From IMG/VR virus record IMGVR_UViG_3300017766_003306, positions 5,587 through 69,586 of that record: a stretch of DNA of 64,000 nucleotides; one strand, written 5' to 3'. The position numbers were made by a program, and so were the translations under genes. Positions within the stretch are counted from its first letter, which is position 1, and each line of letters opens with the position of its first letter. The notes beneath the pieces are model-generated. The model was given only the letters and a program-made list of their open reading frames with translations, had not been told where the DNA came from and did no database searches. Positions 1-64,000 of this stretch are shown one piece after another. Origin of the DNA: a virus. Lineage: Duplodnaviria; Heunggongvirae; Uroviricota; Caudoviricetes.

Positions 1-61
1 TAAAGTTTACTCAGGATGATGTACTGGATGAGCTGAATCCTGATTTAGGAGGTATCGACTA

Positions 62-385
62 ATGCCTTTTAATCAGTATATCGTTGCTATCAGCACAGGT
101 TTTAGAGAGTATAGGAATACTAGGTATTATTTCTTCAAAAGCCTTACGAAAGCTAAAGCGTTTACGCATGATGTTTTAGGTAGAGGGTACTTTAGATGTA
201 CAGGCAGTATGAGCTTTGCGTTTACCCAATATGCTAAAGAGTATTCAGGTGGAAATGTTACTGGATATCTGTATAGCTTATTAGGGTGCCATGCTGTCCC
301 GTTTTATAGAAAGTTTGAGGGTAAATTACCTGAAAACGGTACAGAAATGTTATTTGAAAATGAAGTATGGAAAGTGAAAGGTTAA
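62..385 (+). CDS. hypothetical early protein
   Basis: 107-aa ORF preceded by AGGAGG RBS (49-54); + strand co-oriented block of small ORFs. Confidence 0.4.
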   Translation: MPFNQYIVAISTGFREYRNTRYYFFKSLTKAKAFTHDVLGRGYFRCTGSMSFAFTQYAKEYSGGNVTGYLYSLLGCHAVPFYRKFEGKLPENGTEMLFENEVWKVKG

Positions 386-387
386 TT

Positions 388-651
388 ATGAATAAACAAG
401 CAACGATCTTAGGTCTACCTATACATGAAAATTGTACTGTAGAAGGATTAGCAGTTTCAGCTATTTTTTCTTTAGCTATAGTTAGTCAGGAAGAACCTAT
501 TACAGACAGTCAACGGGATCTTTTTGTAGGTATTCTTAGTGAATATCTATTAACAGGTGTACCTACTACTGATCAGTATAAATGTTCAACTACGGGTCAA
601 TGTGCTACGGAGCATTTTGAAGAGTTTGCTAAAGAGGTTGATAATGAATAA
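388..651 (+). CDS. hypothetical protein
   Basis: ORF track 367..651; ATG at 388 has AAAGG RBS; stop overlaps next start (ATGA at 644-651). Confidence 0.35.
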   Translation: MNKQATILGLPIHENCTVEGLAVSAIFSLAIVSQEEPITDSQRDLFVGILSEYLLTGVPTTDQYKCSTTGQCATEHFEEFAKEVDNE

Positions 652-1207
652 TCAAGAAGATACTCAAAACTCCGCCCCTTTTTCTGATAGTTTAGAAACT
701 CTTATAGAAAAGAAAACACGCCTAGATATTCTAAAAAATTCTTTAGAGAAGAAAAAGCAAGTCCTCGATTCTAGGTATGATGCTTACTTTGAAGACGTTA
801 AGCGAGGAAACGGACAGCCTATGAATGATAAACGTAACGGACAAGCTACACTTAATCGTTGGGATAGGAAGTCTAATAGTATTAGGTCTGCTGAAGAGGC
901 TATTAAGGTTACAGAAGAAGCTATTATAAAGCATGAGTATAGGGAGAAAGCGATAGAACGCACTAAATCTATTTTACCTGCCCCTCTACTCGATAGTCTT
1001 ACTTCGGGGGATATTAGGCAATGGCACAGGTTCCCTAATTACTTCTTTGTTAAAGGGGTAGAAAAAGGTCGATTCTTTTGGGATACAAAGACTAAGTGTA
1101 TTAGGCTTAAATATATGAGTCAGATCCCTAATAAAGAACAGAAGGATCTATTTATTTCTGTTGTTCGGCAATTAGATAAAGATATTAGAGATTTAGGGGC
1201 AGAGTAG
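644..1207 (+). CDS. hypothetical protein (charged, predicted helical)
   Basis: ORF track 557..1207; likely start ATG 644 (MNNQEDTQ...) after AAAGAGG RBS. Confidence 0.4.
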   Translation: MNNQEDTQNSAPFSDSLETLIEKKTRLDILKNSLEKKKQVLDSRYDAYFEDVKRGNGQPMNDKRNGQATLNRWDRKSNSIRSAEEAIKVTEEAIIKHEYREKAIERTKSILPAPLLDSLTSGDIRQWHRFPNYFFVKGVEKGRFFWDTKTKCIRLKYMSQIPNKEQKDLFISVVRQLDKDIRDLGAE

Positions 1208-1252
1208 TTTTTCTATCGTCATATAAATAGACTAGACCTGATATATTTCTGC

Positions 1253-1281
1253 TTGACTTATTATGTATTTTGGTTTATTAT
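1253..1281 (+). promoter_or_regulatory. sigma70-like promoter TTGACT-N17-TATTAT
   Basis: -35 TTGACT 1253-1258, 17-nt spacer, -10 TATTAT 1276-1281; conserved motif TTCTATCGTCATATAAAT 1211-1228 upstream. Confidence 0.55.
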
Positions 1282-1333
1282 TATATTATGAGCTTTTGTA
1301 TAGTTCAAAAATTACACAGAAAGGTTAATTTCT

Positions 1334-1618
1334 ATGACTAAACCCATAATTGCAACGAGCTTAGAGGGGATGTCTAATTCTTCTACTCCTTACAATATGT
1401 ATAAACCTAAAACAGCTACACTATACTGGCGTGTGCATGAGAGACAGCTACTCCCTTATGAGTTTTCGGGGAGTTATGTGGACGTTCGTAGGTATGCTGA
1501 GAAGATAGCTAAGGAGCATAATTTAGTAGTTGATGAGTATGTATTCACAACGCCTAAAGCTTCTCAACCTGTTCACCCCCCTAAATCGTTTTACATTGAT
1601 TTGATTATAAAAGTATAA
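1334..1618 (+). CDS. hypothetical protein
   Basis: 94-aa ORF, AAAGG RBS, downstream of promoter. Confidence 0.4.
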   Translation: MTKPIIATSLEGMSNSSTPYNMYKPKTATLYWRVHERQLLPYEFSGSYVDVRRYAEKIAKEHNLVVDEYVFTTPKASQPVHPPKSFYIDLIIKV

Positions 1619-1630
1619 GGAAAATTAACT

Positions 1631-1882
1631 ATGGAAACTATTATCAGGTACGGAAAAGATCAGCAAACTAGAAAGTATTTTGAAACTTTAGATGAAGCTA
1701 TTAAAGAAGCGGTGTATATTTTAACGAACGAATCTACTAAACATATATACCAAGACACTAGATTAGTGACCTTTTATAGTGTTGCAGGAGGATCAGAAGG
1801 TGAGTGTATCGGGTCTTCTTTCGTAGATATTCACGGTAAACTACATAAAGTGTGTACGTTAAATATATTAAAGGTGGATTAG
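1631..1882 (+). CDS. hypothetical protein
   Basis: 83-aa ORF, AAGGAAA RBS. Confidence 0.4.
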   Translation: METIIRYGKDQQTRKYFETLDEAIKEAVYILTNESTKHIYQDTRLVTFYSVAGGSEGECIGSSFVDIHGKLHKVCTLNILKVD

Positions 1883-1883
1883 T

Positions 1884-2078
1884 ATGTTAGTTGAAGACCT
1901 TATAGAATTATTAGAAGAGTATAGGGGTTTAGAAATGCCTGTATACATCAACGGCGGAAACCCTAAACAAGTTAGAGTCGTTACAGATGTTATAGGGTTT
2001 TGTATAGAAACAGACCCTTGCAAAGAGTACATTACGGATAAAGATATTATTATTTGGGAGGATTCTGAGGATGAGTAG
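1884..2078 (+). CDS. hypothetical protein
   Basis: 64-aa ORF, GGTGGA RBS; stop overlaps ATG 2071 of next gene. Confidence 0.35.
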   Translation: MLVEDLIELLEEYRGLEMPVYINGGNPKQVRVVTDVIGFCIETDPCKEYITDKDIIIWEDSEDE

Positions 2079-2741
2079 TACACAACGCGGATATAGCCGT
2101 CATAAATCAGATTACTATGTGACCCCTGATTGGATTATTGATGAGCTATTTGATCATATTCATGAACTTTTTGAAGAACTAGACGGACGAATTGCCTTAG
2201 ACCCTTGCTCGGGGGGGGTAGCGTGAACGGTAGCTCAGTATTTTCTATGCCTTATGTTGAGGCTCTACGTCGTAACGGTTGGGAGACAGTGCATACATTA
2301 GATATTCGGCAAGACTCTTTAGCTGATATTAAGGAAGACTTCTTAACTTGGGATAACCCTGATAACATAGACTACGACTTAATAATTACAAACCCCCCGT
2401 TCTTACACGCTGAAAGCATAATCAGGAAAGCTTTAGCCTTAGTAGACTCTGAAAGTGGTAAAGTTATCATGCTACAACGGCTCAACTTCTTAGGGAGTGC
2501 AGAGAGAGACGACTTCTTCACTAAGTACCCCCCTAGTCGGATAATCGTACACGCTAAGCGTCCTTCTTTTGGGGGGATACAGCTAGAAGATGATGGGTCT
2601 ATCAACGTAACGAACAAAGGTAAGAATACTACCGATTCAATAGAGTATGCCCACTTTATTTGGGACAATACAGATAAGTCAGGAAATACGAGGTTTACTC
2701 GTATTAGGGCTGATTATTCTAAACTAAAGAAACAGAGGTAA
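2071..2741 (+). CDS. DNA methyltransferase (N6-adenine/N4-cytosine class), reading frame interrupted at a G8 homopolymer (2211-2218)
   Basis: Frame-1 ORF ATG 2071..TGA 2226 encodes MSSTQRGYSRHKSDYYVTPDWIIDELFDHIHELFEELDGRIALDPCSGGVA (AdoMet motif I-like DPCSGGG). Frame-0 ORF 2205..2741 carries catalytic motif IV (TNPPF). A 9th G would fuse both into one ~226-aa protein. Confidence 0.6.
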
Positions 2742-2743
2742 GT

Positions 2744-3037
2744 ATGCCTAAGAAAGCTAATAATTTTCAACCTTTTGAAGGAACTCATCCCCCTTATGAG
2801 ATCCCTGAAAAAAATAAACGAAACTTTGAAAAGTGGTTAAAAATATGCAGAAAGTATATGCCTGATGAGCCTATGACTTGTGAGTACGAAAAAGAAAAAG
2901 AGAGGGTGGATGAGTATTCTATTCTCTCTAATTCTTATATCGTTACTTTCGGGAGAGATAAGCTAACGTTTAAAGATGTTTTGACTTATAGAATAGGTAA
3001 CTCTAGTGTTAGCTATTATAACTGTAAACCTATTTAA
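2744..3037 (+). CDS. hypothetical protein
   Basis: 97-aa ORF immediately after MTase stop. Confidence 0.35.
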   Translation: MPKKANNFQPFEGTHPPYEIPEKNKRNFEKWLKICRKYMPDEPMTCEYEKEKERVDEYSILSNSYIVTFGRDKLTFKDVLTYRIGNSSVSYYNCKPI

Positions 3038-3083
3038 AACTTATACGATCGTATAAATACTGTATTCCGCTTTTATTCTTACT

Positions 3084-3112
3084 TGACTTTATGATTATTT
3101 TAGTCTATTATT
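3084..3112 (+). promoter_or_regulatory. sigma70-like promoter TTGACT-N17-TATTAT with upstream palindrome TATACGATCGTATA (3046-3059)
   Basis: -35 3084-3089, -10 3107-3112; ~120-nt promoter/leader cassette nearly repeated at 8200-8320. Confidence 0.55.
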
Positions 3113-3160
3113 AAAGTATGAAAACAAGTTAGTTTTCAACAATTAAACGGAGATTATTTT

Positions 3161-3784
3161 ATGCAAGAAACATTACCTAAGATTAGTTATTACGGCTTTA
3201 GACGTTACGACGAAGGCATAACAACGCCTTGGGGTGAATCTCAAGGGGGAGAGATAGTCTTTGAATACGACAACGAAACAAAAGAGAAGACTAGGGTATT
3301 AGAGCGTCATTACACAGCAGGACACGGCGGAGTAAAGGTCTATAAAGACTATCAGAAGTATCTTCCTAAAGGTCTTCGTAAGACTTGGTTAGAAGAAGAT
3401 TGTGAGTTTCCTGCTATTGCGTGGATGCCTAGAGATATATTCAAAACCTTCTATGAGACTTATAGTAGGTCAGCTATTAGTGACTCTGAGTTAGACCTAG
3501 TAATTAAAGACTGGAAAGCGTCTGTACTCAGTTGGCTCCCTGATGTTGAAAAACCTATCAAACAAACCCTTATGCCTAAACTAGAAGTAGGTATGTTTAT
3601 TAAGCTTACGACTACTAGCTACGGATTTACAGGAGAAACACCTAATACTGTTTTTCAAGTAGCAGAGACAGGCAGTCGTCTTAGGTTTTACGATAAAAGG
3701 ACAGGGCGTAAAGTTCGATTGAACGGTATTCGTAAAATCTTAAAAGAAGATAATTATACGATCGTAGAAAGTTGGGGTAGTTAA
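3161..3784 (+). CDS. hypothetical protein
   Basis: 207-aa ORF, GGAG RBS. Confidence 0.45.
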   Translation: MQETLPKISYYGFRRYDEGITTPWGESQGGEIVFEYDNETKEKTRVLERHYTAGHGGVKVYKDYQKYLPKGLRKTWLEEDCEFPAIAWMPRDIFKTFYETYSRSAISDSELDLVIKDWKASVLSWLPDVEKPIKQTLMPKLEVGMFIKLTTTSYGFTGETPNTVFQVAETGSRLRFYDKRTGRKVRLNGIRKILKEDNYTIVESWGS

Positions 3785-3952
3785 TATGGAAAAGTATTTC
3801 TGTAAACTGCCCGATTATTTTTACTCTTTTCAAGTCTATGATGTTAAGACTTTACAAGAAGCGAAGAAAGAGATTAGGCGTATGTGTGGGGGAAGACTCC
3901 CTAACGGTACAGAGTTTTGGTCTGAGTAGTTAATTAAGAAGGAGACTATATT

Positions 3953-4402
3953 ATGGGATGTGATATTCATATCGTGCAAGAGTTTAAGTATAAGGGTAAG
4001 TGGCTAGGTGCAAGACTCCTACATGGGAATAGAGATTATTCTTTCTTTGCTATTTTATGTGGCGTAAGAAAATACTATGAAACTTATGAGAATTGGAAGA
4101 GTATAGCAGAAGGCAGAGGTGTCCCAGAAGATGCAAGCGAATTGTCTAAGGCATTGAGTGAAGATTGGGGTAGTGATTTACATAGTGCAACCTACGCAAC
4201 CCCTTCAGAGATTATTCAAGCGGTAGAGTTCCTTAAAGCTCAGTTCCCTGATTTGCCCTATCTTCAACAAGATAACGGGAAGTTGTATAAGGACTTCATA
4301 GGGGTATATTACCCTAAAGAGGTTAGCGGTTTAGTTTCATTTGAAGGCGAACACCATAACCCTGACGAAGAAATTAGATATGTTATTTGGTTTGACAATT
4401 AA
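3953..4402 (+). CDS. hypothetical protein
   Basis: 149-aa ORF, AAGGAG RBS. Confidence 0.45.
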   Translation: MGCDIHIVQEFKYKGKWLGARLLHGNRDYSFFAILCGVRKYYETYENWKSIAEGRGVPEDASELSKALSEDWGSDLHSATYATPSEIIQAVEFLKAQFPDLPYLQQDNGKLYKDFIGVYYPKEVSGLVSFEGEHHNPDEEIRYVIWFDN

Positions 4403-4574
4403 GAAGGGTAAAAGTTATTATGAGTTCTAAAAAAGAAATGAAGCGTAGGTTAGATGAGATTGTGTACGAAAGACCTACTCCTACAGACAATACGTCAACC
4501 CAATTTAAAGACTCGGGGGACGGCTATAGCGGTACTCTAGCTTTGGGAGCTTTAATGTTATTACTTGCCGTAGC

Positions 4575-4838
4575 TTGTTTACTAGGGAGAGTTTAACTGT
4601 GTTTAAAGATTTTAAAATGTTCCCTGTATTTTGGGATACAGAAGCCTTATACACTATTCGTAACAAGAAAACTAATAGGGAATATAGTCATATGTACCCT
4701 ATCAAGCAAATATATAATACGGGTAGAGGTGAAATAGACTTACTCTTCGGGGATAATCATATTACTTTACGGATAACACAAGATGATTACTTTAATTGGG
4801 AAGTAAAGAAAACTAACGAGGGAGTATTGGGATGGTAA
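4575..4838 (+). CDS. hypothetical protein
   Basis: 87-aa ORF (alternative start ATG 4612). Confidence 0.3.
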   Translation: MFTRESLTVFKDFKMFPVFWDTEALYTIRNKKTNREYSHMYPIKQIYNTGRGEIDLLFGDNHITLRITQDDYFNWEVKKTNEGVLGW

Positions 4839-5110
4839 AGCCTCAACCACTTACATTCACTAAACGATGCGATCATTGCTTGTTTAGAAGTCGTAAGATT
4901 GTCGAAGATGAGAGGAAGCAAGAGATCATAGAGAATTGTATCGCTAATCAAAGTGCTTTCGTCTGTCACAAGACACACGATCTAGTATGCAAAGGGTTTG
5001 ATGACACGTTTCCGCTTGCTTCTCAAACACAAAGAATAGGTAAACGCTTAGGTCTTTGGAAGACTATTGATGAGGCTGAATACATGAAGACTAAGAAAGA
5101 AGGTAAATAA
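4832..5110 (+). CDS. hypothetical Cys-rich protein (CxxC...CHKTHDLVC, possible zinc finger)
   Basis: 92-aa ORF with 6 Cys in N-terminal 60 aa. Confidence 0.35.
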   Translation: MVKPQPLTFTKRCDHCLFRSRKIVEDERKQEIIENCIANQSAFVCHKTHDLVCKGFDDTFPLASQTQRIGKRLGLWKTIDEAEYMKTKKEGK

Positions 5111-5364
5111 TGAGCATTGTATACTTTGAAGTTGCCGATAATTTTATACTTAACTGTTCCCTAATGCCTTATATTTATTGGGGAGAAAGGAGTGTACATT
5201 TCGGTCAAACCCCTACTACTGCTCGGGCTATTGAACTGCACTCTGAAGAGATGGCTAGGAAATTATATTTAGATATTTTAGAGGCTTTAAAAGGGTCTAC
5301 TTCTCCCTATATGGGGGCAAAAGTGTTATCGTTTAGAAACTATCAAGACAAGGGAACGGTTTAA
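5110..5364 (+). CDS. hypothetical protein
   Basis: 84-aa ORF, start overlaps previous stop (TAATG). Confidence 0.35.
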   Translation: MSIVYFEVADNFILNCSLMPYIYWGERSVHFGQTPTTARAIELHSEEMARKLYLDILEALKGSTSPYMGAKVLSFRNYQDKGTV

Positions 5365-5828
5365 TTATGTACTACAAAATAACATACAACGGAGTAGAAG
5401 AACGGTTTAACTCTGTTGATAGTGCAAGTAAACGAGGCGAAGAATTGCTGAAACAGAAAGATGTAAAGTCTATTAGGGTTGAAGCTTTTGTGCATAATAG
5501 ACCAGACGCTAAGCCTGTTAGATACTACGATATGGAAAAGCCGTAAGGTAATCTCTATCGTCGTATACTTTATAGGATTAAGAGAGGGTGTAAACGTAGT
5601 GAACGTACATGAAAATAACCTTAGACTTCTCTATGAGAGCAATAAAGACAGTCCCAAACTTAGTAGGGAAGATCTTGAAGAGGCTATAAAAAGGCACGAC
5701 GAGGAAGAAGATCGGGACAGAGAAAGGACTAATTTTCAATTCTTTGCGATTATTCTAGGTTTCCCCCTTTTGGTCTTATTTGTATTTGTTATTCTAGTAT
5801 ATATACACTAGCCCCAACATAAAACACT

Positions 5829-5857
5829 TGACTTTTTGATTATTTTAGTCTATTATG
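5829..5857 (+). promoter_or_regulatory. sigma70-like promoter TTGACT-N17-TATTAT
   Basis: TTGACTTTTTGATTATTTTAGTCTATTAT nearly identical to promoter at 3084. Confidence 0.5.
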
Positions 5858-5909
5858 ATTATATACAAGCAAGTGTTTTTATTGTATAGTTTAACTTTAG
5901 GAGTAGTTT

Positions 5910-6098
5910 ATGAAAGACATTAAACAGCCCGTCCCTACTAAAGACGTGCTTAGATTAGTAAGTTTTGGCGTTGTGATTACAACGATGTTCGGGGTTGGAT
6001 ATGATGCAAGCTTTGAGCATACGCATCTTTGGGCTATGCTTGGAGTAATCGTTGGTTTATTTATTGTACTTGTTAGCTTTTGGGGAGATAGTTACTAA
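5910..6098 (+). CDS. hypothetical small membrane protein
   Basis: 62 aa, two hydrophobic helices, AGGAG RBS. Confidence 0.4.
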   Translation: MKDIKQPVPTKDVLRLVSFGVVITTMFGVGYDASFEHTHLWAMLGVIVGLFIVLVSFWGDSY

Positions 6099-6355
6099 TG
6101 CCTAAAAATAATAATCAAATTGACCTAAATAGTGCTATAGAGCGTAAGCTTAAACCTACAAAAGTAGGAGCAATCTACTTGGGTGGAGGGGAACACTTAA
6201 TTGAGTTCACATCAGGGGAAGAGATTATTACAGCTGATTATACAGGTGATTTTTGGTATGAGCAATTAAAAAGAATAAGAAAGCGAAAAAGTAATAGGGA
6301 AGTTCACGCTACAAGGCGTAAGAAAGGAAACGAAAGATGTTTAGAGAAGCAATAA
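6098..6355 (+). CDS. hypothetical basic protein
   Basis: 85-aa ORF, Lys/Arg-rich C-terminus. Confidence 0.35.
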   Translation: MPKNNNQIDLNSAIERKLKPTKVGAIYLGGGEHLIEFTSGEEIITADYTGDFWYEQLKRIRKRKSNREVHATRRKKGNERCLEKQ

Positions 6356-6367
6356 TCCCACAGGTGA

Positions 6368-6790
6368 ATGACAGTAATGCCGTTTGATGTAGCTAACGGC
6401 ATTACTGCTTATGCAGTTGGATTGTCAGGTTACTTAGTTCCAGCAGAGAAAGCTTTTGTGAACGAGCCGATCGGTGACTGGGAAGACTTTAAAGAAATTA
6501 CATTGTCCCCTAGTGCCATACTGAAACTCGCCCAAGCCCTGAATCCCCTTATCAAGGTGACTCCAAAGTTGCTTGAGGCTATGGAGAAAGCAATAGGGGC
6601 TAAGTTCTTAGGTGTTGAGCCTTGTGATTCTTTGATTCCTTTTTCAGTATGCACAGATGAGGAATACCCTTTTGATTTTGATTCTCATTTTACTGGTAAA
6701 GATTATTTGAAGAATCGATTTACGCATATAAAAGCCGATTTCCCCCTCGCTTTGCAGGTGTTGCTCGGCTTTACAGTGGAAGGTGTCTAA
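6368..6790 (+). CDS. hypothetical protein
   Basis: 140-aa ORF. Confidence 0.4.
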   Translation: MTVMPFDVANGITAYAVGLSGYLVPAEKAFVNEPIGDWEDFKEITLSPSAILKLAQALNPLIKVTPKLLEAMEKAIGAKFLGVEPCDSLIPFSVCTDEEYPFDFDSHFTGKDYLKNRFTHIKADFPLALQVLLGFTVEGV

Positions 6791-6792
6791 AG

Positions 6793-7209
6793 ATGATTAT
6801 AAAAAGTATTGATGCAATACAGGATGAAATGAACATCATTATAATTTCCTTCGAAGATAAAAATACGACAAATGATGATAGAGGATACTTTTTTTGGAGA
6901 ATGAGTAAACTTGTTAGAGATAACGCAAATAGGCACGTTGGAGAGTATATATTTAATACTTATTACCAAGAAAGTCTTAAAAAAATAAAAGAAAAATATC
7001 CTTACAAATTCCTAGAACTTGAACTGTATATCAATCGCCATGTGATGGAGATACTAGATAAAAATACTGATACTCGCCTTAACTACGCTAAATTGATAGA
7101 AAAATGTATAAGTACATTAAATGAGGAAAAAGGGGTATTACTAAACATTAGAACTTACATGAATTGCGAAGGTGATTGTGGAAAATGTAAGGTTTGTCTT
7201 AAAGAGTAA
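6793..7209 (+). CDS. hypothetical protein (C-terminal CEGDCGKCKVC cysteine cluster)
   Basis: 138-aa ORF. Confidence 0.4.
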   Translation: MIIKSIDAIQDEMNIIIISFEDKNTTNDDRGYFFWRMSKLVRDNANRHVGEYIFNTYYQESLKKIKEKYPYKFLELELYINRHVMEILDKNTDTRLNYAKLIEKCISTLNEEKGVLLNIRTYMNCEGDCGKCKVCLKE

Positions 7210-7249
7210 ACCTTTATACCTAATCTTACAACGGAAGGAGTGACGAAAG

Positions 7250-7681
7250 ATGCTAATTGAGTACGGAAGTTTCTTAATAGATGCTGATTCTATTAAATTA
7301 AGAGCGGAAGAGTGGTCGGAAAGTTACTACGAAAGAGAGTACAGCGAAGGTCAGTTAATACTAGAAGTTGACATAAAAGGATACACAAAAGACCACCCTG
7401 ATTGTGATGAGATTTATAGGGATATTTTCAATACGGAATGCGTACATCATCCTGTAGATACAAGAGAGACCTTAATAGAAGAAGACTGTAGTTCTTTTAT
7501 TGCAGATATAAACAAGCATAGATGCCCTTGCTATGTGGAGAATTGGGGATTTGATGGTCGCTTAGATTCTGCTATTTCAGATAAAGTGGGGGAAGATATT
7601 GAATACGGCAGACTCCCTGAAGTATTAAAAACGTATATAGAACTAAAAGAGTTAGTGATTGCTAAGCTTAAAGAAGGATAG
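7250..7681 (+). CDS. hypothetical protein
   Basis: 143-aa ORF, GGAGTGA RBS. Confidence 0.4.
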   Translation: MLIEYGSFLIDADSIKLRAEEWSESYYEREYSEGQLILEVDIKGYTKDHPDCDEIYRDIFNTECVHHPVDTRETLIEEDCSSFIADINKHRCPCYVENWGFDGRLDSAISDKVGEDIEYGRLPEVLKTYIELKELVIAKLKEG

Positions 7682-7686
7682 ATACT

Positions 7687-8187
7687 ATGAGTGATATTTA
7701 TTTTGAAGACTTAGAAAAATCACTAGAAAACATATATTTAGGAGACTACGGATTAAACCTCAAAATGGTAAAAGAAGATGCTTTAAGGATAAAAAATCTG
7801 TATTATGATCCTGATATAGAAATACGCAAAATGTTACTATTTTTCTTTCCTTCTCTTTTAGTATTTGATGGGGATTTCAGCATAGGTAGATTTGAGTATT
7901 TAGAAAAAAGATACCGAATAGGTTTCCTATTAGATGTCAAAGAGAAGAGAGTGTGCCAAGACTTAATAGATATGTCGGGTACGAGTATAGAAACTGCCAT
8001 AAAAAGAATATCAGAATATGCACAAGATACTTGGAACTCATCAAATCACCGACACGCACCTTTTATTGACTCCGTATTTGCGTTGATGCCCAGTCTAATG
8101 GCTGATAAGGATGGGCGTAGTATGTTTAATGTGTACGAATACTTCACCAATAAAAACGAAGTGGACAGGATTGTTTTCAGTCGTTAA
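7687..8187 (+). CDS. hypothetical protein
   Basis: 166-aa ORF. Confidence 0.4.
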   Translation: MSDIYFEDLEKSLENIYLGDYGLNLKMVKEDALRIKNLYYDPDIEIRKMLLFFFPSLLVFDGDFSIGRFEYLEKRYRIGFLLDVKEKRVCQDLIDMSGTSIETAIKRISEYAQDTWNSSNHRHAPFIDSVFALMPSLMADKDGRSMFNVYEYFTNKNEVDRIVFSR

Positions 8188-8243
8188 TTGATTGGTATAG
8201 TTTTCTATCGTCGTATAAATAACGTATTCCGATTTATTTCTGC

Positions 8244-8272
8244 TTGACTTTATGAATATAATGTTTTATAAT
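8244..8272 (+). promoter_or_regulatory. sigma70-like promoter TTGACT-N17-TATAAT
   Basis: -35 8244-8249, -10 TATAAT 8267-8272; motif TTCTATCGTCGTATAAAT 8203-8220 upstream; leader shares GAAAACAAGT(T)AGTTTTC hairpin and GGAGATTA RBS with leader at 3120-3160. Confidence 0.6.
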
Positions 8273-8320
8273 GAATACATGAAAACAAGTAGTTTTCTTA
8301 AATTAAATGGAGATTAAGTT

Positions 8321-8959
8321 ATGGGAAATCGTTTAAGCATCGGTGTTAAAGGTGCTAAAAAATCTATTTATATGCAGTGGCAAGGGGGTCGAGGTAGTCA
8401 ATTAGCGTTTTTAGATGAAGCGTTCAAACGGTATTATGAAAGCTTTGCTATGAATCATTCCCCTGATACTTTCATAGATACTTTGTACTGGACTATCTCT
8501 AATTATATGTCTGACGGTAACGTGTCTCCTTTGACTCTTTACTTGCATAATAAGCTAATTCGTACAGATCAAGATAACTGTCATATTGAAATAGATATGC
8601 CCCACGATACAGCTATGGATTGCAGACGTACTCCTGATTCTACTAGCTTAGTTGACGCTTTGCCTCAAATTAAGATCAATAGCTTCACCTACGAACAGCT
8701 TAGAGAGTCTGTCTTAGCAGGTAAAGATCGTAAGGAAGACACTACTGCTAACTATGAGTATAAAAACTATGTAGGTATTTCTGATTATTATAAAGAGTTA
8801 GAAATCGCTCAAAGGTTTTTAAATACTAGCAATTTCATTCTCCCTGAATATATGAGACCTTATCAGACAGAGTTTGTAGAGCTACTTAAGAAAATCAGGC
8901 TAGAAGGCGTTGCTGAAGCTGAGGCTAAAGTTAATAGTGCTAAGATCTTAGAGGTATAA
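8321..8959 (+). CDS. hypothetical protein
   Basis: 212-aa ORF behind repeated promoter/leader cassette. Confidence 0.45.
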   Translation: MGNRLSIGVKGAKKSIYMQWQGGRGSQLAFLDEAFKRYYESFAMNHSPDTFIDTLYWTISNYMSDGNVSPLTLYLHNKLIRTDQDNCHIEIDMPHDTAMDCRRTPDSTSLVDALPQIKINSFTYEQLRESVLAGKDRKEDTTANYEYKNYVGISDYYKELEIAQRFLNTSNFILPEYMRPYQTEFVELLKKIRLEGVAEAEAKVNSAKILEV

Positions 8960-8960
8960 A

Positions 8961-9185
8961 ATGTACAATACCGCTAAGTGGGTAGCTGTAGTTATTGGTG
9001 TATTTGTAGTTCTTGATTTAGCGTATGCGTTTCACCCCTCTACTAAACTAAAAGAGGGGGAGAGCGTAGACTTATCGCCACTAGGCATACTTACTCGAAT
9101 GTATAAAGGGTTTTTGATTATTCTTCATATCGCTTGTATTGGGTTAGTTTTGAATGTGGTCATAAGTTCTTGTTTAGGTATTTAA
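8961..9185 (+). CDS. hypothetical membrane protein
   Basis: 74 aa, two TM helices. Confidence 0.35.
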   Translation: MYNTAKWVAVVIGVFVVLDLAYAFHPSTKLKEGESVDLSPLGILTRMYKGFLIILHIACIGLVLNVVISSCLGI

Positions 9186-9211
9186 TTATTATTGAGAAAG
9201 GTTATTTTATT

Positions 9212-9442
9212 ATGGCATTAACTATTAGTCATCAATCAGCCTTATTTACAGCAGGTGTATTTTGTGTAAATACTTGTTTCACATTACAGACCCCTGACTT
9301 CACAGGGTATGCTACTACAGGGAACAGCATATTTATTGACCCTACAGATGATCGTCCTTCTAAACAATTCTTACATGAAGAATGGGATAGTGAAGGTGAA
9401 CTCGTTGATACGATGCACGCTATATACGAAGGGTTTTTTTAA
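9212..9442 (+). CDS. hypothetical protein
   Basis: ORF track 9134..9442; ATG 9212 (MALTISHQ) has GAGAAAGG RBS. Confidence 0.3.
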   Translation: MALTISHQSALFTAGVFCVNTCFTLQTPDFTGYATTGNSIFIDPTDDRPSKQFLHEEWDSEGELVDTMHAIYEGFF

Positions 9443-9487
9443 GTCTTTCTAGTTTCTGAGTTTAAGTTTTATTTCGGTGCATAATTA

Positions 9488-9520
9488 CCCCCTTAGTTTT
9501 TAGCTGAGGGGATTTTTTTA
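9488..9520 (+). terminator. rho-independent terminator ending the + strand early block
   Basis: CCCCCTTAG...CTGAGGGG hairpin followed by ATTTTTTTA. Confidence 0.55.
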
Positions 9521-9892
9521 TAAGATCTTATGAGCTTTTCTTATATTTTCCCTCAGTGAGACGCTCTGTATGCGTTGAAATGATATGCTTGCTTATGATT
9601 GAGTGAGTCTATTATTACCTCTTCATACGAGAGACTAGAGAGTGCTTAGAATGAAGGTCTATATTTTAGCTTATATATTCTCGTATAAAACAGACTGAAG
9701 CCCTTATTTACTAAGGACTTCTATCCGAAAAGCATTTAACGCTTGGTTAATCTAGTATGTTTAGCGTATGAGGGGGATTTTACACCCCCTGACCGCATTC
9801 CGTAGCTTTCTCGTATACTTTACTCGCTACAGGTCTAAGTTTCAACAGTGTTTTTTAATTAAGCTTACCCGAAGGGAGTAATTATCTTACAC

Positions 9893-9975
9893 TGCCTAGA
9901 AAGGTGTGGGTATCGAAGCCACGACACTAAGGCATTTCCGCCTCTGTTCTACCAACTGAACTAACCTTATCTATT
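9893..9975 (-). ncRNA. tRNA-like element (degenerate; canonical D-arm AGTTCAGTTGGTAGAAC and T-arm GTGGCTTCGATACCCAC, non-canonical anticodon region)
   Basis: Reverse complement of 9893-9975 folds into a partial cloverleaf; anticodon loop is irregular (6-nt or mispaired) so not called as a functional tRNA. Confidence 0.3.
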
Positions 9976-10558
9976 CTTAGTACCTGATTACATTATCATA
10001 GTATGATCGACTTGTCAACCCTTTATCTTTGTGAATTACTTGTTTCAGTGTATTATAATCCAAGCTACTAGACAGCGTTCAGATGCTCTGTGTGTAGAGG
10101 AGTATATGAGATGATTACTGCGTACTTTGAGAGTGGTTCCTACGCTCATAGAGCTTACAGTGTAGGGTGGGGTATGGATTTCTAGTTGGGTTTAGGTGTT
10201 TGGATAGGATACTCAGGGTGGTAAGGATATTGTAGGAGGAAGGTAGGGTTATCGGTAAGGGTGATTGGATATAGCGGGTAGGTATAATTGCACCAATTAG
10301 ATTTTTACTAAAATTGCGTGGATTGTAGGAACTAGGATACGCTTTGAGTTCCGTGAACTTCCCCCAAAAAATAATGTATACGACGATATAAAGAAAAAGG
10401 AGAGAAGGTATCCTCTCCTTGTACTCGATCTTTCTACTAACCACATTGCAACTACCCCTAAATACTCTATAAATAGCATTCCTACGTCTAGTATACAACG
10501 AGATTATTTTAGATATGTGCATATATTACTTCGTTAGTTTGAGTATTTTCTACTTGTA

Positions 10559-10626
10559 TGTAAAAGAACCTTGAATATGTTTACATAAGATTAAATACTT
10601 GTAAACATATTCAAGGTTCTTTTACA
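10559..10626. repeat. 27-bp perfect inverted repeat (TGTAAAAGAACCTTGAATATGTTTACA) with 14-nt spacer, just downstream of the tail-fibre gene
   Basis: arm1 10559-10585, arm2 10600-10626 exact reverse complement. Confidence 0.9.
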
Positions 10627-10670
10627 TTAGATCTTAATTAGGGTTAAATTATGAATAACTCTAAGAAGTT

Positions 10671-10691
10671 AATCCTGAATCCTGAATCCTG
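10671..10691. repeat. 3x tandem heptamer AATCCTG
   Basis: AATCCTGAATCCTGAATCCTG. Confidence 0.9.
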
Positions 10692-10723
10692 AATTAGGAA
10701 CTCGTGTCTCCCTATAATCTAGC

Positions 10724-13700
10724 CTAGAATCTAGCATCATTTTTCATAAATCTACCAATACTTGTAGAAATATGACCTATGCTAGATGCACTCCCGCCTG
10801 ATCCGTTTTGAACTGCGATGCGTTCAGCTAAGAATGTAGAAGCAGAGGGTAAGTTAGTTGTGTACGTTGATTTAACTAAAGTATCTGTTGTACCGTCTGC
10901 ATTATGCACATACGCTTCGACTACAACAGGGGAGCCGTTGTTTGCGTCGTACCCTGCACAAGCAATCTTAAGCTCTACAAGTTGAAATGCTTGAATCGCA
11001 ATACCTGTATCTACTTTCTGCAACGTACCGCTTCCTGTTCTTCTTACTGCTTGCCAGTTTACGTCATTTGTATCTTTGAATAACCCGATCATATCTGTAA
11101 TATCAGCAAGAGAATTACTTGCTAATGAGTTTACTTGACTACACATCCCTACAAATAATCTACAAGTAGCATCTAACGTAGCAGACTTCACAACATTTAT
11201 AGAGACGTTAGAGAGCGTACCGCTCACGTCTGAATTGAATGTAAACGTGTTTGCATCTACGACTGTTATTGTGTAGTTTCCGTTTGTAGATACTCCTGTA
11301 GGGAAGTGAAGCTCGTACACACCGCTACTTAATCCGTGACCTGTGACAGTAGCAGTACACGCTAATAAAGATCTGTTAAACGTCCCGCCCAATCTTTGCT
11401 GAAAGACTGTCGTAAACAAGCTCTGATACAAGAACCCTGCTGATTGCTGACTCGTTGCTGTCCCTCTATGGTATCTAGCTACTGTAGGTCTAAGACTCGC
11501 TACTAAGTTTGCAGTAGTTACGTTCTGTCCTGCTGTAGCAGACGTTAGAAGGTTAGACGCTACAGAGCTTTGATTCCCTACAGTTAGAATGTGTCTTGGG
11601 ACTGCTTGAGCAGGGCTTGCAGTAGATACTACCCCTTGACTTACTGATAAGTTTTCTTGAGCTATTGCACCGTTTAAAGATGCGATCTGTACACTTCCCC
11701 CCCATCCCCAAGAAGATCGAGTGTTTAACCCTAACCCCTCAGAAGATACAAACCCTGTAGGCACATCAGGTTCGAGTGTAGTCGTTGATCCGTAAGATTT
11801 TCTTGTGTTCTTAGGGATGAAAATAGTAAATCTACCGTTTCGATTCAGACCCAGCTCACTCTTGTTTTGAAAAGGGGCTTTAGCGTCGTACCGCTCCCCT
11901 AGACCTTCAATGAAGTTATGCCGTAAACTTATTCTGCCCCGTTTTTTTATAGAAGCTCCGTAGTATTTATTAAACTCAGGAACCCATTTTTGCTTAAATC
12001 TAAGCGTACCTTGATCATAAGTCCAAGTAATCCCTGTGTCTAACGTGCAATAGTTTCTATCATCTAATGCAGTAGTTAAGACGATCTTAGTAACAGTTAA
12101 AGCCCCTGAAGCACTACCGCTAGCTACAGTGTTGAACGTAAATGTGTTAGCATCTATGACTGTTACAATGTACTCGTCATCGACTAATAGAGCATCGTCA
12201 AAGTCTATTCTATATCTGGTATTGTTAGTCAAACCGTGGGCTACTACGTTTGCTGTGCATAGCATAGCTACTCTATTAAACGTCCCTGAAACAGTAGTTT
12301 GTAAATCTGATAATGTAGGGTAAACAGATCTCGAAGGTTTAAATACTTCTACTGAACCTATTGCAATAGTTCCTGATTCTACAGTGTTCAAAGTAGCTAC
12401 AGTAGAACTTACTACAGTTATAGGGAAGTTACCTTTAACTGCTCCCCCTGTAGGGAAGTTGACCTCATACGTTTGACCGTCTATCAAGTTATGGTTTGAA
12501 GGGAAGGTTAGCGTTGCTAAAGTCCCTGAACGACTGTAAGTTCCGTTAGATGCACCGTATCTTATGTAATGAGGAGACCCTGTTCTTTCCCCTAACTCAT
12601 CAAGACTGAATCCCCAATACGACGTAGCCCAAGTGTCTTGAGCTAAGTAAGTAATCGAGTCATCTCCTGTTGTAGGGAAGTCTGCTTCTGTAGCGAATAC
12701 AGCAGGGACGCTAGCGTGGTTGTACGCACTTGGGTAGTGGTTAGACGTTAAACAGTCAAAGAAGACAAAGTTAAGTCTGTTTGATTCCCAATACACTCTA
12801 CTCATTTGTATGTCTGTAGATCTAGCTACGATAGCCCCTTTAGGGAGTTGAGTAGAACTTATAACATCAATATCGGGGACTGTAGGGGCAGTTAAAGAAC
12901 TGTTATATCCGCAGTTCTCAAAAGTCGTGTTTCCGTCTAAAATAATTTGAGAACAGTTATCAAACTCTAAACCGTTCTCTCTAATGTTTTCCCAATACCC
13001 GCCCCAGTGGCATATCGTTGTTGAAATGATTTCAAGTCCTGAAGTGCTGAGTCTTTGGTTACTTTGGGCTTTAAATCCGTTACGGCAGTTAATGTATCTA
13101 GGGTTCCAAACGTGTATGTTAATCGCTTGGTCTACTATAATCGCATAGTTACTCATGCCTCTAATTTCAGGTTGCCATAGTGTATTTCTACCTACAGAAT
13201 CTAAAGCAGGAGACCCATCAGGGTTGTCTAAATCTCTACTCCACTTTAAGCCGTCTACTCGTTTAGTTGGGTGTAATTCTCCCCCTAACCATTCGATCGC
13301 TACACCCCCTAAATTGAAGCTCTGAGCATTAGAAGTAATACAAGCTTGACCGTCTAGCAAGGCTGACTCTGCCCATCTCAAACGGGTAGAATATCGAGAA
13401 GTCGTTATCCACTGAGTCCCTCTTGTCTCAAACAATGGGGCATTAACTGGGAAAGTACCATCAGGGAACACAATACGCTGACCTACAGACGCATTCGCTA
13501 AAGTAGTGTTTAGTAACGTAGCGTTCGCTACGCCGTCTTGCGTTAAAGCTAAAGGGGCTACAGGGGTTAATTTATTTATAGTAGTCTTGTCTGCAGGGAG
13601 CATTAAGCTTGCATTAGTCGTGCTTCCTGAAGGGATAGTTGCGTTTGTACCAGTACTACTTGTTACTATTCCATTAGTGGGTGAGGCTGTATATGCTAAG

Positions 13701-13786
13701 TTTGTAGGGGTGTTTAAAGAGATACCTCCCCCAATCTCAACTTCAACTATATTTTCTGTTAAAGTAAGCTCTAATACGTTACTCAT
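10724..13786 (-). CDS. tail fibre / tailspike protein with beta-helix-like central region and triplicated ~55-aa repeat
   Basis: 1020 aa, Ser/Thr/Asn/Gly-rich. Three internal repeats share the pattern TFNR..L.CTA.V..HGL....Y...F.........Y.ITVVDANTFTFN...SGT. C-terminal ~150 aa homologous to the C-terminus of ORF 14215..15000. Confidence 0.7.
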   Translation of the reverse strand: MSNVLELTLTENIVEVEIGGGISLNTPTNLAYTASPTNGIVTSSTGTNATIPSGSTTNASLMLPADKTTINKLTPVAPLALTQDGVANATLLNTTLANASVGQRIVFPDGTFPVNAPLFETRGTQWITTSRYSTRLRWAESALLDGQACITSNAQSFNLGGVAIEWLGGELHPTKRVDGLKWSRDLDNPDGSPALDSVGRNTLWQPEIRGMSNYAIIVDQAINIHVWNPRYINCRNGFKAQSNQRLSTSGLEIISTTICHWGGYWENIRENGLEFDNCSQIILDGNTTFENCGYNSSLTAPTVPDIDVISSTQLPKGAIVARSTDIQMSRVYWESNRLNFVFFDCLTSNHYPSAYNHASVPAVFATEADFPTTGDDSITYLAQDTWATSYWGFSLDELGERTGSPHYIRYGASNGTYSRSGTLATLTFPSNHNLIDGQTYEVNFPTGGAVKGNFPITVVSSTVATLNTVESGTIAIGSVEVFKPSRSVYPTLSDLQTTVSGTFNRVAMLCTANVVAHGLTNNTRYRIDFDDALLVDDEYIVTVIDANTFTFNTVASGSASGALTVTKIVLTTALDDRNYCTLDTGITWTYDQGTLRFKQKWVPEFNKYYGASIKKRGRISLRHNFIEGLGERYDAKAPFQNKSELGLNRNGRFTIFIPKNTRKSYGSTTTLEPDVPTGFVSSEGLGLNTRSSWGWGGSVQIASLNGAIAQENLSVSQGVVSTASPAQAVPRHILTVGNQSSVASNLLTSATAGQNVTTANLVASLRPTVARYHRGTATSQQSAGFLYQSLFTTVFQQRLGGTFNRSLLACTATVTGHGLSSGVYELHFPTGVSTNGNYTITVVDANTFTFNSDVSGTLSNVSINVVKSATLDATCRLFVGMCSQVNSLASNSLADITDMIGLFKDTNDVNWQAVRRTGSGTLQKVDTGIAIQAFQLVELKIACAGYDANNGSPVVVEAYVHNADGTTDTLVKSTYTTNLPSASTFLAERIAVQNGSGGSASSIGHISTSIGRFMKNDARF

Positions 13787-14175
13787 CGGGATACACCCTC
13801 CACTAAATTAAATGTACCCTTAACTACAGTCTCGACAATACCCCCAACATAAGTAAGTCTTATGTCGTATACGCCTTTAGTCCACGCTATAGTAGCCCAA
13901 TCATTTTGAGGGATAGATATTGTTATCGTATTAGTTTCAGAATCTACGACCGTAGAAAATGTATATAAAATAGTCTGACTTAAAGCAGTAGATCTTAGTT
14001 GCATTAATGCTGTTACGCCCGCTAAGCTCTTTACTTCTCTCGTGTCTTTATCTAGTATTCTGAGTTTAGCGACAAATGTAGACCCTCTGTAATGCTTTAT
14101 GTCTACAGTTTTTGGGACATTGTTGATTATAGACACTAAACCAATCCTCGCTAAATTAAGTAGGTACTTAATCAT
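13783..14175 (-). CDS. putative tail-fibre-associated structural protein
   Basis: 130-aa ORF translationally coupled (ATGA overlap) to the tail fibre gene. Confidence 0.4.
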   Translation of the reverse strand: MIKYLLNLARIGLVSIINNVPKTVDIKHYRGSTFVAKLRILDKDTREVKSLAGVTALMQLRSTALSQTILYTFSTVVDSETNTITISIPQNDWATIAWTKGVYDIRLTYVGGIVETVVKGTFNLVEGVSR

Positions 14176-14214
14176 AATAACACGAGGTTTATTAGTTGCT
14201 GTATTTAGTAATAT

Positions 14215-15000
14215 CTACAGAGCGAATGCGTACCCGCTTATAAAGCTGATCGTAGCAGTAGAAGCTACCGCCCCGTTCCTTACTGCTACATGAGGGGTTA
14301 CTATCGCGGTTGCTCCTGCAAGCCCTGTAGTGTGCAACGCATCATATACAACTGTCTGACTTCCATTTAAGTTAGTCTGAACGATTCTGACGTTTGTCCC
14401 TGCATTTTGGGGTAGAGAAATGATCTCTAATTGAAAAACTTGTCCTGCGGTAACAGCTATCCCTAAATCTACTTTGCTAAATGCCCCTGATCCTGTTTGT
14501 TTAGCGAAGAACCAATTAGTGTCCCCCGCTTCTTTAATCATTCCTAAGAAATCAGTCAAAGATGCTAAAGAAGCGGGAGTTGATGTATTTGAAGAAGTCC
14601 CTATGTAGTTCTCTCTTCCTGTTAATACACTAGACCCTGACGTAAAGTTTAACTCACACTTATACCCTACTGTAGAGTTATACCCTACATGAGTAGATCC
14701 TCTGTAGTTTGCTGTGTTCCCTGCTGACGCAGATGTTGTTAAAGAAGTTCTATTAAATAGTTCAGCAGGGGTAGTAGGGCTAGCGGATGCACTCACTTGA
14801 GCAAGTGTACCTCCCCCTCCAATCGTTCCCCCTAATCCTACAATAGACGCTCCGTTTGTTGCAGGAGTCATAATAAATGAGTTTCGCTTACCTATTGCCC
14901 CTGCTCTTCTTAAGTCTGTATCGTGGTTTAAAAAGTTTGTATTGATTGCATTACGAACTGCTAATCCTAAATCGCCGTTGTTTATTACTGTTGAAGGCAT
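14215..15000 (-). CDS. second tail fibre protein (shares C-terminal domain with the 1020-aa fibre)
   Basis: 261 aa; SLASLTDFLGMIKEAGDTNWFFAKQTGSGAFSKVDLGIAVTAGQVFQLEI aligns with SLADITDMIGLFKDTNDVNWQAVRRTGSGTLQKVDTGIAIQAFQLVELKI of the large fibre. Confidence 0.65.
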   Translation of the reverse strand: MPSTVINNGDLGLAVRNAINTNFLNHDTDLRRAGAIGKRNSFIMTPATNGASIVGLGGTIGGGGTLAQVSASASPTTPAELFNRTSLTTSASAGNTANYRGSTHVGYNSTVGYKCELNFTSGSSVLTGRENYIGTSSNTSTPASLASLTDFLGMIKEAGDTNWFFAKQTGSGAFSKVDLGIAVTAGQVFQLEIISLPQNAGTNVRIVQTNLNGSQTVVYDALHTTGLAGATAIVTPHVAVRNGAVASTATISFISGYAFAL

Positions 15001-15207
15001 TGTGTCATTCTCCTGATTTTAAGTCTTAGTCTACCCAAGAAGCACTATCTACCCATACGCCTGAGTCTCTCCATACTCCGTACAAGAGTATCCAACTATA
15101 GAGCGGGTTTGCTGTATCAGCAAAAGAGAATCCGCCTGAGAAAGTAAACTGGGTAAGCATTTAAACACTCCGTTATCGGGCTTTATTCACTAATAATAAC
15201 ACGGCTT

Positions 15208-15726
15208 TTATCTAGTGTGTGCATTTAATGCCTCTTGCAACAAACGCTCGAACTCTACAGGAGTCATTGGAGGTCTTCTTCTTAATGCTCGTATATTGTC
15301 TCTAACTTTTCTTATGTTTTCAGATATTTGCTTCCACCTATCTTTGATCTCTTCCTGCTCTTCATAAGCGACAAACTCTTGTTTATTTAGTTCAAAATCG
15401 TTAAGCAAACACAACACATCTAATAACTCAGAGTCAGGGGGATGTTTTTCTCTATATTTCTTAGACTTAGTTTTCGTATCGGGTTCAATTTTTTGTGTAG
15501 TCTTACATTCTAACGCACTTACCTTCTTTTCTAATTTTTCTATTTTTCTTCGTTGATCTTCTACCTCAATCCTCAACCCCTCAGTATGCCTAACTACCCC
15601 TTCTGCCGTTAATCTATCGACTTGGGGGATGCTTACGCCATAATGTTGTAGATTGTGTCTAATTATCATATGTACTTGGTTTAATTGATAAGCATTAAGC
15701 TCTTGATAACGATTTTCTGTTGTCAT
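15208..15726 (-). CDS. hypothetical protein (charged, coiled-coil)
   Basis: 172-aa ORF. Confidence 0.4.
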   Translation of the reverse strand: MTTENRYQELNAYQLNQVHMIIRHNLQHYGVSIPQVDRLTAEGVVRHTEGLRIEVEDQRRKIEKLEKKVSALECKTTQKIEPDTKTKSKKYREKHPPDSELLDVLCLLNDFELNKQEFVAYEEQEEIKDRWKQISENIRKVRDNIRALRRRPPMTPVEFERLLQEALNAHTR

Positions 15727-15750
15727 AATACCTGTCCAGCCCGTAGTTTT

Positions 15751-15936
15751 CTATATTTTTATTTTATATACATCAGCTATTCTATTTTTTATGTGGGTAG
15801 TAAGTGGCTTTCGACTTATCTCTATACACGCTATATAGCCCAAACTATACCCCAAAGCATTAGCTAATTCTCTTTGACTAATACGCCCTAACTGCCATCT
15901 AAGCTCTTTTAGTTTTGAAGCATCTTCTACTGTCAT
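15751..15936 (-). CDS. XRE-family helix-turn-helix transcriptional regulator (Cro/CI-like)
   Basis: 61 aa; LRWQLGRISQRELANALGYSLGYIACIE matches the HTH_XRE signature. Confidence 0.6.
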   Translation of the reverse strand: MTVEDASKLKELRWQLGRISQRELANALGYSLGYIACIEISRKPLTTHIKNRIADVYKIKI

Positions 15937-15938
15937 TT

Positions 15939-16163
15939 TTATAGATTCCCTGAAAGTCTATCTACTCTAAAATTATCTACGTCTATAGAGTCACAGCGTT
16001 CGCTAGGAGTTTTATCACTGTTAGAAGTTATTACTAGCAATACTAGAAAAACAGCCCCGCAAGACATCCCTAAGACAAACACTCCCCAACCTATTGTTGT
16101 TCTAAGATCTATCATCAATAATACCTTTTCATAATTACTAATAATTACCGTCAAACTCTTCAA
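15939..16163 (-). CDS. small membrane protein
   Basis: 74 aa, one TM helix (VFVLGMSCGAVFLVLLVITS). Confidence 0.35.
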   Translation of the reverse strand: MKSLTVIISNYEKVLLMIDLRTTIGWGVFVLGMSCGAVFLVLLVITSNSDKTPSERCDSIDVDNFRVDRLSGNL

Positions 16164-16296
16164 GCTCCTCTAAGTCGCAATCCGCTACAGTACTGCATTC
16201 CTTGCATACAGTTTCTTCTCCTTCTTCTGCCTCATCGACGTAGTGATCACAAGTACAGCAATAGTAAGTCTGTATAAGTTGAGATACATGATACAT

Positions 16297-16545
16297 CTAT
16301 GCTTTATACCTCAATAACGAAAGTCTATGAGATTCTAACAGCTTAGACCACCCTACATTTTGGGTAGGGCTAAACTTGGAGATATGCTGAGGGTACTTTT
16401 CTTCATACTCTTGTATAGCGTTATAGTAAGTGTCCCAAACTTTATCTTCTACTGTAGGATTATCTAAGTGATAATACTCATAAGACCATACATTAGCTTG
16501 TTTTATAGCTTCCCAGTACTCTGTTCTTGTTTCAATTACTATCAT
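16297..16545 (-). CDS. hypothetical protein
   Basis: 82-aa ORF. Confidence 0.35.
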   Translation of the reverse strand: MIVIETRTEYWEAIKQANVWSYEYYHLDNPTVEDKVWDTYYNAIQEYEEKYPQHISKFSPTQNVGWSKLLESHRLSLLRYKA

Positions 16546-16746
16546 CTACCAAATCTCCCTTACAAGTCTTTTATCTAATTCGTGCATTTTTTCTAGTGAA
16601 TCGTATTGAAACGCCCACTTAGAACCATAATGCTCGAACATTTTATCTCTCGCTTCTTTAGGGGTATTTGCATAGATTATGACCATACCTCCCCCTTGCT
16701 TCATCCCTAACGTAAAATAATGAGCGTTTGATTTTACTGTGTTCAT
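16546..16746 (-). CDS. hypothetical protein
   Basis: 66-aa ORF. Confidence 0.3.
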   Translation of the reverse strand: MNTVKSNAHYFTLGMKQGGGMVIIYANTPKEARDKMFEHYGSKWAFQYDSLEKMHELDKRLVREIW

Positions 16747-16757
16747 TTGTTTTAACC

Positions 16758-16970
16758 TTATGTATAAGATGGAGGAACTCTGACTTGAAACAAGTCAAAA
16801 AACTTCTTTGATAAGTTAGGAGTAAAAGTTCTTCTCCCTGATTCGATCAACGCTATAGTAGATCTTGAATACCCTAATTGATATGCTAATTGCTCTTGTG
16901 TAAGATTTAAAGCTACCCTAGCTTGTTTTAGCTTATCGTTAGGGTAGAAGGTTTCTGACTTTACGGACAT
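16758..16970 (-). CDS. XRE-family HTH transcriptional regulator
   Basis: 70 aa; ALNLTQEQLAYQLGYSRSTIALIESGRR canonical HTH_XRE. Confidence 0.6.
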   Translation of the reverse strand: MSVKSETFYPNDKLKQARVALNLTQEQLAYQLGYSRSTIALIESGRRTFTPNLSKKFFDLFQVRVPPSYT

Positions 16971-16973
16971 TTC

Positions 16974-17249
16974 TTAGTCTTCCTTGTAAAACTCTCTAAG
17001 AACTTTTAACTTCTTTACTTCAATCTCAATCCACTCATCCCCCATGTCAGGAATACTGGAAGAGGTGAACGAGCATTTTAAAGCTTTAGCAATCCGCTGA
17101 ATCTGCTCTAAGTTTTTGACGTGGGCTAGTCCTGAGTAGTAGTCTTTGTCCACAATGGATTGATAGATCTGACCACACTCCCACCCAAGCGTAAACGTCT
17201 CTGACTTATCTACAAAAGGTATTAGTAAGTCGTATTCGCTAGTAGTCAT
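16974..17249 (-). CDS. hypothetical protein
   Basis: 91-aa ORF. Confidence 0.35.
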   Translation of the reverse strand: MTTSEYDLLIPFVDKSETFTLGWECGQIYQSIVDKDYYSGLAHVKNLEQIQRIAKALKCSFTSSSIPDMGDEWIEIEVKKLKVLREFYKED

Positions 17250-17263
17250 TATTAAGGATTCCT

Positions 17264-17605
17264 CTATTTAACATATATTGACTTCTGAACTAATTTACCG
17301 ATAGCTTTAAACACTTTTTCAACGTCACTCTGTAGCTTTTCGTCTATTTCTGCATTCTCATCAGGGTTAGTAGTCGTTAATTTATTAGGGTTTTGTTTGT
17401 CGAATGTGTCTGTGACTAACGCTAACCCGCTTGTGTTTGAATCAGTTAAAGGGCGTAGCTTTACTTTTTTATTGTCTACACCTATAGGGGCATTGCCTTC
17501 AAGCATTGTAGAGATATTGCTTAAAGTGGCTTCTACAGCGTAGGGATTAAAAAATGCTTTTCTCGCTACATCTTCGACGACTACAGGTAAAAAGTACTTG
17601 ATCAT
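17264..17605 (-). CDS. hypothetical protein
   Basis: 113-aa ORF. Confidence 0.35.
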   Translation of the reverse strand: MIKYFLPVVVEDVARKAFFNPYAVEATLSNISTMLEGNAPIGVDNKKVKLRPLTDSNTSGLALVTDTFDKQNPNKLTTTNPDENAEIDEKLQSDVEKVFKAIGKLVQKSIYVK

Positions 17606-17623
17606 TGTAATGGATCTTTCTTT

Positions 17624-17896
17624 TTAATCTAGGAATATATCTGTTAATGCTTGCTTGAAACTCACATCGCCAAAAAGCATTATATACCCCTCTTTAAGTT
17701 TTGGATAAACATCTTTCCAATTCCAAGCTATGAACACTAATAGAGGCATTAACATTCCCCCTAAAGACATCATATAAAATATAGGCGTATACCCTAGTAA
17801 GTTGTAAGGGATTAAGCGTACTGCGTAAGTCTCTAAAGGGAGTATGACGATAAAACATATTGCCCCTCTAAGAAATAATTTTTGATATTTATCCAT
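17624..17896 (-). CDS. hypothetical membrane protein
   Basis: 90 aa, 2-3 TM helices. Confidence 0.35.
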   Translation of the reverse strand: MDKYQKLFLRGAICFIVILPLETYAVRLIPYNLLGYTPIFYMMSLGGMLMPLLVFIAWNWKDVYPKLKEGYIMLFGDVSFKQALTDIFLD

Positions 17897-18167
17897 CTGT
17901 AGTTTCTCCGTAAATCTCTTTTAATACCTTTAACTCCGCTGTATCTGTATGAAACATACAACGTTGACCTAATCCAATTTCTTTGTCTGTATAATATACG
18001 CCGTGTTGCTTTAAAAGTCTTTTTAGATCTTCAGAAAAAGCTTCATTATTGACTGCTCGTGTGAGCTGTAGTGCGTGGTTATGTATGTCTGTGTACTATT
18101 CTCAGCAACTCTCTTTTTAAGCTCGTACAAGTCGTTAAATACCTTGTCCGTTAGATTATTAGTAATC

Positions 18168-18665
18168 TTAGGCATTAGCTTCAATCCTTTCTTTTTTGTG
18201 TTCTTCTTTCTCTTCTTTTATAAAACCTTCTTGTTTTAAAAACTCACATATAACATTTAAACATTTTTTGTAATCCACTTGTCTATGCTCCATTAGATTT
18301 ATCTGAACAGGTGAATAAGTATAATCAAAACTTTTATAATTCTTAGGTCTGTGAGTAGCAAATCTTATAATCAACATTTTATCTCTTTTTACTTCCCCGC
18401 TTTTGTGTAGTTTCAGATATTTAGCTTCACTTTTTTTAGAGAAACTTACTGTAACGTCTAACTCAGGGGAGTAGGCTTTGTATAATCTGAACGCTAACTC
18501 TAAGAAGACAGGGACTTTATTATATAGCTCTTTGCTTTTTACTGCCCGTTTTACTAAATACTCCCTGTCTGCGTCTTCATTTAGTCTAAATGCTGTATCT
18601 GTTTTTCCTGACAATGCAGTCTTTACAGATATAGGCGTATATTTAGAAAACTCGTTATATGGCAT
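18168..18665 (-). CDS. hypothetical protein
   Basis: 165-aa ORF. Confidence 0.4.
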   Translation of the reverse strand: MPYNEFSKYTPISVKTALSGKTDTAFRLNEDADREYLVKRAVKSKELYNKVPVFLELAFRLYKAYSPELDVTVSFSKKSEAKYLKLHKSGEVKRDKMLIIRFATHRPKNYKSFDYTYSPVQINLMEHRQVDYKKCLNVICEFLKQEGFIKEEKEEHKKERIEANA

Positions 18666-18685
18666 AATAGCTCCTTTTTCTACGA

Positions 18686-19216
18686 TTACCTCTTCGGAGT
18701 GTGTAAGGGGACACCGTAAACCCCCCTATCTGTGAACTTCTTTAGATATTCTATTGTTTTATGATCTTCTATGTCTGCTACGATATACTGTCTGTAATTT
18801 TCTTGTAAGCGTGTAGGGTACTCGTAACCGTCGTCTTCACATACAACACAATCGTAAGGTGTAAACTCCCAAATAGGGTATCCGTCATAATCTGTACCCT
18901 TATATCTAGCTAGATCATAAGTCTTTCTATCCCCTAGATCTCTGAAAACCCATATTTTAGCGTTTTCATCTAGCCCCTTAAGAACTGCATCAGTTACTAG
19001 CACAGGAGTATTAGGATCTTTAGTTTTATTCTCTATGAGGGTATCTATAGGTATATTAAAAGTTTGTGATATTTTCCCTAAAGCGTGTATTGAAGGGTAT
19101 CTCTTTCCGTGTTCAAACTGGTGTATAGCAGGTTGAGATAGACCTACTCGTTTAGAAAACTCGTACTGAGTTAGACCTAAGCTCTCTCTAAGATGTTTTA
19201 ATTTATCGTGGATCAT
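18686..19216 (-). CDS. XRE-family HTH regulator with C-terminal domain (repressor-like)
   Basis: 176 aa; N-terminal LRESLGLTQYEFSKRVGLSQPAIHQFEHGKRYPS HTH_XRE, plus ~110-aa C-terminal domain. Confidence 0.55.
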   Translation of the reverse strand: MIHDKLKHLRESLGLTQYEFSKRVGLSQPAIHQFEHGKRYPSIHALGKISQTFNIPIDTLIENKTKDPNTPVLVTDAVLKGLDENAKIWVFRDLGDRKTYDLARYKGTDYDGYPIWEFTPYDCVVCEDDGYEYPTRLQENYRQYIVADIEDHKTIEYLKKFTDRGVYGVPLHTPKR

Positions 19217-19862
19217 TTAAAGCCCTTTCAATTCTCACCCCCTTAGTAGTAAACTTTAAAATATGCTCAAGCGTCTTACTGCAATTATTAGATCTGATAA
19301 CATTATGTTGTGTAGCATTAGGCTTAAAAACTATATCGCTAATAGATACTCGTCTCCCTTTGCTCGTAACTATTCTATCCCCTAAGTAATGATAGACGAC
19401 TGTAAGCTCTTCCCACACCTCTGTAGAAGAGTCAAATAGGTACTTAGATAAAAACTTAGACCCTTCAGGTAGACTTCGGACTAACTCTTGTGTAGCGATT
19501 ACTTCTGAATATAACGCTTCATATAATAGTTTAGTAGTCTCTCTATAGACTCTGATAAACTCGTCGTAGTCTTCTGTCATAAACTCATACGTTTCTGCTA
19601 TCTGTGCGTAGTAATGATCCATAACTTGAACTCCGTAGAGTTCAGGGCTATAGTCTACGTTCCCGTCTTCGTCTTCACTAACACTCTGTAATCGACCCGT
19701 TATAGAGACTAACGCTGTAGAAGCATCTACTGTCCCTACATAATTAAGAAAATCCTCAGTGCTTTTATTCTTTAAGAACTGGTCAGGTAACATACACGGT
19801 CTTGCTTTTTTAATTGTCATTAGAACTATCCCCTTCTGACTCTTCATCTTCTTCATCTTCAT
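19203..19862 (-). CDS. hypothetical protein
   Basis: 219-aa ORF overlapping neighbours. Confidence 0.4.
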   Translation of the reverse strand: MKMKKMKSQKGIVLMTIKKARPCMLPDQFLKNKSTEDFLNYVGTVDASTALVSITGRLQSVSEDEDGNVDYSPELYGVQVMDHYYAQIAETYEFMTEDYDEFIRVYRETTKLLYEALYSEVIATQELVRSLPEGSKFLSKYLFDSSTEVWEELTVVYHYLGDRIVTSKGRRVSISDIVFKPNATQHNVIRSNNCSKTLEHILKFTTKGVRIERALNDPR

Positions 19863-20379
19863 TTAAGTAAGATAGATTATCTGCAAACAAAGTTAAATAA
19901 GGCTCATACTTAGGGAGTTCATTCCTTACTACAAGAGGTACGCCATTAGAATACTTGCCATAATGATAAGGGCATTCATCTAAGAAGTAAGCTTTAATAT
20001 CTTCTACTAGACTCGTCGCTAGAGCGTGAGAGTATGCTTGCATAGGGGGGTTCCAAGCTGTCTCGAATCTAAGTGTAAGAACATTTGAGTTTAATTCTGT
20101 AGAAATACCAGAATCAGAAACATCCCATTTAGTACCCCAGTGTTCTAATCTCCAAGTAAGCCAACTGTATCCTCGAGGGTTTTCCTCACGCTCTTCATCT
20201 GTCATATTCGCTAATACGTCTTCTTTATATATGTGAGTCTCACTCATACTCACCCAGTCAGGCATAGGTCTAATAAGTGTTAATAACTTTTTCCCTTGTT
20301 TAATCTTATATTGAAACGCTTTCGCTTCTTCATTAGATCTAAACGTAAAATGAGCGATATTATCAATCCAGTTAGGCAT
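19810..20379 (-). CDS. hypothetical protein with acidic C-terminal tail
   Basis: 189-aa ORF; EDEEDEESEGDSSNDN tail. Confidence 0.4.
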   Translation of the reverse strand: MPNWIDNIAHFTFRSNEEAKAFQYKIKQGKKLLTLIRPMPDWVSMSETHIYKEDVLANMTDEEREENPRGYSWLTWRLEHWGTKWDVSDSGISTELNSNVLTLRFETAWNPPMQAYSHALATSLVEDIKAYFLDECPYHYGKYSNGVPLVVRNELPKYEPYLTLFADNLSYLNEDEEDEESEGDSSNDN

Positions 20380-20382
20380 TAG

Positions 20383-20574
20383 TTAATCTTCTTTCTGTTC
20401 TTTCTGTTCTTTCATAAAGTCATCCCAAAGTAAGTACATACCTACTGGCACTAAAAACCATAAGGTGGGATTAGTATTTATAATATCCGCAGACCAAATA
20501 CCCAGTTTATACCCACAACACGCTAAAAATGTACAAAATAAGAATAAAACAATAAAGCTTATGATCTTATCCAT
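20383..20574 (-). CDS. small membrane protein
   Basis: 63 aa, two TM helices. Confidence 0.35.
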   Translation of the reverse strand: MDKIISFIVLFLFCTFLACCGYKLGIWSADIINTNPTLWFLVPVGMYLLWDDFMKEQKEQKED

Positions 20575-20869
20575 TACTTACCTCGCTTTCTGTTTCTTTA
20601 TTGCTTAGACGTACTTCCCTACTAAACAGTTCGATCATTATAGCCTCTATGCCTTCTTGTGAAATGCTTGAAAAGAGAAAATAATCTTTTTTATTTAATA
20701 CTTTGTCCCACTTAATTTTGTTGCTCTTGTGGTCTACTAGGGGCTTTCCTAATAAACAAATAAACTTAAAGACCGCTACTAAGTGGTTAACTACTTTTTC
20801 GACAAAGACAACATAAATAACTCCGATCAGTAAGCTCCCTAGTATGAGTCCTAGAATTGCTAATAGCAT
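20567..20869 (-). CDS. membrane protein (N-terminal TM helix)
   Basis: 100-aa ORF. Confidence 0.35.
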   Translation of the reverse strand: MLLAILGLILGSLLIGVIYVVFVEKVVNHLVAVFKFICLLGKPLVDHKSNKIKWDKVLNKKDYFLFSSISQEGIEAIMIELFSREVRLSNKETESEVSNG

Positions 20870-20904
20870 AAACTACTTCCTTATTTGTTAGTTAAACGCT
20901 AATC

Positions 20905-20960
20905 ACGTTTTCTATGATCGTATAACTATTTTAGCATATTATATTCTTAAAGTCAAGCGT
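20905..20960 (-). promoter_or_regulatory. sigma70-like promoter (minus strand) TTGACT-N17-TAAAAT with TTCTATGATCGTATAACT motif
   Basis: reverse complement reads GCTTGACTTTAAGAATATAATATGCTAAAATAGTTATACGATCATAGAAAAC. Confidence 0.45.
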
Positions 20961-20961
20961 C

Positions 20962-21465
20962 CTAGTTACTTATTCTATGTTCGCTGATAGTGTGATGCTT
21001 CTCAAATATCTTAGGCAGATTATATTCTCTATCAGTGAAATCTTTTAATAAGTAAAAGACAGCATCTCTGCCTAAAAATAAGCCCTTTCTGTACTCTTCA
21101 TTTAAAACTAGATCTACTTGTTTTTGTACTAAAACTTTTAACTCTTCTAAAGTAGACGCAGGAATATATCTAGGGGGGAGTGAGTAGGTAGCAATGACAT
21201 TATGATCTTTATCGTAGAACTCAAGGTCACTGAAGCCGTCCAAAATCTGACCTGTCCCTTGCTTTACAATAGCTAGATCGTGATACTGTCTAGCGTCAAA
21301 TACGCAATCATAGCTATAAATACGCCCTGCATCCCACACATTAACTTGATGCCATTTTAAAGTAACGTCGTAAGACACTAACTTGTTCAGTACTCTATTT
21401 ATTTCTTCCCAGTTTTCGTGTACTCTAGGCTTATCCCCGTACAACATCTCTAAAGTAATTTCCAT
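20962..21465 (-). CDS. hypothetical protein
   Basis: 167-aa ORF directly downstream of rtcB. Confidence 0.4.
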   Translation of the reverse strand: MEITLEMLYGDKPRVHENWEEINRVLNKLVSYDVTLKWHQVNVWDAGRIYSYDCVFDARQYHDLAIVKQGTGQILDGFSDLEFYDKDHNVIATYSLPPRYIPASTLEELKVLVQKQVDLVLNEEYRKGLFLGRDAVFYLLKDFTDREYNLPKIFEKHHTISEHRISN

Positions 21466-21474
21466 TAGTCTTCT

Positions 21475-23598
21475 TTATCCTTTTATACATAATACTTGTT
21501 TTAACTTTGCGACGATTTCTACTAAGTCTTCTTGGGATCTCATCACATCTTCAATGTTTTTATACGCTGAAGGGGTCTCGTCTAGTATCTGTAAATCTGC
21601 TTTTCTACACTCAACCCCTTGAGTATCTAATGCGTGTTGCTCTAAAGAGACGAGCTTCTTTGCTTGTGTTCTACTCATTACTCTTCCTGCTCCATGCGAG
21701 CATGAACAAAAAGATTCCTCGTTACCTAGACCACGCACGATGTAAGAAGCGTTCCCCATATTTGAGGGGATAATGCCCAACTTATCTTTTTCAGCATTCA
21801 CAGCCCCTTTACGAGTCACATAGACATCTTTTCCGTAGTGTCGTTCTCTACTGACATAATTATGGTGGCAATCTACAAGCTCTACTTCTCTCGTAAACGT
21901 CAATGTAGCATCTCTCAGCTTTACTAAAACACGTCGCATCATTATGTTTCTATTCATCTGAGCATACTTCTGACACCAATCTAATGATCTTATGTATTCA
22001 TCAAAATAATTACTTTCTTCTGTGAGATAAGCTAAGTCTCTATCTACTAAAGTTATTCCCAATTGTTCCATATCTTCTTTAGCTTTGCTTATGTAGTAAG
22101 TACCTACACGATTTCCTATTCCTCTACTCCCTGAGTGCAACATAACCCAAACACATTGCTCTTCATCAATACAGATCTCTATGAAGTGATTACCTCCCCC
22201 AAGAGTCCCTAATTGCTTATAAACAGCATTGTGCGTTATGCCTGATTTTTCTTCTATGTACTCGTACCCTGATTTTAAATATAAGTTAAATTGATTAGAC
22301 ACTTTATCTTCTACTTCATCATGCTTACCGAACCCTACAGGTATAACCGATTCTAGGTCTAATCGTAGTTTTGATAAGTCATTGGGTAGATCAGAAGCCT
22401 TTAAACTCGTCTTTACCGCCTGCATTCCGCAGTTACCTGTAATAAACACATTCCCTGCACGTCTAGCTACAAAAAACCCCGAAGGGACAGTGAAACAGTA
22501 CTCTAAGCCATCAGAAGAAGGGACGAAAGTCATAGAAGTTTTAGGAGTTCCGCATATCCCTACTTTAACATCAGTATTTTTAAAAACTCTATAGTCTACT
22601 CCACTATCTCTATGGTCTATTTTCAAGTAGCTTCTATATCCTAAAGCAGACATCGCATACTGAACAAAATCCGCAGATTCTTTGTTTCTAGTGAAGTATA
22701 CTTGGTCTTTCATGTTTCCATCCCAATACATAATCTCATCTACTATTACTTTTAACTGGTCTATAGAAGCTTCCCAATAATTTAATACTTTATTAGTTGT
22801 AGGAGACGCAAACGAGAACTCAGTCACCTCTTCTTGTGTTGATATGTTGTACTCGCTGTAAGTTATCCCTGCATTACACAATAGCTCTCTGATTCTGACT
22901 TTCTTTCCGTCTTTCTTTACTCGCACTACGGCTCTTTTTGTGTTTTCATTTCGTATACACCCGTCCGCAGATACCATAACCGCTACTCTAAGCTGTGCGT
23001 CGGTCATTTCTTCAATCTTAGTAGTGATAGTAGGCGTAAAGCAGGTTAGAAATCTCCCCCTAAACCCTAAAACTAACTCTGAATGCTTCTCATATAGCTC
23101 TTGTGCAGATATACACGCATACTTAGAAAACTTATAAGACCTATCGTGCTTGTAGTATAGAACTTTATGGTCAGGACTTAGCATTTGGTCTACGCCGTAT
23201 TTTGTTCGTACATGATAAAATCCGCTAGAAGGTTTCTTTATATATCTTGTAGGGGTAACGTAGCTAGCTAGCCCTGTATCAGGAGAAAACTGCATCACTT
23301 TGGAGCCTGAATACTCAGACATTTTAACCCACCCGTTAGGAGATAGAAACTCTGTGTCTTTATCTAGGCAACCTATGTCAACCCCAACAGAAGCAGGAAT
23401 AATAGCCTTGTCAGTAGCAATAACACTCCCAACACACGCCCCTTTGCCCAAGTGGCTGTCAGGCATCGCAGAGACCCATTTATGTATGAAAGGCATATCT
23501 GCTAAGTTCTTGAGTTGTTGTAGTGCTTGATCTTCTAAAGGAACATAATCTATCCAAGCTTTGATAAGATTTCCTCTATCTGTTTTAATTAGTTTCAT
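21475..23598 (-). CDS. rtcB: RtcB RNA 3'-phosphate ligase containing an intein
   Basis: Extein motifs GGGNHFIEI, HSGSRGIG, CHHNY, SHGAGR. A 313-aa insertion (C77..N389) sits in the conserved VGVDIG|CGM site. Confidence 0.85.
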   Translation of the reverse strand: MKLIKTDRGNLIKAWIDYVPLEDQALQQLKNLADMPFIHKWVSAMPDSHLGKGACVGSVIATDKAIIPASVGVDIGCLDKDTEFLSPNGWVKMSEYSGSKVMQFSPDTGLASYVTPTRYIKKPSSGFYHVRTKYGVDQMLSPDHKVLYYKHDRSYKFSKYACISAQELYEKHSELVLGFRGRFLTCFTPTITTKIEEMTDAQLRVAVMVSADGCIRNENTKRAVVRVKKDGKKVRIRELLCNAGITYSEYNISTQEEVTEFSFASPTTNKVLNYWEASIDQLKVIVDEIMYWDGNMKDQVYFTRNKESADFVQYAMSALGYRSYLKIDHRDSGVDYRVFKNTDVKVGICGTPKTSMTFVPSSDGLEYCFTVPSGFFVARRAGNVFITGNCGMQAVKTSLKASDLPNDLSKLRLDLESVIPVGFGKHDEVEDKVSNQFNLYLKSGYEYIEEKSGITHNAVYKQLGTLGGGNHFIEICIDEEQCVWVMLHSGSRGIGNRVGTYYISKAKEDMEQLGITLVDRDLAYLTEESNYFDEYIRSLDWCQKYAQMNRNIMMRRVLVKLRDATLTFTREVELVDCHHNYVSRERHYGKDVYVTRKGAVNAEKDKLGIIPSNMGNASYIVRGLGNEESFCSCSHGAGRVMSRTQAKKLVSLEQHALDTQGVECRKADLQILDETPSAYKNIEDVMRSQEDLVEIVAKLKQVLCIKG
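22432..23370 (-). mobile_element. intein (313 aa) with LAGLIDADG-type homing endonuclease motifs, inserted at the RtcB catalytic Cys
   Basis: Starts CLDKDTEFL (block A-like), ends ...VFITGN followed by +1 Cys of CGM; internal LRVAVMVSADGC and LKVIVDEIMYWDGN resemble LAGLIDADG motifs. Confidence 0.7.
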
Positions 23599-24212
23599 AT
23601 AGTATTTTCTCCGTTTTCTGTAGAGCCTACTTCAATCTCGTACAGCCTAGTAATATATACCATAGCTTTTATGTCTTTATTGTGTATGATTCCTTCTGAG
23701 TCGTGTATTTGTATAGGTAGATTTTTATATGGTCGTAGACATTCTACTAGGTCATCTAGTGAAGTTGTTGAGTCGTCTGTATCGCTATGTTTGAGTATGA
23801 TAGTCTGCTCTTGCACACTACATATAGCTTCAAAGTTCTCTCCCGACTCTAAGACTATTAACCCGTTTCCATACTTGTCGTATAGATCTAGTAAATCTTT
23901 AACTTTCTTTATCGTTACAGGAACTCTACTAGCTTTATACCCTAAAGACTTAGAATCACTTAGTGCAGAATCAACTATATCAGTCCACAACCCCCTATCT
24001 TTAAGTTCTTTGATTATGTCTGATATTACGTATTTTGTTAGTAGTTTCTCACATTCTTGCTGTATGTTTCTTGACGCAAACCGTACTGTAAACACAACTT
24101 CAAATACGCTAATACAGTACCCTATAACTCTAGGTAAGAGTGCCGTGTTACTGTGCATTAAGATGCTCGTTAATATGCCTATCTTCTCAAATAAGTTAAA
24201 CTTAGATTTCAT
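23595..24212 (-). CDS. hypothetical protein
   Basis: 205-aa ORF, 4-nt overlap with rtcB start. Confidence 0.4.
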   Translation of the reverse strand: MKSKFNLFEKIGILTSILMHSNTALLPRVIGYCISVFEVVFTVRFASRNIQQECEKLLTKYVISDIIKELKDRGLWTDIVDSALSDSKSLGYKASRVPVTIKKVKDLLDLYDKYGNGLIVLESGENFEAICSVQEQTIILKHSDTDDSTTSLDDLVECLRPYKNLPIQIHDSEGIIHNKDIKAMVYITRLYEIEVGSTENGENTI

Positions 24213-24442
24213 AACTTCCCTAACTTTTTATTGTTTCTCAAAAACTTTACTTAATTATTATAACTTAATATATTCTAAAAGTCAAGCAGTTCAATTCTTT
24301 CTAGTATCCAATCTATCCCCCTGACTATTGAGCTGAAGACTCTAGCCTCTATAGTCCTAGAGTCATAACAACCGTTAATGCCGATCACCCCAACTAGCCA
24401 CTCCCTAAACTCTATCCGCTTGTCGTGAAAATCCTTACGCAG

Positions 24443-26224
24443 TCAGTACACCCAAGAAGCCCCAAGAGAAGGGTTTGGAACTCTAGTTGTTCGTCCGTCA
24501 CTATCTATTTGCGTTCTTATTGGATAGTCTGTTTCGCTATCTTCTTCTTGTAGATTATAAAGAACTCTAAATAAGCCAATTAAGCGGGTAGACAGACATA
24601 CAAGCTCATCTAGTGTATAAGACTCCAAGAACCCCCCAGTATGCTCTTCCCCTAATCTAGGGCTTAAGTGGCGTACTCTTAAAGCAGTGTGCCTATGTAA
24701 GTCAATTAGAAATAGACCTAAACAATTCCGCAATACTGACTCTACCTCACGTTGAGTTCCATGTGCAATCCCGATCTGTGTAAGATCACGCTCCAATAGA
24801 CGGGCATAAACATGTTCAGGTATTACTATAGGTCTATCCCCTACAGTTAGATTACTTATCTCTAAAACTTTATTCAGTATCGGCAGTCTAAGTTCTCTCC
24901 GCTCTCTTAACAGAGTAGCCCACTCCCTATACCTGCTATCTTCTTCGTCTGATGATCTTTCTTCTTGGGGTTGTTCTTGTCGATGCTGTTCGTTTCTTCT
25001 TATTTCTTCTCTGATTCTCACTTCTTCCCTATGTCTTCTAGTATCTAAATGTTCTGCTATAGATTGTCTACGATCATCACTCATGTGTACCCATTCATCT
25101 AAATCAATGTCAGCAGTGAGAACGAGAGGCTCCCCTGTTCTAGGATTAACGCCTCTGCTAAAGATTCTATGTGTATGGGGTGGCTGTAGGGTATGTCTAC
25201 TAGACCACCACGAAGTCCCTATAGCTCTTCCATTATGTGCAGTTCTCCAAACTTCATCTTCTTGTTCTGTTTGAGATATGCCCGTATTTTCCTCTTCTGT
25301 AGGTACAGATTCTAAGTACTCAAGAATAGCCCATAATATGCGAGGGTTTAAAGTGTGTAAGTTATCTAAATGCTCACCAACGCCGTATCCATCGTTCATC
25401 GCTAAAGTGTGACAATGAGGTCTATCCATAAACGCTTGACGTACCCTACTCTGTAATCTAAGGTACATTTCGTCGGAATACATATGTATGGGAAAATTAT
25501 TCCTACGATTTAATTTTAAAAACTCATCGTAATTTTCTATATTACGCGGATTCCAATTCTGTGCAAACGTTGGAGTACGTTGTCTTTCTTGCATGTCTCT
25601 CCAATATATCTCTTCTTCTTGTGTTAGTAGCGTAGAAGATTCGTCAACATACTTACCCCCCAATTCAAGCCCTTTTAGACGTTTATCTAATAACTCAAGG
25701 TAGTTTAGTTTGGGGGTTGAATTAGGCTCTATGATAGCCTTTATGAGAGATATTTGGGCTTCTGTGCAATTAGTTAGATTTCTCTTAAGGATTACCCTAC
25801 AATGCTGATCTGTACCTCTCCACACAGCAGTAATGGACTCTTCAGGTACTTCACTGATTACTTTTAGTAGCTCTAATCTAGCGATTGCGTCTCTTACTGC
25901 TTCTTCTACTGTTTCGGGAATACTGCACGGCTGTTCGGGAGAGTAAGACATGATATACTCAGGGATTTCTAAGTTTTCGATACTAGATTTTATTGTTTCA
26001 TAATACGCTTGAACTTCTGCATTGTCCCCTACCCAAATACTCTCCTGTGTGAGCATATTAGGATATAAGCTTAACACATCTAAGCAAGTAGTGTCTTCAT
26101 GTTTTTTATGGGGGATTACGTCTTCTTGCAAGCTTTCAAGTAAATATAGATTATCTTCTGAATAATCAATACTTGAAGGCTTACGTTTATCTTCTCTGTT
26201 AAACCAACCGCTAAAAGATTTCAT
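24443..26224 (-). CDS. hypothetical large acidic protein
   Basis: 593-aa ORF, Glu/Arg-rich helical stretch. Confidence 0.45.
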   Translation of the reverse strand: MKSFSGWFNREDKRKPSSIDYSEDNLYLLESLQEDVIPHKKHEDTTCLDVLSLYPNMLTQESIWVGDNAEVQAYYETIKSSIENLEIPEYIMSYSPEQPCSIPETVEEAVRDAIARLELLKVISEVPEESITAVWRGTDQHCRVILKRNLTNCTEAQISLIKAIIEPNSTPKLNYLELLDKRLKGLELGGKYVDESSTLLTQEEEIYWRDMQERQRTPTFAQNWNPRNIENYDEFLKLNRRNNFPIHMYSDEMYLRLQSRVRQAFMDRPHCHTLAMNDGYGVGEHLDNLHTLNPRILWAILEYLESVPTEEENTGISQTEQEDEVWRTAHNGRAIGTSWWSSRHTLQPPHTHRIFSRGVNPRTGEPLVLTADIDLDEWVHMSDDRRQSIAEHLDTRRHREEVRIREEIRRNEQHRQEQPQEERSSDEEDSRYREWATLLRERRELRLPILNKVLEISNLTVGDRPIVIPEHVYARLLERDLTQIGIAHGTQREVESVLRNCLGLFLIDLHRHTALRVRHLSPRLGEEHTGGFLESYTLDELVCLSTRLIGLFRVLYNLQEEDSETDYPIRTQIDSDGRTTRVPNPSLGASWVY

Positions 26225-26513
26225 GTTACTGTTCCTAAATACTTAACTTAACCCCACTAATCGCTACTCTTTTTTTCGTTTCTTAGTCTTCTATATTCTA
26301 TACTTTTAGCAATTAGCTTTTCTCTGTTTCTCTGATAATACGCCCGTTGAATAGCTTTCTACTTTTCTGTTCGATGGTATTCTCTTTGGTATGTTAAGTA
26401 GTCTTCGTAGTTCTCTTTACGCCGTTCAATAATTGTCTCTTTGTTTTTTTGGTAATACCCCTTCATGTAATTTCTCATATACTCTCTATTCTTTTCAGGG
26501 TCTTTGTATGCCA

Positions 26514-26813
26514 TTACTCTTCACCTTTCTTTAATTTAGAATCTTCGTAGTTCTTGTGTAACATCAACTTTGCTTTCACTAAATACTGTATCGTAGCTAA
26601 TAATATAAGCCCTAGAACTTGAATTACTAAAAGTACTAAAGAAATATCTAACAGCAGAAAAGTTAAAGATTTGTCTTTACTGAGCATAACTACCGACAGT
26701 AAACCTAAGATTACTACAGTAATACATAGAGATATTTCACCCCAGTTTACTAAAAAATATACAGAGAATATAGTGAGAGTGTTTCTTAATACTATAGGAA
26801 ACTTATGTGTCAT
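26514..26813 (-). CDS. membrane protein
   Basis: 99 aa, 3 TM helices. Confidence 0.35.
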   Translation of the reverse strand: MTHKFPIVLRNTLTIFSVYFLVNWGEISLCITVVILGLLSVVMLSKDKSLTFLLLDISLVLLVIQVLGLILLATIQYLVKAKLMLHKNYEDSKLKKGEE

Positions 26814-26968
26814 GTTTAGTTTACCTTTTTTTATTTTAGTGTTTTAATCTAGGCTCTACAAATACCCAAAAAACAAATACGCAGAGCAACAGCCACCCGT
26901 TATGTAAAATAAAGCTTACTATTGCAAGAAAAATTAGATATTGATTTATAGACATACGTTTTATACTC

Positions 26969-27268
26969 CTACTTACTTGCGTTCATTCTACGACGATATA
27001 AATCTTGATTATACACATATACCCACTTAGGTATGTTTAAAACGCTATCTACTTGAGGGACTAGCCACAGTAAATAAACACTAAAAAATAGTATCAAGTT
27101 TAGGGGGGAGGGGTTTATACAAGCACTTAAAAAAGACAGCGTTAGTAAGTAGCTTAATACTAGAATACCTAACCATGACCCTGTTTTATTTAAGTATAAA
27201 TACTGACCTCCGAAAAATCCTAAAAGCATCGTAAGCCTGTAAGCACAGTCTTCTGACTTTCTCTGCAT
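26969..27268 (-). CDS. membrane protein
   Basis: 99 aa, 3 TM helices. Confidence 0.35.
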   Translation of the reverse strand: MQRKSEDCAYRLTMLLGFFGGQYLYLNKTGSWLGILVLSYLLTLSFLSACINPSPLNLILFFSVYLLWLVPQVDSVLNIPKWVYVYNQDLYRRRMNASK

Positions 27269-27350
27269 ATTACTGCCTCCTAGATAAATACTCGTATTAA
27301 CTGTCGAGCATATATCTAGTATAGATCATTTAAACTATTTTGTCAAGCAA

Positions 27351-27740
27351 TTACTTTTTAAGGACTTTCTCTAAAGAGGTGATCTTGCTAGAGAGTTCTT
27401 TGTGGTGAGCGTCTACTTTTTCATGTAGTGTTATAACCGATTCGCCTATGTCGTTCACGACTATCTGATTAGTTTTCTCTGCCGACTGTAAGTCTTGTAT
27501 TTTATTCCCTAAGTCCCTAAGCTCCGCCCTCAGTAATCCTGACTCATTACTTACATACGAAGTCCACCTACCCCACCCTTCAGCAATGGGTTTCTTGATC
27601 ATCTCTATGAGTAACTGCAAGCTAGGGACTGTTAAGTATCTGAATACAAGAGCTACAACTACAATGCCCAATAACAACACGGAGCTGTTAGCAACTATTT
27701 CAAAGGCTTTACCGCCTATGCTTAATTCTTCTATGCTCAC
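27351..27740 (-). CDS. membrane-anchored coiled-coil protein
   Basis: 129 aa, N-terminal TM then heptad-like region. Confidence 0.35.
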   Translation of the reverse strand: MSIEELSIGGKAFEIVANSSVLLLGIVVVALVFRYLTVPSLQLLIEMIKKPIAEGWGRWTSYVSNESGLLRAELRDLGNKIQDLQSAEKTNQIVVNDIGESVITLHEKVDAHHKELSSKITSLEKVLKK

Positions 27741-27776
27741 TGTAGTTAGTCCTTTAATAGTAGATTGTTTTAATGG

Positions 27777-28193
27777 TTAGAAGGGTTGTGGGTCTGCCAT
27801 GAAGGTAACGGACACTCCACCTTCAGCTTTATATACAAACTCTAATTTATCTGAGATAAACGCATTTGTGAATACTGTAGGCTTACCGTCAGAATCTATG
27901 AGAGTAAGGGGCTTACTTTGGTTTTTCAGGTTTTCAAGCTTGATAGATTTAAGAATAGCGACGTTAGACTCTGTATTCGTTGCTTCGATCTTAATAGATG
28001 CAACAGCCGTAGATAAGTCGATACCTCTATTGACTGTAACGCTAGTCCCCGACGTATAAGCGGGTTGGGCTTTGAGTTCGGGGTATCCGTTATCTACAGT
28101 AACGTCTGAACCTGCTTGAAGTTCTATTACCTTACCGCCATACGCTACTGAGGCGTAGGATTTAATTGCTGATCCCATGATGATAGTCTCCAT
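27777..28193 (-). CDS. putative tail tube protein
   Basis: 138 aa, beta-rich, immediately downstream of the putative sheath gene; size and position match myovirus tube proteins. Confidence 0.45.
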   Translation of the reverse strand: METIIMGSAIKSYASVAYGGKVIELQAGSDVTVDNGYPELKAQPAYTSGTSVTVNRGIDLSTAVASIKIEATNTESNVAILKSIKLENLKNQSKPLTLIDSDGKPTVFTNAFISDKLEFVYKAEGGVSVTFMADPQPF

Positions 28194-28230
28194 TCAAGTT
28201 GCTTAAGATGTTTTGAAGCTTTATGTATGA

Positions 28231-29787
28231 TTATATGTTAAACGCCATAGCAAACGTAGATAAGCTCTCATTGAACTGACCGACGTAAGGTACTTGACCC
28301 GTAGTTCTTACAATCCCTGTCGAGATGTCAATAGTTACGTTCAAGTTATTCAAGAAGAATGATCTCTCATCGTCGCCTTCTTGCGTAAGGATAAATGGCT
28401 CTGCACTAGCTTCAATGTATACGTCTAACCAAAAAGCTCTCATAGACTGAACATTAACCATTGCACGAGAAGGGCGTATTGTACTTCCCCCTAAACGAGC
28501 CGCACCGAAGCGTTCATAAAATCTGTTATTACACAGTTTTCTAAACTCTGTTGCTTGGTCTATTTTGTTCATGCTTCTGAAAGAATCATCAGGGATACCT
28601 AAAGCGTTAGTCTTGTACGTCGTTACGCCTCGTGTAATAGTCACTCTCGAAGCATCACGAGTGTTTTGAAATACAATACCGCCCGCAGTCTCTAAAGCGT
28701 CTATTTGAAGCTTAGTATACTCGTAGCCCGCAGGGAAAGCTACTAAGGAAGGATATTGTTGATTGAAAAAGGGAAGAGACGCTAATGCTACTCCGCCATA
28801 AGCGTCGTTAATGTTAATCGTAGATACAGGAACGTAGTCAGCAATAGGTGCGTCTTGTATCAACTTTAGAGTGTTAATAGCTACAAAATCAGCAGTAGCT
28901 AACGAGGGGAGTTCACGAATCGCTACGCCTTTCCCTGAAGTATTAGATACTTTGCCAAAACAAGGGTGTACTAATACACGGCTGTTTAGGGCAGATAATG
29001 CGGTTATTTGGTTAGCGTAAGTATCTACTAAAGGCTGAATAACGTATCCGTCTAAGATGATATTCTCAGCATTAAATCTTGACTCTAACAGAGATCTAAC
29101 TAAAGAAGCATCTAATCCTTGATGGAGTAACGTATATTTATACTGAACGTTATCGGGGATAGCAGAGACAGTAGTAGAGTTTACTGTAGCATTACCCGCT
29201 CCGCCTGTTACTTCTGTTATCGTTGCACCTATTCCCGCTACGCTTCCGAATACCCCTAAGAACGTAGAGTTAAGCTCTGTTCCTAATTGGGTAGAAGTGA
29301 GGGTTAATGTTGCAGATGACTTAGATAATGAGAAAGGTAAATCTATGAATGCTCCTGCGTAAGCAGATTCTACTAAAGTAGCTAAAGCCGTAGCTGTAGT
29401 TCCTTTAGGTACGAATACATCTCTTGTACCATTGAAAGCACTTCCAACTACTACTTTCAAAGTACCTTCTTCTGTAGACGTACCTGAGAACTCAATAGTC
29501 CCAGTAGATGCAGAAGCCCCCGACGTAGGCTCTGTTACGGGTATGATATCAATTCTACTCTTAGTGTTGATTGCTCTAATACGCTTATACATCGTAGCAA
29601 TCATAGATTTTCTACCAAATAAAGCGTTTACTACGTTCACATCAGTTAAGTTAGGGTACAAAGTATTCGCTGTAGCTGTCCCTGAAGATAGGAAAGAGCC
29701 AATAAGTAAGATATTCTGAGGGCTGTTTACAGTTACAGGAGTCTCTCCGATAATAGTTTGCGTAAACTTGGGTCGTGTTGAACTCAT
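28231..29787 (-). CDS. putative tail sheath protein
   Basis: 518 aa; N-terminal pattern TVNSPQNILLIGSFLSSGTA...NALFG resembles sheath N-termini (T4 gp18-like); followed by tube-sized ORF. Confidence 0.5.
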   Translation of the reverse strand: MSSTRPKFTQTIIGETPVTVNSPQNILLIGSFLSSGTATANTLYPNLTDVNVVNALFGRKSMIATMYKRIRAINTKSRIDIIPVTEPTSGASASTGTIEFSGTSTEEGTLKVVVGSAFNGTRDVFVPKGTTATALATLVESAYAGAFIDLPFSLSKSSATLTLTSTQLGTELNSTFLGVFGSVAGIGATITEVTGGAGNATVNSTTVSAIPDNVQYKYTLLHQGLDASLVRSLLESRFNAENIILDGYVIQPLVDTYANQITALSALNSRVLVHPCFGKVSNTSGKGVAIRELPSLATADFVAINTLKLIQDAPIADYVPVSTININDAYGGVALASLPFFNQQYPSLVAFPAGYEYTKLQIDALETAGGIVFQNTRDASRVTITRGVTTYKTNALGIPDDSFRSMNKIDQATEFRKLCNNRFYERFGAARLGGSTIRPSRAMVNVQSMRAFWLDVYIEASAEPFILTQEGDDERSFFLNNLNVTIDISTGIVRTTGQVPYVGQFNESLSTFAMAFNI

Positions 29788-29935
29788 CTCGTATATCCTC
29801 TTATTCTCTATTTTACCATCTAAGCATCTCTGAGTTAGATGTTTAATCCTATTTGCATTATACAGAGTATTTGTCTGTTTTTTGCAATTAGATTTTAAAA
29901 TAGGGTATTAAAGAATTATACGGTCGTATAAACTT

Positions 29936-30595
29936 TTAGATTCCTGATTCTCTATGTTCGTCTGATTCTGTCAATGATGATTTGATATTGTCTCTCTCGT
30001 ACATTAAATATCCGTCTGTTTTCATTAGTGTTACTAGATAGCGTAGATCAGCACCCGTTAATTGGTTATTTAATTTGTCAGAGTCGCACTTAGCTACTAC
30101 ATAATGAAAGCCTTTTTTAGTAGTGGTCACAAGTAAGACTTCTACGTTTAAACGCTCTAATATAGCTTCTAGCTTGTTTACAACAATAATACTTTGAGAA
30201 TCTACGTCAAGCAAGAAAGCGTTACGCTGTCTAAACTTCAATAATTCAGATTTTGGTATAGAAAGTAAGCTTCTAGGGGAAATGTCTGTAGTTGTATTAG
30301 TTAGAAGAGTTACATAAGATTTAGTTATTTCAGAAATAACGCCCCTAGTGAGTAACGAGTAATTGTAATCTACATAAATACGCAAGTCTCCTGAGACTCT
30401 TCCGCTATCTATAATCGCTTCACATATAGCGATAGATTTAGATAATTCTTCTTCTGTTTTATTGGCTGAATAGTATAAGTTTTGATATTTATTGACAGAT
30501 CTATTTATAAGCTCTACGCTTATTATAGAATCTCCGTCTCCGAATCCTAAATGGTTTATAACATATTCTTCATAACTATCATATTTTGGTTTCAT
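29936..30595 (-). CDS. hypothetical protein
   Basis: 219-aa ORF. Confidence 0.4.
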   Translation of the reverse strand: MKPKYDSYEEYVINHLGFGDGDSIISVELINRSVNKYQNLYYSANKTEEELSKSIAICEAIIDSGRVSGDLRIYVDYNYSLLTRGVISEITKSYVTLLTNTTTDISPRSLLSIPKSELLKFRQRNAFLLDVDSQSIIVVNKLEAILERLNVEVLLVTTTKKGFHYVVAKCDSDKLNNQLTGADLRYLVTLMKTDGYLMYERDNIKSSLTESDEHRESGI

Positions 30596-30615
30596 GTTTA
30601 ATTCCTGAATTAAAA

Positions 30616-30689
30616 TGCCCCGTACAAGACTCGAACTTGTGACGTTCCGCTTAGAAGGCGGATATTCTATCCATCTGAATTAACGAGGC
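30616..30689 (-). tRNA. tRNA-Arg (anticodon TCT)
   Basis: Cloverleaf GCCTCGT/ACGGGGC acceptor, anticodon loop CTTCTAA, T-loop TTCGAGT. Confidence 0.8.
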
Positions 30690-30703
30690 GTAAAAATAAA
30701 AAA

Positions 30704-30776
30704 TGCCCAAGACAGGATTTGAACCTGTGCATTTCTTGCTTACAAGGCAAGTGCCTTACCGCTTGGCTACTTGGGC
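30704..30776 (-). tRNA. tRNA-Thr (anticodon TGT)
   Basis: Acceptor GCCCAAG/CTTGGGC, anticodon loop CTTGTAA, T-loop TTCAAAT. Confidence 0.8.
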
Positions 30777-30781
30777 AAAAA

Positions 30782-30854
30782 CGCCTTCACCGAGATTTGA
30801 ACTCGGGTTACTACCGTGACAAGGTAGCGTCCTAGACCACTAGACGACAAAGGC
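30782..30854 (-). tRNA. tRNA-Asp (anticodon GTC)
   Basis: Anticodon stem CTACC/GGTAG, loop TTGTCAC, T-arm CCGAG-TTCAAAT-CTCGG; acceptor has two G-U pairs. Confidence 0.7.
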
Positions 30855-31064
30855 ATAAAAGGTGCTAGTTTCAGTTGACTCAGCCACTAGCAAACACGTC
30901 AGGTTTTACATCTATGAAGACGAGAGCCTATGTCCGCTCTAAGACACTCAGCACCCTAAGTCGAATGTTATCTGAGATTTTGTTTGACTCACTTACAAGT
31001 TACAATAAGTGAGTAGCTGAGCGTAATTGAAATCGGGATCGCCAACAACAATATGCCCTAAGTA

Positions 31065-31136
31065 TTGCACTACCTAGAATCGAACTAGGGCATGGGTGAA
31101 TATGAGCCACCTGCTTTACCTCTTAGCTATAGTGCA
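31065..31136 (-). tRNA. tRNA-Met (anticodon CAT; Met or lysidine-Ile cannot be distinguished)
   Basis: Acceptor TGCACTA/TAGTGCA, anticodon loop CTCATAT, T-arm CCTAG-TTCGATT-CTAGG. Confidence 0.65.
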
Positions 31137-31146
31137 GTATAAAAAA

Positions 31147-31228
31147 TGCGTAGGGTTAGATTTGAACTAACGTATCACTAGGAGTCAGATTTACAGTCTG
31201 ATGTCTTTAACCACTCGACCACCTACGC
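31147..31228 (-). tRNA. tRNA-Tyr (anticodon GTA), long variable arm
   Basis: Acceptor GCGTAGG/CCTACGC, anticodon loop CTGTAAA. Confidence 0.8.
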
Positions 31229-31243
31229 ATATTTTAAAAAAAT

Positions 31244-31332
31244 CGGGTAGTGTAGGATTTGAACCTACGGAGGTTTTTACACCTCGCTAGTTTTCAAGAC
31301 TAGAGCCATAAACCGAACTCGACCAACTACCC
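31244..31332 (-). tRNA. tRNA-Ser (anticodon TGA), long variable arm
   Basis: Acceptor GGGTAGT/ACTACCC, anticodon loop CTTGAAA, variable arm GAGGTGTAAAAACCTCC. Confidence 0.8.
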
Positions 31333-31353
31333 ATCAAAGCAAACTTATTAAAC

Positions 31354-31500
31354 GTTCTACTTATCGGGGTACTTTCAGTTTTTATCCTTTCCGAGCCACA
31401 GATTAAATAAATACAACAAGAACACATTGCTCAGACTCCTTCAGTAGCGACACTGACCCCCTCCTCGCGGTTTTTCTCTCAGTACCCCGATAAGTAGAAC
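31354..31500. repeat. 20-bp perfect inverted repeat (GTTCTACTTATCGGGGTACT) flanking a 107-nt segment inside the tRNA cluster
   Basis: arm1 31354-31373, arm2 31481-31500 exact reverse complement. Confidence 0.85.
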
Positions 31501-31537
31501 TATTTTTATTTTCAAAGAACGAATAATTAAGTAAGTA

Positions 31538-31611
31538 TGCTTCGTACAAGACTCGAACTTGTGACCCGCTCCTTATGAGGAAGATGCTCTAACCAACTGA
31601 GCTAACGAAGC
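31538..31611 (-). tRNA. tRNA-Met/Ile2-like (anticodon CAT)
   Basis: GCTTCGTTAGCTCAGTTGGTTAGAGC... acceptor GCTTCGT/ACGAAGC, anticodon loop CTCATAA, T-loop TTCGAGT. Confidence 0.75.
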
Positions 31612-31628
31612 ACTTACTTATTGTATGC

Positions 31629-32366
31629 TTACTTAGGCATGATCTGCGTAAGTGTTGATCCATTACCCATAACTTGAGGCATTTTCCCGTCCCACTTATC
31701 AAGAAACTTCTCTTGAATTAGAGCAGGATTTTTGAGTAGGGCTTTAGCACGAAGCGTCAAAGCTTGAGCATTAGCACGTTCTACGTTGACTCGGTTACGG
31801 GCTGTAGCCTCTTCAATCTCAGCTTTTTGTTTCTCTTCAATAGCTTCTTGAAGCTTGTCTGAGAACTTAGTTCCTGTGAACATTAAAGACTCAACTAAGA
31901 TTAAGCCGTTTAGTTTACTACGAAGACCTACTAAAGTATTCTCACGAACAATATCTCTTTTAGATACAAGCTCGTAAGCTGTAAACTTGCTAGCAGACGA
32001 TTTTAAAGCGTCTAACAGTTTGGGTTGAAGTAGTGTTTGAAACGCATCCCCTTGATAATCTTTAAAAATAGGGATTACAGAAACATCGGGAATCTTGTAA
32101 GTAACGCTTAAGTCCATAGAGACCGTTTGCATATCTCTTGTCTGTACTTGAGTTTCTAATGCGACAGTCGTTTGACGTATGACAAAATCTTCTACACGTT
32201 CTAAAAATGGGTTATAAGTGTAAAATCCCTCTTTCAACAAATTAGGTGAAACTACGCCTTGTGCGACTTTCACGCCACGCTCGCCCACTTCAATCGTCCC
32301 AAAGCACCCTGTTGTCATAAAAGGGGTCAATGCGATTAAGCATAATAATGCCCAATAATTCTTCAT
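31629..32366 (-). CDS. SPFH/band-7 (prohibitin-like) family lipoprotein
   Basis: 245 aa; signal peptide with lipobox LTPFMTTGC; SPFH core followed by coiled-coil (EEKQKAEIEEATARNRVNVERANAQAL). Confidence 0.65.
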   Translation of the reverse strand: MKNYWALLCLIALTPFMTTGCFGTIEVGERGVKVAQGVVSPNLLKEGFYTYNPFLERVEDFVIRQTTVALETQVQTRDMQTVSMDLSVTYKIPDVSVIPIFKDYQGDAFQTLLQPKLLDALKSSASKFTAYELVSKRDIVRENTLVGLRSKLNGLILVESLMFTGTKFSDKLQEAIEEKQKAEIEEATARNRVNVERANAQALTLRAKALLKNPALIQEKFLDKWDGKMPQVMGNGSTLTQIMPK

Positions 32367-32369
32367 AAA

Positions 32370-32498
32370 TTACTTTCCTTTTTTCTTATTCTTGTTAATT
32401 AAGTATATAGCGATAATTAACGCTAATAATATCAACGCCCAAAAGTGAGAAGCGAAGAACTGTAGATATTTTAAACCTACATAAGCTCCATACTGCAT
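32370..32498 (-). CDS. small membrane protein upstream of SPFH gene
   Basis: ~43-aa ORF (MQYGAYVGLKYLQFFASHFWALILLALIIAIYLINKNKKKGK), co-oriented, 3 nt from SPFH start. Confidence 0.3.
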   Translation of the reverse strand: MQYGAYVGLKYLQFFASHFWALILLALIIAIYLINKNKKKGK

Positions 32499-32539
32499 AC
32501 TTTCTGCTCCTTAATCTGTACTGTGTGAGACTTGCTCTC

Positions 32540-32575
32540 ACTTATTACATAATACACTAATATAAATGCTAAGTC
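32540..32575 (-). promoter_or_regulatory. sigma70-like promoter (minus strand) TTGACT-N17-TATTAT
   Basis: reverse complement GCTTGACTTAGCATTTATATTAGTGTATTATG. Confidence 0.45.
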
Positions 32576-32621
32576 AAGCATTTTTTATAAGGTTTTTATT
32601 TTAATTTTTATATCGCCATAT

Positions 32622-32660
32622 AAAAAAGAAGCACTGTTTACGGTGCTTCTTTTGTTTTAT
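32622..32660. terminator. bidirectional rho-independent terminator
   Basis: AAGAAGCAC-TGTTTACG-GTGCTTCTT hairpin flanked by A-run and T-run. Confidence 0.6.
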
Positions 32661-32675
32661 AGAGTTTAGATATAT

Positions 32676-33098
32676 TTAGATCTTTTCTAAGATAAAGTCT
32701 TCTGAATCTTTGTAGTCTTCTAAGAAGCGTCTATGCTCAGAATCAGCGTCTAACACTAGGGGTTTGTTATGCTCAAACGTTAAGCTGTAGTGTGCGAAAG
32801 ACACTGCGGGTCTTAGATCACCGATATATGTAGCTTTTACTAAGGAGCTGACTGCTGATAATCTTTGAGCTTCTTTGTCTAGTGTTTCTTCTTGGGTAAC
32901 TACGGCTTTACCTACTTCAGAAGATAATACTGTAGAGGCTGTTACTTTAGCTACTTCAGGAGTTTCTTTAAGTGTTTCTTCGGGAGTTTCTACTGTAGAA
33001 GTCTCTGCTTCTACGTTTAAGATCTGAGAAGCGATCTCATCTGACTTAACGTCTACCTCTGCTTTAGCTGTAGCGTTTTTTGTTACTTTTACTACCAT
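32676..33098 (-). CDS. hypothetical acidic protein
   Basis: 140-aa ORF. Confidence 0.4.
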   Translation of the reverse strand: MVVKVTKNATAKAEVDVKSDEIASQILNVEAETSTVETPEETLKETPEVAKVTASTVLSSEVGKAVVTQEETLDKEAQRLSAVSSLVKATYIGDLRPAVSFAHYSLTFEHNKPLVLDADSEHRRFLEDYKDSEDFILEKI

Positions 33099-33157
33099 TT
33101 TCTTTATCTCCTCTTCTTAATAAGTATTTGTGTCTGTAACATTTTCTCTAACATATT

Positions 33158-33769
33158 TTAATAGATTGTAAATATGGGGTGTGCATGACCTTTAACGTCT
33201 GAGTTTACCCCTATAGCATTATCCGTTATTGCTGTGTATTTAAGATCGTGATAATGCCCCTCATCTACACTTGTTCTTCCTGTATATGTTTGACCCGTTT
33301 CAGGGTCTATTTGTATTATGAATGAATGCGTATGACCGCTAACTTCTTCCGTTATGCCACAAATTACAGCAGGGCATTCTACAGCTACTTGCTTTTCTTC
33401 TGATAAGCACATGAACTGAGCTGAGTACGCAGTTCTTTTACCTGAAATAATTGATTGCCACGCACTCTTAGATTCTATGTGTAGTCCTAATATCCAAGAA
33501 TCTTTAGGGTAGATTGGGTGATCATAGTCTACATAAAAGGACTCTGTAGGGAAGGCGGTAGTTGAGTTATTATCGTGATCTAAATCTATCCACGCTTCCC
33601 CTTGCATAAAAGCAGGCAAGAACTCGATTGCCATTTTTTTCAATACTTCGGGAGTAAAGTATTGACCCGCAGAGCTTAGTATGTTTGCATAAGCTACCGC
33701 ACCGTATATGATTTGCTTAGCTTCATCATAGTGTGCCTGTTCTATCGTTAATTTTGTTGAGGGGGGCAT
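33158..33769 (-). CDS. hypothetical His-rich protein (possible head maturation/scaffold-associated)
   Basis: 203 aa; GHTHSF, GHYHD, GHAHP motifs; lies in the head-module position downstream of the putative portal. Confidence 0.35.
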   Translation of the reverse strand: MPPSTKLTIEQAHYDEAKQIIYGAVAYANILSSAGQYFTPEVLKKMAIEFLPAFMQGEAWIDLDHDNNSTTAFPTESFYVDYDHPIYPKDSWILGLHIESKSAWQSIISGKRTAYSAQFMCLSEEKQVAVECPAVICGITEEVSGHTHSFIIQIDPETGQTYTGRTSVDEGHYHDLKYTAITDNAIGVNSDVKGHAHPIFTIY

Positions 33770-33837
33770 ACTAGACTCCTAAGACTTTATCTCGTCGACG
33801 TTATATAGTCTTATTCTACTATACAAGCTTGATTTGA

Positions 33838-34599
33838 TTAACTGGCAATACTTAAAGTGTCTTGCTTCTTTTTAGATGCTCTACTATCAGGGAGGGGCTT
33901 AGCGTAGAATCCTTGTCTAGCTAATTTTTGATCTTTCAAGTAAGCTACAACTTCTTTAAACTTTAAGAAAGTAGCTAATTTTTCACGAACTATAGGAACA
34001 GCCCCTTGAGGCTCTCTACCTTTTAAGACAGCTAAAACATAGATACAGCCTTGTTGATAGAGCTTTTTGTGTCCGTCTGTATAGTTATATTCTTTTTTAC
34101 TTTCCCCTGTTTTAGAAATCTCAGATCTAGTATCATGTCCTAATAAAGCAACGTGATTATTTTGTTTTGACTTTCCCGTTACGCCTGTGAGCGTCTCGCT
34201 GTTCAAGTTCATCTCTTTAGTGAATAGCTCAGCTAGAAGAGATCTAGGAACATCTACTTTGGGGAACTGAGAAGCGACGTGGTAAAAGTATCGTGTGCGT
34301 CTAGCGGATTTATTTATAATATCGGGAGTATCTGAGCTATATGTATTTGTGTTGACCGCTTGTAAGTAAGCATACGCTAATTCTAGCAGATCGTCATGTA
34401 CTGTACAGTAGTCTCGTGGGTGATTCTCTCTGCTTTGGACTCTTAAGTACCCACAAGAATAGCCCGTAAGCTCTTCGAGTTCTTGATACTTAAGCTTTAA
34501 TCCGAGTACGAGGAGATGAGCTATTTCGTTTGGAGTTAGGTCTTCTACGTCTTTAGATTCTATGCCACTATATTTGTCTGTATATCTAGTCTTCACCAT
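33838..34599 (-). CDS. hypothetical protein
   Basis: 253-aa ORF. Confidence 0.4.
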   Translation of the reverse strand: MVKTRYTDKYSGIESKDVEDLTPNEIAHLLVLGLKLKYQELEELTGYSCGYLRVQSRENHPRDYCTVHDDLLELAYAYLQAVNTNTYSSDTPDIINKSARRTRYFYHVASQFPKVDVPRSLLAELFTKEMNLNSETLTGVTGKSKQNNHVALLGHDTRSEISKTGESKKEYNYTDGHKKLYQQGCIYVLAVLKGREPQGAVPIVREKLATFLKFKEVVAYLKDQKLARQGFYAKPLPDSRASKKKQDTLSIAS

Positions 34600-34710
34600 C
34601 TGTTAATATCCTATTATTGTCCTGTTATTAGTTTATTTTTGCCAGTTTTATCTAGTTCATAGATATTGTACTATAAAATAGATAAAAAGTAAAGAATATA
34701 AATAATTCTT

Positions 34711-36852
34711 TTATATATGGGGTTGCTTTGGAGCTTGTTTAGGTAATGGAGTAACAGCATCTTTAGCGGGAGTGTTTGCGGGGTTCATGTTTGGATCTGT
34801 AGCTTCTGTAGGAGTATTACGTTCTACTGGTTTATTTATTGGTGTAGTACCGTAAGGCTCGGGGAAGGCTTGGAAGTCCATATCTATAGCCGTGTTCAAA
34901 GCTTTTACTGCCATATTAGGGCTTACGCCCCCCATTCTATATGCTGTCTCAAAAATAGACATAAGCTCAATCTTGTCAAAGTGATTAAACGCATTAAACA
35001 CGATCTTACAAGTTCTATCTTTCAGCCCTATATGCTTGAGAAGTACGTTGTTTATAAAGTCTTCTAAAGATCTTCTGTAGGGTTTAAAGATTTGATCTTC
35101 TGCCATCTGAATAGCTGAGTGGCTAGTAGCACGGTTATAATCTGCTGACTGACCTAACAAGATAGGGGGAAGTCTGAAAGCTTGTCTAATTTGAGTCTCA
35201 CATTTTTTAACGTAATCCCCAAATAACAACTCTTTACGCTCAACATCATTAAGCTTTACGAACTCTACTTTACCATTTCTTGCAGGGGCATTGCCTTCAA
35301 GCTCTTTAGTTGTGATCCCCATCTGTGAGCGGGTTACAGCTCTTAGCATGAGTATCTTACTTGGCTTAGCATGATTTCCGCCTCTATTAGACATTTGCCG
35401 TCTTAATTGCTCAATGTCCCCTCTGCTATATTTCATGTCAGACATTAAGATTGCTAAACTGGGGATTAAGTTTTCTTTAAATGTCTCTAAGTTTATAGAC
35501 TCAGCTTCAATCTGACCTATAATACTAGCCATTTGGTTTGCCCATATAGGCTCCCCATAGCTCGTAGAATCGTCGATGTCTCTGTAGTGATACAATTCTT
35601 CTGCAATGTCTTTTTTGTTTGTTGTCGGTAGTCCAGAGTACTTGTCTATAATCTCAGGACTTCCCCATTCTACGAAGAACTGTTTATGTCTATAGACACT
35701 ATCAGAGCTAGTCGCTTGCTGATTCTTACCGCCCATTTTATAATACTCAGGCTTCTCCCATAAGTACCGTTTGTAAGATTTTTCTCTTTTAATCTTTCTT
35801 ACAGACCCGCCCCTGATTATCTCATCCTCTACACGCATGATAGATTCTTCTTTGAGTACTCTAACTTGGGTACAAGGAACTCTATACGCTTCGAGTAATA
35901 TCTTATTCTTTGATGAATCTGTAAAGTATCTAAACCCGACAAAGAACTCGTTAAAGCTCTGATAATCACATACAAGCTCTTCTAAGAACTCAGAAAACGA
36001 TACGTTGTAGCTTATGTTTGCTAAGTATTCTTCGAGTATGTCTACTTCTTTTTTTACATTAGGGGGTAAGTCTACAGTAGGGTCTACGTCTCGTTTCTGT
36101 ATAGATACACCTCCCCCTACAATGTTAGATACCATAGCGTCGATACAGGGTCTAAGGGAGGGGCTAGACTTTATAAGGGTCTGCAGTTTCTTGGGGTCGT
36201 AAGTTCTTTTTCTTAAGCCATGCGTTGCTGTCAGTACTCCGTCATAGTCTAAGTCAGTCCACTTCTCGCTATCTAAGTCGTAGTATTTAGATATATCAGA
36301 TTTTAATTTAGTGTCAGGGGTCTCTACTTTTTGCTTTATATTTATTCTATTTAAGATTTTTGAATACTCATCGTCGATCTTATTCAGTAATCTAGGAATA
36401 GCTAATTGCTTGATCGACTCTGATTTTGGAGTAGTGTCGTCAACCTTACTAGACTGTAGAACCTCTTTGACAGCTTTAGATAATTCGTCTTTTCGCCACT
36501 GTGCGATAGTCTCAGCAGGAAGTAATCTACTCACGGTGACTTGAACTTCTACGCTAGGCTCAATTTCGTTACTATTTTCATCTAAGATTGGATCTGTGTA
36601 TAAGATCTCTGATCTATGAACCCTACCCCTGTCTAGTAGGGGAGTATTGTCCCCTTCAATAGATTGACTGTCGTCTAAGTATTCTTCCTCAGTCAAAGCT
36701 CTATAATTACCTATTACCCGCTCTTGCTCGGCTACTATGTCTTGTAGCTCTTCTATATGGGCTTGAGTAGTAGTGTTGATTTCTACGGTTTGTGAAGAGT
36801 TAGGCTTATTCTTCTTGCGGTTTATTTTCATTTTCAGTATGTTCCGATTCAT
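34711..36852 (-). CDS. putative portal / head morphogenesis protein
   Basis: 713 aa, in the terminase-proximal position; Pro/Thr-rich low-complexity C-terminal tail; no motif-level proof. Confidence 0.35.
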   Translation of the reverse strand: MNRNILKMKINRKKNKPNSSQTVEINTTTQAHIEELQDIVAEQERVIGNYRALTEEEYLDDSQSIEGDNTPLLDRGRVHRSEILYTDPILDENSNEIEPSVEVQVTVSRLLPAETIAQWRKDELSKAVKEVLQSSKVDDTTPKSESIKQLAIPRLLNKIDDEYSKILNRINIKQKVETPDTKLKSDISKYYDLDSEKWTDLDYDGVLTATHGLRKRTYDPKKLQTLIKSSPSLRPCIDAMVSNIVGGGVSIQKRDVDPTVDLPPNVKKEVDILEEYLANISYNVSFSEFLEELVCDYQSFNEFFVGFRYFTDSSKNKILLEAYRVPCTQVRVLKEESIMRVEDEIIRGGSVRKIKREKSYKRYLWEKPEYYKMGGKNQQATSSDSVYRHKQFFVEWGSPEIIDKYSGLPTTNKKDIAEELYHYRDIDDSTSYGEPIWANQMASIIGQIEAESINLETFKENLIPSLAILMSDMKYSRGDIEQLRRQMSNRGGNHAKPSKILMLRAVTRSQMGITTKELEGNAPARNGKVEFVKLNDVERKELLFGDYVKKCETQIRQAFRLPPILLGQSADYNRATSHSAIQMAEDQIFKPYRRSLEDFINNVLLKHIGLKDRTCKIVFNAFNHFDKIELMSIFETAYRMGGVSPNMAVKALNTAIDMDFQAFPEPYGTTPINKPVERNTPTEATDPNMNPANTPAKDAVTPLPKQAPKQPHI

Positions 36853-37759
36853 TATCTGATTGCATTTTCTTTATTCTATCACGATATAATTCTTTATCTG
36901 AGATTCGTAAAGCTTTTATCTCTTTGTGTGCCTCTACAGCTTCTTCTAGTAGTATATCTAAATCAACGTCTGAATAGTCTTCGGGATTATCGCTTATTTC
37001 AGAAATTAGGATAGAAGAATCATAAGTATTGCTTGTCCCTATAGCTAGATAATGTACTGCCCTCCAAACAGCTAACGCAGTAAAGTGGGAGATTGCAAGC
37101 TCTTTAGAGGAGCAATAGCTTAGAGCGACTTCGTATTTTGGCATATAGTGAGATCTAGGCATAGAACACATATACACACCCGATTCAGAGGGATTATAGC
37201 AAGATTTATTTGTAAGCATAGAGGGGTTTATATGTGATCTTATATTGTCATAGACTGCATTGAATAGCATACTGCATTCTAGCTCTACTTGTTTAGGTCT
37301 CTTTGCTTGCTTAGACTCTCTATCGCATAGGGGTATTATAGAGTAGGGTATCTCATATAATTGGTAAAACTTTTCCCACTTCTCGGGAAAGGAATGTAAT
37401 ATGCTTTGCCTTGTTAGTGGGTGTATTCCATCAAGAAATCGTATAAGGGTTGCCCGCTCTTGTCTGTTTAGTTTTAACTGGGTGAGCAAGTGAAGATAAT
37501 ATAAGCACCAGTATATTTCTTCTCTTGACACCCCCGACATGAGTGTAGAGTTCTTCATAATCTTACAAAAGTGATTAGTTGCCGTGTCGAAAGTTTTATC
37601 TAATGCCGTTACATTCTTCTGACCTCGCCTCTGAGTGTGTAGTTGTCTAGCTACTAGCAAAGACTCTACAGCACACGCAAAGTAAGTATCTCTTCCAAGC
37701 ATTTGATATATAAGTTGTCCCCTAAAATAGTGAGCATATTTATTATTCGACTTTGACAT
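36806..37759 (-). CDS. hypothetical protein (first gene after the deazaguanine operon; overlaps portal start)
   Basis: 317-aa ORF. Confidence 0.4.
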   Translation of the reverse strand: MSKSNNKYAHYFRGQLIYQMLGRDTYFACAVESLLVARQLHTQRRGQKNVTALDKTFDTATNHFCKIMKNSTLMSGVSREEIYWCLYYLHLLTQLKLNRQERATLIRFLDGIHPLTRQSILHSFPEKWEKFYQLYEIPYSIIPLCDRESKQAKRPKQVELECSMLFNAVYDNIRSHINPSMLTNKSCYNPSESGVYMCSMPRSHYMPKYEVALSYCSSKELAISHFTALAVWRAVHYLAIGTSNTYDSSILISEISDNPEDYSDVDLDILLEEAVEAHKEIKALRISDKELYRDRIKKMQSDNESEHTENENKPQEE

Positions 37760-37766
37760 ATATACA

Positions 37767-38480
37767 CTAACCCTGCATTATTTTATATCCAGTCCCAAAG
37801 CACTCGTTCAAGAGTGCGTACCTGTCCCCCAGCTCCGTTAATTTAGACATCCCTAAGTAAACATGAGAGACACTCTTTTTCTTTATGGATCCTAAAAACA
37901 TAGTAATCGTTCGTATGTCTTCTGCATTATTTGGGTGAAATATAAACGAGTCTGCCCGTTTTAAGATTCTCACATTGTACGCTTTTAGAGTATTTTCTAG
38001 GTTTGCCTTGTCTATAGGATCTTCTAAGATGCTCGGATATGTACATATAGATAATCTAGTCGTGTTTGTTTCTAATAATCTAAATAGCGACTCTGTGAGC
38101 GTTTCTTTCCCCGAGAATGAGATGTTTATCAGAAACTTAGATCTTTCTGTGAATGTAAATAATAGTTTGTAGACATAATCTAAATTAGTTGGGGGTACGT
38201 CCCAAACAATATCTATATGTGCTAACCCTCTACCGTATCGACCGCACCACTCTTTTATGTCTTCGATTAAGTATTCGATTGATGTCTCGGGTATAAGTAG
38301 AGAGTTATTGAGCTGTCTATCTATTAACGAGTTGAAGAACCCTCCCCCATAGTCCTCTTTGTTGATCACGGAGTAATCTATTATTTTATCCGCTAACTCT
38401 GAGAAGGAAAGCTGTAAGCAGGGTGTCCCTATAAATGTCGGTACTGAGGTGAAGTCTCTTTTTACGTTAGTTAAGTACAT
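37767..38480 (-). CDS. TGT/DpdA-family-like protein (second, divergent paralog)
   Basis: 237 aa; N-terminal VPTFIGT resembles TGT PxFMPVGT; DYGGGFF resembles TGT DSGGFQ substrate motif. Confidence 0.35.
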   Translation of the reverse strand: MYLTNVKRDFTSVPTFIGTPCLQLSFSELADKIIDYSVINKEDYGGGFFNSLIDRQLNNSLLIPETSIEYLIEDIKEWCGRYGRGLAHIDIVWDVPPTNLDYVYKLLFTFTERSKFLINISFSGKETLTESLFRLLETNTTRLSICTYPSILEDPIDKANLENTLKAYNVRILKRADSFIFHPNNAEDIRTITMFLGSIKKKSVSHVYLGMSKLTELGDRYALLNECFGTGYKIMQG

Positions 38481-39267
38481 CGAGATTTGAATCTCCTAGA
38501 TCTTCGTTTGCTGATTGGTAATGTGCATAAGTTGCGTTTATCTTGGCTATGAAATCTTCTAGTTTGAACTTCCTTGTTCTTGCAGTTTCCCGATCTAGCG
38601 ACGCTACAGTATCGTTATACAAGCCTTCATCAAAAGTATATAGTGTCAGTGTGTATTTTTTAGAGGCTGTTTGTGTTTCGGAGTTTGCTGTAGTGAAGTC
38701 GCTTAAATCTGTATGATTTTCAGAAATTAAAGAATCCTCTAAATCAGATGAATCATAAGATAAATCTGAACCCTCAAGCATATCTAAATCTAACATATCA
38801 TAGGGTAGTATATCTGATAAGTATTCAGACGAATTAGTCTGTAGTAGCTCAGTTAGCAAAGAGTCTAGCTTAGAGCTGTCGTTATTAAAGCGTATTTCGT
38901 TTGTCTGTAATGCTACTTTTTTAGCTGTAGCTAGATCAACTTCCCCTAAATTACATACGGGAGCTTCTGTATGCCCTAATTCTTGCAAAGCTACTAATCT
39001 ATGATTACCATTAACTACTTCAAGTTTTAATTTACCCTTAGAATCTTTTACTTCACGAACGATTAAGTTCTGAACACACCCATTTTCTTCTATGCTCTTT
39101 TTAAGCTGAGTCATATATTTTTCATTGTCTTCTTTGTAGTTCCATTCAGCCTTAATTAACTGATCTAAAGGTACATAAGCGTATCCGTTAGCTACTCTAC
39201 CCTCTGTTAAGCTCATCTGCACTGCCCTTTCCGACATTATTTTTCCATTGACCCTCTTACTTCGCAT
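38467..39267 (-). CDS. ParB-like nuclease domain protein (paralog 2)
   Basis: 266 aa; AEWNYKEDNEKYM...LEVVNGNHRLVALQELGH...ALQTNEIRFNNDSSKLDSLL, paralogous to ORF 43176..43952. Confidence 0.6.
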   Translation of the reverse strand: MRSKRVNGKIMSERAVQMSLTEGRVANGYAYVPLDQLIKAEWNYKEDNEKYMTQLKKSIEENGCVQNLIVREVKDSKGKLKLEVVNGNHRLVALQELGHTEAPVCNLGEVDLATAKKVALQTNEIRFNNDSSKLDSLLTELLQTNSSEYLSDILPYDMLDLDMLEGSDLSYDSSDLEDSLISENHTDLSDFTTANSETQTASKKYTLTLYTFDEGLYNDTVASLDRETARTRKFKLEDFIAKINATYAHYQSANEDLGDSNLDVLN

Positions 39268-39617
39268 ATCTCTCCGTATAGTGAGCTTTTATAAGCCCTA
39301 GATAACTGACTATCGACTAGCTTATCTGCTTGATGATATAGCTGTTTGAGGACTCTGATCTTTGCTAGCTTTGTTAAGCTCTCTTTGTACTCTTTTAGCT
39401 TTTTTCTATCGTCGTATAAGTTAGAGACTATTCTGGAGACCGATATTCCAATCCCTGTGATTGTTACTTTAGATGATTCTCTCAACTTCTTAATCACTCT
39501 GCATTGTATGTAGTAGTGAGGGACTCGTCTTAGTTTCGCTACTGCATAAGAACTTGGAGTGAGTGAGTTGTACACCTCTTCTTCGGAGTCAAATGTTTGC
39601 ATCTTTTCTATACCCAA
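39237..39617 (-). CDS. hypothetical basic protein
   Basis: 126-aa ORF inside the operon. Confidence 0.35.
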   Translation of the reverse strand: MGIEKMQTFDSEEEVYNSLTPSSYAVAKLRRVPHYYIQCRVIKKLRESSKVTITGIGISVSRIVSNLYDDRKKLKEYKESLTKLAKIRVLKQLYHQADKLVDSQLSRAYKSSLYGEICEVRGSMEK

Positions 39618-39657
39618 TAATTATACCAACGCCCATATAAAAAGTCAAGGGGTCAAG

Positions 39658-40422
39658 TTAATATATATTTATATATTTGTGAGTTTGTATAGATACTTTA
39701 TACCCTTTTTTCTTAGCATAGTCTATGCACAGATTTGTAGCCTTCTCTGATTGTGAGATGGGTTGTAGCCATATTGGAGTTTCGTGTCTAAATCTATGTG
39801 TAGCTAAAAACTCTTCTAAGTTCTCTAAATCCCTAAGAGACCCTACAGGCATTTTAATCTCATCTATTAAATTACACATAGAAGGATTAAAGGACTTTCC
39901 GCCCGCCATTCCTATTTTCGGAGAGAGGGTTATAAAGCAGTTTTGTCTTAGATACGCATACGTTTTATCTAACAGCTTAGACGTTCCGCTTGTCTCTATT
40001 TGTATTCTAGGTCTATAAGTAGCAGATCTACAGCTCTTTATTCCCTCTATAATGCTGATTAAAGAGTCTTGATGCTGAGGATCTTCTTGTAGAGGCTCAC
40101 CGCCTGTTATTACAAAGTGCGATATTTTAGATGTATCTGAGTTTGCTACTCTACCTGCTAAGTCTTTCCCAAACTTATTCTCATACTGCCACTCTACTTG
40201 TATAGCTAACTTCTCTCTATTCAGTACGCTTAGTAGATCTTCATAGGTATTCACTGAGATGATATTTTGAGGCTGGGTATTGCTATCCCAAACATCCCAA
40301 CTAAACTTAGTGTCACAAAAACTACATCCTACCCCACACCCTTGAGTTCTAATGAATATCGCAGGGGTTCCCGTAAATGTAGCTTCGCCTTGTATCGTTT
40401 CAAATATCTCTGTTAAGTACAT
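39658..40422 (-). CDS. queE: 7-carboxy-7-deazaguanine synthase (radical SAM)
   Basis: 254 aa; N-terminal FETIQGEATFTGTPAIFIRTQGCGVGCSFCDTK matches the QueE Cx14CxxC-type cluster region. Confidence 0.75.
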   Translation of the reverse strand: MYLTEIFETIQGEATFTGTPAIFIRTQGCGVGCSFCDTKFSWDVWDSNTQPQNIISVNTYEDLLSVLNREKLAIQVEWQYENKFGKDLAGRVANSDTSKISHFVITGGEPLQEDPQHQDSLISIIEGIKSCRSATYRPRIQIETSGTSKLLDKTYAYLRQNCFITLSPKIGMAGGKSFNPSMCNLIDEIKMPVGSLRDLENLEEFLATHRFRHETPIWLQPISQSEKATNLCIDYAKKKGYKVSIQTHKYINIY

Positions 40423-40424
40423 TA

Positions 40425-40889
40425 TTATTTTCTCCCTAGAAATATCGCTGAATTAGAGCCATGCTCAAATACTTCTACTGAATCTAAGCGGACGTTTGTT
40501 TTATATTTATCATTGTATTTGGGTAAAATTACTGTGTTTATATGGTCGTAGGCATATTCTGCAAAAGCTTCACACCCTACTTTAGGGAAAATTACTACTT
40601 TAGCTAAACCTAAGTTTTCTAACTCTAATATCTTCCCTAGCTTAGTATCAGACTTAGAGACTGCTAATGTGTGATCGAAAGTCTCTTTTAAGAATGCTTT
40701 AACGTCCTTTAACTCCCCAAAAGAAATTACCCAATTTCTATGATCCAGCGTATCGGACGTGAATGTAATCTTAAATCCTAAAGCGTATCCGTGTAATAAG
40801 CTACAGTGATCGGGGGATGCTTTTTCTTGTCTGAAGCAACAAGAAAAGCCGAGATCGTTTCCGTATGTTTTAACAACTGCGTAAGACAT
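40425..40889 (-). CDS. queD: 6-carboxy-5,6,7,8-tetrahydropterin synthase (PTPS family)
   Basis: 154 aa; DHCSLLHGYALGF (CxxxHGH-type Zn motif) and ETFDHTLAV (DHH-like). Confidence 0.65.
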   Translation of the reverse strand: MSYAVVKTYGNDLGFSCCFRQEKASPDHCSLLHGYALGFKITFTSDTLDHRNWVISFGELKDVKAFLKETFDHTLAVSKSDTKLGKILELENLGLAKVVIFPKVGCEAFAEYAYDHINTVILPKYNDKYKTNVRLDSVEVFEHGSNSAIFLGRK

Positions 40890-40902
40890 ATTATGCTTGT
40901 TC

Positions 40903-41955
40903 CTATTTTTTTTGAGTATTGCTTATTGCGAGAAGTAGGTCATTCGTAAATTGACCCCACCCACTTATTTTACTATTTTGTTTCAGTAGATCAGGCAACT
41001 GTCCCCAGTTATCTAGCTCTATCAAAGACCCTAACCCCTTACCTCTATGCTTCTTCAAGACTTTATAGCCTTTATCTTCTTTACAGATGACTACAGTTTT
41101 ACATAAAGCTAATGCTTCTAAGCACACCATGCCGTAAGTCTCTTGTACGCTAGGAAGAACTACGATGTCTATAGATCTAAGCCATGCAAAGTATTCAGGT
41201 CTATTCATCATGTGCATATTATCTTCCCCGCTTCTAGGGAGTTTTATCTCTAAATTGTAGCTGTCTTTAAGCTCATGTATTACTGTAGAGCCTTTCTCAT
41301 CACACTGTCGAGATACATACCCAACGACTAAATCGGGGGACTTTCCTGTTCCACAATAATTATCTATAACATCTACGGGAAACGGAATCACTTTAGCTTT
41401 CTCAATCATAGCACTTGCTGACGATAAGCCTATAGCCTTCTCTAAGTACCTGTAACACATATCTCTATGCTCTAAAGTAGCGAATATGGGTATTACATTT
41501 TCTCTAATGATGTCATAGACTTGACCTAAAGCTAACGATCTAGCCTCTTCGCTCTTTGTCAAAGCATCGTTTTCATCCCATAATCCTGAATGATATAGCA
41601 CATAATGAGTAGGTAAGTTATTGGGCATCCCCACTGCCCGCCGTAAGTAAAGATCATCTATTGATCCTATAAGCGAATATAGCCCATCTAAGTGTATGAA
41701 ATTATCTGTGCTTGTGTATGCTGAACCCGTACCTTGTTTTACGTCTAGTAGCTCATGTAAGCACTCTAACTTATGGTTTATGTATTCTTCTATAGGCAAA
41801 AAAGCATCCCCCGCAATTAAGGGTTTATGGTACTCCGCTTTTGCCCCTAAAGGAGTGAAGTTTTCTTTTATTGTTTCTGATCCATGAACATAAGAGAACC
41901 AGTCAGAAGTGTACCTAGAATCTACAGGTAAAATCGGTATGATGTAATTTACCAT
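40903..41955 (-). CDS. GT4-family (GT-B fold) glycosyltransferase
   Basis: 350 aa; C-terminal IDIVVLPSVQETYGMVCLEALALCKTVVIC with EX7E motif. Confidence 0.65.
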   Translation of the reverse strand: MVNYIIPILPVDSRYTSDWFSYVHGSETIKENFTPLGAKAEYHKPLIAGDAFLPIEEYINHKLECLHELLDVKQGTGSAYTSTDNFIHLDGLYSLIGSIDDLYLRRAVGMPNNLPTHYVLYHSGLWDENDALTKSEEARSLALGQVYDIIRENVIPIFATLEHRDMCYRYLEKAIGLSSASAMIEKAKVIPFPVDVIDNYCGTGKSPDLVVGYVSRQCDEKGSTVIHELKDSYNLEIKLPRSGEDNMHMMNRPEYFAWLRSIDIVVLPSVQETYGMVCLEALALCKTVVICKEDKGYKVLKKHRGKGLGSLIELDNWGQLPDLLKQNSKISGWGQFTNDLLLAISNTQKK

Positions 41956-41985
41956 AAGTTTAGTCCTTTTTATGCTTTTAGTATA

Positions 41986-42360
41986 CTATGTGTAATCTCT
42001 CGTGAATGTTGTCTCTGAACCACATTCTCCATCTTCTGATACTTCGATCTTAAATATAGAATAACCTACATCACTCAGAGAGTTCTTCAAGAATCTAGCG
42101 ATAGACTCACAAGACTCTTCTCTTGGCTCATCAAAGTATCCGTTCATAGCCAGTTTGCAATCTTTTAGTAATGTATGAAACTCTACTTGCCTATTAGAGT
42201 GAGATACTCTAGCCCAAACCTTAAACTTAAATAAGTGTCTGTGGTACTGATCTAAGTACGCTACTTCGTGGGGAGCATTCTCCCATCTATGAAATCCCTC
42301 TAGGCTGAATGTAACCCAAATAGTTTCAGACTCGACATCACTTTTAAATTGATTTATCAT
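41986..42360 (-). CDS. PTPS-like T-fold protein (QueD paralog lacking the catalytic Cys)
   Basis: 124 aa; TFSLEGFHRW / HRHLFKFKVW / EFHTLLKDCK align positionally with QueD FxFxAAHRL / HGHxFxVxL / DFAELK blocks. Confidence 0.35.
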   Translation of the reverse strand: MINQFKSDVESETIWVTFSLEGFHRWENAPHEVAYLDQYHRHLFKFKVWARVSHSNRQVEFHTLLKDCKLAMNGYFDEPREESCESIARFLKNSLSDVGYSIFKIEVSEDGECGSETTFTRDYT

Positions 42361-42361
42361 C

Positions 42362-43195
42362 TTATCGTCCTCCTCCGCCCATTCTCTCTACCCTCCGTGC
42401 GTGTACTGCATTAACATAGTTTTCGTAAGCTTTTATAACCCGTGTATTGTACTTGATCCTAGTCGTAAATCCGAGAGGGCATCTGTCTACGCCTGACTCC
42501 CTACGCTCTGTGGGTTGACACTGTATACCCCTTACTGGATCTATCCTTAACTTGTTCCCAAAAGCCGTGTACTGAGCTAAGCTAGAAGCGTCTACGCTAT
42601 CGGGGAAGCATCTTATAATCAAGTCGTGCCTAGAACATCCTAGAATGTGTATCTTAGTCTCTTCAGGTATGAGATTTCTAATTGTTTTGTAGATCTTAAT
42701 AAAGTCTTCTCTGCCTTCTTTCGTTAGCATAGGTAAGCCTAAAGACGATATAGAGATGTAATTGTCTGAAGCTTCTGTAATTTCTTGGATTAAGCTTGCA
42801 GACATATCAGGTCTAATTATTCCCGCAACGGGTACACCGTTTGCTTTCATTCGGGCTGTATTTTCTAACCACTGAGAATATCTGCCTTGATCTACAGTCA
42901 TTACGACGTTGTAGTAGTCTTTGTTTCTATGGTAGTAGTCGCACAAGTCGTCAACCTCTACCATCTTCCCATGCTTTCTAGCTGTGAATACCCCCGAGTC
43001 TAGCATAAATCTAAAGTCAAACCCTTCAGGTATATTAGAGCTTTCAAGTATTTTTAAAATGTAGGGGTCTACCCCCGATACGGCATCTTTTCTGTTCCAG
43101 TACGAAAGCAGGTTGCTTATTCCTGCTTCTAAGCAGTGAGTTATTACATTTGGATCCCAACTGCTTGAATAGTATTTAAACATTGATAGTCTCAT
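42362..43195 (-). CDS. dpdA: DpdA-like DNA-guanine transglycosylase (TGT family)
   Basis: 277 aa; FMLDSGVFTARKHG (TGT DSGGFQ-type motif), Cys/His cluster in C-terminal third; embedded among preQ0-pathway genes. Confidence 0.6.
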   Translation of the reverse strand: MRLSMFKYYSSSWDPNVITHCLEAGISNLLSYWNRKDAVSGVDPYILKILESSNIPEGFDFRFMLDSGVFTARKHGKMVEVDDLCDYYHRNKDYYNVVMTVDQGRYSQWLENTARMKANGVPVAGIIRPDMSASLIQEITEASDNYISISSLGLPMLTKEGREDFIKIYKTIRNLIPEETKIHILGCSRHDLIIRCFPDSVDASSLAQYTAFGNKLRIDPVRGIQCQPTERRESGVDRCPLGFTTRIKYNTRVIKAYENYVNAVHARRVERMGGGGR

Positions 43196-43952
43196 CTAAC
43201 TTTTCTGAGTTTTCTACACTCTCTGTAGATACCGATTGTTCGGGATTGTAGTCTTGGTGAGCTTTTAAAACTCGTAGCAAGTCATCCATACTGAAAGTAA
43301 TTTTTCCGACGTTTTTCTGTATGCCTAATGCGTGAAATACGACTCTTATCTCTTCTAAAGTAAATGACTCTTCTGTGTATAGAGATAGGTTATATTGAGA
43401 AACGGAAGGGGTATAGTTTTCAGTTTCGTAAGTCTTGTCTACGTCTTGGGACTCGTCGAATAAATACGCATCGTCTACAGATATATCTAAAGAAACGTCT
43501 GATAGCATTTCCATAACAGAATCGAGTTCTTGCTGTTTAAATGGCAAGAAAGACAACGTGTCCGCTGTACCCTCTTCACTGCTTAAAATATCCATAAGTA
43601 AGCTGTCGAGCTTAGATCTATCAGTAGCAAACCTAGTCTCATTAGTTGAGATGGCTATTTGTTTTGCTTTTTCGAGAGAGATTTTGCCTAAGTTATAACA
43701 GTGTACTTTGTTATACCCTAAAGTAGTGAATGCTTCTAGCCTATGATTACCGTTTACGACTTCGTATAAGCCATCATCAAGCTCTCGAATAATGATCGAC
43801 TCAACTTGACCATTGTTTTTGATATTAGATACAAGCTTTTTCATAAGCTGTGCATCCTGTTTTTTGTAGTTCCATTCAGCTGATACTAATTTCTCTGGGT
43901 TAATATCTGCCCACCCAATAGGTAATGATGCTGTCATTATATAGCTCCCCAC
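43176..43952 (-). CDS. ParB-like nuclease domain protein (paralog 1, DpdB-like context)
   Basis: 258 aa; LYEVVNGNHRLEAF... ParB/Srx N-domain signature; directly upstream of dpdA-like gene. Confidence 0.6.
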   Translation of the reverse strand: MGSYIMTASLPIGWADINPEKLVSAEWNYKKQDAQLMKKLVSNIKNNGQVESIIIRELDDGLYEVVNGNHRLEAFTTLGYNKVHCYNLGKISLEKAKQIAISTNETRFATDRSKLDSLLMDILSSEEGTADTLSFLPFKQQELDSVMEMLSDVSLDISVDDAYLFDESQDVDKTYETENYTPSVSQYNLSLYTEESFTLEEIRVVFHALGIQKNVGKITFSMDDLLRVLKAHQDYNPEQSVSTESVENSEKLDETINV

Positions 43953-43966
43953 TATGTTTATATTTT

Positions 43967-44599
43967 CTACGACCGTATACTTGTTAAGAACTCGTCTTTA
44001 AGCCCTTGATTTTCTTTTACTTCGTCTGATACTTTACTTGTGACTGTAGTGCTACTCGTATTGTTTACGCCCCTCCAACTCATGCAAGTATGTATAGCTT
44101 CGATATGTACGATCAAGGCGGAAGGATTCAGTATTTGGATAAGGTACTCAAAGATCTGAGAAGTAAGCTCTTCCTGTATTTGAGGTCTACGAGCATAGTA
44201 ATCGACTATACGAGCAAACTTAGATAGCCCTAATGTATTTTCTTTTGGGATGTACCCGATATGACACTTACCTAAAATAGGGGCGAAGTGATGGCTACAC
44301 ATAGATTTAAGTTCTATGTTCTTTACAACGACTAACTGATCTGCTTTCCCTACGTTTGGGAACACAGTTATTTTAGGGGGGTCTGTAAATCTTCCTGCAC
44401 ACACTTCATGTAAGTACATTTTAGACATACGCTTAGCTGTTTCATTAGTGTTATGATCTTGTGCTGTGTCTATTTCTAGCACGTCCAGCACTCTCTGAAA
44501 CGCTGATTCAAGCTCTCTTAGCTTATACCCTGTTTCGCTCTGTTTTAGCACTCGTAGATGCTCATTTGATTTATTTGGCATTCTGAGGTTCCTTCGCAA
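43967..44599 (-). CDS. folE: GTP cyclohydrolase I
   Basis: 210 aa; SMCSHHFAPILGKCHIGYIP...LGLSKFARIVDYYARRPQIQEELT matches FolE catalytic core (CEHH..GK.HIAYIP). Confidence 0.8.
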   Translation of the reverse strand: MRRNLRMPNKSNEHLRVLKQSETGYKLRELESAFQRVLDVLEIDTAQDHNTNETAKRMSKMYLHEVCAGRFTDPPKITVFPNVGKADQLVVVKNIELKSMCSHHFAPILGKCHIGYIPKENTLGLSKFARIVDYYARRPQIQEELTSQIFEYLIQILNPSALIVHIEAIHTCMSWRGVNNTSSTTVTSKVSDEVKENQGLKDEFLTSIRS

Positions 44600-44849
44600 C
44601 TAAAGGCGTAAAATACTCTAACATCCCAAAAACAGCTATTGAGTGCAAGTCTGCGGGGTCTTTACCCATCTGTTCATATAGTTTAGGGGATAGTCGGGAT
44701 GCGTTTGCTTGGTTTATTTTTATTGATAGTTCAGGAGGGAGTCGTTTAAACTTGCTAGCCATAGCTATAGCTTTTGTATAGTCGCCCACTAGCATCGCTT
44801 CTCTTATTTTTTCTGTCTTAGTTGTTTGTAGCATCAACGAATCTTTCAA
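44571..44849 (-). CDS. hypothetical protein
   Basis: 92-aa ORF between terL and folE. Confidence 0.35.
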   Translation of the reverse strand: MKDSLMLQTTKTEKIREAMLVGDYTKAIAMASKFKRLPPELSIKINQANASRLSPKLYEQMGKDPADLHSIAVFGMLEYFTPLVAKEPQNAK

Positions 44850-44929
44850 AGTTATATGAATGAGTTTATATACTTAAGTTTAGCACATTGTGTATAAAAA
44901 GTAAATAGTTTTTACAATGATTTGAACAA

Positions 44930-46891
44930 CTAAACAAACTCTCCGTCTTCCTCAAAATCGTCATCTTCATAATCTTCATAGTCCGCATTTTCTTCCATTC
45001 TAGCTTTAGCGAACGGGTTAGCTAATATCATCATAGCCTCCCTACTCTGTAATGCGTTTGAGACTGCTCCACACACTGCGTCGGCTAAATCCTTTGATCC
45101 GCTAGGTAAGTGGTCTATCTTTACTTTAGATCCCGCTGTAAGCTCTACAAGCTGTGTAAGCTCTTTTAGAAGTATCTCATTGTAGGGTAGACGTACACGC
45201 CCTTCATATATAGCAGTTCTCAAGTTTTGATAGTGTACTGGGTCTCTGTCTACAGATAAAGTCTCTGCTATAATCCCTTCGCCTCTTAAGATAGTCAACG
45301 ATTCAAGACTTTGATAACTATCATAAGTTACTTTTCCTATCGTTAAGCCTTGATCTCGTTTTAGTTTCGTGATTAGTTTTCTAGGCTTAGAAATATCTAC
45401 AGGGTATACTTGTGAAGGCTCTATGCTGTACACATAATCGACCGTTATTATCGGCTTCATCTCTCCGCCTACACCCTTAACCCCCGAAACGTGTGCCATT
45501 GCTTGAGCTGTTCTATCCCCTGTATGGGATAAGTCAGTATGAAAGTATCTAGGTAATTGTTTGTTAGGGATTTCACCGCAGATGACAGGGTAGTGATGCC
45601 CCCCTTCTGTGTAGACTTGAACGACATAGTTATCTACTTCTGAAAGTTTAGGGAGCGTGTAGTCTATGCACTCGTATAGACGACTAGGAAGAGTTAGGTA
45701 AGACGAACTTCCCGCTGTCGTTATCCCCGCGTGATCTCGTTGTGCTGTAAGGGGATTTGTTTCAAATGAAAGTCTGTATTCGTTAGGAATATCTACGACG
45801 ATAGAATCTTTAACCCCGTCTTCATCATCTTCTAGTATCTTGGGTTCTACTGTTTTGCTACCGCATTGAAATCTAAATGTACCTGTCGTAAATAGATTTT
45901 TAGGGGCGACTTCCCATTTTGTTTTTCGTCTATATCGCCAAACTAAGTTCGACTTTGTAGCCTTTAAAGAATTGTGTACCCCCTCAATAAAGTCCTCTTC
46001 ATAGTTGGGTGAAGAGCATAAATCTATTCCCCCAAAAGATAAGGAGTCTGTAATAAATCGAGACTCATATCGTTTTCTCATAGTGTCGAATAATTTATCC
46101 GCGTGGTTAAATCGTCTTTCTCCATGATCCGCCCGTCTTGATTCTTCTACAACATCAAAGAAGTTCGCCTCATCTATAACGCCGTAAACGATAGCTAAAG
46201 ACAATAAAGCACTCGGTTCTAGTGAGTGTGCCATCATTAGCTCGATATTGTTAGAAAGCTGAATACTCGTTGTCTTTTCTTTTTTATATGTCACTGTCTC
46301 TTTGAAGAAGGGGATCTCTTTAAATAGTTGGTAAATGGGTTTATAGATTTGGGTCTCAGTAATGGAAGGTTTAGCACTGATCAAATAAATGAGCATGGGA
46401 AAGTTAGAGTCTAACCCTTTATAGATAAAGTGAGGCGTATTAAAACAACATAATGTAGTTAAGATGAATAAGGCTTTAGTTACGACACAGTAAGACTTAC
46501 CCGTACCTAATGTACTGTTATTGATGTCGATAGCGGGCATAGGAACGCCTGACATAATATGCGGGCAAGAGATGGCAATATCTTTTCTAACTTCTTCCCA
46601 AAAGTTAAGTCTTCCCCCTAAATACTCGTCGTTGTCTATAAACTCGTCTATTGTGGGAGGTATTCTATTTGCTAGCATTAGCATCTTAAAGTAGTCGGCA
46701 TTATCGTGATCGAGTAGTTGCTTAAACGCATATTCACAATATCTAGCAGTCTGTATGTTTCCGTAAGCTTCATTAAAGTTTATTTGACGCTCTAATTCAT
46801 TTAGCATCTTTATTCTATTAGCTTCTGTAGAGTTACGCACAGTGCTTAACAAAAGATCTAAGTCTTTTGAGAATCTATTGTTTTTCCTCAC
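44930..46891 (-). CDS. terL: terminase large subunit
   Basis: 653 aa; Walker A STLGTGKSY, Walker B VIDEANFF, C-terminal nuclease region with SKDLADAV; acidic tail. Confidence 0.8.
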   Translation of the reverse strand: MRKNNRFSKDLDLLLSTVRNSTEANRIKMLNELERQINFNEAYGNIQTARYCEYAFKQLLDHDNADYFKMLMLANRIPPTIDEFIDNDEYLGGRLNFWEEVRKDIAISCPHIMSGVPMPAIDINNSTLGTGKSYCVVTKALFILTTLCCFNTPHFIYKGLDSNFPMLIYLISAKPSITETQIYKPIYQLFKEIPFFKETVTYKKEKTTSIQLSNNIELMMAHSLEPSALLSLAIVYGVIDEANFFDVVEESRRADHGERRFNHADKLFDTMRKRYESRFITDSLSFGGIDLCSSPNYEEDFIEGVHNSLKATKSNLVWRYRRKTKWEVAPKNLFTTGTFRFQCGSKTVEPKILEDDEDGVKDSIVVDIPNEYRLSFETNPLTAQRDHAGITTAGSSSYLTLPSRLYECIDYTLPKLSEVDNYVVQVYTEGGHHYPVICGEIPNKQLPRYFHTDLSHTGDRTAQAMAHVSGVKGVGGEMKPIITVDYVYSIEPSQVYPVDISKPRKLITKLKRDQGLTIGKVTYDSYQSLESLTILRGEGIIAETLSVDRDPVHYQNLRTAIYEGRVRLPYNEILLKELTQLVELTAGSKVKIDHLPSGSKDLADAVCGAVSNALQSREAMMILANPFAKARMEENADYEDYEDDDFEEDGEFV

Positions 46892-47618
46892 TGTTTTGTT
46901 TTTCCCCTATCCCTTCTTTGACTACCGCTTTAAGTATATCAAATACACGAGAAGCTTCTATCTGCCCTTGAGTCAATCCCGTATCTCCAACAGGCTTGTG
47001 CTTAGAGATCAACTCTAAGTTTCTTTGACCTGTCTTTACTACTTCGTTCATGGTGAGTATAGCATCTTTTTGGGACTTAGAAAGCCCCCCACTCTTCTTA
47101 GATTCTTTCATATCAGTAGCTATATTAGAAAATAGATTTACTGCTACATGGTCTAAATAGGATTGAGAACGCTGTAACGCTCCACATACATCGTATGTCT
47201 TAGCTTCATTTTTTATTTTGTGTTCGATAATTTCAAAAAGTAATTGCGTAAAATCGTAATCTAACCCTAAACCCTTCGATACTAATAAAGGCTTAAGACC
47301 TTTCAATCTTTGATCAGCTACTTTATCTAACAAGTTATGCAAGCACACAATGTCGCCATGCTCATCTCTCAGCTTAAGCGTTGCTTGTCTGACCCCTTGC
47401 TGTTGCTTAGAGAGTGCATCATCAGTAGCTAACTTTTCAGCATCTATAAAATCTTCACACAGTTTTGTACAGATCTCAGCAGTCTCGGGGGATTGTCTAT
47501 CTCCATAGATACTATCAACTAAAGCACTCGATATTTGAGTGATTCTAGGGTATCTATAGGTTCTGTTTGTGGGTGTTAATTTTGAAGGTTTTTTAGGTTT
47601 GTTATTGAAGTGGAACAT
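46875..47618 (-). CDS. putative terminase small subunit
   Basis: 247 aa immediately upstream of and overlapping terL; position-based only. Confidence 0.3.
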   Translation of the reverse strand: MFHFNNKPKKPSKLTPTNRTYRYPRITQISSALVDSIYGDRQSPETAEICTKLCEDFIDAEKLATDDALSKQQQGVRQATLKLRDEHGDIVCLHNLLDKVADQRLKGLKPLLVSKGLGLDYDFTQLLFEIIEHKIKNEAKTYDVCGALQRSQSYLDHVAVNLFSNIATDMKESKKSGGLSKSQKDAILTMNEVVKTGQRNLELISKHKPVGDTGLTQGQIEASRVFDILKAVVKEGIGEKQNSEEKQ

Positions 47619-47693
47619 TGTAGCCTCTCAAAAGGGTTGGGCAGGCTATCAACGTAGCCCACCCAAGTTTGTTTTTTGTGTATTGTAGCTTTA

Positions 47694-49046
47694 TTATACT
47701 ACAAGAGGTTGAGATGCAATATCAGCACGATCTTCTACAGTAAGTCTTTCTTCGTAGTGGATGTCGACATTGAAACGACGCTCTACCGCTTCTAGGATTT
47801 CTGTAAGCGATCCTGTTGTAAATACACTCTCAGCATCCGAGCCGTTAATGTAGTTCTCACAGAGCTGTACAAGCACCATAGAATCAAGACGGTTGTCGGT
47901 AGAGATGTTCATAGGAGACGCATCGGCAATCAACTGTTTAGCTTGCTCAAATACTTGCACTTCTTCAGGGAAGAGCTTAATCTTAACAGCCGTCATATTG
48001 ATAGCTTGTACTTCATTCACAGGCTTGATTTTCTCATCAGTAAACGAAGAGTCTTGGTCAAAGTCTTCTTTAAGAGATTCTTTGAACTTCTCTAAATCTT
48101 CAACACTCGAAATCGCTCTAGCTCTCTCTAACAAGACATCAGCATTCTCATTAGAGATGTGATTCACCATAGCATATAAACGAGTAATACCTAAATTACC
48201 TGCTTGCTCTACTGTAACGCCCGCAGAAGAGAACGCTACATAAACTTGCATATCTCGATACAATTTTACTTTTTTATATTCTGTAATGCCTGTTTCTTCA
48301 TTTGTGAGCCAGTCTAAGAATGTAGGAGTCCCAAACTTTGTGTAGCCCTTCTCTTTCGCCCACTCGATATGTTCGCCATTCTCTAAAGCCCCTACTAAGG
48401 CTCCTCCGAAAGCGAAAGCAGATTGGTTTTTCTGTTCAAGCATTGCTTTACCGACAGCTAACCATGACCCTTTTTCTTTACGCAAGTCTGTCATGTATTG
48501 CTCTTCTACACGATGCAAAGCTTCTACTCTATCTGTCCCTTTAATCTTACGAGAATAGAGATCGGATACGGCGTGTTCTACATCACTTTGAGCATCATTT
48601 TCAGGAGTAGAGAAGAACGTATGTTTAGCTAAACTCCACAAGCCTTCAATAGTTGAAAACTTAGATTCTAAGTCTTTTACTTTCTTAGGGTTGCCTAACG
48701 ACTCAGGAGACACAGCTTCAAACGTAACTTCACTAGACGTTGATTTTTGAAATCCAACAATGATAGAATCTTCATTGATTGTCTCTACTGCATATACTCC
48801 ACAACCAGTCACTAATTTTTGTTTTTTATTCAAAACAGTGTTTTCGCCGTAGCCCACAAACGTGTAGCATTTACCAATTTCGATAGCTTGTTTAGTTGTA
48901 CCTTGAGCTAAATCTGCTACTGCACCCTCTAAAGACGATTCATCTACATTAGCTTCAACAGTTCCAGTAATTAAAGTTGCATGTGTCAGGTCGATAGTGA
49001 CCTCCGTACTATTTTCAATTTTAGTACTTTTTTTCTTCTTAGACAT
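47694..49046 (-). CDS. hypothetical protein
   Basis: 450-aa ORF. Confidence 0.45.
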   Translation of the reverse strand: MSKKKKSTKIENSTEVTIDLTHATLITGTVEANVDESSLEGAVADLAQGTTKQAIEIGKCYTFVGYGENTVLNKKQKLVTGCGVYAVETINEDSIIVGFQKSTSSEVTFEAVSPESLGNPKKVKDLESKFSTIEGLWSLAKHTFFSTPENDAQSDVEHAVSDLYSRKIKGTDRVEALHRVEEQYMTDLRKEKGSWLAVGKAMLEQKNQSAFAFGGALVGALENGEHIEWAKEKGYTKFGTPTFLDWLTNEETGITEYKKVKLYRDMQVYVAFSSAGVTVEQAGNLGITRLYAMVNHISNENADVLLERARAISSVEDLEKFKESLKEDFDQDSSFTDEKIKPVNEVQAINMTAVKIKLFPEEVQVFEQAKQLIADASPMNISTDNRLDSMVLVQLCENYINGSDAESVFTTGSLTEILEAVERRFNVDIHYEERLTVEDRADIASQPLVV

Positions 49047-49225
49047 TGTATGTCTCCTGTATACGTTATTGATTAAGGTAAAGAGCCTTGACTTTTTTAA
49101 GTCGTTCTCTGTTCGTATTCTAATATATTAAACTTATAAAGTCAATAGTTTTTAATCCCATTTTAAAAAGCTTAATGAAATTAGATGTTTTCTATGACGA
49201 TATACTAAATCTATATAGTAAGGAT

Positions 49226-49735
49226 TCAAGCTTTTGATCTTAGTGTCTTTTGTAGTTCTGCGTTTGTGGGGATGTAACAGTACAAGCCATTTTTAGGAAA
49301 CTTAACAGATTTTAAATATAGTTGGAACTTATCGTACAAACTATCAATATCTTCTATGCCTGATTCAAGAGTTCTACTACTACCCTTGTAAGAGGATAAA
49401 GAAACTAATTGCCCTCTCTCTATTGAACTCATTACAGAATTGTATAGAGAATCAGATAAGCCCTTTTCGTTAAATATAAAAGACTCATTTCTATAAGCAA
49501 TGAACTTGTCACAACTTAATATGTGCATTGCTAAATTGATGTACTCTCTAAAACTTACAATCTTCCCTCTATTAGTTTTTATGTATCTCTCTAATAATGA
49601 TCTACAAAATGTAGAGAGCTTACACGCCCTCCAAGTATCTACTGTTTTAGTTGCGTACATAAAAGAGTGATCTGAGAGGGGGGATATTCCCCCAACACGC
49701 TTTAAAAAGTCAACCGCTGTACTTTTTTTTGTCAT
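49226..49735 (-). CDS. hypothetical protein
   Basis: 169-aa ORF; first gene of the minus-strand block. Confidence 0.4.
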   Translation of the reverse strand: MTKKSTAVDFLKRVGGISPLSDHSFMYATKTVDTWRACKLSTFCRSLLERYIKTNRGKIVSFREYINLAMHILSCDKFIAYRNESFIFNEKGLSDSLYNSVMSSIERGQLVSLSSYKGSSRTLESGIEDIDSLYDKFQLYLKSVKFPKNGLYCYIPTNAELQKTLRSKA

Positions 49736-50084
49736 TTTTTTATCTGCCTTTGTAGTTTAAGATGAGCTTGAGTTAAGTATAGCAGACTGTAAAGCGTTGT
49801 CAAGTCTGGGTTTTAGCGAAAACCGCAACTATAATGTCATAGACTAGAACTAGCAATTATATCTGAGACTCTTCCCCATGTATCTTCAGTTTATCTATGT
49901 CTCGTCTATATAAAGATATTGAGCATGACTTCTTTGTATTATAACTTTTAGATTACCGACGCTCCGCTTTTTCAAAAAAATCCAACGGGAAATACATTGA
50001 AAAGATTAAAACGAGTAAATTAAACAGAGAATAAGAAAAAGAGTTGAAGCAACTCTCAAAGGGTTAGAGTTTCGCTCGGCGGGC

Positions 50085-50113
50085 TTGACTTTATGTATTT
50101 AATATGTTATTAT
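50085..50113 (+). promoter_or_regulatory. sigma70-like promoter TTGACT-N17-TATTAT
   Basis: -35 50085-50090, -10 50108-50113. Confidence 0.5.
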
Positions 50114-50179
50114 GAATCATATACAGACGTTTTAAATAAGTACTTGCTTTTTTGTTTCTTGTGTTGTATTATGACTATA

Positions 50180-50260
50180 CGTTCAAGGAAACTAAGACAA
50201 GAAATACTATATTATTTTAAGATTTTGTCTTGTAGTATCTTGTCTTAGTTTCTTTGAACG
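50180..50260. repeat. 22-bp inverted repeat (1 mismatch) CGTTCAAGGAAACTAAGACAAG with 37-nt spacer at the strand-switch region
   Basis: arm1 50180-50201, arm2 50239-50260. Confidence 0.8.
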
Positions 50261-50271
50261 GTAACTGAGCA

Positions 50272-52137
50272 ATGTGCTACAAGACTCCTTTTTTTATGTC
50301 TTGTGTCGCTAACGAGCTTAAAGAAGGAACTACTACGATGTTTAAACAGATTGAAGGATTAGGTAAACGCCCCGCTCACTATAAAGTAGGGGTTAGGGAG
50401 ATTAAAATTAAGGCAGATAATGGGGCTGTTTACAACTTCGATAAATCTATGTCTAAAGAGTATGTCGCTTTTCGTTCAGGGGTTTTCGGTAAATCTATTA
50501 CTAAGACTGTCGTAGATGGGGTAGGCGGAGAAATGACTTCTGCGTTTGTAGAAGAGTTTAAGCTTATGATGCTCTACGTCCTTGCTGTTAAGCCTGACCA
50601 GTTTAGAGAGTTAATAGCTAATGTCAGAAATCAGAGAGAAGGATACCTAACGATGTATGACTTCTACACTGCGTTATTGGGTTTAGGTGCTGATGCTTTC
50701 TACTTTAGATTCAATTTGTGGGGGCAGAGATGGGCTACCCTGTTTGAAGATACTGAATTGAGTATTTCAGACTCTAACCCTAGAGTACTGAGCCGTGCAG
50801 GGCGTAAAATGGGTATTCCTTATGCGGGAAGACCTCGGCATTTGAGCATCCACCACCTCTTCAATCTTAGAGAGCGTCACGTATTGAGATCTGCTTATTG
50901 GTCTACAATAGGGACTGGAAAGTTATTAGGGTATTCTATCGACAAAGCATCTATTATGGAGATGGCGTGGAAACCGCTAACTATGGGGAATACGAACCCG
51001 AACTACCCAGTCTATCGTACTAAGATTGAGTCATTACTAGATAATGCAGAGAAGCACACTCCAAGAATACTAAGAAGAGTGAGTACTGTTGAATCGCAAG
51101 CGTTGAAAGAGAAGGGTTGGGAATCCGCTTGGTTTGAGGGGATCTCTCCAAATAGAAAGAATAACTACTGCCAGTATATTCCTTCATGCTTAGATGAATA
51201 CAGATCAGTTCAAAGACTTAGACATTCTATCGTAGATTTAACAGATAATATGATTAGCTTCTACAAAACAGACAGTCATGCCCCTGAGACTCATGTACTG
51301 TTTGACTACAGCCACTTGTATTTTAATCTAGGTAAGCAACTCTTCAAACGCCCTGAATACGGGCATAACGAGCTTATACGCCCCTCTAAATGGAAAGATA
51401 CGCTCAAAGGCGTAGACCATAAAACAGTAGATAAGATTTATACGGCTGTAGAAAGCGTTGGGGGATTTGTAATGCCTTGCCCGTGGCATGAAGACGAGAT
51501 TTTAGCATCTGCCATTGATTTCTTATCTGCTAATAAGCCATGGTTAGACTTATTTTATAGACGTGAGACGCTAGGGAAGCGGGACAGAGAAGTCTTTAAT
51601 ATCAAACACGATGAGCTTCTACAGTCACAAGCATATTACTCTGAGCTTAATGTAGCTTACGAAGACGAAGATTATTTTTCTGAAAGCTTAGCAGAGCCTA
51701 TATACTCTCGCTACTGCAACTTCTTTAATGCCTCTAAAGTGCCTATGTTATTAGGTACTTCCCCAATAGTCGCTAAGCGTAGGGAGGTTTGGGCGTTACT
51801 TGCCCGATCTGTTGAGCATTTTACTAGATATATGCTCTCTAATACTTCAAAGCTTTTGAACAATTTACACAATCTTCCACAGTTATTGCAAGGTCTAGTC
51901 ACTACAATCTCAGCAACCGAGAAGCTCACACAGTTAAACAATATAAGTATCTTAAGGAGATTACTAGATGGAGTTCAAAGCCAAGAAGAACGGGACTCAG
52001 AAGGGTTACAGAAGAGAATCGAAGAGTGTGAAAGCCGAACCTTTCTCGAAGGTCGTTCTATCCGAGAAGCCCTCGCATACGCACGAGAAAACTTGGCATA
52101 CTATGAGGGGACTGGACTTGCCTCAGCAGGATGTTGA
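50272..52137 (+). CDS. hypothetical large protein
   Basis: 621-aa ORF (alternative start ATG 50338 with AAGGAA RBS). Confidence 0.45.
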   Translation: MCYKTPFFMSCVANELKEGTTTMFKQIEGLGKRPAHYKVGVREIKIKADNGAVYNFDKSMSKEYVAFRSGVFGKSITKTVVDGVGGEMTSAFVEEFKLMMLYVLAVKPDQFRELIANVRNQREGYLTMYDFYTALLGLGADAFYFRFNLWGQRWATLFEDTELSISDSNPRVLSRAGRKMGIPYAGRPRHLSIHHLFNLRERHVLRSAYWSTIGTGKLLGYSIDKASIMEMAWKPLTMGNTNPNYPVYRTKIESLLDNAEKHTPRILRRVSTVESQALKEKGWESAWFEGISPNRKNNYCQYIPSCLDEYRSVQRLRHSIVDLTDNMISFYKTDSHAPETHVLFDYSHLYFNLGKQLFKRPEYGHNELIRPSKWKDTLKGVDHKTVDKIYTAVESVGGFVMPCPWHEDEILASAIDFLSANKPWLDLFYRRETLGKRDREVFNIKHDELLQSQAYYSELNVAYEDEDYFSESLAEPIYSRYCNFFNASKVPMLLGTSPIVAKRREVWALLARSVEHFTRYMLSNTSKLLNNLHNLPQLLQGLVTTISATEKLTQLNNISILRRLLDGVQSQEERDSEGLQKRIEECESRTFLEGRSIREALAYARENLAYYEGTGLASAGC

Positions 52138-53059
52138 GAAGCATTCTTTAGTTGATCACATAGATTTAGAAGAAGTAAAAACTAAGCTAAGACTTATGGG
52201 CTACGGTGATCTACCTGAGTATTTAGGTGAGCAATTTGTAAACTCATTTCTCCCCCTCTTACTTGATAGAGTAGATTACTCAGACCCTAAAGCTGTCCCT
52301 ATTGAGTCTTTTATTGCAAGCATAGGAGTCATTATGACTCATTCAAAGCGTAGTAATAGACGGACAGGCAAGTACTTCTATACAAATACAGAGATTAAAC
52401 GATTAGCAGGAAAATATAGAGCTAACTTCTCAGAATGCTTGTCTATCTATAAAAAAGCGGGATATACGTTTTGGTCTTTATTTGACTTCGTTTGTGGGTA
52501 TCAATTTTCCCATTACTTGTATAGCATTCAGTTTCATGGACGTAGTTTTTATCCACTCAATAAAGGCTATATAACTTTGATGAGAGAATACTTACGCTTA
52601 CAGCTTACAGACACTATGCCTGACTTTGAACCTCGACCTAAGTTCTGTAGTCTTAACCCACACTTACATATCTTTGATACGACAGAAATACAGTTAGACC
52701 TACTTTTTGACCCTGAGTATGTAAGACGACTTACAGCAAATCTACCGTACTTCAATAAACTTAACCCAAAAACATTGTCTATCTATCAAACAACGTCACT
52801 TAAAGGTAATGATTTAAAAGCATTCATCATAGAGAATACAAACATAGAACACTATGCAAAGCCTCAAGTACCGTTTCATAGAACGATAAGAGATTCTTTC
52901 GTCTCTGAGTGTATTATTCCTTACGTCGATGAACAATACTTAGATGAAACTAGATCTATAGAACTAGACCATTTAAAAGAAAGACTTTCTACGGCGATAG
53001 AAAAAGCAAACAGTGCTGAAAAGCCTTTGCACAATATGATTTTCTTAGATGTTTCATAA
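52103..53059 (+). CDS. hypothetical protein
   Basis: ORF track 51968..53059 overlaps previous gene; first ATG at 52103. Confidence 0.4.
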   Translation: MRGLDLPQQDVEKHSLVDHIDLEEVKTKLRLMGYGDLPEYLGEQFVNSFLPLLLDRVDYSDPKAVPIESFIASIGVIMTHSKRSNRRTGKYFYTNTEIKRLAGKYRANFSECLSIYKKAGYTFWSLFDFVCGYQFSHYLYSIQFHGRSFYPLNKGYITLMREYLRLQLTDTMPDFEPRPKFCSLNPHLHIFDTTEIQLDLLFDPEYVRRLTANLPYFNKLNPKTLSIYQTTSLKGNDLKAFIIENTNIEHYAKPQVPFHRTIRDSFVSECIIPYVDEQYLDETRSIELDHLKERLSTAIEKANSAEKPLHNMIFLDVS

Positions 53060-53070
53060 TATCTATTAGC

Positions 53071-53099
53071 TTGACAAAATTATTTCAATACTCTATAAT
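53071..53099 (+). promoter_or_regulatory. consensus sigma70 promoter TTGACA-N17-TATAAT
   Basis: exact -35 and -10 hexamers with 17-nt spacer. Confidence 0.65.
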
Positions 53100-53170
53100 G
53101 AGTACATAGATTGTTTACTTGACTTTTTAAGTATTACAATCTCGTTATTTTATTTAATGTTTAGGAGCAG

Positions 53171-55114
53171 GTGATGAGCTTACATTCGATTAACAAGCAT
53201 TTTTTTGACAATGATATTTTCGTAGCAATCAAGACAAGAGAGCATCAATCTATTGAAGAGCAATTGTTTGAGCGGGTGAAGAGTATAAACGATGTCGTAT
53301 TTAAAACAAGTGGATCTAAAGTAGATTTTGTTGTTTATGCTAATGGTTGGTTTAGAATGACCGAGAACCATTTTAAAAAAGATACTTACATTGAAGCCTT
53401 AAGCCTACGTCAAACCTCAGACATATACCCAACTAAAAACATAAGCCAAGATTTAAAAGATGAAGCTGATTATTTAATGTCTCACCCTCAAGGCACTGCC
53501 AATGATGGTGCATCTGCATTGCTCGCAGGCGTACAGCCTACAGGATCAAATGCGTCTTCGGGGGTTAAAAGACCCATTGACTTGTCTGTAGATACTATCT
53601 ATCTAATCCCTTGGGCTAGCAAAGACATTGATAATGCAGTAATAGAGAGATCTCTTGCTAACCTTCATAGTATTATTTCGGGGTCTAGTCGTGTGTATGG
53701 AGGTAAAAAAGTACCGTGCAAGCACTTGTTCGTATTTTTAATGGCGGAAGATGAAACATTGCCCGCAAAGATCGGTGAGCGTTTCTCTATAATTACTACA
53801 GATTTATGCAGTGATGAAGAGCGTAAAGCGTTAGCTGAGAGCTTATTATTTAACAAAGCTCTCGTAGATAATACGCTTAAAAAAGTAGATATGGGTTTAA
53901 AGGATAAAGAGACTCCTAAAGCTAGAGAGGCTACTCTAAAAGCTGTAAAATTAGCTTTGCTAGATATGAAGGCGGGTCTTAAGGGGGATATGTTATTAGA
54001 TAAAGTTGTCAGAGCTACACGAGGCATGACGACTAAAGAACTCAAAATCACTATAAGTACTTTGAGGTGGATTATTACTTCTCAGATTCACCCCAATAAT
54101 ACCCCCATGTCTATTACTTCAGCCCAAGACATCGTAGATTTTGTACAAAAAGAAAAAATCTCGATCGTAAACAAGTGTAGTGCTTTAATGTTTATGAAGA
54201 GTCAAGACTCGTCAGATGTTGGGGGTCTAGGAGAGATTAAGAAGTTTATCGAACGTAAAAAACATTGCTACAGTCCTGAAGCAGGTAAGTTTGGATTGTC
54301 TCGACCCAAAGGTATCACTGTTGCGGGTATCTCAGGTACGGGTAAGAGTTTGATCGCTACTGTATTATCTAAAGAATTAGGTATCCCTGCTGTTCGATTA
54401 GATGTGAGTAAGCTCTTTGATAAGCACGTTGGATCTAGTGAAAGCAATACAGGCAAAGCTTTAGAGATGATTAAAGAACTTGCCCCTATCGTCGTATTCG
54501 TAGATGAAGTAGAAAAAGCGTTTGCGGGTATTGGGTCTAGTGGGGATAGTGGTGTTGGGACTAAAGTCTTCGGTAGCTTCTTGACTGCTATGCAAGAGAA
54601 TAACGACTTAGGTATATTTTGGGTATTCTCTGCTAACGACATCTCAGGACTCCCTACAGAGTTGACTCGTAAAGGGCGTATTGATGAAGTCTTCGGTGTA
54701 GGGTTCCCTACTCGATCAGAAGTTTTAGAAGTGCTTAAAATCCACTTACGCAAGCGTAAGTATGACCCTGAAAAGCTTTCTTCAAATATGCTTAACGCTA
54801 TTGTAGAATTATTGACAGTCCCTAATAAGTTTGTACCTGCTGAGATTGAGCATATCGTAGAGGAAGCGATGCTGACTAGCTTTATTGACAATCGTAGCGA
54901 ATTACAGCTTGAAGACTTTAGAGACGCTATCTTAAGCACTAAGCCTATCTCTGTTACAAGCAAAGAAAAGTGTGAAGAGATCATTAGATGGATTACGACT
55001 CACGCTCGACCTGCAAGTAAGGAAGTAGGTGTAATCAGCTCTAATCTTATCCCACTCACCGATCTTATCGTTGAAGATGAAGATACTGATATGTTCCCAC
55101 AAGGTGCTATTTAA
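53171..55114 (+). CDS. AAA+ ATPase (classic AAA clade) with ~370-aa N-terminal extension
   Basis: Walker A GISGTGKS, Walker B VVFVDEVEKA, second region of homology-like segment downstream. Confidence 0.65.
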   Translation: MMSLHSINKHFFDNDIFVAIKTREHQSIEEQLFERVKSINDVVFKTSGSKVDFVVYANGWFRMTENHFKKDTYIEALSLRQTSDIYPTKNISQDLKDEADYLMSHPQGTANDGASALLAGVQPTGSNASSGVKRPIDLSVDTIYLIPWASKDIDNAVIERSLANLHSIISGSSRVYGGKKVPCKHLFVFLMAEDETLPAKIGERFSIITTDLCSDEERKALAESLLFNKALVDNTLKKVDMGLKDKETPKAREATLKAVKLALLDMKAGLKGDMLLDKVVRATRGMTTKELKITISTLRWIITSQIHPNNTPMSITSAQDIVDFVQKEKISIVNKCSALMFMKSQDSSDVGGLGEIKKFIERKKHCYSPEAGKFGLSRPKGITVAGISGTGKSLIATVLSKELGIPAVRLDVSKLFDKHVGSSESNTGKALEMIKELAPIVVFVDEVEKAFAGIGSSGDSGVGTKVFGSFLTAMQENNDLGIFWVFSANDISGLPTELTRKGRIDEVFGVGFPTRSEVLEVLKIHLRKRKYDPEKLSSNMLNAIVELLTVPNKFVPAEIEHIVEEAMLTSFIDNRSELQLEDFRDAILSTKPISVTSKEKCEEIIRWITTHARPASKEVGVISSNLIPLTDLIVEDEDTDMFPQGAI

Positions 55115-55120
55115 AATTGC

Positions 55121-55149
55121 TTGACAATTTAAACATTATACTTTATAAT
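55121..55149 (+). promoter_or_regulatory. consensus sigma70 promoter TTGACA-N17-TATAAT
   Basis: GCTTGACAATTTAAACATTATACTTTATAAT. Confidence 0.65.
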
Positions 55150-55199
55150 AGAAGAATACAGCTTAAGAATAAGCAACTATGCAGTAAAGGTAATTAACT

Positions 55200-56135
55200 G
55201 TGATTCCATATAGCACATTCGATACTCTAAAAAGTGTATCATTCTTAGTAGGAAATACTATAGGAGTCTTGCTAGACAAGACTACAGCTAGGCAAGGGGA
55301 GCCTGTACTCATTCAAATAAAGCCTACGATTGTCTATATTAAACCCGATGGAAACAAAGGCTACTACACGCCCCCAAATAAGTTCCTTACACAAGAGCTT
55401 AAAGCAAAGATTACGCCTGTGTTATCTTCTCATACAGTGTCGTTATTCTGCGATGCTTGGAAGAATGAAGAGCATACTGTACGGCATAGAATGAGAGAGC
55501 GTGGGGCTGTTTATGATATTCTTGGAGATATTTCAATCCCCATGCACTCTATGACGCTATCTATCAAGTCCCCTGTGTACATTATTCATAGAATCAGCAT
55601 TGTAAGAAAAAACAAGAATCTATCTGCTATAAGCGTTCTCAAAAGTCGTACCCCTTTTTCTAGCATGACAGAAGGATCTCAGTATACGATCGTCACGCGG
55701 TGTAGTAACTCTGATGACTTTAAGATACTTGCAGGGTATAAAGTAGGGCTTATGAGAGACCTTACTGCTAATGTTAGGAAGTCAGAGGATACTCTTGTTA
55801 CTAAGTTTGGGGGCATTCAGGGACGATTTGTTTCTTACGATACAGCCCGCAAAGAGAGACTAATTCTACCTAATGGGGGACAATACATTACAGACCCCTC
55901 AGAGATTCCGTTCTTACACGCACATATCATAGACAATAGAGAGAAGCTCGAAGTCACCCCCGATATGTTTAATGAGTCAGTTAGCAGTGCTAAAGCTAAA
56001 TCTACTGTTGATGAAGCAATTATCAATCCTTTACTGTTTAGCGATAGCCCTACTAAGTCTCGCAAGAAAAAACCTAAAGAAGAAGATACCGACAGCTTCT
56101 TCCCTATGTTAATGTCGGATAATGGAGTGTATTAA
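55200..56135 (+). CDS. hypothetical protein
   Basis: 311-aa ORF, GTG start after AAGG. Confidence 0.4.
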   Translation: MIPYSTFDTLKSVSFLVGNTIGVLLDKTTARQGEPVLIQIKPTIVYIKPDGNKGYYTPPNKFLTQELKAKITPVLSSHTVSLFCDAWKNEEHTVRHRMRERGAVYDILGDISIPMHSMTLSIKSPVYIIHRISIVRKNKNLSAISVLKSRTPFSSMTEGSQYTIVTRCSNSDDFKILAGYKVGLMRDLTANVRKSEDTLVTKFGGIQGRFVSYDTARKERLILPNGGQYITDPSEIPFLHAHIIDNREKLEVTPDMFNESVSSAKAKSTVDEAIINPLLFSDSPTKSRKKKPKEEDTDSFFPMLMSDNGVY

Positions 56136-56137
56136 CT

Positions 56138-56665
56138 ATGAGTCATACAACTACTTTTAGTGACCTTAAAATCACTAATGTAATAGCCCTTCAAAATGCT
56201 GTAGCTTTGTTGAGGAACTTATTTAACATCAACTGTGAATTATTAGTGAATGAAAACGCTAAAATGTATTACGCTGAACAAGCTTTGCATAACGGCAAAC
56301 CTTATGATTATGTTCTAAGAATGCCTAAATCAAAGTACGATGTAGCGTTTGCTTGGGACGATACTAAAACAGAACTAAATGTATATTATGATTCGTTTGG
56401 GGGTCATGTTCGTAGAGTTCTTGGGTACAGCTCTGAAGAAATGGCGGGCTTTATGAATAAGCTAAAACAAGCTTGTGAAGCTAATGGTCTCACAGCCGTT
56501 GATGAAGCTACTGCTCAGCAAGTAGACTTATCTAAATTGCTCACAGCATATCAAGCAGGAGTAACTCTGAACGGTCTAACGGAGCAAGGGTACACAATTA
56601 CGGACGATAATATCTCGTTTCAAGATGGTGTAGTAGAGTTTGAAGTTGACGTGTGCTTAGTTTAA
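56138..56665 (+). CDS. hypothetical protein
   Basis: 175-aa ORF. Confidence 0.4.
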   Translation: MSHTTTFSDLKITNVIALQNAVALLRNLFNINCELLVNENAKMYYAEQALHNGKPYDYVLRMPKSKYDVAFAWDDTKTELNVYYDSFGGHVRRVLGYSSEEMAGFMNKLKQACEANGLTAVDEATAQQVDLSKLLTAYQAGVTLNGLTEQGYTITDDNISFQDGVVEFEVDVCLV

Positions 56666-56725
56666 TTAGCACACGAATATATTATTAAATTAAATTATTA
56701 AAAATAAAGACTGGAGGTCATACTA

Positions 56726-56929
56726 ATGGCAAAAATTAAGTTGTCGATTCTACCTTTAGGGTTAGGTACGATTACGAATGTTGAAGGAGTATCGGGGAGT
56801 TCTTGTACTGCGGTTACAGCAGTTTTAGATAAGGCTTTAGCTGAGATGTCTCGTACAAATAACGTAGAGCATACTCAAGAGTACTACGAGGCAGACGATA
56901 AAGAAGTCTTAGGGGAGATTGTGAGCTAA
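56726..56929 (+). CDS. hypothetical protein
   Basis: 67-aa ORF, GGAGG RBS. Confidence 0.35.
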   Translation: MAKIKLSILPLGLGTITNVEGVSGSSCTAVTAVLDKALAEMSRTNNVEHTQEYYEADDKEVLGEIVS

Positions 56930-57325
56930 ATGAGCAATACAAACGAACGCCCCCCTGTAAACAAAATTAAACAGAAAATCTTTGCATCGTTTATGGGGGT
57001 TACAAGTCTTATGCCTACAAGAGACTTAGAGCATATTACAGGCTCTGATAATCTTTTTGAGATGATGAATAATCCCGCTCTCCCTGACGTAAACTTACGC
57101 CGAGTCACTAACATAGACTTAGTAGACTCTCCCGACCCTAACGAGAGTAGAAAAGTTTGGGTATGTCGTGTAGGCGATCTGTATATGCAGAAAGACTTTT
57201 CAGGGTTAGGTAAATTAGAAACAGCTCAAACATTCTTAAAAAGATCTGATGCGATTGACTATGAGATTCAGTATATTCAAAAAGGAAATGTTGTAGTTAT
57301 TGGCGATCAGTCTTATGCTTACTAG
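56930..57325 (+). CDS. hypothetical protein
   Basis: 131-aa ORF. Confidence 0.4.
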   Translation: MSNTNERPPVNKIKQKIFASFMGVTSLMPTRDLEHITGSDNLFEMMNNPALPDVNLRRVTNIDLVDSPDPNESRKVWVCRVGDLYMQKDFSGLGKLETAQTFLKRSDAIDYEIQYIQKGNVVVIGDQSYAY

Positions 57326-57350
57326 CAGTTTATATTAGAGAATTATTTGC

Positions 57351-57380
57351 TTGACAAGATTATTTTAGTATGTTACAGTA
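57351..57380 (+). promoter_or_regulatory. sigma70-like promoter TTGACA-N17-TACAGT
   Basis: GCTTGACAAGATTATTTTAGTATGTTACAGT. Confidence 0.4.
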
Positions 57381-57424
57381 AGAGTAATCGAGAAACGATT
57401 AACAAAACGATAAGGAGTCACAAA

Positions 57425-57982
57425 GTGACAATAAACAATATAGTAAGTGAGATCAACTCACAACGATTAGAAGCGGAATTAGAGACTCTTACGAGTACTC
57501 AGGGTGCAGTGCAAGAAGTTGTAGAGGTTAAAGAGTCTGAGGAAGATTTGACTCGTAAAAACTTAGAGCTTCAAATACAAGCTATTGAAAGTATTAGATC
57601 CGACTACTTGACAGCTCTCGATAGTTATGAGAAAGCTATTGCAGATGCAGAAGCTCAATTTAAGCCTATTAAAGACCACATGGAAAGTCTAAAGACTATT
57701 GCTTTAGGTCTTTATAAGTCTTTACCCGTAACGTCCCATAAAGCTACTGAACGTTTTGGCAATGTAGTATTCAAACGTAAAGCGGGGCGTAAATCAAAGA
57801 CCTACGATGTAGCCCGAGTTTATACAGCATTAGTTGGAGCTGACGGAGATACGACTAAGTTCTTCAATTCTGTATCTGTTGGTGTTACTAAAATCTCTAG
57901 CTATATGTCAGATGCGGAGCAGTTTGCTTTAGGTCTATACACTGTTAGTCAAGATATTTCTACGACGATAGAATGCGAATAA
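57425..57982 (+). CDS. hypothetical coiled-coil protein
   Basis: Track ORF 57347..57982 begins inside the promoter; GTG 57425 preceded by AAGGAG RBS is the likely start. Confidence 0.4.
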   Translation: MTINNIVSEINSQRLEAELETLTSTQGAVQEVVEVKESEEDLTRKNLELQIQAIESIRSDYLTALDSYEKAIADAEAQFKPIKDHMESLKTIALGLYKSLPVTSHKATERFGNVVFKRKAGRKSKTYDVARVYTALVGADGDTTKFFNSVSVGVTKISSYMSDAEQFALGLYTVSQDISTTIECE

Positions 57983-57991
57983 TAGCACAAA

Positions 57992-59050
57992 ATGAACAAA
58001 GAATCACTACTGCACGTTATGAATATCTTAGGTATGAAAGTTCATGCTTTTAATGGTAATTGGGCTAGTACGATTTGCCCTTTCGCTAGCGTAACTCATT
58101 CTAAAGGGTACGATAGTAAGCCTAGCTTCGGCATATCTTTTTATGATAACAAAGTCAGTGGGTATAATTGCTTCTCATGCCATCAGAAGGGAACACTAAG
58201 TAGGCTCCCTTCTGATCTTTACAGCTCTAAAGTAACTGATGATCTTATAGAGTCTGCTAAGCTTTCTAAGATGATTAGAGACTTAGAAGGGCATAACGCT
58301 AGTTCTTTAATCATAACGTGTAAAGATGTCTTACCTACAAATGATGAAGTATTTGATTCTGAGTTTACTATCAGTAAGAACCCGTTTCCCGATCCTTTCA
58401 AGTCTAAGCTTGCATCTAATTACCTACTCAGCAGAAACATAACTAAAAATGTTAGCGATTATTTAGATTTAGGATATTCCCACAAAGAACTTAGGATAGT
58501 TTTTCCGATTAAAAACTCGGAAGGTACTATTAAGGGATTCACTTCTCGTTTATGTATATCTACAGAGCAAGGACAAGTTCTTGCACATACGCTAAGTGAG
58601 ATGTCTTTCTTAAAGAAGATCGTAAACACTAAGGGTCTATCTAAAGAAGTATGTGTTTTAGGGATAGAACACGTTGAGCCTAATTCTAAAATTGTTGTAG
58701 TTGAGGGATTATTTGGGTATGCTTCGTTGCAGGCTCTAAAGCTAAAACACAACTTAGCTATAAGCCCTGTCGCTACGTTAGGTAGTAGTGTTTCTGTAGA
58801 TCAAGCAAAACTTATATCTTCTAAAAGCTCACAAGTCTGCCTCATGTTTGACCCCGATTCTGCGGGATTGTTAGGTACAGAGAAAGCGACTAAGCTATTC
58901 ATTAACGAGATAGGCATATATCCTAGAGTGTTTGATTGGAATAGAGCTACGACTGCTGATGTAGATTATGTATCAATAGATGACTTAGAGAGGGGGGGAG
59001 TGTTAAAGAGAGAAGCGTCTAGTAACATACACGCAAGAGTATTATTTTAA
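57992..59050 (+). CDS. DnaG-like DNA primase (CHC2 zinc finger + TOPRIM)
   Basis: CPFASVTHSKGYDSKPSFGISF...YNCFSCHQKG zinc-binding motif; VVVEG and MFDPDSAG TOPRIM-like acidic motifs. Confidence 0.6.
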   Translation: MNKESLLHVMNILGMKVHAFNGNWASTICPFASVTHSKGYDSKPSFGISFYDNKVSGYNCFSCHQKGTLSRLPSDLYSSKVTDDLIESAKLSKMIRDLEGHNASSLIITCKDVLPTNDEVFDSEFTISKNPFPDPFKSKLASNYLLSRNITKNVSDYLDLGYSHKELRIVFPIKNSEGTIKGFTSRLCISTEQGQVLAHTLSEMSFLKKIVNTKGLSKEVCVLGIEHVEPNSKIVVVEGLFGYASLQALKLKHNLAISPVATLGSSVSVDQAKLISSKSSQVCLMFDPDSAGLLGTEKATKLFINEIGIYPRVFDWNRATTADVDYVSIDDLERGGVLKREASSNIHARVLF

Positions 59051-59100
59051 TTGCATACAAGTAGTATGCGTAACATCTCACGATAGGAGACAAGATAATT

Positions 59101-60204
59101 ATGAACTTCTTTGATACAGCTATGAAACAAGCGGAAGCTTTTAACGAGCAAGCCCAACAAAACTCGGGCGGGTATGGAAGTGAACTCATTAGAAACAGCC
59201 AAATGCGTTTTGGTTTAGCGGTTCAAGGTAAAAAAGGCGATTTGGGTAGTGTTTACGACATTATCATTTTAGATCATTTTGATGCCAAGACTGTATCTAA
59301 TATGCCTATGTTCTTTGAAGCTGATCTATTTGATAAACTTCAAAACATAAATACTAAGACAAGAGCGTACACATTCACTACTGATGTCGTTGATGGGAAC
59401 GATCCTAAAATCTTAGAATACAATAGAGCTATTAAGCAGTTGTTAGGTAACGTAGAGCGTCTACCACAACTAAGAGGAACGTATTACTTATCTATTCTTG
59501 CGTTGAACTACCCAACGTTTGCCAAGAAAGAGGGTGAGCCTAAGACTGCACATAGACGTATGTTGCTCCCCATCTCATCTAAGAATGCTACAGATGGTAA
59601 ATGGTTTCTTGCGTTACAGTCCGCTATTGAGAAGTATGGTACTCTTCGTGGGGTCAAGTTTAGACTTTCTCGGAGTTCTGAAAACACAAGCCCCAAAATT
59701 GGCACGTTCGAGATGATTCCTTCCTGTGCCTATTCTGACCATAAGCCTGTAACTATTCCCGACCCCAAAAATCCGTCTAAGAAGACTGTAGTAAAGACTA
59801 CAGAACAACACGCTAAAGTTCCTGAATCTCAACTAGCGAAGTATGCGTGTACTGAGCTAGCTAAAAAAGATGGGACAGTGTACCGTAAAGCAGGAGAGAA
59901 CCTTGAGCCTTTCGACTATAAGAAAGTCCTCAAGCCCGTAACTGTAGCTGATCTTAAAGAAATGTTCCCTCTTAATTTCAGTGGCGATAAGGGCGGTAAT
60001 CAGACTACTGCTGATCTTTCTAGTGATGAAGCTTTAGATTTCTTGCTAAGCGAGATCGACGAGTCTCCAAGCACTGACTTCTCAGAAGATCCCGCAGAAG
60101 CTCTCGCCTTACTCGGTGAAGTCACAGAAGATACTCCTACTGTAGTCTTGTCTAATCCCGATGATCCATTCTCTACTCCCTATGTAGATGAAGACGACGA
60201 GTAA
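59101..60204 (+). CDS. putative ssDNA-binding protein (acidic C-terminal tail)
   Basis: 367 aa ending DDPFSTPYVDEDDE; sits between primase and helicase. Confidence 0.3.
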   Translation: MNFFDTAMKQAEAFNEQAQQNSGGYGSELIRNSQMRFGLAVQGKKGDLGSVYDIIILDHFDAKTVSNMPMFFEADLFDKLQNINTKTRAYTFTTDVVDGNDPKILEYNRAIKQLLGNVERLPQLRGTYYLSILALNYPTFAKKEGEPKTAHRRMLLPISSKNATDGKWFLALQSAIEKYGTLRGVKFRLSRSSENTSPKIGTFEMIPSCAYSDHKPVTIPDPKNPSKKTVVKTTEQHAKVPESQLAKYACTELAKKDGTVYRKAGENLEPFDYKKVLKPVTVADLKEMFPLNFSGDKGGNQTTADLSSDEALDFLLSEIDESPSTDFSEDPAEALALLGEVTEDTPTVVLSNPDDPFSTPYVDEDDE

Positions 60205-60271
60205 ATTATAAAAAACAATAAGCTCGGGCAGGGAACTACTCTGCCCGATTATCCCCTAGAAAGGCACACTT

Positions 60272-61792
60272 ATGTCGACTGAGCAAATAAACTCTATACA
60301 TTGCGTCATCTCTGATTCTGTTTATATTATAGCGTCTAAGGGCATTGTAGATTCTTTTGTAAATAATTGCTTCAAGCACGATTTAGAGTTTGCCCCTAAA
60401 TACTCCCAAACTTTCGGAAACATGGAACAGGCAGAGAACGTACAATGCTACTCTGTACATAGAGCGAATAAAGATACCTCTAACCCTGTTTATTTCGTAA
60501 AGATTCCTGTTGCTTATGGTTTAGAGTTTATTGAAAAGCTTAAAGCAAGCAAGCTGAGCATCCCTGTAACAGTATCAGATAAGCGATATAATAAAGTTCA
60601 TCCCGAATTCGACAAACTTGTTCCTAAACAGATAAACTTAAGTCATCCAAAAGCTCATCCGTGCCAAAAAGTCTTAGTCCCTGCGGTAATTAAAATGCTC
60701 GAAGAGAAGTCTACGGCATTCTTAAAAGCGGGTACGGGATTAGGCAAGAGTCCTATGTCTCTGTATATTGCAAAGCATTTCAAAACAAGGACTTTAGTAG
60801 TCACTCACAGACAAAAACTTTTAAACATCTTTAAAGATACTTGTATAGACCCTAAAAACGGGTTAGGCGTATTACCTAAAGACTTAGGGTATATTTATCA
60901 AGGGGAAGAAAACTTAGAAGCCCCGATTGTCATCTCTACAATACAAAGCATTTTATCTCTTATGAAGAATAAGCCTGTAAACTACTTGCACGATATGTTT
61001 GGGTTTATTATTTTTGACGAGTGCGATACGCTAGGAGCTAAAGAGTTTTCAAGAGTCATGTCTATGATCAATGCGGGTAAAGTTCTAGGGATGACAGCTA
61101 CAGTAAGTAGGGGGGACGGTCTTGAGGGCGTGTTCTTAAGCTACTTCGGAAAGAAGAATATCGTAGAAGCTAGCTCAGACGCTCTTCCTATGAAGCTCGT
61201 TGTTTCAGATGTTATAACACAACTACACCCCCAACTACTAAGCCCCCTACTCTTTGATAAAGCAATCGTAAGAAATAAGACGTTCTTAGATCATGCAGGT
61301 AAATTAGGAAAGATGCTCTATGACAAGGGAAGATATACTGTTGTCTTTGCTAAGCAAAAACGGACGCTTTTAGAGTACAAGCAGAGACTTATAGACTTAG
61401 GCGTTCCTATTCGTGATATTGGCGATTACTTTGGAGAGCCTGCCCTATCAGACGGAATACCCCCACATCTACTTTCTATCGCCGTAGAAAAAAAGCCTAC
61501 AGAGTATTTTAAAGCTGTAGAGAAACACGCTAGGATAATCCTTGCTACTTATGGCATGATGAGTAGGGGTGTAAGTATCGAACACTTAGATGCGGGTATA
61601 AGTTTAACAGAAGTTTCGGATATGACTCAACCCTTTGGTAGAGTACGAAGACCACCACCTGTAGGTAAAATTAAGCCTTTAGCTATTTGGTATATATTCA
61701 GGCACACTAATATAAAACATAGTACGTCTAGGATAGGTAAGATTATAGAGAAGTGTAGGACTGATTCTAATATAATTGTTGTAGAGAAATAA
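60272..61792 (+). CDS. SF2 DNA helicase
   Basis: Walker A AGTGLGKS, Walker B IIFDECDTL, C-terminal helicase domain. Confidence 0.6.
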   Translation: MSTEQINSIHCVISDSVYIIASKGIVDSFVNNCFKHDLEFAPKYSQTFGNMEQAENVQCYSVHRANKDTSNPVYFVKIPVAYGLEFIEKLKASKLSIPVTVSDKRYNKVHPEFDKLVPKQINLSHPKAHPCQKVLVPAVIKMLEEKSTAFLKAGTGLGKSPMSLYIAKHFKTRTLVVTHRQKLLNIFKDTCIDPKNGLGVLPKDLGYIYQGEENLEAPIVISTIQSILSLMKNKPVNYLHDMFGFIIFDECDTLGAKEFSRVMSMINAGKVLGMTATVSRGDGLEGVFLSYFGKKNIVEASSDALPMKLVVSDVITQLHPQLLSPLLFDKAIVRNKTFLDHAGKLGKMLYDKGRYTVVFAKQKRTLLEYKQRLIDLGVPIRDIGDYFGEPALSDGIPPHLLSIAVEKKPTEYFKAVEKHARIILATYGMMSRGVSIEHLDAGISLTEVSDMTQPFGRVRRPPPVGKIKPLAIWYIFRHTNIKHSTSRIGKIIEKCRTDSNIIVVEK

Positions 61793-61797
61793 AGATT

Positions 61798-62259
61798 ATG
61801 GTAGTTGAGTTGAGAACATATCAAGCAATAGCAGATCTTCAAGACTATTCTAAGCCTAGTCAGAAATTGCGTATTATATCTTTAGAAATTATAGGCGTAG
61901 ATATGATAGCTTACTTATCCGCTATCCCTCCACACCTTCGTAAGCTCATTTCTAAAGCTTACGATGAAGGCACAATACCTAAACCGATTTTCTATCGCAG
62001 TATAACATTAGACGGAGAGATTTACCCTCTCACTAATGCTTCTTGGTACGAAGTGCCTAAATCGTTAAGTAAGTCGGAATTAGCTTGTTTAGATAAATAT
62101 CAGCTTATTCCTATCATTTCGATTATAGAGCTTACATCTGTTTTGACTGTAATGAAGAGAACTAAAACGTCGGAGGATATTTATCTGTCAGTAATAGCGA
62201 AGAGGTTAAGTAAAGTGTATGAGTCAGTTGCACATAATAGAAGTTCCTATAGGTCGTAG
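61798..62259 (+). CDS. hypothetical protein
   Basis: 153-aa ORF. Confidence 0.35.
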   Translation: MVVELRTYQAIADLQDYSKPSQKLRIISLEIIGVDMIAYLSAIPPHLRKLISKAYDEGTIPKPIFYRSITLDGEIYPLTNASWYEVPKSLSKSELACLDKYQLIPIISIIELTSVLTVMKRTKTSEDIYLSVIAKRLSKVYESVAHNRSSYRS

Positions 62260-62704
62260 ATTTGTAGGTCATACTTACAAATGCACAAGAACGTCGAATG
62301 CTTGGGTTAATAATGAGCGTATAAAGCGTGAGTATGTCCTAGCACAAGAAGAGTCTAATTTAGAACACTTAGAGTACATGGTTGAGTTCAAAGCGTTTAT
62401 GGAAGAAAAGGAGATCGAGGAGATGGTTAAGAAAGAAGCGAGTAATAAAGTTACTTGGCATATCGGGTATGTAGGTACAACATCGGGTATGACGTTGAAC
62501 TTGCAAAACTACGAATCCGCTAAAGCAGAGTCTTATGTTTGCTTACCTATTCCAGTAAGAATGGAGAATGGGGAGATTTCAGAAGAGCAAGTAAAAGAAG
62601 CTCACGAAAGGGCAGTAGCTCTTATTGGGACGCTACACGATTCTGTAGCTGAGCAATTAACGGCGACAGTTAATCAGGTCGTATCTAGCAGAAGAGGGGT
62701 CTAA
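62219..62704 (+). CDS. hypothetical protein
   Basis: 161-aa ORF. Confidence 0.35.
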   Translation: MSQLHIIEVPIGRRFVGHTYKCTRTSNAWVNNERIKREYVLAQEESNLEHLEYMVEFKAFMEEKEIEEMVKKEASNKVTWHIGYVGTTSGMTLNLQNYESAKAESYVCLPIPVRMENGEISEEQVKEAHERAVALIGTLHDSVAEQLTATVNQVVSSRRGV

Positions 62705-62709
62705 GTATT

Positions 62710-63411
62710 ATGATGAGTAAATTAAATGCCGAACAAGCTTACAAAGTTTTAAAGTTTATGTTCTTAGAGAGTGTTATTGATAAAGATCTAGCAGTGTTTA
62801 GAGATAAACTACTTACGAGTATATCTAAAGATGTAGTAAATACATTATGCGATTGGGATGCAAAAAAGTACTTCAACCCTGATAGCCCGATCATGGTTGA
62901 CGCTATCGGAGTTATCTTAACTGGTAGTCATTCAGAACGAGAAGTAGGGAGAGCCTTATTCTCCACCCCTCTTCGTGTTCCTGCTGTAGGCTCGGCTAAG
63001 TCAGAATATGTCGGGGAAGCGATGAAAGTAAGGCATAAAACATATAATGATCAAGGCGTAGAGATGACTTCTGAAGCGTATCTATTACGAGTACGCTCTG
63101 ATAAATTATACTCAGAAGAAGGAAGCCCTTACAAGTTCTCTAAAGCGACTAATAAGATCCTTAAAGATACTTTAGCGTATAAGGCTGATTTAGAGAAGTC
63201 TAAAGATGAAGCTAGAAACTTATTAAAGTATTATACAGGGAAGGCTTTTACGACGATACAGAAAGAAGACCCTTACTTGCATGATGTTATTACAGAAGTT
63301 TTAGGAACAGTCAAGAAAGAATCCCCTGTCCCCGATAATTTAGCAGACATCGTAAATGCTTCTAAGACTATTCAAGTCCCTAAACTTAAACGCTTAGAGT
63401 CTAAGAGCTAA
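62710..63411 (+). CDS. hypothetical protein
   Basis: 233-aa ORF. Confidence 0.4.
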   Translation: MMSKLNAEQAYKVLKFMFLESVIDKDLAVFRDKLLTSISKDVVNTLCDWDAKKYFNPDSPIMVDAIGVILTGSHSEREVGRALFSTPLRVPAVGSAKSEYVGEAMKVRHKTYNDQGVEMTSEAYLLRVRSDKLYSEEGSPYKFSKATNKILKDTLAYKADLEKSKDEARNLLKYYTGKAFTTIQKEDPYLHDVITEVLGTVKKESPVPDNLADIVNASKTIQVPKLKRLESKS

Positions 63412-63453
63412 GATCTATCAATACATACAGCACTAACTAGAAGGTTAAACACA

Positions 63454-64000
63454 ATGGCAAAGAAAGAAGTTCTATCTACAAAGGAACACGCAAAAGCTAT
63501 AGTAGATAAGATCCGTGAAAATATGTCTAATATATCAGCGTTATCCGCAAGCGATAATACGATGACGGGAAGAATACCGACAGGAATACTCCCTATAGAT
63601 CGTGCATTGCATGGTGGAATATCTGAGGGTAAACTGCACATCTTCGCAGGAAATCAGCACGGCGGAAAGTCTACTACTATGATGTCTCTTGTTGGGGAGT
63701 TTCACAAAAAGTACCCCGAAAAGTTAGCTGTCTTGATAGACTCTGAGAGTGCTTTTCCTCAGAAAGAAGGAGATAAGAAATCGTGGGCAGAGCATCTAGG
63801 CATTGATTTAGAGCGTCTTATTATCTTAGATGGGGCAAACAATGCGGAAGCAGTAGCGGACGCAGTAGATGCAGTATGTCAAGACCTTACAGTTGGTCTA
63901 GTCGTCATTGATAGTATTGCTACTCTTTCTTCTACTGTATCGTTAGAAGAGTCTGCTAGCCAAGCAACTTATGCGGGGGCTTCTAAAGCAATACATAGGC
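63454..64000 (+). CDS. RecA/UvsX-like recombinase (5' partial, runs off window)
   Basis: ATG 63454 after AAGG RBS; IPTGILPIDRALHGGISEGKLHIFAGNQHGGKSTTMMSLVG matches RecA N-terminal/Walker A region; no stop before window end. Confidence 0.7.
   Translation, partial: MAKKEVLSTKEHAKAIVDKIRENMSNISALSASDNTMTGRIPTGILPIDRALHGGISEGKLHIFAGNQHGGKSTTMMSLVGEFHKKYPEKLAVLIDSESAFPQKEGDKKSWAEHLGIDLERLIILDGANNAEAVADAVDAVCQDLTVGLVVIDSIATLSSTVSLEESASQATYAGASKAIHR

Follow-up and report, generated by a model that had tools for sequence, protein, structure and literature searches.

In bacterial Dpd systems, preQ0 is inserted into DNA by a machinery in which a TGT-superfamily gene lies beside a gene for a ParB-N protein with an xGxHR motif; DpdB is required alongside DpdA, and DpdC-K are further partners. 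FolE, QueD, and QueE together convert GTP to 7-carboxy-7-deazaguanine (CDG), as is established for these families. Sugars are added to nucleic acid bases in other systems: phage T4 forms glucosyl-hydroxymethylcytosine through alpha- and beta-glucosyltransferases, and QTMAN/GTDC1 is the eukaryotic queuosine mannosyltransferase. A QueC-less phage pathway that comprises FolE, QueD, QueE, DpdL, and DpdA and leads to 2'-deoxy-7-deazaguanine (dDG) has been described, in which DpdL, defined by the motif LxxxHRHxF and reported solely in phages without QueC, is predicted to decarboxylate CDG (Cui et al., 2023; PMC10516641). In the DNA of Cellulophaga phage phiST, dG is 100% replaced by dDG and dCDG is not detectable, while expression of DpdL and DpdA from Acidovorax phage ACP17 alone in E. 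coli yielded no dDG, the authors conceding that other enzymes may be needed (Cui et al., 2023; PMC10516641). Of the DNA modification of Pseudomonas phage PA5oct, only resistance at G-containing restriction sites is known.

The locus described here lies in a window of 64,000 nucleotides, the whole stretch of DNA that was analyzed, from a 101,459-bp contig of an uncultured phage. All 11 ORFs listed in a preliminary description of positions 36806-44599 were verified at their coordinates, and all are on the minus strand and closely packed or overlapping. The cluster is bounded by two further minus-strand genes. Downstream is a portal gene (34711..36852), previously termed putative and now backed by a match to phrog_12 (8.2e-19). 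Upstream is a putative large terminase gene, terL (44930..46891), whose product was not matched in Pfam, PHROG, or PDB but is 30-33% identical to proteins from 360 phage records; among the matches listed, the protein of Rhizobium phage RHph_I4 is annotated as a terminase large subunit. Other terL matches listed are annotated as hypothetical or minor tail proteins.

The biosynthetic genes of the cluster are the same QueC-less set as in phiST. FolE (GTP cyclohydrolase I; 43967..44599) matched Pfam GTP_cyclohydroI (2.5e-54), phrog_2197 (5.6e-59), and the NCBIfam FolE subfamily NF006826 (167.6 bits; cut-off 162). QueD (6-carboxytetrahydropterin synthase; 40425..40889) matched Pfam PTPS (1.2e-14) and phrog_2389 (7.6e-37), and its motif, CSLLHGY, is of the CxxxHGY variant common to phiST, ACP17, and Burkholderia phage BCSR5. 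QueE (radical-SAM 7-carboxy-7-deazaguanine synthase; 39658..40422) matched phrog_2076 (9.1e-39) and NCBIfam TIGR04322 (9.9e-53), the latter at 178.8 bits against a cut-off of 200. HMM searches thus bore out the preliminary assignments of FolE, QueD, QueE (below the TIGR04322 cut-off), a GT4 glycosyltransferase, and two ParB_N proteins, and the enzymes so assigned uphold the view that this is a 7-deazaguanine DNA-modification operon ending at CDG-level chemistry. The reported lack of QueC in the window was confirmed at the motif level, as SGGxDS was absent in a six-frame scan of the 64 kb.

The preliminary description had taken the missing QueC to mean that CDG or an uncharacterized derivative is inserted into DNA. 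Instead, the missing QueC is expected, because the second T-fold gene (41986..42360; 124 aa), which had been called a Cys-less PTPS-like gene, is DpdL, the marker of the published QueC-less route to dDG. Its T-fold and likeness to QueD stand; the protein gave no match to Pfam PTPS, and several lines of sequence evidence place it specifically in the DpdL family. In its motif, LDQYHRHLF, which fits the LxxxHRHxF signature, Leu replaces the catalytic Cys. The protein is 38.8% identical to ACP17 gp125 (tblastn; E 4e-13), with matches in 12 other phage records, and 39-44% identical to homologs in ACP17, BCSR5, and Xanthomonas phage BUDD, with 38 invariant columns; it retains all residues that are invariant in the family. 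An HMM made from 86 sequences of DpdL loci matched both the window protein (3.2e-43) and CGPG_00067 of phiST (9.5e-33). Across 85 DpdL loci, canonical QueC was never found at 10 kb or less from DpdL.

Three types of DpdA occur near DpdL, namely a large type, the phiST type (DpdA3), and a subfamily of ~300-aa transglycosylases that we name DpdA-S, to which the gene at 42362..43195 belongs. This gene had been described as dpdA-like, an assignment that is supported by a match to phrog_887 (9.5e-10), but its scores fall below the cut-offs of Pfam TGT (E 0.0066, 16 bits; cut-off 26.3) and of the NCBIfam DpdA equivalog (15 bits; cut-off 200). The 18 members of the DpdA-S family, found across 17 DpdL loci, share invariant D66/G68 (LDSG motif), D102, H183, and S200-x-D202, which correspond to the TGT-superfamily Asp/His/Asp motifs. 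The DpdA3 HMM gave no match in the window, phiST DpdA3 being of another subfamily; profile comparison of the two families (hhalign probability 92%, E 5.9e-7, 191 columns) nevertheless identifies DpdA-S as a remote homolog of DpdA3. A sequence search with the DpdA-S profile found no solved structures. DpdA-S is duplicated in tandem in one locus (L036).

The end of the ParB1 gene (43176..43952) overlaps the start of the DpdA-S gene. ParB1 matched Pfam ParB_N (27.3 bits; cut-off 26.3) and phrog_723 (2.6e-22) and carries an NGNHR motif, and a ParB gene adjoins DpdA-S in 9 of the 17 DpdA-S loci, whereas the other two DpdA types were without a ParB in every DpdL locus examined. The earlier proposal that a ParB-like protein partners the DpdA-like enzyme is consistent with all of these observations, and by analogy with bacterial Dpd we propose that ParB1 is an accessory partner of the transglycosylase. 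The bacterial equivalog models were unmatched in the window, however, including the NCBIfam and PADLOC models of DpdB when searched with ParB1 and ParB2, and the operon is without DpdC-K.

The GT4-type (GT-B fold) glycosyltransferase (40903..41955), already recognized in the preliminary description, matched Glycos_transf_1 above the cut-off (30.3 bits; cut-off 26.4). The gene had been thought to set this phage apart, yet a GT4 of the same family stands in a DpdL-GT4-DpdA block in 57 of 85 viral DpdL loci, lying a median 266 bp from DpdL. These include cultured phages: ACP17 (gp123-126), PA5oct (gp168-166), BUDD, BCSR5, Xanthomonas phage X1, and Sinorhizobium phage Phosso. Clusters of the ACP17/PA5oct type resemble that of the window in their orthologous DpdL, their GT4 family, and nearby FolE, QueD, and QueE, but differ in that their TGT-like enzyme is large (~425-540 aa) and ParB is absent. 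The synteny holds in four of four Methylobacterium loci and in the contig that bears the nearest relative of the window GT, and the order is tight, often overlapping, and kept across very distant phages. The GT accompanies 35 of 37 large DpdAs, 9 of 17 DpdA-S, and none of 14 phiST-type DpdAs; it is therefore absent from every locus of the sole type for which plain dDG has been measured. PhiST itself is without ParB and, across the 50 kb examined, without GT4; its cluster bears MazG and a P-loop kinase-like gene instead. The window GT has diverged strongly from the rest of its family (14-20% identity), with only generic GT-B similarity beyond the family. It has no specific similarity to the T4 glucosyltransferases or QTMAN/GTDC1 beyond fold, and a Pfam scan detected no QTMAN-type N-terminal domain in it. 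At the donor site, R216, K221, and E280 are invariant, which argues for a catalytically active GT. Some relatives carry additional enzymes inside the same block, a GT2 in one (L085) and a radical-SAM/SPASM enzyme in two (L007 and L043). Together with the GT-DpdL-DpdA synteny and the absence of GT from phiST-type loci, these enzymes make the case for a possibly glycosylated deazapurine stronger than it was in the preliminary description.

Collectively, we consider it reasonably probable that the operon encodes a DpdL-type, QueC-independent 7-deazaguanine DNA-modification system. FolE, QueD, and QueE would convert GTP to CDG, which DpdL is predicted to turn into 7-deazaguanine (Cui et al., 2023). 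After replication, DpdA-S would exchange guanine in phage DNA for 7-deazaguanine, probably aided by the neighboring ParB1. The GT4 most likely acts in the same pathway, since most DpdL clusters have a member of its family in synteny with DpdL and DpdA, and would add a sugar to the deazapurine or a precursor, in which case the final base would be more elaborate than plain dDG. As in bacterial Dpd, the target would be DNA and the modification a 7-deazaguanine; whereas dDG was measured in phiST, the window system is known from its genes. Counting against the GT4 step are the generic GT-B similarity, the lack of a nucleotide-sugar synthesis gene in the operon, and 7-deazaguanine itself, which has no obvious hydroxyl acceptor; unlike the T4 and queuosine systems, the window shows no evident hydroxymethyl or diol acceptor. 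The missed Pfam TGT and NCBIfam DpdA cut-offs and the unmatched DpdB models weigh against the roles of DpdA-S and ParB1.

Downstream of QueE lie four genes of which only ParB2 (38467..39267) can be connected to the system, through its paralogy with ParB1 (40% identity, E 2e-34). ParB2 scored slightly over the ParB_N cut-off (28.3 bits) and matched phrog_723 (4.3e-20). Its end overlaps the start of a 237-aa ORF (37767..38480), an arrangement like that of ParB1. This ORF had been described as a second TGT-like gene, a candidate that we dropped: searches of Pfam, PHROGs, NCBIfam, and PADLOC gave no match for it, BLAST showed no likeness to the first DpdA-like gene, hhalign gave a probability of 0.1% against the DpdA-S profile, and it matched itself alone among 1.84 billion representative proteins. 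A single-sequence AlphaFold model (pLDDT 38.5) was unusable. Of the duplicated transglycosylase/ParB pairs claimed earlier, the two ParBs remain and one transglycosylase is detectable. A basic 126-aa ORFan (39237..39617) had no HMM match (Pfam, PHROGs, NCBIfam) and no relative in the 85 DpdL loci, and a 317-aa ORFan (36806..37759) had no PHROG, Pfam, PADLOC, or other profile match. A sigma-70-like promoter match on the minus strand (39620..39648; 11/12 positions; TTGACT-17-TATAAT with an upstream TG) falls between QueE and the 126-aa ORF, just upstream of the latter, which is possibly the first gene of a second transcription unit. The site carries little weight, because the region is not richer in such sites than shuffled sequence (43 versus 44.4). 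We read the four genes as a lineage-specific addition that may be transcribed separately.

That ParB2 and the 237-aa ORF are instead a second, highly diverged ParB/transglycosylase pair, giving two base-exchange enzymes of differing specificities, appears unlikely. The resemblance of ParB2 to ParB1 in sequence and gene overlap, the tandem DpdA-S of a related locus, and the alternating helices and strands modeled with low confidence for the 237-aa protein would fit such a pair, but joint duplication should have left the enzyme about as recognizable as the ParBs, and this ORFan is unlike all three DpdA families near DpdL in sequence and profile. The promoter-like site also divides this module from the biosynthetic genes. 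Another version, in line with the earlier description, has CDG itself, or a derivative joined to it through an ester or amide, as the inserted base and denies the second T-fold protein a decarboxylase role. The decarboxylase activity of DpdL is a prediction and its expression in E. coli failed to yield dDG (PMC10516641), dCDG is reported from DNA of the archaeal virus STSV-2, and further decoration could be attached through a carboxylate; even so, we find this version quite improbable, as phiST, with the same FolE/QueD/QueE/DpdL set, has dDG without detectable dCDG, and the window DpdL has kept every family-invariant residue. Least credible is that the other ~37 kb of the contig encodes queC or an amidotransferase, or that the phage borrows one from its host, many hosts encoding QueC, and that ordinary dPreQ0, dADG, or dG+ is made. 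The reported restriction of DpdL to QueC-less phages (PMC10516641) and the 0 of 85 loci with nearby canonical QueC make this very improbable.

A more serious alternative, although still a rather doubtful one, is that plain dDG is made exactly as in phiST and that the GT4 leaves the base alone. It might instead glycosylate a protein of the host or the phage, a glycan, or a pterin by-product, or support the larger DpdA types as a partner without catalytic function. DpdL sequences from GT-positive and GT-negative clusters are not separable (51% identity between groups, 52-61% within) and no group-specific residues were found, so that DpdL chemistry is probably alike in both kinds of cluster; DG has no obvious acceptor group, and the GT is missing from 8 of the 17 loci with DpdA-S. 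Against this alternative are the tight DpdL-GT-DpdA order across very distant phages and Methylobacterium, the invariant R216, K221, and E280, and the extra tailoring enzymes in the block of some relatives.

Under the reading that we favor, a QueC-independent system in which the GT4 takes part, the dDG route is one already described, and what is newly noticed is that a GT4 travels with it in dozens of phages. The literature holds no report of the product of a DpdL-linked GT; cultured phages carry the GT-linked version, which makes its product testable.

The modification operon comprises eleven co-directional minus-strand ORFs, running from position 44599 down to 36806, that overlap or are separated by gaps of no more than 40 bases. 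They lie between a putative large terminase (TerL; 653 aa) and a portal protein (713 aa; phrog_12, 8e-19), an unusual site for a metabolic module (window 36806-46891). The putative TerL had no match in Pfam, PHROG, or PDB; proteins that share 30-33% identity with it come from 360 phage records, and one of the matches listed, in Rhizobium phage RHph_I4, is annotated as a terminase large subunit. The best relative of the putative TerL is from Aeromonas phage HJ05 (33% identity), with which nothing else of the region is common. Searching 50,697 phage records with the cluster by megablast gave no match, no relatives were detected when IMG/VR was scanned with the DpdA-like protein or with TerL, and the DpdA-like protein matched only itself among 5.8 billion proteins. 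The operon may begin with a 92-aa ORF (44571-44849, minus strand) that overlaps the FolE start and matches phrog_18237 (3e-5), a family of unknown function.

HMM searches upheld seven assignments made in the preliminary description, namely FolE, QueD, QueE, two ParB-like proteins, one transglycosylase (TGT)-like protein, and a GT4 glycosyltransferase. The synthesis genes comprise FolE (43967..44599, minus strand; Pfam, 2.5e-54), QueD (40425-40889, minus strand; Pfam, 1.2e-14; phrog_2389, 7.6e-37), and QueE (39658..40422, minus strand; TIGR04322, 9.9e-53). The window QueD carries the motif CSLLHGY, a variant of canonical CxxxHGH with Tyr in place of the second His that serves as zinc ligand. 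This HGY variant was identified in 13 of 30 QueD homologs from DpdL loci, including those of ACP17, BCSR5, and phiST, the last of which has a pathway that demonstrably works. The PP-loop motif of QueC (SGGxDS) is absent from all six frames of the 64-kb window, which bears out the earlier claim at the motif level, and no QueC was identified with Pfam, PHROGs, or NCBIfam models among the 30 window ORFs scanned. At this level of search, the 64-kb window, part of a 101,459-bp contig, encodes FolE, QueD, QueE, and a DpdA-like protein without QueC.

This combination is that in which DpdL was described. DpdL was defined as a relative of QueD in which CxxxHGH is changed to LxxxHRHxF; it is found in phages that encode FolE, QueD, QueE, and a DpdA and that lack QueC, and it was proposed to decarboxylate 7-carboxy-7-deazaguanine (CDG) to 7-deazaguanine (Cui et al., 2023; PMC10516641). 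In phiST DNA, dG is completely replaced by 2'-deoxy-7-deazaguanine (dDG); dCDG was not detected. The second T-fold gene of the window (41986-42360, minus strand) encodes a 124-aa protein with the motif LDQYHRHLF. It is 38.8% identical to ACP17 gp125 (tblastn, E 4e-13), with matches in 12 further phage records, and in a four-sequence alignment with the ACP17, BCSR5, and BUDD proteins 38 columns are invariant, at identities of 40-44%. The HMM made from 86 relatives recovers both the window protein (3.2e-43) and phiST CGPG_00067 (9.5e-33), and the L...HRH.F motif is present in 86 of 87 family members. The T-fold part of the earlier assignment therefore stands, and the motif together with homology to ACP17 gp125 and CGPG_00067 identifies the gene as DpdL, with decarboxylation of CDG as the predicted activity of the family. 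Given this family identity and the dDG in phiST, the absence of QueC from the window, which had been put forward as the main oddity of the operon, is instead a known signature of the published DpdL pathway.

Scanning IMG/VR with the DpdL alignment yielded more than 522 loci. The best 80 of these and five from records of cultured phages make up an 85-locus set that holds some redundancy (ACP17 is present twice, and a few of the loci are almost identical). All ORFs of these loci were translated and grouped by phmmer, jackhmmer, and BLAST clustering. A canonical QueC was found within 10 kb of DpdL in none of the 85 loci. Some GT-bearing clusters encode SGGKDS PP-loop proteins, including those of BUDD (L005:2891-3385, annotated as PAPS reductase family) and BCSR5 (L004:8261-8908) and a third locus (L015:11074-11676), of which the length and C-terminal motif are not QueC-like. 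Across 185,579 species genomes of bacteria and archaea, DpdL was detected on four contigs only, all from Methylobacterium (L090-L093). All four encode the large DpdA type followed by DpdL and the GT, and the window FolE, QueD, and QueE proteins had no match within 8 kb (phmmer).

In Chryseobacterium phage MA9V-3 (L003:9440-10321) and Vibrio phage Bakedbeans (L006:6224-7375), both with a DpdA3-type enzyme and without a GT, the DpdL domain forms the C-terminal part of an annotated protein of 293 or 383 aa, the N-terminal part of which has no Pfam match. P-loop kinase-like proteins adjoin DpdL in phiST (CGPG_00066, L088:46381-46860; AAA_18, 9.4e-7) and BCSR5 (L004:7351-8277; AAA_28, 5.1e-11); CGPG_00066 was stated to have no homologs in other deazaguanine phages (Cui et al., 2023; PMC10516641).

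Three TGT-like families accompany DpdL in the 85-locus set (the best 80 of more than 522 plus five cultured). The DpdA3 family (~260-290 aa; small family c24) was identified in 14 loci and has phiST CGPG_00065 (HMM, 1.5e-30) among its members. A large family (~425-540 aa) was identified in 37 loci by BLAST clustering and in 41 by jackhmmer seeded with the BUDD protein, which is annotated as a queuine tRNA-ribosyltransferase; PA5oct gp168 matches it at 4.2e-182, and ACP17 gp123 occupies the equivalent position. The third, which we term DpdA-S, comprises 18 members of ~300 aa in 17 loci and includes the window protein (reciprocal jackhmmer, E 1e-22 to 1e-67). Its members conserve LDSG, a central Asp, HxLG, and SxDSxxW, and residues D66, D102, H183, and D202 are invariant across 17 sequences.

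The window DpdA-S protein (42362..43195, minus strand) matches phrog_887 (9.5e-10) and falls short of the curated models Pfam TGT (16 bits; cut-off, 26.3), NCBIfam DpdA (15.2 bits; cut-off, 200), and PADLOC DpdA (E 0.0042). Alignment of the DpdA-S profile to the phiST DpdA3 profile gave an hhalign probability of 92% (E 5.9e-7, 191 columns), the DpdA3 HMM had no match anywhere in the window, and the DpdA-S profile had none, by sequence, among solved structures. The gene that the preliminary description called dpdA-like thus retains its superfamily membership, on the strength of phrog_887, the DpdA3 profile match, and the Asp motifs, without reaching curated TGT or DpdA thresholds. Because the protein aligns with the DpdA3 profile and is a member of neither the DpdA3 HMM family nor the Pfam and NCBIfam ones, DpdA-S is, as judged from profiles, a subfamily of its own within the DpdA superfamily.

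DpdA-S is also distinguished by its neighbors. The two ParB-like proteins of the window (ParB1, 43176..43952; ParB2, 38467..39267; both minus strand) are paralogs that share 40% identity; both score just above the Pfam ParB_N cut-off and match phrog_723 (2.6e-22 and 4.3e-20, respectively), confirming the earlier assignment of both genes. ParB1 overlaps the DpdA-S gene. A ParB homolog lies directly beside DpdA-S in nine of the 17 DpdA-S loci, and neither of the other two DpdA types was accompanied by one in any locus. By analogy, this adjacency mirrors that of DpdA and DpdB in bacteria; DpdB-specific models (NCBIfam and PADLOC, E up to 0.1) did not match the window ParB proteins, for which the best matches were generic ParB families (NCBIfam) and models of type II methyltransferases (MTase_II; PADLOC). 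In their accounts of phage clusters, neither Hutinet et al. (2019) nor Cui et al. (2023; PMC10516641) refers to ParB.

The downstream end of the operon comprises a 126-aa ORF, ParB2, a 237-aa ORF, and a 317-aa ORF. The three ORFs other than ParB2 have no relatives in the 85 DpdL loci or in any family library. The stop of ParB2 overlaps the next start, an arrangement parallel to that of ParB1 and DpdA-S, and that next gene, the 237-aa ORF (37767-38480), had been described as a second TGT-like gene. Its only match among 1.84 billion representative proteins is itself (HMMER); tblastn and a BLASTP comparison with the DpdA-like protein were negative, hhalign gave no match to DpdA-S, DpdA3, the large DpdA type, or 66 neighborhood families, and a single-sequence AlphaFold model (pLDDT 38.5) is too poor to judge the fold. 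With all of these approaches uninformative, and no similarity to TGT or DpdA at the level of sequence or profile, we reject the assignment as unsupported. The 40 bases that separate QueE from the 126-aa ORF contain a near-consensus sigma-70-like site (39620-39648, minus strand; TTGACT-17-TATAAT with an upstream TG, 11/12 positions), which suggests that the downstream module may form a transcription unit of its own. Because promoter-like sites are not enriched across the region, this evidence is weak. We treat this module as a lineage-specific addition.

The remaining gene of the upstream part encodes the GT4 protein (40903..41955, minus strand), an assignment that held at 30.3 bits against a Glycos_transf_1 cut-off of 26.4. 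The protein has the two-Rossmann-domain GT-B fold, and the family profile matches GT4 enzymes of the PDB in their C-terminal domains (5.7e-6). It is very divergent, with no tblastn match among phages and 14-20% identity to members of its family. Profiles seeded from the DpdL-adjacent GT-like genes of BUDD and ACP17 nevertheless recapture it (5.7e-43 and 1.2e-52, respectively), and the seven residues that are invariant in the family (R14, Y15, D90, D130, R216, K221, and E280) are all retained.

This GT family is present in 57 of the 85 DpdL loci (best 80 of more than 522 plus five cultured), with a median distance to DpdL of 266 bp and usually in the order DpdL-GT-DpdA. Its presence varies with the type of DpdA: 35 of 37 loci with the large type encode it, as do nine of 17 with DpdA-S and none of 14 with the phiST-type DpdA3, and no match was found within the 50 kb that contains the phiST cluster. 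The DpdL-GT-DpdA block was identified in the cultured phages ACP17 (gp123-125), PA5oct and ten of its relatives (gp168-166), BUDD, X1, BCSR5, Phosso, and BUCT-ZZ01, and on the contig of the nearest relative of the window GT. In the Pseudomonas aeruginosa jumbo phage PA5oct (L087, 222985-226130, gp168-gp166), the consecutive genes for the large DpdA-like protein, GT4, and DpdL are all annotated as hypothetical; a modified G has been reported in this phage, its nature not given (2025 preprint). In some loci, genes for additional tailoring enzymes intervene between DpdL and GT4, including a GT2 (L085:3740-4306; 5.3e-11) and a radical-SAM/SPASM protein (L043:10324-11349 and L007:10320-11300; SPASM, 9.7e-17).

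Bacterial members of the Vut_1/YhhQ family are queuosine-precursor transporters. A membrane protein of this family (Pfam, 8.2e-7) is encoded in five GT-free clusters that carry ParB and DpdA-S (L020, L021, L028, L036, and L055), and in DpdA-S clusters the GT and the transporter look like alternatives. DpdL proteins of GT-free and GT-bearing clusters share 51% identity, compared to 52-61% within each group, and no residue is fixed differently between them. The sequence of DpdL does not predict whether a GT is present, since between-group similarity equals that within groups; the same similarity suggests that DpdL probably does the same thing in all clusters.

Gene neighborhood is the basis for considering that GT4 acts on a deazapurine or on DNA. 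By this reasoning, GT4 might glycosylate the 7-deazapurine or an intermediate in its synthesis, yielding a sugar-bearing 7-deazaguanine in phage DNA. Several observations call for caution about this proposal: DpdL is alike whether or not a GT accompanies it, 7-deazaguanine offers no obvious hydroxyl to glycosylate, and about half of the DpdA-S loci lack a GT, five of them carrying the Vut_1/YhhQ-type transporter instead. For these reasons we regard glycosylation of the deazapurine as a tentative and rather doubtful interpretation. Literature searches for glycosylated deazaguanines gave no match, and the string 'glycosyl' is absent from the text of both Cui et al. (2023; PMC10516641) and Hutinet et al. 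(2019).

The reading of the cluster as a whole, DpdL-type deazaguanine replacement carried out by DpdA-S, is one that we hold to be likely. With a bona fide DpdL, the system would work similarly to the dDG system of phiST. It differs from that system in its use of a previously unclassified DpdA subfamily rather than DpdA3, in pairing this enzyme, in the manner of bacterial Dpd systems, with a ParB-like protein, and in carrying a DpdL-associated GT4. The QueC-less DpdL branch is thus more varied than published, with at least three transglycosylase families accompanying DpdL, one of them ParB-paired.

Replacement of guanine by 7-deazaguanines is one of the main strategies by which phages conceal this base from restriction enzymes and Cas nucleases, and eight 7-deazaguanine derivatives are known. 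Plain dDG has been measured in the GT-free phiST type only, while the majority of DpdL loci, that of PA5oct among them, bear the GT, and the DNA chemistry of this majority is therefore not set by the phiST result. Expression of DpdL and DpdA from ACP17, one of two phages whose dpdL was expressed, gave no dDG in Escherichia coli, and a need for other enzymes was allowed for (Cui et al., 2023; PMC10516641); the chemistry of GT-bearing clusters may explain this failure of DpdL and DpdA alone. The main value of the window is that it highlights a GT-linked version of the pathway, one that is widespread and absent from the literature available to us, the GT4 of most DpdL loci being mentioned by neither Cui et al. 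(2023; PMC10516641) nor Hutinet et al. (2019). If the glycosylation proposal is true, the GT-bearing group, which comprises the window phage, ACP17, PA5oct, BUDD, BCSR5, Phosso, and dozens of uncultured phages, would carry glycosylated 7-deazaguanine, and in the window phage this base would be installed by a ParB-assisted enzyme of the previously unclassified DpdA subfamily.

Follow-up and report, generated by a model that had tools for sequence, protein, structure and literature searches.

A phage glycosyltransferase family associated with DpdL-type 7-deazaguanine gene clusters

The 64-kb stretch of phage DNA analysed here (the window) contains an operon for the synthesis of a 7-deazaguanine, in the middle of which lies the gene for a putative glycosyltransferase (GT). 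The question raised by this arrangement is what such an enzyme could be glycosylating. To our knowledge, the 7-deazaguanine DNA modifications described up to 2023, eight in number, all carry a small substituent or none at position 7, and phage DNA glycosylation is so far known on pyrimidines only. A sequence-only reading of the same DNA had remarked that glycosylated deazapurines are not an established DNA modification, and this agrees with full-text literature searches, which returned no description of glycosylated deazaguanine in DNA or of this GT family, although a passing mention elsewhere is conceivable. The phage itself is uncultured and was recovered from a JGI metagenome.

The glycosyltransferase gene and its operon

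The GT gene encodes 350 amino acids from an ATG start codon, with a Shine-Dalgarno-like motif (AAAGGA) approximately 9 nt 5' of the start. The sequence-only reading had recognised a GT-B C-terminal signature with an EX7E motif in this ORF, and both are present: residues 272–289, ETYGMVCLEALALCKTVV, give E272-x7-E280, and the protein scores above the cut-offs of the Pfam families Glycos_transf_1 (PF00534; 30.3 bits, cut-off 26.4) and Glyco_trans_1_4 (28.6 bits, cut-off 27). Both of these matches are confined to C-terminal residues 245–317, and PF00534 is matched by all 10 of the aligned family members. PHROGs returned a weak 'glycosyltransferase' match, and a sequence search of the PDB gave marginal matches only, to the C-terminal domain. 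An AF2 structure of moderate quality (pLDDT 71) models the protein as a GT-B/GT4-like fold, with two Rossmann-like domains and an inter-domain cleft. When the protein is aligned to MshA (PDB: 3c4q), E272 and E280 fall on residues 316 and 324 of that enzyme; following the MshA and PimA literature, we take the R/K pair and the E-x7-E motif to be donor-binding residues.

A fold search identified A0A218M2Y2 (gp124 of Acidovorax phage ACP17) as the best structural match in BFVD, and matched PDB entry 6kih together with other BshA, MshA and BH4-glucosyltransferase entries. The sequence-only reading had looked to such comparisons to decide what the enzyme acts upon. We rejected the fold search for this purpose, since the proven DNA arabinosyltransferases of phages DLP3 and RB69 match equal or equivalent templates (6kih, 3mbo, 3c4q and 5zfk). 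The fold therefore cannot separate a GT4 enzyme that acts on DNA from one that acts on a small molecule, and a model that looks 'cell-wall-like' refutes nothing.

Every gene from FolE through to QueE lies on the same strand (Table 1), and the junctions between them range from a 20-nt overlap (between the first ParB-like gene and the DpdA-like gene) to a 30-nt gap. The GT gene starts 30 nt after the gene upstream and stops 13 nt ahead of QueD, so the earlier description of a GT packed inside the base-modification operon, between a T-fold gene and QueD, is borne out; the T-fold gene can be specified as DpdL. Terminator-like sites within the FolE–QueE run number 9, versus 6.1 ± 2.8 in shuffled sequences, and none of them stands out. 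A strong promoter-like site, with 11/12 matches and an extended TG, is found only past QueE. The 653-aa ORF upstream of the operon yielded no family match.

Table 1. Features of the deazaguanine operon and its surroundings (window coordinates).
Feature	Position	Strand	Evidence
653-aa ORF	44930-46891
FolE, GTP cyclohydrolase I	43967..44599	-	Pfam GTP_cyclohydroI E=2.5e-54; NCBIfam FolE E=1.2e-53
ParB N-terminal-domain protein	43176..43952	-	Pfam ParB_N 27.3 bits; phrog_723 E=2.6e-22
DpdA-like transglycosylase, 'c5' type	42362..43195	-	phrog_887 E=9.5e-10; TIGR00449 E=2e-4; Pfam TGT E=0.0066
DpdL, 124 aa, QueD paralogue	41986..42360	-	LxxxHRHxF as YLDQYHRHLF; phrog_17812 E=6e-17
GT4-like GT-B glycosyltransferase (predicted)	40903..41955	-	Pfam Glycos_transf_1
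QueD (CPH4 synthase)	40425..40889	-	Pfam PTPS E=1.2e-14; phrog_2389 E=7.6e-37
QueE, radical-SAM CDG synthase	39658..40422	-	TIGR04322 E=9.9e-53; phrog_2076 E=9e-39
Promoter-like site	39648-39620
126-aa protein	between QueE and second ParB-like gene
Second ParB N-terminal-domain paralogue	38467..39267	-	Pfam ParB_N 28.3 bits

Several of the neighbouring genes show features of their own. The QueD protein has the motif CSLLHGY, a CxxxHGY variant, instead of CxxxHGH. The DpdA-like protein matches the HMM of a family that we call c5 (E=4e-11) and is of a type other than the DpdA3 of Cellulophaga phage phiST; its similarity to TGT and DpdA enzymes is remote but consistent. The two ParB-like proteins are 40% identical to each other (BLASTP E=2e-34), and neither is matched by the NCBIfam DpdB model. 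By analogy, a ParB-like protein of this kind is possibly a DpdB-like helper.

DpdL is a QueD paralogue that has been proposed as the CDG decarboxylase of phiST, in whose DNA 2'-deoxy-7-deazaguanosine (dDG) replaces 100% of dG (Cui et al. 2023, PMC10516641). The window protein resembles both the DpdL of ACP17 (tblastn E=4e-13) and CGPG_00067 of phiST (phmmer E=7e-8). An ORF with the QueC-type SGGxDS PP-loop is absent from the window, outside which lies a further ~37 kb of the 101-kb contig, and among related loci PP-loop ORFs were found in two only (L038 and L116). The DpdL signature, together with the absence of QueC from the window, thus identifies a QueC-less DpdL-type cassette, which on its gene content is composed of FolE, a DpdA-like enzyme, DpdL, GT, QueD and QueE. 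In this respect the sequence-only reading needs correcting: what it took for a generic preQ0/CDG operon belongs instead to the QueC-less DpdL branch, that of 7-deazaguanine and dDG.

Distribution of the glycosyltransferase family

Megablast and tblastn searches with the region and with the GT found no relatives among 50,697 GenBank phages, and a word-indexed search of 5.8 billion proteins matched the GT only to itself. An exhaustive HMMER search of 1.84 billion representative proteins gave just 8 matches with E<1e-3, one of them 40% identical and a few of them full-length at 22–29% identity. More distant relatives were reached by following exhaustive HMMER with profile searches. The resulting family is highly diverged (the window GT has a median identity of 17% to other members) and carries motifs in both halves of the protein: P-x-E-P-x-E-x-R-Y-T-x-Q-W, H-A-G-x-x-D-x-x-D, F-H-K, R-x3-E-K and Q-E-T-F-G-x4-E. 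In all 79 sequences compared, R216, K221 and E280 are kept and position 272 is acidic (E in 56, D in 23); D90, D127 and D130, which lie in the acceptor domain, are each retained in 93% or more. The invariance of the first four positions is the pattern expected of an active enzyme, and we infer from it that the ORF would encode an active, NDP-sugar-dependent GT4-like glycosyltransferase, as assumed in the best explanation considered below. The window protein departs from the acceptor-domain consensus at two positions, E9->L (E in 74/79) and E145->Q (E in 96%). Both departures are shared by the 40%-identical relative, which suggests that the subclade of the window may use another acceptor or another sugar.

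The family is essentially confined to phages, since a set of 185,579 bacterial and archaeal genomes (one per species) contained a single true member, itself encoded on a MAG contig that also has the deazaguanine module. Members in GenBank include gp124 of ACP17, gp167 of the Pseudomonas jumbo phage PA5oct and its relatives, and proteins of Burkholderia phage BCSR5, several Xanthomonas phages, Sinorhizobium phage Phosso and Synechococcus phage BUCT-ZZ01. No fusions of the GT gene to other genes were found in the loci examined.

Loci containing the GT were gathered from the contigs that encode distant members and from a scan of IMG/VR with the family patterns, in neither case with any use of neighbouring genes. 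Genes of the deazaguanine module are nevertheless present within a few kb in 36/36 non-redundant loci (DpdL in 35, FolE in 31, QueE in 30 and QueD in 25), accompanied by a member of one of two DpdA-like families, c5 or c14. Of the 71 non-identical GT loci, all but one contain DpdL (70) and 67 contain a DpdA-like gene; these genes share the strand of the GT in every case, and the GT gene is frequently immediately next to the DpdA-like gene or overlaps it. Genes for ParB-like proteins recur as well, and in one case (L092:10025-11557) DpdA and ParB are fused. This linkage holds across GT members that are only ~17–25% identical and across unrelated backbones, which include those of jumbo Pseudomonas phages and of marine metagenomic contigs. 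Among the recurrent neighbours we found no genes for sugar-nucleotide biosynthesis and none of the pyrimidine hydroxymethylase or hydroxylase families. The sequence-only reading had placed the GT in a deazaguanine system as opposed to a tail or LPS context, and this is upheld by relatives of 17–25% identity that keep DpdL, FolE, QueE, QueD and a DpdA-like gene beside them. It is very probable that the GT is functionally part of the deazaguanine system. The GT-containing variant of the DpdL system is widespread and previously unremarked, and the GT is a core enzyme of it.

The two DpdA-like families differ in size, c5 proteins being ~297 aa and c14 proteins ~400–540 aa. A c5 representative matches phrog_887 with E=4.7e-28, and c14 passes the Pfam TGT threshold with 31.6 bits. 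Aligned to one another with hhalign, the c5 and c14 profiles match at 86%, with DSG, D, H and DS motifs in register. In the PDB, the c5 profile matches the DNA-guanine transglycosylase DpdA (7ui4) best, at E=0.07.

The converse sampling, in which loci were seeded with DpdL, shows that presence of the GT tracks the type of transglycosylase. A DpdL profile built from a narrow alignment matched more than 585 stretches of IMG/VR, the best 80 loci of which were taken. The GT is present in 47/80 of these best loci and in 32/43 (approximately three quarters) of those flanked by 4 kb or more on either side. It is found in 33/35 loci with a c14-type enzyme, both exceptions being on truncated contigs, and in 23/23 of the well-flanked ones; in 10/15 loci with the c5 type, that of the window; and in 0/22 loci with a phiST-type DpdA3, 7 of which are well flanked and likewise all lack it. 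The nominal Fisher p of 8e-14 for this association overstates the statistical support and is not a true probability, because of the relatedness among the IMG/VR loci. The GT and DpdA3 are completely separated. phiST, for which alone among DpdL phages the DNA chemistry has been solved, lacks a GT throughout its 79-kb genome. DpdL proteins from loci with and without the GT are up to 71% identical, so DpdL probably has one and the same function in the two kinds of locus. Taken with the tracking of DpdA type, this suggests that the GT functions downstream of DpdL and is coupled to DpdA.

Possible acceptors and order of steps

What this section says of the acceptor, of the sugar and its attachment site, and of the order of steps is what we infer from gene content and conservation. 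FolE would convert GTP to H2NTP, from which QueD would make CPH4 and QueE 7-carboxy-7-deazaguanine (CDG). DpdL, as a putative decarboxylase, would then yield 7-deazaguanine (DG). The GT would move a sugar from a nucleotide-sugar to the DG moiety; since no sugar-nucleotide genes recur near the GT, the host presumably supplies this NDP-sugar. The c5 or c14 DpdA-like enzyme would exchange guanine in the phage DNA for the deazapurine, probably with the assistance of the ParB-like proteins, and the glycosylated 7-deazaguanine in virion DNA would block restriction. That the virion DNA of GT-carrying phages contains a glycosylated deazaguanine is the best explanation available to us, and we hold it with evenly balanced confidence.

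Within this scheme the substrate of the GT could be the free base, ahead of its insertion, or dDG that is already part of the DNA. The absence of combinations of GT with DpdA3 makes us lean slightly towards glycosylation before insertion, which would call for a transglycosylase with a pocket to match. The charge of the protein and the conserved Asp and aromatic residues of the acceptor domain also favour a free-base acceptor: the N-terminal domain of the window GT has a pI of 5.1 and the family has a median pI of 5.8, and such a mostly acidic family is not typical of DNA-binding enzymes. Glycosylation of DNA is favoured, by analogy, by the precedent of the T4 and 5-hydroxycytosine arabinosyltransferase enzymes, and by the adjacency of the GT gene to genes for DNA-binding partners.

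DG has no hydroxyl group, and each of the candidate acceptor atoms (C7, N2 or O6) would be unusual for a GT4 enzyme; this counts against the scheme as a whole, as do the acidity of the family, the two departures of the window protein from the consensus and the moderate quality of its AF2 model. C7 is an electron-rich pyrrole carbon that decarboxylation of CDG would free. Speculatively, the GT might be tied to DpdL because it is this freed C7 that becomes glycosylated. A fuller joint reading is that a widespread group of phages, ACP17 and PA5oct-like jumbo phages among them, replaces G with glycosylated DG, that DpdL either frees the nucleophilic C7 or clears the major-groove edge, that the GT possibly C-glycosylates the free base, and that a DpdA-like enzyme with an enlarged pocket inserts the product. 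We regard this combination as rather unlikely to be right in full.

Other explanations of the linkage can be weighed against a sugar in virion DNA. The sugar might be present only on a small-molecule intermediate and be absent from DNA, serving the solubility or channelling of CDG or DG and being taken off when the base is inserted, forming a deazapurine glycoside, or being placed, as by the cyanobacterial BGluT, on a pterin produced by FolE and the PTPS-like QueD. The acidity of the family and the similarity to BGluT would fit, but the latter match is no better than those to a dozen unrelated GT4 enzymes. The association of the GT, moreover, extends beyond FolE and PTPS proteins to DpdL (70/71) and DpdA-like enzymes (67/71), QueE and DpdL steer the pathway off pterins, and a transient sugar would bring no obvious benefit to the virus. 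For these reasons we think a purely small-molecule role unlikely. It is more doubtful that the target has nothing to do with deazaguanine, being another DNA base, a phage protein or the host envelope, and that the genes lie together through a general clustering of DNA-metabolism genes. GT4-like genes are indeed numerous in phage genomes and differ widely in target, and the fold search is blind to the acceptor. However, a chance clustering sits poorly with a near-obligate linkage to DpdL and DpdA that persists at ~17–25% identity and on unrelated backbones, with the absence of the GT from every DpdA3-type DpdL cluster, and with the frequent adjacency or overlap of the GT and DpdA-like genes; a pyrimidine target is further disfavoured by the lack of hydroxymethylases and hydroxylases among the recurrent neighbours.

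The least weight of all is given to the idea that the protein is a non-catalytic GT-B scaffold, aiding the c5 or c14 DpdA-like enzyme by, for example, binding nucleotide or DNA. Strict co-occurrence with particular DpdA types is what a scaffold would produce, and at two otherwise conserved acidic positions of the N-terminal domain the window copy has another residue. Against this stand the invariance of R216, K221, E/D272 and E280 in 79/79 sequences and the conservation of D90, D127 and D130 in at least 93%, which make such a role very improbable. An active GT through which phage DNA comes to carry a glycosylated deazaguanine thus remains our preferred reading, at the even confidence given above.

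Relation to known systems and significance

Glycosylation of a 7-deazaguanine does occur in eukaryotic tRNA, where a GT-B enzyme (QTMAN/GTDC1, GT4-like) adds a hexose to an installed 7-deazaguanine derivative to make mannosyl- or galactosyl-queuosine. The acceptor in that case is the cyclopentenediol hydroxyl of queuosine in the tRNA, whereas the window has no genes for the queuosine side chain. For DNA, the 5-hydroxycytosine arabinosyltransferases of DLP3 and RB69 provide precedent for base glycosylation by GT4-like phage enzymes (PMC13326640). These enzymes and the T4 alpha- and beta-glucosyltransferases share with the window GT a GT-B fold and an NDP-sugar donor, both predicted in the case of the window protein, and decorate a non-canonical base post-replicatively, evading restriction.

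Of the deazaguanine systems, that of phiST (FolE-QueD-QueE-DpdL-DpdA3) resembles the window in its QueC-less precursor pathway, in a DpdL of the LxxxHRHxF family and in the expected replacement of G by 7-deazaguanine, but lacks the GT, uses a DpdA3 transglycosylase and makes unglycosylated dDG (PMC10516641). The bacterial Dpd system, in which DpdA and the ParB-like DpdB place preQ0 into DNA (PMC10164549), likewise combines a TGT-family transglycosylase with ParB-domain proteins. The window cassette differs from it in lacking QueC and DpdC-K, in adding DpdL and the GT, and in being viral rather than part of a host restriction-modification island.

The closest parallels among cultured phages are gp122–gp126 of ACP17 and gp162–gp168 of PA5oct, in which a true member of the GT family (HMM E=2e-73 and 7.5e-71, respectively) has DpdL, QueE and a TGT-like DpdA for neighbours. 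These two GT proteins are ~15–18% identical to that of the window and are annotated as hypothetical or as generic glycosyltransferases; their clusters differ from the window in having a larger, c14-type DpdA and another gene order. In ACP17 the GT gene (gp124) is directly upstream of the DpdL gene (gp125), between dpdL and dpdA. Expression of ACP17 dpdL and dpdA alone in E. coli gave no dDG, which led the authors to suggest that other enzymes may be missing (PMC10516641); the GT gene beside dpdL offers a possible reason for that result. The pattern in which PA5oct DNA withstands several restriction enzymes points to a modified G, and nucleases that recognise hypermodified DNA respond to this phage, in which only QueE and a PTPS were pointed out (PMC12191111). 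Papers on MIJ3 and other GT-carrying phages contained nothing on DNA modification.

If glycosylated deazaguanine is indeed present in these phages, it would be a purine analogue bearing a sugar, the first to be found in a genome of any kind. From a GT conserved within this very common type of deazaguanine cluster one can predict a new class of hypermodified purines, and because cultured phages carry the gene this prediction is directly testable in them by mass spectrometry. The suspected 'modified G' of PA5oct, a candidate for therapeutic use, would thereby gain a testable identity. More broadly, DpdL systems fall into two groups according to their transglycosylase, a division that bears on the prediction of phage resistance to restriction, CRISPR and modification-sensing nucleases.

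Genomic setting of the cassette

The modification cassette of the window lies in a head/packaging neighbourhood, between a portal gene downstream of QueE and a 653-aa ORF upstream of FolE. A family match was sought for this ORF and none was found; homologues are present in two related loci (blastp E<1e-6). The long ORFs in the stretch examined (~34-49 kb) are all on the minus strand, and such large co-oriented gene blocks are likely reflected in the GC skew of the window, which is positive up to ~10 kb, negative between ~14 and 50 kb, and returns to positive values beyond 50 kb. The cassette itself is bracketed by two ParB-N-domain paralogues that are 40% identical to each other, the first of which shares 20 nt with the DpdA-like gene. 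Loci encoding the GT4-like glycosyltransferase (GT) repeatedly contain ParB-like genes, and a 511-aa DpdA-ParB fusion protein is found in one locus. Together, the ParB-like and DpdA-like genes of GT loci bring to mind the pairing of DpdA with DpdB in bacterial Dpd systems.

Positions of features in the window and in related loci (L-numbers)
Feature	Position (strand)	Remarks
Portal	window 34711-36852 (-)	phrog_12, E=8e-19; ~2.8 kb downstream of QueE
653-aa ORF	window 44930-46891 (-)	one 92-aa ORF between it and FolE
First ParB-N-domain paralogue	window 43176-43952 (-)	
Second ParB-N-domain paralogue	window 38467-39267 (-)	
DpdA-ParB fusion	L092:10025-11557	
CxxxHGY QueD	window 40425-40889 (-); L001:11399-11845	also L012, L021, L037 (ACP17), L038 (BCSR5)
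GT copies, L018	5674-6639; 8164-9168	family HMM E=4.6e-90; 6.8e-12
c8/c10/c13/c17 set, examples	L029:6741-7505; L020:6577-7926; L025:7506-7982; L015:7408-7995	
Nucleotide-enzyme-like genes, phiST	L041:16382-16861 (-); L041:17176-17763 (-); L137:26218-26646	phiST

Variation in QueD, and possible nucleotide enzymes of phiST

In the QueD of the window the canonical zinc-binding CxxxHGH is replaced by CxxxHGY, a variant carried by 6 of the 26 QueD genes of GT loci and preceded by a conserved FRQW..SHC lead-in. Both forms occur side by side in one locus (L001), where adjoining QueD copies carry HGH and HGY.

The dDG cluster of Cellulophaga phage phiST contains an 'unknown' gene, CGPG_00066, whose product is AAA_18 nucleotide-kinase-like (Pfam, 29.8 bits). 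It adjoins a MazG-like pyrophosphatase gene, and a phosphoribosyltransferase is also encoded in the genome; these three genes hint at nucleotide-level steps in this GT-less, 100%-replacement system.

GT relatives and accompanying genes

GT4 proteins on four Planctomycetota/Phycisphaerae MAG contigs (L127, L131, L132 and L135) score 81-90 bits against the GT-family HMM, whereas generic GT4 proteins lie well below, at about 25-35 bits. Neither DpdL nor DpdA is encoded near them. Among cellular proteins, these may be the nearest kin of the phage family.

One IMG/VR contig (L018) carries two GT-family copies within the same deazaguanine cluster, which could allow more than one sugar to be added. 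Four further gene families are confined to GT-positive DpdL loci and have no member in the window: c8, a radical SAM enzyme of the SPASM type; c10, a B12-type radical SAM enzyme resembling methylases; c13, a 159-aa protein of unknown type often encoded directly upstream of GT; and c17, an AAA_28 P-loop protein resembling kinases. These proteins may carry out further tailoring of the sugar or the base.
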